NCBI GenBank assembly: GCA_031426555.1
Contig: JANPLN010000037.1
Coordinates: 1 to 23,765, forward strand
Length of the DNA stretch: 23,765 nucleotides
Reading direction: 5' to 3'
Source of the DNA: Bdellovibrionales bacterium
GTDB lineage: Bacteria > Bdellovibrionota > Bdellovibrionia > Bdellovibrionales > JAGQZY01
A program made the translations under genes and the position numbers. This document shows positions 1 to 23,765 of the stretch, piece by piece. Each line of letters begins with the position of its first letter. Within the stretch, counting starts at the first letter, position 1. Below the pieces are notes generated by a model. It saw only the letters and a program-made list of their open reading frames with translations. It was not told the origin of the DNA and did no database searches.

Positions 1-293
1 TCGGGTTTACCTGGCGAAACGAAGCCTTGGCTTACAAACGACTGGGCCGAGGTTAAATCAAAAGACGAAAATGCAGCCGAACCCCCAGCACTGTGACAGG
101 TTAAACATTTTGCAGCGAGGACAGATTTTGCAGCCATGAAGGCCGGTGTGTCCTGCGACGAGGCAAGGTTCGAAGAGTCAAGAGACGCCATCTTCGTGGG
201 AGCACAGTTCTGAGCTACAAATATCGACATAGTCACACCCGTGAGGAGATGCCACTGCTTAAAACGTTTTAGAAGTAAGTAAATCTTTTTCAT
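1..293 (-). CDS. Partial (runs off window) lipoprotein c-type cytochrome, planctomycete-cytochrome-like; probable partner of the DUF1552 gene
   Basis: Not in ORF track. Hand translation from ATG at 293: MKKIYLLLKRFKQWHLLTGVTMSIFVAQNCAPTK...AAKCLTCHSAGG...GFVSPGKP. It has an AQNC lipoprotein-type signal, a CxxCH heme motif and an SD-like AAGGTG, and starts 8 nt after the DUF1552 stop. Confidence 0.75.
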   Translation of the reverse strand, partial: MKKIYLLLKRFKQWHLLTGVTMSIFVAQNCAPTKMASLDSSNLASSQDTPAFMAAKSVLAAKCLTCHSAGGSAAFSSFDLTSAQSFVSQGFVSPGKP

Positions 294-301
294 ATTCACC
301 T

Positions 302-1948
302 TTACGTCCCGTTCACGGCTGGCAAGGTGAGCGGATGTTTGTAATGGCCATAAAAGCGTTTCGCAAATGTTTTGTAATCATTGGCTCCAAAAGATGATTT
401 GGAAGTGTGACCAAACCCACCGATCGTTCCGAGATTTAAGTTGTGAGCGCCGTAAACCGGGTTCGTGAGATTTGAAAGTGGTGTGTTTAAACTTGGATTT
501 TCATAATCGCTCGGCGACAGTCCCAACCCCTGCAAATAGGTAATGAGCAAGCGATTGTAGAAGGTGCCGGTGTAAAGATGCGAAGATGAGATATCGCTAG
601 TGGGTTTTAAATCAGCTGGTAAAATCCCGTTGTAGTTAACGTAGTCCATGAAGTAACCGGTTTTTATGGCACCACCCGCGTTGCCAAACATCATGGTGGG
701 GCGACTGTCAAATCTGTGTGTCATGCTATGCTCTGTGGAATAGTGCACGACCATGGTTTCGAGCAGAGACTTTCCCGTTGTGGGATCGGTGGCCGCGCTG
801 AGATTTTGCACGAGGGGAGCTACAAAATAACGAATGAATTCGGCATGGGTGTCTGCCATATGTTCATGATTTACTTTGCCGTTCACCACGTTGTAGGCGC
901 CGTGGGAGTGTCCTTGGTGAAAGCCACTTCCGTCCGTGGTGGTGTCGTATTTTGAAGAAGCTCCAATGGCCGTCGAAAATAACATGGTTCGTGAAAGGTC
1001 GCACATAAGGGTTGCTGTTATGAGATCGGCAAAATTTTTCAGCGATTGTCGGCCGTCAAAGTAGTGAGACGTCGTCGTTGAGGTTTTGTCGATATGCTTG
1101 TGAAAGCAACCAACTCGGACGATGGACGCATCCAAAGAGCGTTGCAGATCGGAAATTTTATCAAGAGCATTGTCGAGGACTATCTTGTCCAGCGAACTGA
1201 TTTGTCGTCCATTTTTCACCCGAGTATAGTCGTCCATGATACGCGTTAAAATATCTCGGCGAGGGTGTGGCGGTATTGATTCTCCCGATTCGGGATAGGC
1301 GCCACTGTTAAACACACTATTATAGGCTGATAACACACTTCTTGTTGTGGGGCCTGTAGCCACGATTTGCCCAGAGCTATCTCTTTGATAGCTGAGAGCA
1401 CCACCAGAGCTGCCATGATACCAAAAGTAGGATGGCCTTTTCAGGGGATTGAATTTAGAAGAGTTATTGAGAACCTGGTCCATACTAAGAATCTTAGGAA
1501 GATCGCTGTAAAGAGCTGCCTCATTGGCAGGACCATTCAACACCCCGAGTTGCGTAGACATGTTGTGACCAATCGTTGCGCGATGTGAGGCCATGCCTAA
1601 ATCCAAACCTCGAAAAATATTCATGTTGCGTAAGTACGGATTAAACTCCGGTCCAATCATGCGCGAAATTTGCGTTTTACTCCCTAAGTACGAATTCAAA
1701 TTTGTATAGTGAACGGGCTGATGAAATGGAATTGCCGGAGACAGCTGTTGAGCCGGCTTGTCTAAGCTCGGAAAAAAATGACTAATATGCCCAATATCGA
1801 AATTCGTCATCACGCCCACAAAGCGTTTTGCCGGAGTGACGGTTTGCGCCCAAGTCTCCCGTGGTAACAGCGACTGCAAAAAAGGAATCGCCAGACTGCT
1901 ACCGGTTCCCTGTAAAAACATTCTCCGCGACTTAGAATTGTAATTCAT
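302..1948 (-). CDS. DUF1552-family Tat-exported protein
   Basis: N-terminus SRRMFLQGTGSSLAIPFLQSLLP is the twin-arginine LxLPxLxSL signature. Also family-like segments ALMCDLSR, FHQGHSH, GNAGGAIKTG and NRLLITYLQGLG. Confidence 0.8.
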   Translation of the reverse strand: MNYNSKSRRMFLQGTGSSLAIPFLQSLLPRETWAQTVTPAKRFVGVMTNFDIGHISHFFPSLDKPAQQLSPAIPFHQPVHYTNLNSYLGSKTQISRMIGPEFNPYLRNMNIFRGLDLGMASHRATIGHNMSTQLGVLNGPANEAALYSDLPKILSMDQVLNNSSKFNPLKRPSYFWYHGSSGGALSYQRDSSGQIVATGPTTRSVLSAYNSVFNSGAYPESGESIPPHPRRDILTRIMDDYTRVKNGRQISSLDKIVLDNALDKISDLQRSLDASIVRVGCFHKHIDKTSTTTSHYFDGRQSLKNFADLITATLMCDLSRTMLFSTAIGASSKYDTTTDGSGFHQGHSHGAYNVVNGKVNHEHMADTHAEFIRYFVAPLVQNLSAATDPTTGKSLLETMVVHYSTEHSMTHRFDSRPTMMFGNAGGAIKTGYFMDYVNYNGILPADLKPTSDISSSHLYTGTFYNRLLITYLQGLGLSPSDYENPSLNTPLSNLTNPVYGAHNLNLGTIGGFGHTSKSSFGANDYKTFAKRFYGHYKHPLTLPAVNGT

Positions 1949-2102
1949 CCATGGACCCCGCTCTTAGAGAGTTCGGTTTCATGGCGATGTCTCTTGAGGT
2001 TTAAAAACTAAAACCACGGAATCTGTTTTACTTCGAGGCGAGTTGTGTCTCAAAAATGGAATCTTTTAGGATTGCGATCAACAGATCGTCTGAATATGAA
2101 TT

Positions 2103-2924
2103 TTATAGATTTTCGAAAAAAGCTTTCAGTTCAGCAGGGGCTTCGGGTCGCAGCTGCGATTTTAAAAACTCGATGACGTTTCGGTTGCCCAGGAGCGTGG
2201 CTTGCAGCTCGACCACTGAGTAAAAATTCACATCAGGTGAAAAGGTAAAGATCTGTTCAGTGCGAATAAGATCAGCGAGATAAAACTGAATGAAGGGATT
2301 AAAATGTTTACCTTTCATAGGAACTTTGAAGGTGTCCTCAATGGAGATAAAAAACAAACCCAGCATCGAACGTTCAACACTGTTTGCCAGTTCGTGGATA
2401 CGCAATGGATTTTCAAGAATGGTTTTTGCGGTAGGTGCGTAGAACCAATTATTTTGCATAGAAAGGTCGACAAAAGGGTCCCAGGGGATATTCGTGGCCA
2501 AAGCATCGTAAACCAGTACTACTTTGATGCGCAGATCTTTAATGTTTCCCACTAAAATGGTGGCAATAAACACAGTGTGATGCCCGTCGAGCAAAAAGAT
2601 TCTTCCCATGGGATCTCTCACGGCGGGGATTGGATCTTTGAGATCCGCGAAAACCGAGTTTTCTAAAGTTGTTCGTTCTTTTTTGCTGAGGGATTTCAGC
2701 TTCGAAAAGGGGTTAAGACCAGCGTCGCGGAGCGCTTTAAAAACGGAATACGCTTTTCCGATCAAAGTTTGTCCACCGTAGACTTGGTCATAGTTAACAG
2801 ACAAGATTTGTTGTTTCGATGCGAAAAGTTCACGGCACTGGAGTGCGCTCGCAGAAGAGCTGCAAAATATATTGGTCGCAACCAACATTAAAATTGCCAA
2901 AAACCGCAGGTTTAAAAAACGCAT
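2103..2924 (-). CDS. Secreted ParB/Srx-fold (ParBc_2-like) protein
   Basis: Signal peptide. Motifs PIPAVRDPMGRIFLLDGHH, W...M....W and PFIQFYLADLIR resemble the ParB-like nuclease family pattern. Confidence 0.6.
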   Translation of the reverse strand: MRFLNLRFLAILMLVATNIFCSSSASALQCRELFASKQQILSVNYDQVYGGQTLIGKAYSVFKALRDAGLNPFSKLKSLSKKERTTLENSVFADLKDPIPAVRDPMGRIFLLDGHHTVFIATILVGNIKDLRIKVVLVYDALATNIPWDPFVDLSMQNNWFYAPTAKTILENPLRIHELANSVERSMLGLFFISIEDTFKVPMKGKHFNPFIQFYLADLIRTEQIFTFSPDVNFYSVVELQATLLGNRNVIEFLKSQLRPEAPAELKAFFENL

Positions 2925-2989
2925 CGAAGCAGTTTGCCCGAAATGAGCTCATTCAAATGTCAGGATTTTATTAAGATAGTGAAAAAAGA

Positions 2990-3961
2990 CTAAAAATATT
3001 CCAGCAAACCCCCTAGTTTGGCTTCCACACCTGATTTTGTTTCCCAGGCCTGGAGCTCTTTCCAAAGTTCCTTGGTGTCCTCCTTCAGCTTTTTGACCTT
3101 AGAGTCCTTCCCTTTGTCCTCAAGAAGCAGAATTCTAGCCACCTGATCGCTGATCACACCATAGCGTCGAGTGATTTCTTGTAAGAAAGCCAAATCCTCG
3201 GGTTTCCAGCTCACAAGTTCTGGAAAATACATGGTTACTTTAACCAGGGTGCGAACGCGTTTTCGAAAGTCGTGGAAGACTTCGATATTGTCTGGATCCC
3301 GTGCGGGATTTGAAATTTGCCGAACGAGCGGCCACTCCTTTTGCGCATGCAAAAGTAAGTCTTTCAGAAGCAAGTGGAGGTTGGCGTGGGCCGTGGCCTG
3401 TGCCAATGGGCGAAGCTCGGTGGCGCCCCAATAGAACGACGACAAATCGCCACGGTCGCGGTCTACCAGCGCGGTGCCATCGATGGAATTTAAGTAAGCA
3501 AGGTATTAGTCCTCTCGAGCTAAAAATTGATCGCGCCATTGCAAAAGGTCTTCTCGTCTCTTTTTGACGTCTTGTTTATCGTAATCAATATCCAGCTCCG
3601 ATTTTCCCTGGATATCAAAAAGGTCTTTATAGGCTCCCAAAACTTCGTACCCTACATCGAGGTCCCGTCGGAGGCGCTCAAACGCGTCCTTTTTATCAAT
3701 CTTTGCCTCTGGCATGGCGTAAGCAAAAATATCCAGGTAGTCGCGAATCTTTAAGACTTCTTTGCGCAGATCCAAGGGCTTTTTAACCTGATGGGGAAGA
3801 GTTTTGCTGCCGATGGATCGTAAATGCGGCACCATCTGCTCGAACGAAATGGGAATCAGCTGTTGAGCCGCCTCACTATAAGTCAGAGAGTCGAGTTGCA
3901 CCGCGGGTGTTTGTGCGCTGGCAAAAAACGAAAAGCAGGCGAGGGCGTTCATCAATTTCAT
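2990..3961 (-). pseudogene. CHAD-domain-like protein with signal peptide, interrupted by an in-frame TAA at 3506-3508
   Basis: ORFs 3506..3961 and 2990..3445 share one frame: ...LARED*YLAYLNSIDGTALVDRDRGDLSSFYWGA... Both halves carry CHAD-type repeats (DLRKEVLKIR...LGAYKDL; HDFRKRVRTL...YGVISD). Confidence 0.7.
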
Positions 3962-3987
3962 GCGGGCGAAGATAAATGATTCAGAAT

Positions 3988-6021
3988 CTAATTGATATTT
4001 AAAAGCTCGCGCGGGAAGTTTTTATACTCATCGCCATATTTCAGCTTTTTATAAATGATAAAATTACGCATCACCAGCTTTACATAGGCCTTGGTTTCCT
4101 CGTAGGGGATGTCTTCGATAAACATGATGTCGTCGTTTTGGTTTTCCACCGAGCGCTTGTGCCAGTTTCGCACAGCCGAGGACGAGGCATTGTACGAAGC
4201 CACGTACAAACTAAATTTGTTATCGAAGGATTTCATTTGTTTTTTAAGAAGTTGCGAGCCCAGCAGAATATTTTTGCTCTCGTCGTAAAGATCTTCGTAA
4301 TTTGTAAAAGGAACTTTGATTTCCCGAGCCACGCGGCGAGCCACTTCGGGTAGGAGTTGCAATAGTCCAAAGGCATCCATGGGGCTTCGCGCCTCTGGAT
4401 TGAACGACGATTCCTGGCGCATGATCGAATACACCAGCTCTTGCTCCACGCCCGTCTTATCAAAGGCATCTTTCATTTCGGTCACATAAACTTCGGGAAA
4501 AAGGATCCGCGGGATCTGCGAAAAAACTTCTTTTTGCAGGTTATAAGGCAATTGGTTGAAAACCGAAAAAATATACCGGTAGTCTTTGATCTTTGCATAA
4601 AGGGAGAAAAGACTGGAAACCTTTTGCGCGTCCATTGTTTTAAGTTTACCGGCATCGGGACTGTTCATGGCAAGTAAGCGTGTCGCAAGATCGATCTCGT
4701 CCACCTGTTGAAGAGCATCAAAGATCTTTTCGTCTTCCGATGGTAAAACAGTTTCCGGTTTAAAGTCGGGTACCACGTAGCTTTTTAAAGGCTTTTGCAA
4801 TTGGAAGTGGGAAATCAGTGTGTAGTAGCCAAACATATCTTCATCACAAATTTGCTGCCAGGTTTTCTGTGCAACCTCAGTTGCTCCCCTGCGATTTTCG
4901 GCTTCGGCACGCCAGTACAAATATTTAAATTTGCCAAACGGTGTGGTTTCAGCGTTCTCGATCATCGTGTTCAAATGCTTTTCAGCTTCGACGAATTTTT
5001 TTTCTTTAAAGTACGACCATGCGAGGGTCCATAATATTTTTTCACGGTCGCGCCACAGCGTAGATTTTTCGAGAAGCGCTTTTTCCAGTTCGCCCACAGA
5101 AAGCGAATGCAGCTTTTTTTCTTCGAACATTCGTGCGCGCAACCAATATATATCGTGCAGACTGATTTTGCCTTTTAAAACCTTTTCCGTAGCGTCGAGC
5201 ACGGGAAGGGCGGGTTCTGTCCCGCGCTCGGTCCAAAGGACGCGAGCGTAGTTGATCTGCGCTTCGAGGTACGATTGCATAAACGCTGGCGAGGAGAGCA
5301 TCTCGGGTTTTAAAAACTGCGCCCATTTTTTTGCGGCTTGGATATATTGATCTGTCTTAGAACCTTTCAGCAGGCGGTCGGTGAGGAAGGCCTCTTTGTA
5401 GGCGGTCCACTTTTCGTCGATGGTCACTTTGGGGTTATCAATGATTTTTTTAAGGTAGGACTTGGCCTTATCGAACTGGCGCACAGAGCGGTAGTCTTTT
5501 ACGATACGAAACTGATCCTTGATCGTGGGTTTTTCCATAAACCGCGGCGCAAGATTGTACAGAGCTGTTTTTAAAATAATTTTGTCTTCGTCCTTACTAT
5601 CAGGACTTGCGATTCCTTTTTGGTAAATTTGAATTTTATCGGGTGACGAAAAATAAGTAGAATTTTTTTCTACAAACAGAGCGCGCTCAAGATCGGTTTT
5701 TAAATTGTTGTAGTGCGTGAGTTGTTTTTCTTTTTCGAGCCACACCGGCACAGGTTTTGACCAGTCTGTGGTTTCGGTCACTACGCAGGTCTGAAGTGAG
5801 CGAACATAAGCAGCGTCTTTTAAAATAAATTTTTCGCGGTTGGTGAGTGAAGTGTAAAGCTCACAGGCCTTTTCGGGCTCGGTGCTCGTTAGAAGTTTCG
5901 CTTTGGTATAATCAACGAGATCCGCAGTTTCCGGAGCAAGTTTAGGATGTGACGAGCAGGAGCAAAAAAGAACGACTCCTGCGGTTAAAAAACGAGAATA
6001 GAAAGTCGAGAAAAAAGACAT
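3988..6021 (-). CDS. slt: Soluble lytic transglycosylase (Slt70-like), lipoprotein with TPR-like helical N-region
   Basis: C-terminal SLT motifs IMRQESSF (catalytic Glu), GLLQL, SYNA and IPYEETKAYV. Lipobox-like LFCSC. Confidence 0.9.
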   Translation of the reverse strand: MSFFSTFYSRFLTAGVVLFCSCSSHPKLAPETADLVDYTKAKLLTSTEPEKACELYTSLTNREKFILKDAAYVRSLQTCVVTETTDWSKPVPVWLEKEKQLTHYNNLKTDLERALFVEKNSTYFSSPDKIQIYQKGIASPDSKDEDKIILKTALYNLAPRFMEKPTIKDQFRIVKDYRSVRQFDKAKSYLKKIIDNPKVTIDEKWTAYKEAFLTDRLLKGSKTDQYIQAAKKWAQFLKPEMLSSPAFMQSYLEAQINYARVLWTERGTEPALPVLDATEKVLKGKISLHDIYWLRARMFEEKKLHSLSVGELEKALLEKSTLWRDREKILWTLAWSYFKEKKFVEAEKHLNTMIENAETTPFGKFKYLYWRAEAENRRGATEVAQKTWQQICDEDMFGYYTLISHFQLQKPLKSYVVPDFKPETVLPSEDEKIFDALQQVDEIDLATRLLAMNSPDAGKLKTMDAQKVSSLFSLYAKIKDYRYIFSVFNQLPYNLQKEVFSQIPRILFPEVYVTEMKDAFDKTGVEQELVYSIMRQESSFNPEARSPMDAFGLLQLLPEVARRVAREIKVPFTNYEDLYDESKNILLGSQLLKKQMKSFDNKFSLYVASYNASSSAVRNWHKRSVENQNDDIMFIEDIPYEETKAYVKLVMRNFIIYKKLKYGDEYKNFPRELLNIN

Positions 6022-6041
6022 AAACCAAGTCTATGTCTTTT
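6011..6041 (-). terminator. Intrinsic terminator of htpX overlapping the slt start codon
   Basis: Minus strand reads AAAAGACATAGAC-TTG-GTTTATGTCTTTTTT immediately at the htpX stop: a hairpin followed by a U-run. Confidence 0.55.
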
Positions 6042-6960
6042 ACTGGGCCTGTTGCAACTTTTGAATACGAACTTCCAGTGCGGGATGGGTGCTAAACAGC
6101 GACAGAAGTCCCGTGCCACGAATGTGAGAGATCTTGGCCACGGCATAGGTGTCGTTGGGCTCTTCGTTCTCCGTGGCGCGCAAATGTCGTCCGCTCTGGG
6201 CCTGAAGCGCCTGAAGCGCCGAAATCATTTTTCCCTTGCCGGCAAAATTGGCTCCACCCTTGTCTGCACGAAATTCACGCATGCGAGAAAAGTAACAAAC
6301 CACGATGTTGCCTAGGAGGCCAAAGACAGTTTGGAACAACATGATCAACATAAACTCAGACCCACTGGAGCCCCGACGGTTGTCGTCGTTGGATGATCCA
6401 GCGATGACCGACGCCAAAATGCGCGAGAAGAAAATCACAAAAGAGTTCACCACGCCTTGAATCAAAGTAAGAGCCACCATGTCGCCATTGGCAATGTGCG
6501 CCACTTCGTGGGCAAGGACGCCTTCCACTTGATCGCGGTTCATCGTATTTAACAAACCTGTTGAAACAGCAACCAGCGAATTGGATTTGGACGGGCCCGT
6601 GGCAAAAGCATTCACGTCAGCGCTTTCGTAAATTCCCACTTCAGGCATGCCAGGAAGGTGTGCCGCGCGGGCCAGGCGATGAACGGTTTCTAAAATCTCA
6701 CGCTCTTGACCTTGAGAGGATTGAGGATCAATCATTTTTAAGCCCATGGATCTTTTCGCCATGAATTTAGAAATCATTAAAGAGATAAACGCTCCACCTG
6801 TTCCCCACACGCAGCTCATAAGAAGGAGCGGCATGTAGCCCGTCGACGGTGTTGCCGATCCGAAAACAAAATAACTGATAATAGAAGCGATCACAGACAC
6901 TGTGAGCATCACGAAAATATTTACCAACCCAAAGAAAAACGCTCCACGCATAAAACCCAT
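6040..6960 (-). CDS. htpX: Membrane zinc metalloprotease HtpX (M48)
   Basis: Motifs NAFATG, HEVAH zinc site, FSRMREFRAD and THP. Start moved to ATG 6960, which has a GGAGG SD. Confidence 0.95.
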   Translation of the reverse strand: MGFMRGAFFFGLVNIFVMLTVSVIASIISYFVFGSATPSTGYMPLLLMSCVWGTGGAFISLMISKFMAKRSMGLKMIDPQSSQGQEREILETVHRLARAAHLPGMPEVGIYESADVNAFATGPSKSNSLVAVSTGLLNTMNRDQVEGVLAHEVAHIANGDMVALTLIQGVVNSFVIFFSRILASVIAGSSNDDNRRGSSGSEFMLIMLFQTVFGLLGNIVVCYFSRMREFRADKGGANFAGKGKMISALQALQAQSGRHLRATENEEPNDTYAVAKISHIRGTGLLSLFSTHPALEVRIQKLQQAQ

Positions 6961-7002
6961 AGAACCTCCGTTAAGAGATATTATGAGCATTGCCGGGATA
7001 AC

Positions 7003-7202
7003 AGCAAGGTACGGACACACTTTTGGGACTCATTGCATAAATTTTTATCTAAATTAGGGAAGGCTTCTTTTTAAGACACGTCCATCCTTGGACTCGCTCG
7101 CAGCTCGAAACATCCTGTTTGCGAGAGGTCTTAAAAAGAAGCCTTCCCTAATTTAGATAAAAATTTATGCAATGAGTCCCAAAAGTGTGTCCTTACCTTG
7201 CT
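7003..7202. repeat. 200-bp near-perfect palindrome (REPIN/MITE-like)
   Basis: Arms 7003-7077 and 7128-7202 are reverse complements at 74/75 positions. The 50-bp spacer contains two small hairpins, and the arms start with AGCAAGGTA(C/A)GG. Confidence 0.95.
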
Positions 7203-7212
7203 TCTTCTTTGT

Positions 7213-7278
7213 GGGCACGGAGCGAGCTATGCTCGCGAACGAGCACCGAAGGCGCCTTGCCCCTTGCCGTACCTTGCT
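7213..7278 (-). repeat. REP-like structured repeat, copy B
   Basis: Reverse complement AGCAAGGTACGGCAAGGGGCAAGGCGCCTTCGGTGCTCGTTCGCGAGCATAGCTCGCTCCGTGCCC aligns with 15377-15443. Confidence 0.85.
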
Positions 7279-9572
7279 TACGCTTTGACCTTTTCGGGGG
7301 TCTTTTTGCTTTTTGGGGTGGGGGTGTCGAACTGGGCCTCGACTTTTTCCTCGCCCGTTGGGTCTTTTATTACCACGAAGTGCACGTGGCCGCCTTGTTT
7401 GAGGCGACCAAAAAGCAATTCGTCGGTGAGGAGGTCTTTGAGTTGTTTCTGAATGGTGCGGGCCATGGGGCGGGCGCCATACAGAGGATCGAAGCCTTTT
7501 TTCGCCAGCAATGCGTTCACCTCGGGAGCGATGTCCATGGTGACGGTTTTTTCTTTCAGCTGCTCTTTGAGTTCAAAGAGGAATTTCTCCACAACTTGTT
7601 TTATGATCTCTTCGTTGAGGCCGGCAAAATAAACGATGTCGTCCAAACGATTTAAAAATTCAGGAGCGAAGTGTTGCTTAATTGATTCTACAGAAACACT
7701 CACCTGCGTCTTTGCCGACAAGCCAATTTGCGACTTCAAAGCATCTTTGGCGCCGCAGTTGGTGGTCATTACAATGATGGCATTGCTAAAATGCGCCACT
7801 TGGCCGTGGGGATCTGTCAGCGTGCCGTTATCAAAAACCTGCAACAGTACATTGATCAGATCGGGATGGGCTTTTTCGATCTCGTCGAGTAGCAAAACGC
7901 AATAGGGTGTTTTTTGCACCGACGTTGTGAGGAGACCGCCCTCTTCGAAACCCACGTAGCCAGGAGGCGAGCCGATCAACCGGGCCACGGCATGTTTTTC
8001 CATGTATTCGCTCATATCAAAACGAATTAGTGGAATGCCTAAGTGATGGGCCAGCTGATTGCAGATTTCGGTTTTACCAACCCCCGTTGGACCGGCAAAT
8101 AAAAACGAACCGATGGGTTTGTTCTTTCGACCCAGGCCGACGCGATTGTTTTTAAGCGCATTCACCAAACTTTTGATGGCGTTGTCTTGCCCAAAGATTA
8201 ACGACTTCAAACGCAGTTCTAAGTTGCGCAGCTTTTCGTTTTCATCCGACGACACGGATTGCAGAGGAATCTGCGCCATTTTGGAAACCACTTTTTCCAC
8301 TACCGCGGTGCTAATGGACGGTTCTATATCCACATTGTGGGCTTTTTGCAGTCGCAAATAAGCACCGGCTTCGTCCATAATATCGATGGCTTTGTCGGGA
8401 AGTTTTCGGTCGTAAAGATGCTTGCTGGAAAGTTTAACGATATGTTGGAGTACATCGTCACTGTAGCTGACCTGGTGATAATCCTCGTAATTTTTTTTGA
8501 GGCCCTTTAAAATTTCAACCGTTTGCTCAAGTGTTGGCTCGTGAATATCAATGGTTTGAAAACGACGGGAGAGGGCGCGGTCTTTATCGAAGTGCTGGCG
8601 GAATTCTTTGTACGTGGTGGCACCAATGCAGCGAACTTTTCCTTTAGCCAAGTAAGGCTTTAATAAATTGGCTGCGTCTAATGAGTGTCCACTGGTGGAG
8701 CCTGCGCCCACAATAGAGTGGATCTCGTCGATAAATAAAATGGCAGATGGAATCTTTTCGAGTTCATTGAGCAAGGCCTTGATGCGCTCTTCAAAATCGC
8801 CGCGGTACTTAGAGCCCGCAAGCAGAGAGCCCATATCGAGATTGTAAACAACGGCATTCTCGAGCGGCGATGGCACCTTTTTTTGCACAATCTTTAAGGC
8901 AAGGCCATCGGCGATGGCCGTTTTTCCCACGCCGGGTTCGCCGAGCAGGAGGGGGTTGTTTTTAGTTCGTCGACAGAGCGTTTGCATCACTCGTTCCATA
9001 ACATCTTCGCGGCCCACCAATGGGTCGATTTTTCCGTTCTCGGCGAGAACATTTAAATTTACAGCAAACTGTTCCAAAGCGGATTTAGTTTTTGCCGCGG
9101 CGGTGTCGGAGGGCGCGTCGCCCGTTTTGATATTTATAGTTAAAGCTTTTCTGAGATTATGAGTTACGTGACGAATAATATTTACTTGCTCGAGTTCGTA
9201 CTTCTTCAAAAAAAACACAGCATGCGACTGTTCTTCCTCAAACATGGCAATCAAAAGGTTTTCCACTTGCACTTGTGTTTTGCCGGCGCTTTGCACCTGA
9301 ATGATACAGCGTTGAAGCAGGCGATGGGACGCCAGCGTGAATTCAGGATTTTTTTTCGGTTTGTCCACGTGGGTGAGCTTGAGATTCATAAACTCCACAA
9401 GATCGTTGGTGAGCTTTTCTTGCGGGACCTGAAAGTGCTGCAACACCTGCTGAATCACCGGCTGTTGCATCAACGACAACATCAAATGTTCCAAGGTCAC
9501 AAATTCGTTTTTGTACTGGTGACAGTAATGGATCGCCTGATTTAAAACGTGCTCAACTTGTGGGCTTAGCAT
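7278..9572 (-). CDS. clpA: ATP-dependent Clp protease ATP-binding subunit ClpA
   Basis: Two AAA+ modules ([15 protein letters not shown] and [16 protein letters not shown]), IGL loop, no long middle domain, directly downstream of clpS. Confidence 0.95.
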
Positions 9573-9573
9573 G

Positions 9574-9912
9574 TTAGGACTCCTTTTCTATGACCGATTG
9601 CAGAGGGTGCTTGTTCTGTTGGGCGTACGTGTTCACAATGTGCATCTTGGTTTCGGCGGTTTCAAAATTAAAAACCCCGGCAATTCCTCGACCGTCTTTA
9701 TGCACTTGTAACATAATGTTTTCGGCCTCTTCCTTGGTCTTTTGAAAAAACTTTTGCAAAATATGCGTCACAAAATCCATGGGTGTGTAATCGTCGTTGA
9801 GCAAAAGGACTTTGTAGAGAGCCGGCTCTTGAGTTTTGACCCTGTCTAAAACCTGCGTCGATCCTTGATTGTTGTCTTGAGTGTCGTCTTGATTATTAAC
9901 TTGTTGGCTCAT
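9574..9912 (-). CDS. clpS: N-degron adaptor ClpS
   Basis: Motifs YKVLLLNDDYTPMDFV, MLQVHKDG and AETK...HPL. The likely start is ATG 9912 (MSQQ); the upstream extension in the ORF track is not ClpS-like. Confidence 0.95.
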   Translation of the reverse strand: MSQQVNNQDDTQDNNQGSTQVLDRVKTQEPALYKVLLLNDDYTPMDFVTHILQKFFQKTKEEAENIMLQVHKDGRGIAGVFNFETAETKMHIVNTYAQQNKHPLQSVIEKES

Positions 9913-10152
9913 TCCTAGAATGTAACAAATTTTTGCTTCATTGTATCGAAAATAGACATTTCGTTGGTTCATTGGCGCGGCTAGACCATTGGCGGGACGC
10001 CCAAAAAAGAGAACGAGACGAAAAAAATGCCGAGCGAGACACAAAATAAAGTTAATTTTATTTTTATCTCATTGAAGTTGTTTTGATTTTTGCTAACCTG
10101 ATCGTGCATAAAAACAAAAAAAGAACCAAGACGGTTTTTAAACGGAGGACGT

Positions 10153-10776
10153 ATGTTAAAAAATAATAAAGGTTTCTCGCTCATCGAGCTGATGGTGGTT
10201 GTGGCCATTATCGGAATTCTAGCGAGCTTTGCAATTCCGCAGTACGCGAGCTTTCAATCGCGCGCACGCCAAAAAGAAGGGCAGACATTGCTAGGGTCGT
10301 ATTTCACTGCAATGAAATCAACAGAAGCGGATGGCGGCGTACTTTGGGCCAATTTCGTGACTGCGGGTTTTGCCCCAACTGGTCAATTACACTATCGCAT
10401 CGATACTGCAGGACAAGCCATTCCTCTTGGGGGTGCTTATCCGGCAAACGGAGCTCCTTTTCTTGCAGCTTGTATCACTACGGGGCCTAACGCTCCTGCA
10501 CCGCCTACGTGCAACGCTGCTACTTCATCGTGGACAGGTACAGCCGTTGTTGCTGCCGGTCCGTATGTAGCACAGTGGCAAGAAGTTGCTCCCGTGGGTT
10601 CGTTTTATCCTGCAGCCGGAGTTGCAGCTTGCGCTCGGTTGTCGGCTACAGCAGTTCTTGCGACTTTCAGAGCTTGTGCCGGCGCTGTCATTCGCAGTAA
10701 CGGTGCCGCGGATATCGACACTTGGTCCATTACTGAGACCAAAACGTTGCTCAACGTAAACAGTGGTGTGAACTAA
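10153..10776 (+). CDS. pilA: Type IVa major pilin
   Basis: Class III signal [26 protein letters not shown] with Glu+5, GGAGG SD, and an Ala/Gly/Pro-rich variable region with 4 Cys. Confidence 0.88.
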
Positions 10777-10785
10777 TATTTTTTT

Positions 10786-10820
10786 GGACGGCGCTATTTA
10801 TTTAGCGTCGTCTTAATCTT
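10786..10820 (+). terminator. Hairpin/terminator after the pilin gene
   Basis: GACGGCGCTA-TTTATT-TAGCGTCGTC stem (one G-U pair) followed by a T-rich tract. Confidence 0.6.
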
Positions 10821-10823
10821 TCT

Positions 10824-11558
10824 ATGATGATTATCAAATCTTATTTTTCATTAAGCCTCCTGCTCTTAGTGTGTGTTCTGCTGCAATGGAACTCAGTTTC
10901 CGTGCAGGCGAAGCCTCAGTTTCTGCGACCTCCTGAAGCCATAAAATATTTCACCCTCGGCTACCACGATATGTTCGCCAGTGTTTTGTGGATACGGGCT
11001 TTACAAAACTTTGATTACTGTGAGGGTGGCAAATACTCAGATGCCGACTACGTTCCGCCGTTAGCAGACGCAAAAAACAAACTCCAGGGTGTGTTGCTGC
11101 GTAAACTGAAGGCATCTAAGTGCGACAAGGGCTGGGTCTACAGCATGCTGAACGTGCTCACAGAAATTCAACCAAAGTTCAAAATTGCCTACGACGTTGG
11201 AGCGCCTTTTTTAAGTGTCGCGGTGGATGACCGCGAGGGCGCACGTTTGATGTTTGAAAAAGGTCTTAAACAATACCCGGAAGATTGGCGTTTATCCTAC
11301 GCAGCTGGCTACCACTACCTTTGGGAGATGCAGGATCCTGATCGATCGGTGGCGCTCCTGTTCCAATCTTTGAAAAGTGGAGGGCCAGCCTACCTACCGT
11401 CACTTATTGCCGGCCTGTATACAGAATTAGGGCAGGCCCAGTATGCCTATGAAATTTTGGTCGACGCCCTTAAAAAGGGTCCACCAAAAGAAGTGGAAGA
11501 GCGGATCAAAAATCGACTCAAAGAAGTAGAAGCCGTGCTTAAGGCGAATAAAAAATAG
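10824..11558 (+). CDS. Pilin-associated membrane-anchored/secreted TPR-like protein
   Basis: N-terminal hydrophobic segment and TPR-like helices (ARLMFEKGLKQYPEDWRLSYAAGYHY). Located directly after the pilin gene. Confidence 0.6.
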   Translation: MMIIKSYFSLSLLLLVCVLLQWNSVSVQAKPQFLRPPEAIKYFTLGYHDMFASVLWIRALQNFDYCEGGKYSDADYVPPLADAKNKLQGVLLRKLKASKCDKGWVYSMLNVLTEIQPKFKIAYDVGAPFLSVAVDDREGARLMFEKGLKQYPEDWRLSYAAGYHYLWEMQDPDRSVALLFQSLKSGGPAYLPSLIAGLYTELGQAQYAYEILVDALKKGPPKEVEERIKNRLKEVEAVLKANKK

Positions 11559-11613
11559 AGCTCTCAATAATTCACCTTGACCATTTTGCGTTTAGACTCA
11601 ATTTTAGCGAGTC

Positions 11614-12720
11614 ATGTCACAAGATTATTATCAAACCTTAGGTGTAGATCGAAACTCGTCTGCGGACGAGATTAAAAAGGCTTATCGCAAGCTGGCCATG
11701 AAATATCATCCGGACAAAAACCCCGGGGATAAGGCCGCTGAAGATAAATTTAAAGAGGCGTCTGAAGCCTACAGTGTCCTCAGCGATGCTGATAAAAAAA
11801 GCAGATACGATCGCTTTGGCCATGCTGGCGTTCAAGGACCTGGCGGCGGTGGATATAATCAGGGCTTCGATAATGTGGAAGATATATTCTCGAGCTTTTC
11901 CGATATTTTTGGCGATTTTTTTGGCGGCAACATGGGCGGCGCTCGGCGCGGCGGCGGATCGCGTCAACGGCGCGGGGCCGATTTGCGTTATATGCTCGAA
12001 GTGAACCTGGCTGAGGTGATTTCGGGCGCCGAAAAGGAATTGGAATTTGATTCCGAAAAATCCTGCGGGGTTTGCTCGGGAAATGGCTCCGAACCCGGCA
12101 AGCAGCCGGAAGTTTGTCCCACTTGCGGTGGCACTGGTCAGGTTGTGAGCTCCCAGGGATTTTTCTCGGTGGCCACCTCGTGTCCGGCGTGCCGAGGCAA
12201 CGGAAAACTCATCCGCCATCCTTGCAAGTCTTGCAAAGGCAAAGGGCGCACCATGGAGGATCGCAAAATTCGCGTCACCATTCCCAAGGGCGTGGCCACG
12301 GGGACTCGCTTGCGAATTTCTGGTGAAGGTGAGGGCGGCTACATGGGCGGTCCTTCCGGCGATCTCTATGTTGAAATTCGCGTGCGCGATGACGCTCGTT
12401 ATGAGCGCCAGGGCGACGATCTGTATGGAGCCCTCGAAATTTCCTATGTGCAGGCTCTTTTAGGTGCTGAGGTCGAAGTCGACACCATGGACGGTCGCAA
12501 AAAAATCACTGTTCCTCCGGGCACGTCCCAGGGGCAACTCTTAAAAATGAAGGGTTTAGGCATCCCGCACATTCGCGGTGGAAACCGCGGCGATCTTTGT
12601 TGGGGCATTAAGATTTTAATACCCAAAAAGCTCAGCAAGGATGAGGAGAAGCTTTTGCGCGAGATCGCCAAGAGTCGCGATGAGGCTGTGCTCGATAAGA
12701 AGGGCTTTTTTGGGGCCTAA
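11614..12720 (+). CDS. dnaJ: Molecular chaperone DnaJ
   Basis: J domain with HPD, a G/F-rich region and four CxxCxGxG repeats. Confidence 0.97.
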
Positions 12721-12732
12721 CGGTTAGTGGAC

Positions 12733-12760
12733 CTTGACGGCAGCAATTGGGCCACCATAT
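12733..12760 (+). promoter_or_regulatory. Sigma-32 (RpoH)-like heat-shock promoter of dnaK
   Basis: CTTGAC-N14-CACCATAT versus the consensus CTTGAA-N13-17-CCCCATNT, followed by an AAGGAG SD. Confidence 0.6.
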
Positions 12761-12790
12761 TTAGTTTGTAAATCATGAAGGAGACATCAA

Positions 12791-14713
12791 ATGGGTAAAA
12801 TTATCGGAATCGACTTAGGAACAACTAACTCCTGCGTATCTGTAATGGAGGGCGGCGAAGCCAAAGTTCTGGTGAACGAAGAGGGAGCGCGAACGACGCC
12901 TTCAATTCTTGCGTTCAAAGACGGTGACCGTCTTGTTGGGCAAATTGCAAAGCGCCAGGCTGTCACCAATCCTACAAATACTATTTATTCGGCAAAACGT
13001 TTTATCGGCCGTCGTTTTCAGGAAGTTCAAGAAGAGATCAAAAAAGTTCCTTACACGGTTGTGCAAAAAGGCAATGATATTGGTTTTCAGGTGATGGAAA
13101 AGGGTCAGCAGAAAACTGTTTCTGCCGAAGAAGTGGCAGCAACGGTTCTCGCAAAACTTAAAAAAGTAGCCGAAGACTATTTGGGTCAAGAAGTGACCGA
13201 AGCAGTTGTTACGGTTCCTGCGTACTTTAACGATGCGCAACGACAAGCGACCAAAGATGCGGGCCGCATTGCCGGCCTCGATGTAAAGCGCATTATCAAC
13301 GAGCCCACAGCGGCCGCTTTGGCCTACGGTTTTGATAAAAAACAAGAGCAAAAAATCGTCGTTTACGATTTGGGTGGCGGAACGTTTGATGTTTCGGTTC
13401 TCGAAGTGGGCGACAGTATTGTGGAAGTTAAATCCACCAACGGCGATACGCACTTGGGTGGCGATAACTTTGATGAAGTGATTTTGGATTGGATGATCGA
13501 AGAATTTAAAAAAGACCAAGGCGTCGATTTGAAAAACGACAAAATGGCTCTTCAGCGCCTCAAAGAGGGCGCCGAAAAAGCGAAGATCGAACTCAGTTCT
13601 TCCATGGAAACCGAAATCAATCTTCCGTTTATTACGGCAGATGCAACGGGTCCAAAACATTTAATGATGAAAATTTCGCGCGCTAAGTTTGATCAGCTAA
13701 CAGACAAATTGGTGCAGAGAACTCTTGAGCCATGCAAAAAAGCCATGGCAGATTCTGGTTGGACAACCAACGATATCGACGAAGTGATTTTGGTTGGTGG
13801 ATCAACGCGGATTCCGGCTGTGCAAAAAGCAGTAAAGGATTTCTTTGGCAAAGAACCAAACCGTTCAGTGAACCCTGATGAAGTTGTGGCCATGGGTGCT
13901 GCGATTCAAGGTGGAGTTCTGGCCGGCGACGTGAAAGATGTTCTTCTTTTAGATGTAACGCCTCTCTCTCTCGGTTTAGAAACTTTGGGCGGCGTGATGA
14001 CTCGTTTGATCGAGCGCAATACGACAATTCCTGTAAAGAGATCGCAGGTGTTCTCGACAGCCTCCGACAATCAGACCAGTGTTGAAGTGCATGTGCTCCA
14101 AGGCGAACGTGAAATGGCCTCGGGCAACAAATCACTGGGACGTTTTGAACTTGTGGGAATGCCACCGGCACCCCGCGGAGTTCCGCAAATCGAAGTGACT
14201 TTTGATATCGATGCTAACGGGATTTTGAATGTGTCTGCAAAAGATATGGGCACAGGTAAAGAGCAGGCGATCCAAATCAAAGCGCGCTCTGGTTTGACTG
14301 AAGAAGAAATCCAAAACATGGTGAAAGATGCCGAGATGAATGCCGAGGCGGATAAGCAGAAAAAAGAAGTGATCACTTCCAAAAACGAACTCGACAATAT
14401 GATTTATCAAACGGAGAAGTTGATCAAAGACAACGAAGCCAAGCTTCCTGCGGATGATGTGAAGGCCGCGCAAACTGAACTGGAAGAATCTAAAAAGTTA
14501 GTTTCTAAAGGAACAGATGCACCGTTAAACGATTTAAAAGCCCAGTTTGAAAAGCTGCAAACCATTACACAAAAAATGAGCGCAGAACTTTACAAGCAGG
14601 CACCGCCTCCCGGCGCAGCAGGAGCTGATGCCACACAAGCCTCAGATGCCCCCGGCGACGCCCCCAAAGGCGGCGACGACGTCATCGACGCCGACTACAA
14701 AGACGTCAACTAA
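12791..14713 (+). CDS. dnaK: Molecular chaperone DnaK (Hsp70)
   Basis: Motifs [18 protein letters not shown] and [13 protein letters not shown], with C-terminal [10 protein letters not shown]. Confidence 0.99.
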
Positions 14714-14732
14714 AAGGTACCAAGTACCTTTT
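14712..14732. repeat. Minimal REP-like palindrome
   Basis: AAAAGGTAC-CAA-GTACCTTTT, with perfect 9-bp arms overlapping the dnaK TAA. It has the same terminal motif as the other repeats. Confidence 0.75.
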
Positions 14733-14752
14733 CCGGCAACGTATTCGAATTG

Positions 14753-14785
14753 AGGATGAATAGGGATCTATTCATCCTTTTTTTT
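14753..14785 (+). terminator. Intrinsic terminator of dnaK
   Basis: AGGATGAATAG-GGAT-CTATTCATCCT, an 11-bp perfect stem followed by a run of T. Confidence 0.9.
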
Positions 14786-14804
14786 ATGTGGGTGACCTCG
14801 AGGA

Positions 14805-15401
14805 TTGCAATACTCTCGAATATGCCTCTGTTTAGAAGTTCTTCTTGTTTTAACAAACGAATACGGCTGCAAAATTTTACAGTTAGTTTTAATGTCAAAT
14901 CACTATCATCTGGTTATTCATACGCCTCAAAAAAATCTGAGTACATGTATGCTTTATTTCCATCGGGAGGTTGCCAAACGCGCAAATTTTGAGTCCGAAC
15001 GGATCAATCACTTTTTTGGCGGGAGATACAAATGGTGTGTGATCTCACAAGAGAACCATTTTTTTAATACCGTTAAATATGTTTTTCGAAATCCGGTGGA
15101 GGCGGGAATCTGCTTTAAAGTTGAGGATTACGCCTACTCTTCTTTAAAATATAGACACGCGCTTTTTCAATTGTCAGATTTCTTCTACGACCAAACAAAA
15201 ACCCTCGAGGTCGACTTAGCTTGGCTAAATCATGGATTTCATTCGCCGCAAAAAGAAGCAATTAAAGTGGCATTGAAAAAGCGGTACTTCAAAATTCCCA
15301 AGGATCAAAATCGAGAGACCGTGATCCTCGAGCCATCTCCGATTATTAGAAAAGATTATAACGCTTTGCCGCCGGTAAAGGTACTTGCAAGGGGACTCTA
15401 G
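14805..15401 (+). mobile_element. REP-associated tyrosine transposase (RAYT-like, Y1/HUH), probably 5'-truncated
   Basis: VLMSNHYHLV (HUH), HFFGGRY, KYVFRNPVEAG (catalytic Tyr) and YAYSS motifs. An in-frame TGA lies at 14793 and no N-terminal YHV-type strand is seen. Flanked by AAGGTAC repeats. Confidence 0.85.
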
Positions 15402-15452
15402 CGCCTACGGCGCTCGTTCACGAGCGAAGCTCGTTCCGGTCCCGTACCTTTT
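15377..15452 (+). repeat. REP-like structured repeat, copy A
   Basis: Terminal IR AAAGGTAC/GTACCTTT. A GGGAC/GTCCC stem encloses the hairpins GCGCC-TAC-GGCGC and ACGAGC-GAA-GCTCGT. Confidence 0.85.
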
Positions 15453-16053
15453 AGAAGTCGTAGGCGGCGCCGATGCTGAGGCTGCTGAAGGATTTGCTGA
15501 GCTCGAGGCCGAGTTCCGCAACAGCATGACATACTTTGTGATCGGGGTGAGTCCACTCGGTTCCGAGGGCCAAGCGCGACGAAAAGAACGTGTCGTCTTT
15601 ATTGGAATTCATCGCGATGGGAAGTCCTAGGTAAGGAACAATGCGCCCGTATTTGGTCTCGATGCCCTTACTGATAAAAGGCATGGCGGTAATGCTGGTT
15701 TGTGAGTACGCATCCGTGTCGATGTAGCTAATTCCGCCGCGTACACCGATGGCTGGTTGTTTTTCGTAATCGGGAATGGGAACCCATTTTAAAAAGGCGC
15801 CGAGCATGACATCCAATTCGCCGGTACCGATTTCGAAGTCAGTTTGCAGTTCGTCATTGAGTCCATACGTAAGGCGGGCATTAAGGTTGAGTCCGTCGAT
15901 GGGATTGTCAAAAATACTTTCTAAATAAGGCAATACCTGAAAGGTTTCTGGTTGGAGCAGATCACCACTGGTCATTAGACTTTGGTAAGCACTTGCGCTG
16001 AAGGAACTACATAAAATAAGGACAACTATCAATTTTTTCATAAACTTATTCAT
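15451..16053 (-). CDS. Probable outer-membrane beta-barrel protein
   Basis: Signal peptide MKKLIVVLILCSSFSASA, alternating beta-strand pattern and C-terminal AYDF. Start at 16053 (GGGAG SD) or 16041. Confidence 0.65.
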   Translation of the reverse strand: MNKFMKKLIVVLILCSSFSASAYQSLMTSGDLLQPETFQVLPYLESIFDNPIDGLNLNARLTYGLNDELQTDFEIGTGELDVMLGAFLKWVPIPDYEKQPAIGVRGGISYIDTDAYSQTSITAMPFISKGIETKYGRIVPYLGLPIAMNSNKDDTFFSSRLALGTEWTHPDHKVCHAVAELGLELSKSFSSLSIGAAYDF

Positions 16054-16125
16054 AACCACTCTCCCTGACTCGACCATTGTAGTGGGACGAGTTGCAAAAA
16101 TAAAGTCTATTCTCTGAATCCGTCT

Positions 16126-16152
16126 TAATTTGCCCCTCAATGAAACCGATAG
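16126..16152 (+). promoter_or_regulatory. Sigma-28 (FliA)-like promoter
   Basis: TAAT-N15-ACCGATAG versus the consensus TAAA-N15-GCCGATAA. The ATG follows 6 nt later. Confidence 0.5.
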
Positions 16153-16158
16153 AGAACT

Positions 16159-17376
16159 ATGGTGTTGAGAGTCAATTTTGTATTATTATTGCTGTTGTTT
16201 TCGACATCTTCTTTTGCGGAGAACTGTCTGTGTCCGCAATTCCAATGTGAGCCTTGTCAGCGTCTGATTCTGTTGGGTGTGGAAGACGTCAAGTGTGGAG
16301 CCACTGGTAAGGGCTCGTGCAATAAATATATTTGCGAAAACGTGGACAATTTTTTCCAGTGTTTAGCTGGCGAAAGTCCGGTGCATGCATCTCCTAAAGA
16401 TTTTATGAGTCGATTGACCGAACCACAAGATCCCGCCGAAAAAAAACCTCAAGCCATCGATTTTAAAAAAATTTCCGAGACGGCTGAGATCAATTTACAA
16501 AATGACGAGGTCGCCCCCGCAGTTAAAAAACAAGTTTCGCCAAAAATAAAAGACGAGCCCGTGCGCACTCTCGCTTCCATGCTGCCAAAGCCTCAGCCGA
16601 TTTCCTTTCAAGTCACTTCGGTGTATGGAAAAGTGGAAATCAATCGTAAGAATTTAAAAAAACCAGTGCCTGTTCAATCCTCGTTTTCGATAAAAGCCCG
16701 CGACAAAAGTGAAATCAGCATTGCCGGCGCTAAAAGTCATTTTACAGTAAAGATGACAGCAGGCAGTGAGTGGTCGGCGCGCACGGACGACGACGTCTTG
16801 TGGTTGGATTTAAAGAAAGGCGACATTGTTGTCTCTCTCAAAAAAACACAACTTGTGCATGCCGTGGATGCAGGATTGTGGCGCTTGGCGAAGCGCGAAG
16901 GTGTGTTTGGCGTAAGTGTGCAGCAAAATGTCTATAGCATTCTTAACGACGAGGGACCCGGCTACTTGCGGCGCAATGAGTTGATATCCACAGCTCAGTT
17001 GATAGAGCCCAAAAAATTAATCCAACTAAGTTCAGACGATGGAATTTTGGCAGTGAAGGACACTCAGCAAGCACCAGCGGCGAAGAACCGGTTTGAAATG
17101 CCAATAAATAGGCAGTCCAGCCACCGAGGGGTGGCCAGCAGTGAAAAATCCAGTCAAGAACTGTGTGCTTTGCCAGCAGGTCATTTTGAAAGTTGCGCCT
17201 GGAAATGTTTTGGCTCCAGTGGAAAAGGTAATGCAAAAGATAAAAAGTGTGGACAAGCTAAGAACTCGCAATGTATTCGATTTACATGCTCAGCGGATGG
17301 GCTTTGGAAGTTGCCGACCACGGCCACTCCCACGGAATGTGCCGCAGATACAGTGAGGGTTGGAGTGTGTCAGTAA
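16159..17376 (+). CDS. Secreted protein with two 8-Cys domains flanking a FecR-like beta domain
   Basis: Signal peptide, 8 Cys near each end, central GKVEI...LDLKKGDI...GVFGV pattern, and RTLAS/RGVAS linkers. Confidence 0.6.
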   Translation: MVLRVNFVLLLLLFSTSSFAENCLCPQFQCEPCQRLILLGVEDVKCGATGKGSCNKYICENVDNFFQCLAGESPVHASPKDFMSRLTEPQDPAEKKPQAIDFKKISETAEINLQNDEVAPAVKKQVSPKIKDEPVRTLASMLPKPQPISFQVTSVYGKVEINRKNLKKPVPVQSSFSIKARDKSEISIAGAKSHFTVKMTAGSEWSARTDDDVLWLDLKKGDIVVSLKKTQLVHAVDAGLWRLAKREGVFGVSVQQNVYSILNDEGPGYLRRNELISTAQLIEPKKLIQLSSDDGILAVKDTQQAPAAKNRFEMPINRQSSHRGVASSEKSSQELCALPAGHFESCAWKCFGSSGKGNAKDKKCGQAKNSQCIRFTCSADGLWKLPTTATPTECAADTVRVGVCQ

Positions 17377-18170
17377 TTAAAAATTCCCATGTGCTAATTA
17401 CCGGAGCGTCCCGGGGTATCGGTCGCGCTTTAGCGGTGAGCTTTGCGCGAAAGCAAGCGCACATCATCATCACTCTTCGCAGTCCAGACTCAGAACTCGA
17501 AAAAGAGCTCACAACGTGTGGAGCTCTTTCGGTAAAAACCATTCTCGTCGATTTTTCGAGTAAAAAAGGTGTGGATGAGTTTTGTAAAACGATTGAGTCT
17601 ACGCAACAGCCCGTGGATATTTTAGTGAACAATGCTGGTTTACTGACCGGTGGTTTGCTCGAAAAGCAAAACCTCAACGACATTTACGCCATGATTCAAG
17701 TGAATCTGTTGGCGGTGATTCAATTGTGTCACTTTTTTATTCCTCGAATGATCAAGGCGGGAAGAGGCAAAATCGTTAACAATGCCAGCGTGTCGGGAAA
17801 GATGTTTATTCCTTGCGCAAACACCTACGCGGCTGCCAAGGCCGGTGTTGTGGCGCTTACCGAAAGTTTACAAGGTGAGCTGTCGGGGACGCCGGTTACC
17901 ACGCTGCTATTAATCACGCCCGGTGTAAAAACCGACATGTACGATAAAATTTCAACGGACTACGGAGATAATCTCGATCTCTCTTTTTTGAGTTCCATTC
18001 CAGCCTCTGAGTGGGCACAAAAAGTGGTGAATGCGGTGGAAACAGATCAGCCCCATCTTTACCCTTCGGGGATGACCTCGGTGGGAGTCTTTGTGGCTCA
18101 CCATATGCCTGCGCTTTTTCGAAAAATAGTGCTCAAAAAATTTAAAAGAACAGCCCTGTCTCCGAAGTGA
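17367..18170 (+). CDS. Short-chain dehydrogenase/reductase (SDR)
   Basis: Motifs TGASRGIG, LVNNAG and YAAAK. The likely start is GTG 17367, overlapping the upstream stop, with a GAGG SD. Confidence 0.92.
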   Translation: MSVIKNSHVLITGASRGIGRALAVSFARKQAHIIITLRSPDSELEKELTTCGALSVKTILVDFSSKKGVDEFCKTIESTQQPVDILVNNAGLLTGGLLEKQNLNDIYAMIQVNLLAVIQLCHFFIPRMIKAGRGKIVNNASVSGKMFIPCANTYAAAKAGVVALTESLQGELSGTPVTTLLLITPGVKTDMYDKISTDYGDNLDLSFLSSIPASEWAQKVVNAVETDQPHLYPSGMTSVGVFVAHHMPALFRKIVLKKFKRTALSPK

Positions 18171-18178
18171 CATTCTCG

Positions 18179-18207
18179 TTGCCTGACGGCGCGAACCCCT
18201 CCATACT
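18179..18207 (+). promoter_or_regulatory. Sigma-70-type promoter for the small basic ORF and corA
   Basis: TTGCCT-N17-CATACT, 23 nt upstream of ATG 18231. Confidence 0.6.
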
Positions 18208-18230
18208 AAATAAACAACAAGGAGACCGCT

Positions 18231-18332
18231 ATGGCTAAAACTAAAAAGAAAAAAAAGAGCAACCGTCTGCATGCCAAGAGAATTCTTAAAAAGAAAAGAA
18301 TGATCAAAGCAAAACAACGCAGCAAAAAATAA
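18231..18332 (+). CDS. 33-aa highly basic small protein
   Basis: Not in ORF track. MAKTKKKKKSNRLHAKRILKKKRMIKAKQRSKK, with an AAGGAG SD and an upstream promoter. It fills the SDR-corA gap. Confidence 0.7.
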   Translation: MAKTKKKKKSNRLHAKRILKKKRMIKAKQRSKK

Positions 18333-18339
18333 AGCGTAA

Positions 18340-19278
18340 ATGCAGACTCGGGAAATCAAAACAGATTCCTTTCATTGGGTGGATATCACCGACCCAACGG
18401 CTGCGGATCTGGAAAAAATTGGTAAACAATTTTCTTTGGATGCCACAGCAATACATGACTGTATGGAGCCCGAGCATCTGCCCAAACACGAGATACTCAA
18501 CGACGTGCATTTTGTTATCCTGCGGGCCTACGACTTCGAAGCTGATCGAAAATCCGACTCCGTGCAGACCATCACCACAAAAGTCGCCATCTTTATCTCG
18601 CAACAGTTTTTGATCACTATTCATCGTCAAGAACAGCCGTATATTCGCGAGCTTTTTGAAAAAACGCAAAATGAAAGCAAAGACAAAATTTTTTCTACGT
18701 TTGCACTAGCCAACGAGATTATTTATCGAGTGACGAAAACCTACGAAGTTGCTCTGCACGGAATGTACAAACTTTTTGATTCCTTTGAACAAGATGTTTT
18801 TAATAAGAATAAAAAAGTAAAATTGGTCCAGAGTTATCTTTTAAAACGTCGAATCAATATTATGCGACGAGTGCTGAGCTTAATGAAGGAGCCGATCCTT
18901 GGTCTGATGATAGCGTCACCTCCGAAATGCCGACAAGACTACAAAAATACCAAAGAGTTTGTCGATAAAATGTCCTATCAAACGGACGTGGTGCACGATA
19001 ACCTCGTGTCTCTGTTGTCGCTGCAAATTTCTCTCGCTTCGCAGCTCACCAACGAAGCTTCGCACAAGACCAGCGAAGTCATGCGCACGTTAACCATTGT
19101 TTCGATCTTTTTTATGCCACTTAATTTTTTGGCAGGTATTTATGGAATGAATTTTCCGTGGATGCCATTTTTAAACGACCAAATCGGCTTTTGGATCATT
19201 CTTATCGTGATGATCGCAAGCACTATGGGTGTTTACAGTTGGTTTAACCAAAAAGGCTGGTTGCAATCTAAGGATTAG
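18340..19278 (+). CDS. corA: CorA-family Mg2+/Co2+ transporter
   Basis: WVDITDPT N-terminus, YGMNFPWMP signature and two C-terminal TM helices. Confidence 0.92.
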   Translation: MQTREIKTDSFHWVDITDPTAADLEKIGKQFSLDATAIHDCMEPEHLPKHEILNDVHFVILRAYDFEADRKSDSVQTITTKVAIFISQQFLITIHRQEQPYIRELFEKTQNESKDKIFSTFALANEIIYRVTKTYEVALHGMYKLFDSFEQDVFNKNKKVKLVQSYLLKRRINIMRRVLSLMKEPILGLMIASPPKCRQDYKNTKEFVDKMSYQTDVVHDNLVSLLSLQISLASQLTNEASHKTSEVMRTLTIVSIFFMPLNFLAGIYGMNFPWMPFLNDQIGFWIILIVMIASTMGVYSWFNQKGWLQSKD

Positions 19279-19426
19279 GGACGTTGGATTTTTTTTCTTC
19301 TTCCTGTTCTTTTTGGATCTGGAGTGCTTTTTTGCCGGTCATTCCCACCCACTCAGGAAATAGGATCGAAATCACCACGTAACAAATTGTAAAAAAAATC
19401 ACTAAGCCAATGATTACCCAGCTCAA
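19268..19426 (-). CDS. 52-aa single-pass small membrane protein
   Basis: Not in ORF track. TTG start with an AGGAG SD overlapping the upstream TAG. Sequence MSWVIIGLVIFFTICYVVISILFPEWVGMTGKKALQIQKEQEEEKKSNVPNP. Confidence 0.65.
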   Translation of the reverse strand: MSWVIIGLVIFFTICYVVISILFPEWVGMTGKKALQIQKEQEEEKKSNVPNP

Positions 19427-19435
19427 CAGGAACTC

Positions 19436-19945
19436 CTAAAAGTAGTATCTAGCGCCAATTCCAATATCCAAATCGCCATCCACATCGGGTACGATTAAAA
19501 ACGATGGACCGATCTCGGCAAAAACTCCAAAACGTGTGGTGGCTGGCACCCACTCAAATCCCAGGAGCGCCCGGATAAAAACGCCCGTGCCAGAATCATC
19601 CCTTCTTCGATCGCAACCGAAGCGGCCGCAATCGTAGGAGTCGTCCCAGAAACTAATTCCTGCACCACCACCAATGTAACCTGTGGTTTCACGGCCAAAC
19701 TGGGTGGTTGAACCAAAAACGCCGCGAGCATGCCACAGGTAATCGGCATAGATCGCCACATCGTCACTTCCCGAAAAACCCAAACCAAAATCCACCGCAC
19801 TTTGCTCGTCGAGCCAAACTTTGCCAGTCGCCGAGACCATGCTTCCAATCATCAAACCCGCGCCAAAGTCAGACGGGGGAGCTGCGAATGCCGCAGGTGC
19901 GTTTGTCAAAATCAACATGAAGAGGAGAAGTAAAATTGTTTTCAT
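19436..19945 (-). CDS. Probable small outer-membrane beta-barrel protein
   Basis: Signal peptide MKTILLLLFM...AFA, FGAGLMIG strand and C-terminal IGARYYF. Start moved to ATG 19945. Confidence 0.75.
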   Translation of the reverse strand: MKTILLLLFMLILTNAPAAFAAPPSDFGAGLMIGSMVSATGKVWLDEQSAVDFGLGFSGSDDVAIYADYLWHARGVFGSTTQFGRETTGYIGGGAGISFWDDSYDCGRFGCDRRRDDSGTGVFIRALLGFEWVPATTRFGVFAEIGPSFLIVPDVDGDLDIGIGARYYF

Positions 19946-19951
19946 TGTTTG

Positions 19952-19980
19952 ATGGTAACGGGCGGTGACCAGCGGGTCAA
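19952..19980 (-). promoter_or_regulatory. Sigma-70 promoter, probably leaderless
   Basis: TTGACC-N17-TACCAT-N6-ATG with no SD. Confidence 0.7.
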
Positions 19981-19985
19981 GGCGG

Positions 19986-21971
19986 CTAGGAAATATGTTC
20001 GGCCAAAGCCGCAAGCAGACGAGAGGAATTGATCGGCTTCGTGAGATAATCGTGACAGCCGCTGGCGATGCTGCGTTCGCGATCTTCCTTCATGGCGTTG
20101 GCGGTCAAGGCAATGATCGGTTTGTTGTAGCCAGCAGCCCGCAAGGTTTTGGTCGCTGTGTAACCGTCCATGATCGGCATTTGGATATCCATAAGAATCA
20201 AATCAAAATCGTCTTTTAACGCTTTCTCAACACCCATGGCGCCGTTGGCCGCACTGTCTACGTTAACGCCGGCCTTGGTGAGGTAAAATCGCAATAAAAT
20301 TTGATTCTCTTCGCTGTCATCTACCACCAAAATATGTTTGCCGCGAAGATTCTCCACCGATCCATTCGTCAGAGTCTTTTCAGTTTTCGTCAGTTGATTC
20401 TTTGCGATATTTGTCTCGCTGATTGTCGCTACAAAAGCCGATCCTTGATTGAGGGTGGTGGTTTCTAAGATCACATCGCCTTCCAGGATTTGCGCCAGCC
20501 GTTTTGAAAGCACTAAGCCAAGTCCGGTGCCTCCATACTTGCGCGTGGTGGACTGGTCGGCCTGCGAAAAAAGTGTAAACAACTTCTTTCTTTGCTCTTG
20601 ATCTAAACCAATGCCGGTGTCAGTGACACGAAACTGCCAAGTGTTGTTATGAAACGAGCAGGTCACTGTGATTTCGCCTTGGTGGGTGAAGCGGAGAGCG
20701 TTGCTGATCAGATTCATCAAAATTTGTTGCAGGCGGACTCGATCGGAAAAAATAGTGAGAGGTGCTGCGGGATCGATAAGAAATCGCATTGTATTACCAC
20801 GCTCCTTAGCTTGCAGTTGAAACAGAATCTGCAGCTCGTCGATCAATTCTTGCAGCGGGAAAGTCGAGCTATCCACTTCCAGATGTCCAGACTCAACTTT
20901 AGAAATATCGAGAATGTCGTTGATGATACGACTCAAATTCTTCCCGGTACGCTCGATGACCTCCAGGTAATTTGTGCGATCTGCGGCACTCATCTCTGGG
21001 TCCTTCAGAGCCTCGGCGAATCCTAAGATAACTCCTAAGGGTGTGCGGATTTCGTGGCTCATATTGGCAAGAAATAGCGACTTGAGTTGGTTTGCGCTTT
21101 CAGCCTCTTTCCGTTCGCCAATATTTTTTTTGAGATCCTCGATCATGTTGTTTACCGAGCGCGCGAGCTGTCCCAGTTCGTCATTCGAGCGAACCGTTGC
21201 GGGTTGCGAGAAATTGCCCTGGCCCACAGCGTTTGTTGTTTGCATGAGTTCTTTCAGCGCGACGCTCAGGTTTTTTCCAAAACGAAAGGTCAAATACAAG
21301 CCCGTGCTTTCGATGGTGAGAACCGTCAATATCAGGATCCACATTAATACACTCTCAAGCCAGCGCGAACCAGCACCGAGGGATTCAGAAAAAGCATTCT
21401 CCAGCTTGCTTACTTCGGTATTAATTTCCGAAACCCGGCTCAGGCTTTTTCGCAAGCGTTCGCGATCGAAACTTCCATTTTGAATTTCTTGATGAATATT
21501 ATCTGACACCCTGATCAACTCATCCATCAAAGCATCTGCGCCTGTCCAGGCCACAATGGCATCGCTAATGTAACTGATACGATGAAAGCGGCGAAGTAGA
21601 TGAATCATGCCGTCAATGTCGCTTGGGTGGCTCCCTCCCTGGATAAATCCTTTTTTTACAGTTTCGTAGTCGAATGTGGGTTTCATCAGTTCGAGGCGCG
21701 AAAGACGATCCCCGTGGGGGACCTCGAGGTGTTTATAAAACTCTTTGGAATATTGCTCATCTTGATAAATTGCATACAAATACAAAGATTAAATCGCATT
21801 TTTTTGCGATTTTGACCAAACTCCCTCGGCGTTCACGAAAGCGCGTACGGCGGAAAGGGTGTTCATAGCAAAAAGCAGAGTGAAGAGTTCCAGCGCGATA
21901 AGGATGGCCATTAGTCCGACCACTGCATACAATTTTTTCGAAACTGAAAGATCTCGCCACAATGTCTTCAT
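19986..21971 (-). pseudogene. Hybrid sensor histidine kinase (TM-sensor-TM-HAMP-HisKA-HATPase-REC) interrupted by an in-frame TAA at 21789-21791
   Basis: ORFs 21789..21971 and 19986..21785 share one frame: ...EGVWSKSQKNAI*SLYLYAIY... Motifs SHEIRTPL (H-box), NLISNA, DTGIG, GGTGLGL and receiver DIQMP. Confidence 0.8.
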
Positions 21972-22040
21972 AGATATATCCCTAACTGGTTAAGATATCC
22001 CGAACCAGAATACAGCTGAAGTGGAGATTTCTTGACACAA

Positions 22041-23219
22041 CTAGTGGGACCCTCCGGAGTCCTTACAAATCCAATCTTCAAGCTCTTCGCGTTTTTGCAT
22101 TGTATCTTTGTAACCCAGATCGACTAACGGTTTTGTAAAACTTGGATGAAAAAGCAAATAGCTCGATAGGTCAGCGGTGTCTTGCCGAGAGCCTAAGCCA
22201 TCCATTAAAAACTGCAGCACCCTTGGAAAGCCCTGTTGCGAACAACTTTCGGCAACTTTTGCGATGTCCTGCGAGGGTCGAATGAGCTGGTAATCGAGGG
22301 CTGAGTAGTCCGAACGTTTCGTTTGAATGGATCGATGCACGCTTTGGATGATTTCGTTCACCAGCTCCAAGCGTTCCAGATCCAAATCAATGTTGTCGAA
22401 AAATAGGGCATTCAGCATGGAGCCCGCAACTTTTGCCACGCCGGGTTCTGATAAAAAAACAGTGGGGTCGGCTGTAGGTTGATCGTCAGGTGGATCGTCA
22501 TTTATGGGTTGGTATCGCACACCCACCATTAAGATTTTTTGTGCCCCTTGATGGATGACAGACGACGACGGTGCCGTGTTGCGAAACCCTCCGTCGGCGA
22601 AGTATTGATTTTTTATCTTCGTGAGAGGAAACAGCATAGGGATCGAACACGAGGCGAGAATATGCGAAGCGCCAATGGTCTCGTGCACGGAGTGCCTGTT
22701 GGAACGCTTCCATGAGGGACTATTGCCCTGAACAAAAGAGACAGTCTTTGACGTGTTAAAACAATAGGCCGTACAGGATAACGACTGGATAATGTTTTGC
22801 TCAATGTTTTCTTGAATCTGCTGAAAATGGATTTTTTTATTGAGCAAAGAAATTAAAGGGGTGGCGTTTAGGAGATACTGAGCCAACTTCTTCTGAAACA
22901 ACGACCCAAAACTCAAATCGCGGATCCATTTCGCGCTATTTTTGCTAAGGCTCAGTAGATCCGTGCGGTATATTTGTTCGGGAGTGATCTCTTGCCAAAT
23001 TTTTGCCAGCTGTTCTCCAGAAAATTCCAAGTCGGTGGCCTGGGAGGCGCTAAAAGCGGCATTAATGGCGCCAGCGCTGGTGCCTGACCAGATTTTAAAG
23101 GGATTTTTGTCGCCCAGAAGACTTCGTTTTTTAAGAATTTGGCCAAGGGCCATCAGCACTCCGGCCTGATAACTTCCCCGTGCTCCGCCACCGTGCAGAT
23201 TGATTCCTATTGTTTTCAT
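22041..23219 (-). CDS. Patatin-like phospholipase
   Basis: Motifs GGGARG, GTSAG (nucleophile) and DGG. The likely start is ATG 23219 (MKTIGINL). Confidence 0.9.
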   Translation of the reverse strand: MKTIGINLHGGGARGSYQAGVLMALGQILKKRSLLGDKNPFKIWSGTSAGAINAAFSASQATDLEFSGEQLAKIWQEITPEQIYRTDLLSLSKNSAKWIRDLSFGSLFQKKLAQYLLNATPLISLLNKKIHFQQIQENIEQNIIQSLSCTAYCFNTSKTVSFVQGNSPSWKRSNRHSVHETIGASHILASCSIPMLFPLTKIKNQYFADGGFRNTAPSSSVIHQGAQKILMVGVRYQPINDDPPDDQPTADPTVFLSEPGVAKVAGSMLNALFFDNIDLDLERLELVNEIIQSVHRSIQTKRSDYSALDYQLIRPSQDIAKVAESCSQQGFPRVLQFLMDGLGSRQDTADLSSYLLFHPSFTKPLVDLGYKDTMQKREELEDWICKDSGGSH

Positions 23220-23356
23220 GGATTTTAGAATAAAGGCTAACCCGAGAGCTGTAAAGGGAGCGGCCCTTGAAAGTGCCGAATTTCGGCAGTTGTCTACTTT
23301 ATAACAGTAATAACCCAATCGTGCGACCCCGGCGCGGCCTCGTTATTGCTTTGTTA

Positions 23357-23765
23357 ATGCTTATGCAAAACAAGACTTTTATTAAGAGTTTAATCTTAAC
23401 TGGAATTTTATCGACTTTTGTACCTGCGCACTCAGCAGCTCCCATGCAGACAACGAGAGAGGTTTTTCCGCTAACAAAAATACCTTTCAATCAACAGCGA
23501 CCCCTGCCAACGGAGCAGCTGTCGGAAAAAAGTTGGAATGAGCTCAAGGCAAAAGTTTTAAACGATTTTAGCAATCGTCTGAGTGGTGAGTTTAAAATTT
23601 CTGACGGCTTGCGCGAGCGGGCTGAATTTTGGTTTGATATTTACACCCGATATGGCGAAGCCCATCACGTGATCCATCATATGCGCTTTCCGTGGATTGT
23701 GTTCGAAGTTGTCGACGCCACAGATTTAGTTCGTCACAGCAAAGGACCGCTTTGGCTCCGCCGGG
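23357..23765 (+). CDS. Partial (runs off window) MltD-like lytic transglycosylase
   Basis: Not in ORF track. Open frame from ATG 23357/23363 with a signal peptide, then FKISDGLRERAEFWFDIYTRY...VIHH...PWIVFEVVD, which resembles the N-terminus of MltD-type enzymes. The catalytic part lies outside the window. Confidence 0.55.
   Translation, partial: MLMQNKTFIKSLILTGILSTFVPAHSAAPMQTTREVFPLTKIPFNQQRPLPTEQLSEKSWNELKAKVLNDFSNRLSGEFKISDGLRERAEFWFDIYTRYGEAHHVIHHMRFPWIVFEVVDATDLVRHSKGPLWLRR

Follow-up and report, generated by a model that had tools for sequence, protein, structure and literature searches.

A broken tnpA-Y1 gene beside dnaK in a Bdellovibrionales bacterium, a probable decaying TIRtron, and related TIR pairs across Bdellovibrionota

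INTRODUCTION

Tyrosine transposase genes flanked by TIRs that are unrelated to GTAG REPs have been described under the names TIRtron and TIRYT (Di Nocera 2013, PMC3733652). According to that paper, the TIRs may overlap the gene ends and may be self-complementary, and the TIR families are moderately abundant and occur as single copies, dimers, and clusters; a GGGGWSAS motif in the TIR is described there for some TIRYTs, not for all. The locus that we describe here has the same arrangement and the same forms of repeat, but its TIR core is GGT[A/G]C[C/G], not GGGGWSAS. TIR families and TIRtrons are reported to coexist in a limited number of genomes (PMC3733652), whereas here TIR pairs are found at 87/98 loci of one phylum. 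The name "Bdellovibrio" is absent from the main text of PMC3733652, of which Figure 9 or the supplements could hold a related TIR.

TIRYT was tentatively equated with subclass 2.1 by Quentin et al. 2018 (PMC6006769), which is RAYT group 1 of Bertels (PMC6006769; PMC5581495). As the subclass is presented in these papers, the proteins studied here share with it NH[YF]H, Y---NP, and the SS motif after the core, and they resemble it in length (210 to 225 amino acids, compared with a median of 238), in the presence of 1 to 5 divergent copies in the genomes that have them, and in having no GTAG REPs (PMC6006769). They differ from it in that no HTH or Bac_DnaA_C tail was detected (0/39 members) and in that the position usually held by W[EQ]/FQ is F.GG.Y in this Bdellovibrionota family.

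REPtrons and REPIN-RAYT systems (4ER8; Pseudomonas fluorescens REPINs, PMC3116915; PMC8266576), as described in these sources, have the HUH fold, a low gene copy number, and intergenic repeats at gene ends in common with this locus, and in both cases inverted doublets with variable complementary spacers occur with singlets beside them. In contrast to those systems, this one has no 5' GT[AG]G foot, its proteins score under the RAYT cut-off, its repeats number in the tens and not in the hundreds, and the gene itself lies inside one TIR pair. The TnpAs of IS200/IS605 (IS608, ISDra2) have the same Y1 HUH fold, but they carry Y---Q where these proteins have Y---NP; their ends are asymmetric subterminal hairpins and those described here are inverted, and here we find neither tnpB nor identical copies.

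An earlier note on this DNA had read the locus as a REP/RAYT system that might be undescribed for its lineage. The latter proposal agrees with the literature that we searched, in which no description of such repeats in Bdellovibrio or in the phylum was found among the matches listed; the two text supplements of PMC6006769 gave no match to Bdellovibrio or Bacteriovorax.

RESULTS

A transposase gene with a 5' deletion lies inside one TIR pair

The window is the whole stretch of DNA that was analyzed, 23,765 nucleotides, and is all of one contig (C37) of a 3.14-Mb assembly in 72 contigs (G000). Our own gene calls for this assembly comprise 2,912 genes with 89% of the sequence coding, and they missed the tnpA remnant. 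The features around this remnant are as follows, in window positions.

12791..14713, + strand: dnaK, the host gene on the left, whose stop codon is the left junction of the element
14712..14741, + strand: left TIR of family A, with a 21-bp palindromic head (14712-14732) and then a short inner extension; the same in G001 and G002
14752..14779, no strand: small hairpin on the inner side of the left TIR, before the gene, that varies in sequence among congeners
14822..15401, + strand: tnpA-Y1 (TIRYT-like) pseudogene, ancestral ATG at 14822; the listed open reading frame (ORF) begins with TTG at 14805
15369..15452, - strand: right TIR of family A, in which a cassette separates the inner part (to 15387) from the outer part (15444-15452)
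15388..15443, + strand: cassette D, 56 nt, branched, with two hairpins, in the loop of the right TIR
15451..16140, - strand: convergent host gene without a Pfam match; its stop codon is the right junction of the element

The flanks at 14712-14732 and 15377-15452 are one TIR pair around a class 2 TnpA-Y1 gene. The left head overlaps the dnaK stop codon (14711-14713), the outer end on the right overlaps the stop codon of the convergent gene (15451-15453), and both heads are preceded by an A-run or a stop codon. In the congener G001, the right end has no cassette D and repeats the left 21-mer in reverse complement; in intact orthologs, the right TIR encodes the last residues of the protein. Contigs of two sequencing runs (X2 and X3) contain a joint that skips exactly the 56 nt of the cassette, as well as a piece that contains them. 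This joint has a depth of about 2 to 3 with 30 nt on its short side, and the two independent runs belong to a study other than the probable source, probably of related strains. No part of the window matched Rfam at E≤1.

The transposase gene is broken, a point on which the earlier note was incomplete: the 198-amino-acid ORF lacks the N terminus of its 225-amino-acid homologs. Two congeners, G001 and G002, have an intact gene at this site, again with dnaK and the convergent gene as its neighbors, and DNA alignment with these two places a 101-nt deletion after position ~14826, just past the ATG at 14822, which leaves the start out of frame. The deleted part comprises the first β-strand of the modeled core (E14-20) and the invariant R19, and the pseudogene still encodes the histidines of HUH (14901-14909) and the tyrosine presumed to be catalytic (15078-15080). 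A plain frameshift, with the N terminus preserved in another frame, was considered and rejected: residues 1 to 44 of the homologs have no upstream tblastn match, and the DNA alignment shows a deletion. The identical deleted sequence is present in a Logan contig of the probable source run. An assembly artifact is unlikely but conceivable, since this sole run that spans the deletion may be the source sample. Between the window remnant and the G001 ortholog, dN/dS is 0.08 over 185 codons, which is consistent with function until recently, so that the loss of the gene is probably recent.

Two other genomes, G004 and G005, have neither gene nor TIRs at the dnaK site, and in G003 the site is split by a contig break, with a family-C element at the right junction. 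The species compared at this site have flanks that are 80 to 92% identical. The earlier note had suggested looking for a full-length paralog, and there is one on contig C44 of the same assembly, an intact protein of 213 amino acids that is 39% identical to the window gene product and has its own TIRs.

The protein is a class 2 TnpA-Y1

The window ORF matches Pfam Y1_Tnp with 30.5 bits (cut-off, 23) and contains NHYH and YVFRNP. With HUH and Y---NP in a Y1_Tnp core, the gene product is a TnpA-Y1 of class 2 (RAYT-like), as the earlier note had proposed, and N60, H61, H63, Y120, N124, and P125 are invariant in 150 sequences. The key motifs of subclass 2.1, NH[YF]H/NHVH and Y[IV]..NP, are present. 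A model of the intact ortholog (pLDDT 91.9) has TnpA-REP of Escherichia coli (4ER8) as its best structural match (E, 1.8e-9), followed by IS200/IS605 TnpAs, and 4ER8 is also the sole sequence match in the PDB. A profile search found 448 representatives at E≤1e-30; the named homologs of the window gene are from Bdellovibrio, Pseudobdellovibrio, and Oligoflexia. Four full-length proteins tested score 51 to 67 bits, compared with the 80 bits of the NCBIfam RAYT cut-off (REP_Tyr_transpos), and the family is also under the NCBIfam IS200 cut-off. No tnpB is adjacent among the window ORFs.

No C-terminal HTH was matched by Pfam in 39 members at E≤0.05, nor in 7 further family proteins, and relatives outside the family gave weak HTH matches in only 2/8; the C-terminal tail is modeled as a strand and two short helices. 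Among plasmid relatives (10 of 15 matches examined), TIR pairs are present in 6/10 and GGGGWSAS is on both sides in 4/10. The plasmid relatives (9 full-length proteins) score 80 to 115 bits against the family profile, compared with 50 bits for E. coli RayT, a difference that is partly by construction because these proteins were chosen by similarity to the query. A quick tree of the family and the 10 plasmid relatives places the two apart (support 91) on long branches. A search of the protein against phages gave 1 weak match.

Three TIR families share AAGGTAC in one genome

AAGGTAC occurs 6 times in the window, compared with 1.33 ± 1.21 in shuffles (0/100 shuffles reach 6). The earlier note had named a genome-wide count of AAGGTAC...GTACCTT elements as a check. 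The bare count is uninformative (258 seen, 230 expected under a Markov model of the genome), but the arrangement of the motif is not that of a chance word, and the claim of a dispersed intergenic repeat system survives the check. There are 45 AAGGTAC...GTACCTT pairs no more than 400 nt apart genome-wide; when 45 permuted 7-mers of comparable frequency are treated in this way, the median number of pairs is 2 and the highest is 10. Of the motif matches, 137/258 are intergenic, compared with a background of about 11% and a median of 12% for 60 permuted 7-mers.

These repeats fall into three TIR families that share AAGGTAC, each matching a different tnpA paralog. Family A, which flanks the window gene, has 30 motif matches, of which 29 are intergenic; all 41 matches of family B, which belongs to the C44 gene, are intergenic, as are all 12 of family C. 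Twenty of the 30 family-A matches lie no more than 8 nt past a stop codon on the same strand (random intergenic positions, 125/3000), and family-A 16-mers head the genome abundance list with 29 copies, tied with one simple tandem repeat. A looser scan gives 139 clusters, 52 of them genic and mostly single loose matches. Where both neighbors of an intergenic cluster are known (n = 73), they are convergent in 38 cases and divergent in 4; for background gaps (n = 1,740), the numbers are 231 and 426.

Some TIR pairs enclose terminator-like hairpins.

The repeats near 7 kb in the window belong to family C.

7003..7202, no strand: non-coding family-C TIR dimer with 75-nt arms that are 99% complementary
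7075..7130, no strand: E core, the conserved asymmetric 56-nt center of the 200-bp palindrome; 21 genome copies
7213..7277, - strand: extra outer end of family C, containing a second D cassette (7213-7266) and located 2 nt past the stop codon of clpA (7278-7280)

The elements reported in the earlier note are all in place, as the palindrome at 14712-14732, the branched element at 15377-15452, the long palindrome at 7003-7202, and a related branched unit at 7213-7275, but they are not three architectures of one family. The 21-mer is a TIR head or a collapsed dimer, the element of about 70 bp is a TIR with a cassette, and the 200-bp palindrome is the TIR family of another paralog. This paralog, to which the 7-kb elements belong instead of to the window gene, is flanked by family-C TIRs in G001 (both ends) and in G003 (one end; the contig is cut) and was not found in the G000 assembly. 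AAGGTAC/GTACCTT ends are shared as the earlier note had stated, except that the right end of the 200-bp palindrome is a one-base variant. The family-C end is not self-palindromic. The extra end at clpA is not present at that site in G001, G002, and G003, and a blastn search of the E core against plasmids gave no match.

TIR pairs are found at homologous loci across Bdellovibrionota

We fetched 110 homologous loci, of which 102 are distinct and 98 have enough flank, and counted a TIR pair where the score was ≥28. By this measure, 87/98 loci, nearly all from Bdellovibrionota, have a TIR pair and 11/98 have none, compared with 0/82 for shifted controls and 34/487 for cross-locus controls. A same-orientation control gave 19/98 because TIR heads are palindromic; it was not relied on, and the other two controls were used. 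The earlier note had made its reading depend on flanking repeats at close homologs, and these are present.

In a second pass, a core was identifiable at 88 loci (4 were dropped, and a few were mis-picked). In the TIR consensus, GGT[A/G]C[C/G] is preceded by an A-run and followed by roughly CC and a T-run. Of the 88 cores, 21 are GGTACGCC and another 21 are GGTGCCAG; the GGGGWSAS-type core GGGGTCAG is found in only 1/88, with a few intermediates such as GGTGACAG. AAGGTAC, which the earlier note had taken as the signature and which does end all three G000 families, is one lineage variant of this wider GGT[A/G]C core. The terminal signature is neither GTAG nor CGTC, as that note had held: GT[AG]G is near only 9/148 TIR cores. 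TIR ends lie within -1 to 6 nt of a stop codon in 74/176 cases, compared with 75/3520 inward control positions.

By eye, several other TIR ends follow tRNA-like 3' ends.

Of 41 genomes searched, 12 contain family A and 11 contain family B (backwards controls, 0 to 1), and each searched relative has 0 to 5 tnpA matches. For the most part, repeats are abundant where the cognate gene is present. A B-flanked tnpA is carried by all 8 genomes that have ≥10 family-B matches, and family A has 28 to 36 matches in G000 to G002, compared with 0 and 2 in G004 and G005, both without the gene. The exceptions, in draft assemblies, are G007, with 10 family-A matches and no tnpA at E≤1e-20; G003, with 8 family-A matches and no cognate gene detected; and G002, with 28 family-C matches and no C-flanked tnpA among its 4 genes. 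On a quick protein tree, TIR type clusters (44 changes, compared with 80 when shuffled) without being monophyletic, with the caveat that kin share labels. Family B needs 9 changes on this tree, 5 of them forced by strong branches, and TIR type is only partly congruent with the protein tree.

Cassette D recurs at one position in different TIRs

Cassette D folds as a stem that bears two hairpins and is present in 6/6 genomes of the genus and 0/35 other genomes. Of 28 distinct copies, 18 follow GGT[A/G]C at a distance of exactly 2 to 3 nt, and the TIRs concerned belong to families A, B, and C and to one other; about 6, judged by eye, are in degenerate TIRs, and 4 are related hairpins with different surroundings. 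Inheritance accounts for some of the shared positions. At least 3 different TIR sequences have been entered at the same register, which suggests that the cassette inserts at the nick made by the enzyme of the TIR.

Elements change state at orthologous sites

We compared 40 stretches around family-A matches (20 of 28 from G001, 8 of 8 from G003, and 12 of 36 from G002), of which 29 mapped to a syntenic G000 site. At four sites (L195, L200, L210, and L214), a dimer in one genome is a bare 21-mer in the other, a difference that is unpolarised. At two sites (L196 and L207), G001 has family A where G000 has family B, and at one of these G003 holds A plus C (L219). Several family-A sites are empty or otherwise occupied in G000; the site of the C-type tnpA of G001 is a B singlet in G000, and where G003 has one of its tnpA genes, G000 has a collapsed palindrome. 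The C-type genes of G001 and G003 are at different loci and are identical at 160/183 residues (87%). The B-type gene is inverted in G002 compared with G000, G001, and G003, as judged with 148 nt of upstream flank. No consistent target-site duplication is visible in the 29 syntenic comparisons, in which flanks are 66 to 97% identical.

DISCUSSION

We consider it probable that the locus is a decaying TIRtron, in which a class 2 HUH (TnpA-Y1) gene that has lost 101 nt and is broken lies inside two TIRs of a family that is dispersed at gene ends, with intact enzymes likely to spread the repeats. The REP/RAYT system of the earlier note stands as far as an HUH enzyme with dispersed repeats is concerned, but the flanks form a TIR pair as in TIRYTs and TIRtrons and are not REP-footed. 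The system works like REPIN-RAYT, is a TIRtron by arrangement, and is by sequence an HTH-less relative of subclass 2.1, in the strict sense a candidate member only. Some observations count against the decaying TIRtron: family-A and family-C repeats in genomes with no detected cognate gene, the only partial congruence of TIR type with the protein tree, the C-terminal HTH that was looked for and not detected, and the 11/98 loci that have no TIR pair.

A classical REPtron would be a domesticated RAYT with a new GTAC foot that replaces GTAG, the 21-bp palindrome being its unit and the TIR pairs its REPIN-like doublets. The GTAC is inside the stem, however, not 5' of it, and the rarity of GT[AG]G near TIR cores, the scores of all four full-length proteins tested under the RAYT cut-off, the single oriented pair that brackets the gene, the family-C end that is not self-palindromic, and the GGGGWSAS-type TIRs on the nearest outside relatives all make a REPtron unlikely, even though it fits the one or few gene copies per genome, the retention by vertical descent beside dnaK in three congeners, the gene-end and convergent bias known from REPs, the doublet and singlet states known from REPINs, and TnpA-REP as the best structural match. 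An ordinary autonomous IS-like element, moving as TIR-gene-TIR without domestication and leaving the repeats as MITEs or scars, overlaps with the decaying TIRtron and differs from it mainly in the rate of movement. Related copies at different loci in close species, the empty dnaK site in G004 and G005, and the inverted B-type gene of G002 are what such an element would produce, and Bertels group 1 is reported to have the highest duplication rate among RAYT groups 1 to 5 (PMC5581495). Against this, near-identical duplicates are absent (the G000 paralogs are 39% identical, and relatives have 0 to 5 matches each), the proteins are below the IS200 cut-off with no Y---Q and no adjacent tnpB, and the same site is held across species with 80 to 92% identical flanks, so that we regard this reading as quite improbable. 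That the palindromes are host regulatory sites at gene ends, such as terminators or protein-binding sites, between which a transposase gene merely inserts, we find very hard to credit. The gene-end bias is strong, a hairpin with a T-run could terminate transcription, and terminator-like hairpins are enclosed by some TIR pairs, but the motif differs between genera and between the paralogs of one genome, each variant flanking its own gene, and the repeats are missing in most related genomes (A in 12/41, B in 11/41) and are gained, lost, or swapped at orthologous sites.

For the decaying TIRtron, a mechanism can be proposed from the biochemistry of HUH enzymes and TnpA-REP. In the chemistry described in PMC8266576, a single-stranded hairpin is bound, a nick is made near a short guide, and the strand is transferred; by analogy, the enzyme would bind its own TIR as a single-stranded hairpin, nick in or beside the GGT[A/G]C stem through a 5'-phosphotyrosine, and join the cut end to another site. 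When the guide was changed to GTAC, cleavage by one enzyme moved to GA and GT sites (PMC8266576), which makes it reasonable to predict a cut within GGTAC; the position of the cassette in the loop is the alternative predicted cut site. Insertions may survive mainly just past stop codons. A life cycle might run from TIR-gene-TIR through loss of the interior to a REPIN-like TIR dimer and then to a 21-bp singlet, although its direction is unpolarised, and the common AAGGTAC may let families overwrite one another. In G000, family A is probably now static or else moved in trans by the intact 213-amino-acid paralog.

A broader picture is possible, and we offer it only tentatively. There would be one HUH system across Bdellovibrionota in which paralogs keep their own TIR families and share one terminal joint, so that ends overwrite each other at stop codons, and in which the 56-nt non-coding cassette of one genus is a site-specific hyperparasite that enters the TIR loop 2 to 3 nt behind GGT[A/G]C in at least 3 families and so marks the nick site.

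The lineage is new, while the element type is known and little studied; the gene-end bias, known for REPs, and the doublet-derived singlets, known for REPINs, are not new. The window copy itself is a pseudogene, and the value of the finding lies in a phylum-wide TIRYT-type system and a TIR-targeting cassette. TIR-associated tyrosine transposases are in the largest RAYT group and, in the literature that we searched, are named in only two papers, and the system bears on how a single-strand HUH enzyme uses inverted ends. It offers many natural enzyme-TIR pairs, some of them in cultured Bdellovibrio with complete genomes; single genomes whose paralogs have different TIRs suit specificity swaps, and the recurring insertion point predicts a cut site. 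The repeats also rewrite gene 3' ends, as at dnaK and clpA.

Genomic surroundings of the repeats

The stretch of the window from 3988 to 14713 consists of housekeeping surroundings, and a DUF1552 gene lies nearer the start of the contig. The features are as follows.
302-1948: DUF1552 gene
3988-14713: genes for a lytic transglycosylase (SLT) and an M48 peptidase, clpA-clpS, a type IV pilin-like gene, and dnaJ-dnaK

Transposase genes and their ends

The family-B tnpA, which encodes the 213-amino-acid paralog of the window transposase, is flipped between its terminal inverted repeats (TIRs) in the congener G002 (L013/L098) relative to its orientation on contig C44 of G000, the genome of the window (L093). 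A tnpA at the same gene pair of a different genus (L017 and L107) also lies between B-type TIRs, and in a quick tree this tnpA is not sister to the family-B tnpA of L093. By eye, several Bdellovibrio-like genomes have one TIR directly after a tRNA-like 3' end rather than after a stop codon (L035, L042, L056, L072, L080, L084, L089, L110, L112, and L116).

A separate HUH/Y1-like family of ~160 amino acids is unrelated to the TIR-flanked tnpA (e.g., G000 contig C25, 58365-58841; L001). It comprises ~11 scattered copies including L001, most of which are 75 to 84% identical and some of which are broken, and there are 5 further, more distant paralogs. The copies are without GGTAC TIRs, and the family scores under the cut-offs of both the IS200 and the RAYT models. 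A GGGGCAAAGC motif is conserved ~130 to 150 nt upstream of these genes, and several copies have a 3' tail in common.

Other repeats in the genus

In the congener G005 (contig C28), the orthologous site of each of the two window elements holds another long-armed hairpin element whose ends differ.
~13690-13860: long-armed hairpin element (L155)
~21930-22080: long-armed hairpin element (L132)

Another short palindromic repeat, which starts with GTCATC(C/T)TGAGCG and may resemble CGTC-type repeats, is found at gene ends in the genus of G000: at the dnaK 3' end in G004 (L133), in G002 (L223), and on contig C60 of G000. Two simple tandem repeats, with units of 7 and 8 nt, rank beside the TIR among the commonest 16-mers of the G000 genome.

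The E core and its arms

The E core, the 56-nt asymmetric center of the 200-bp palindrome, occurs at window positions 7075 to 7130 and at 20 other sites in G000, each inside near-perfect inverted arms. Among the 19 copies with full flanks, the 40-nt arms have a median identity of 0.975 within a copy versus 0.65 between copies, and the identity of the core itself between copies is 0.86. The differences between the G000 and G003 arms at the orthologous htpX-clpA site are symmetrical. Since many copies of the E core lack family-C TIRs, it may be an independent element.
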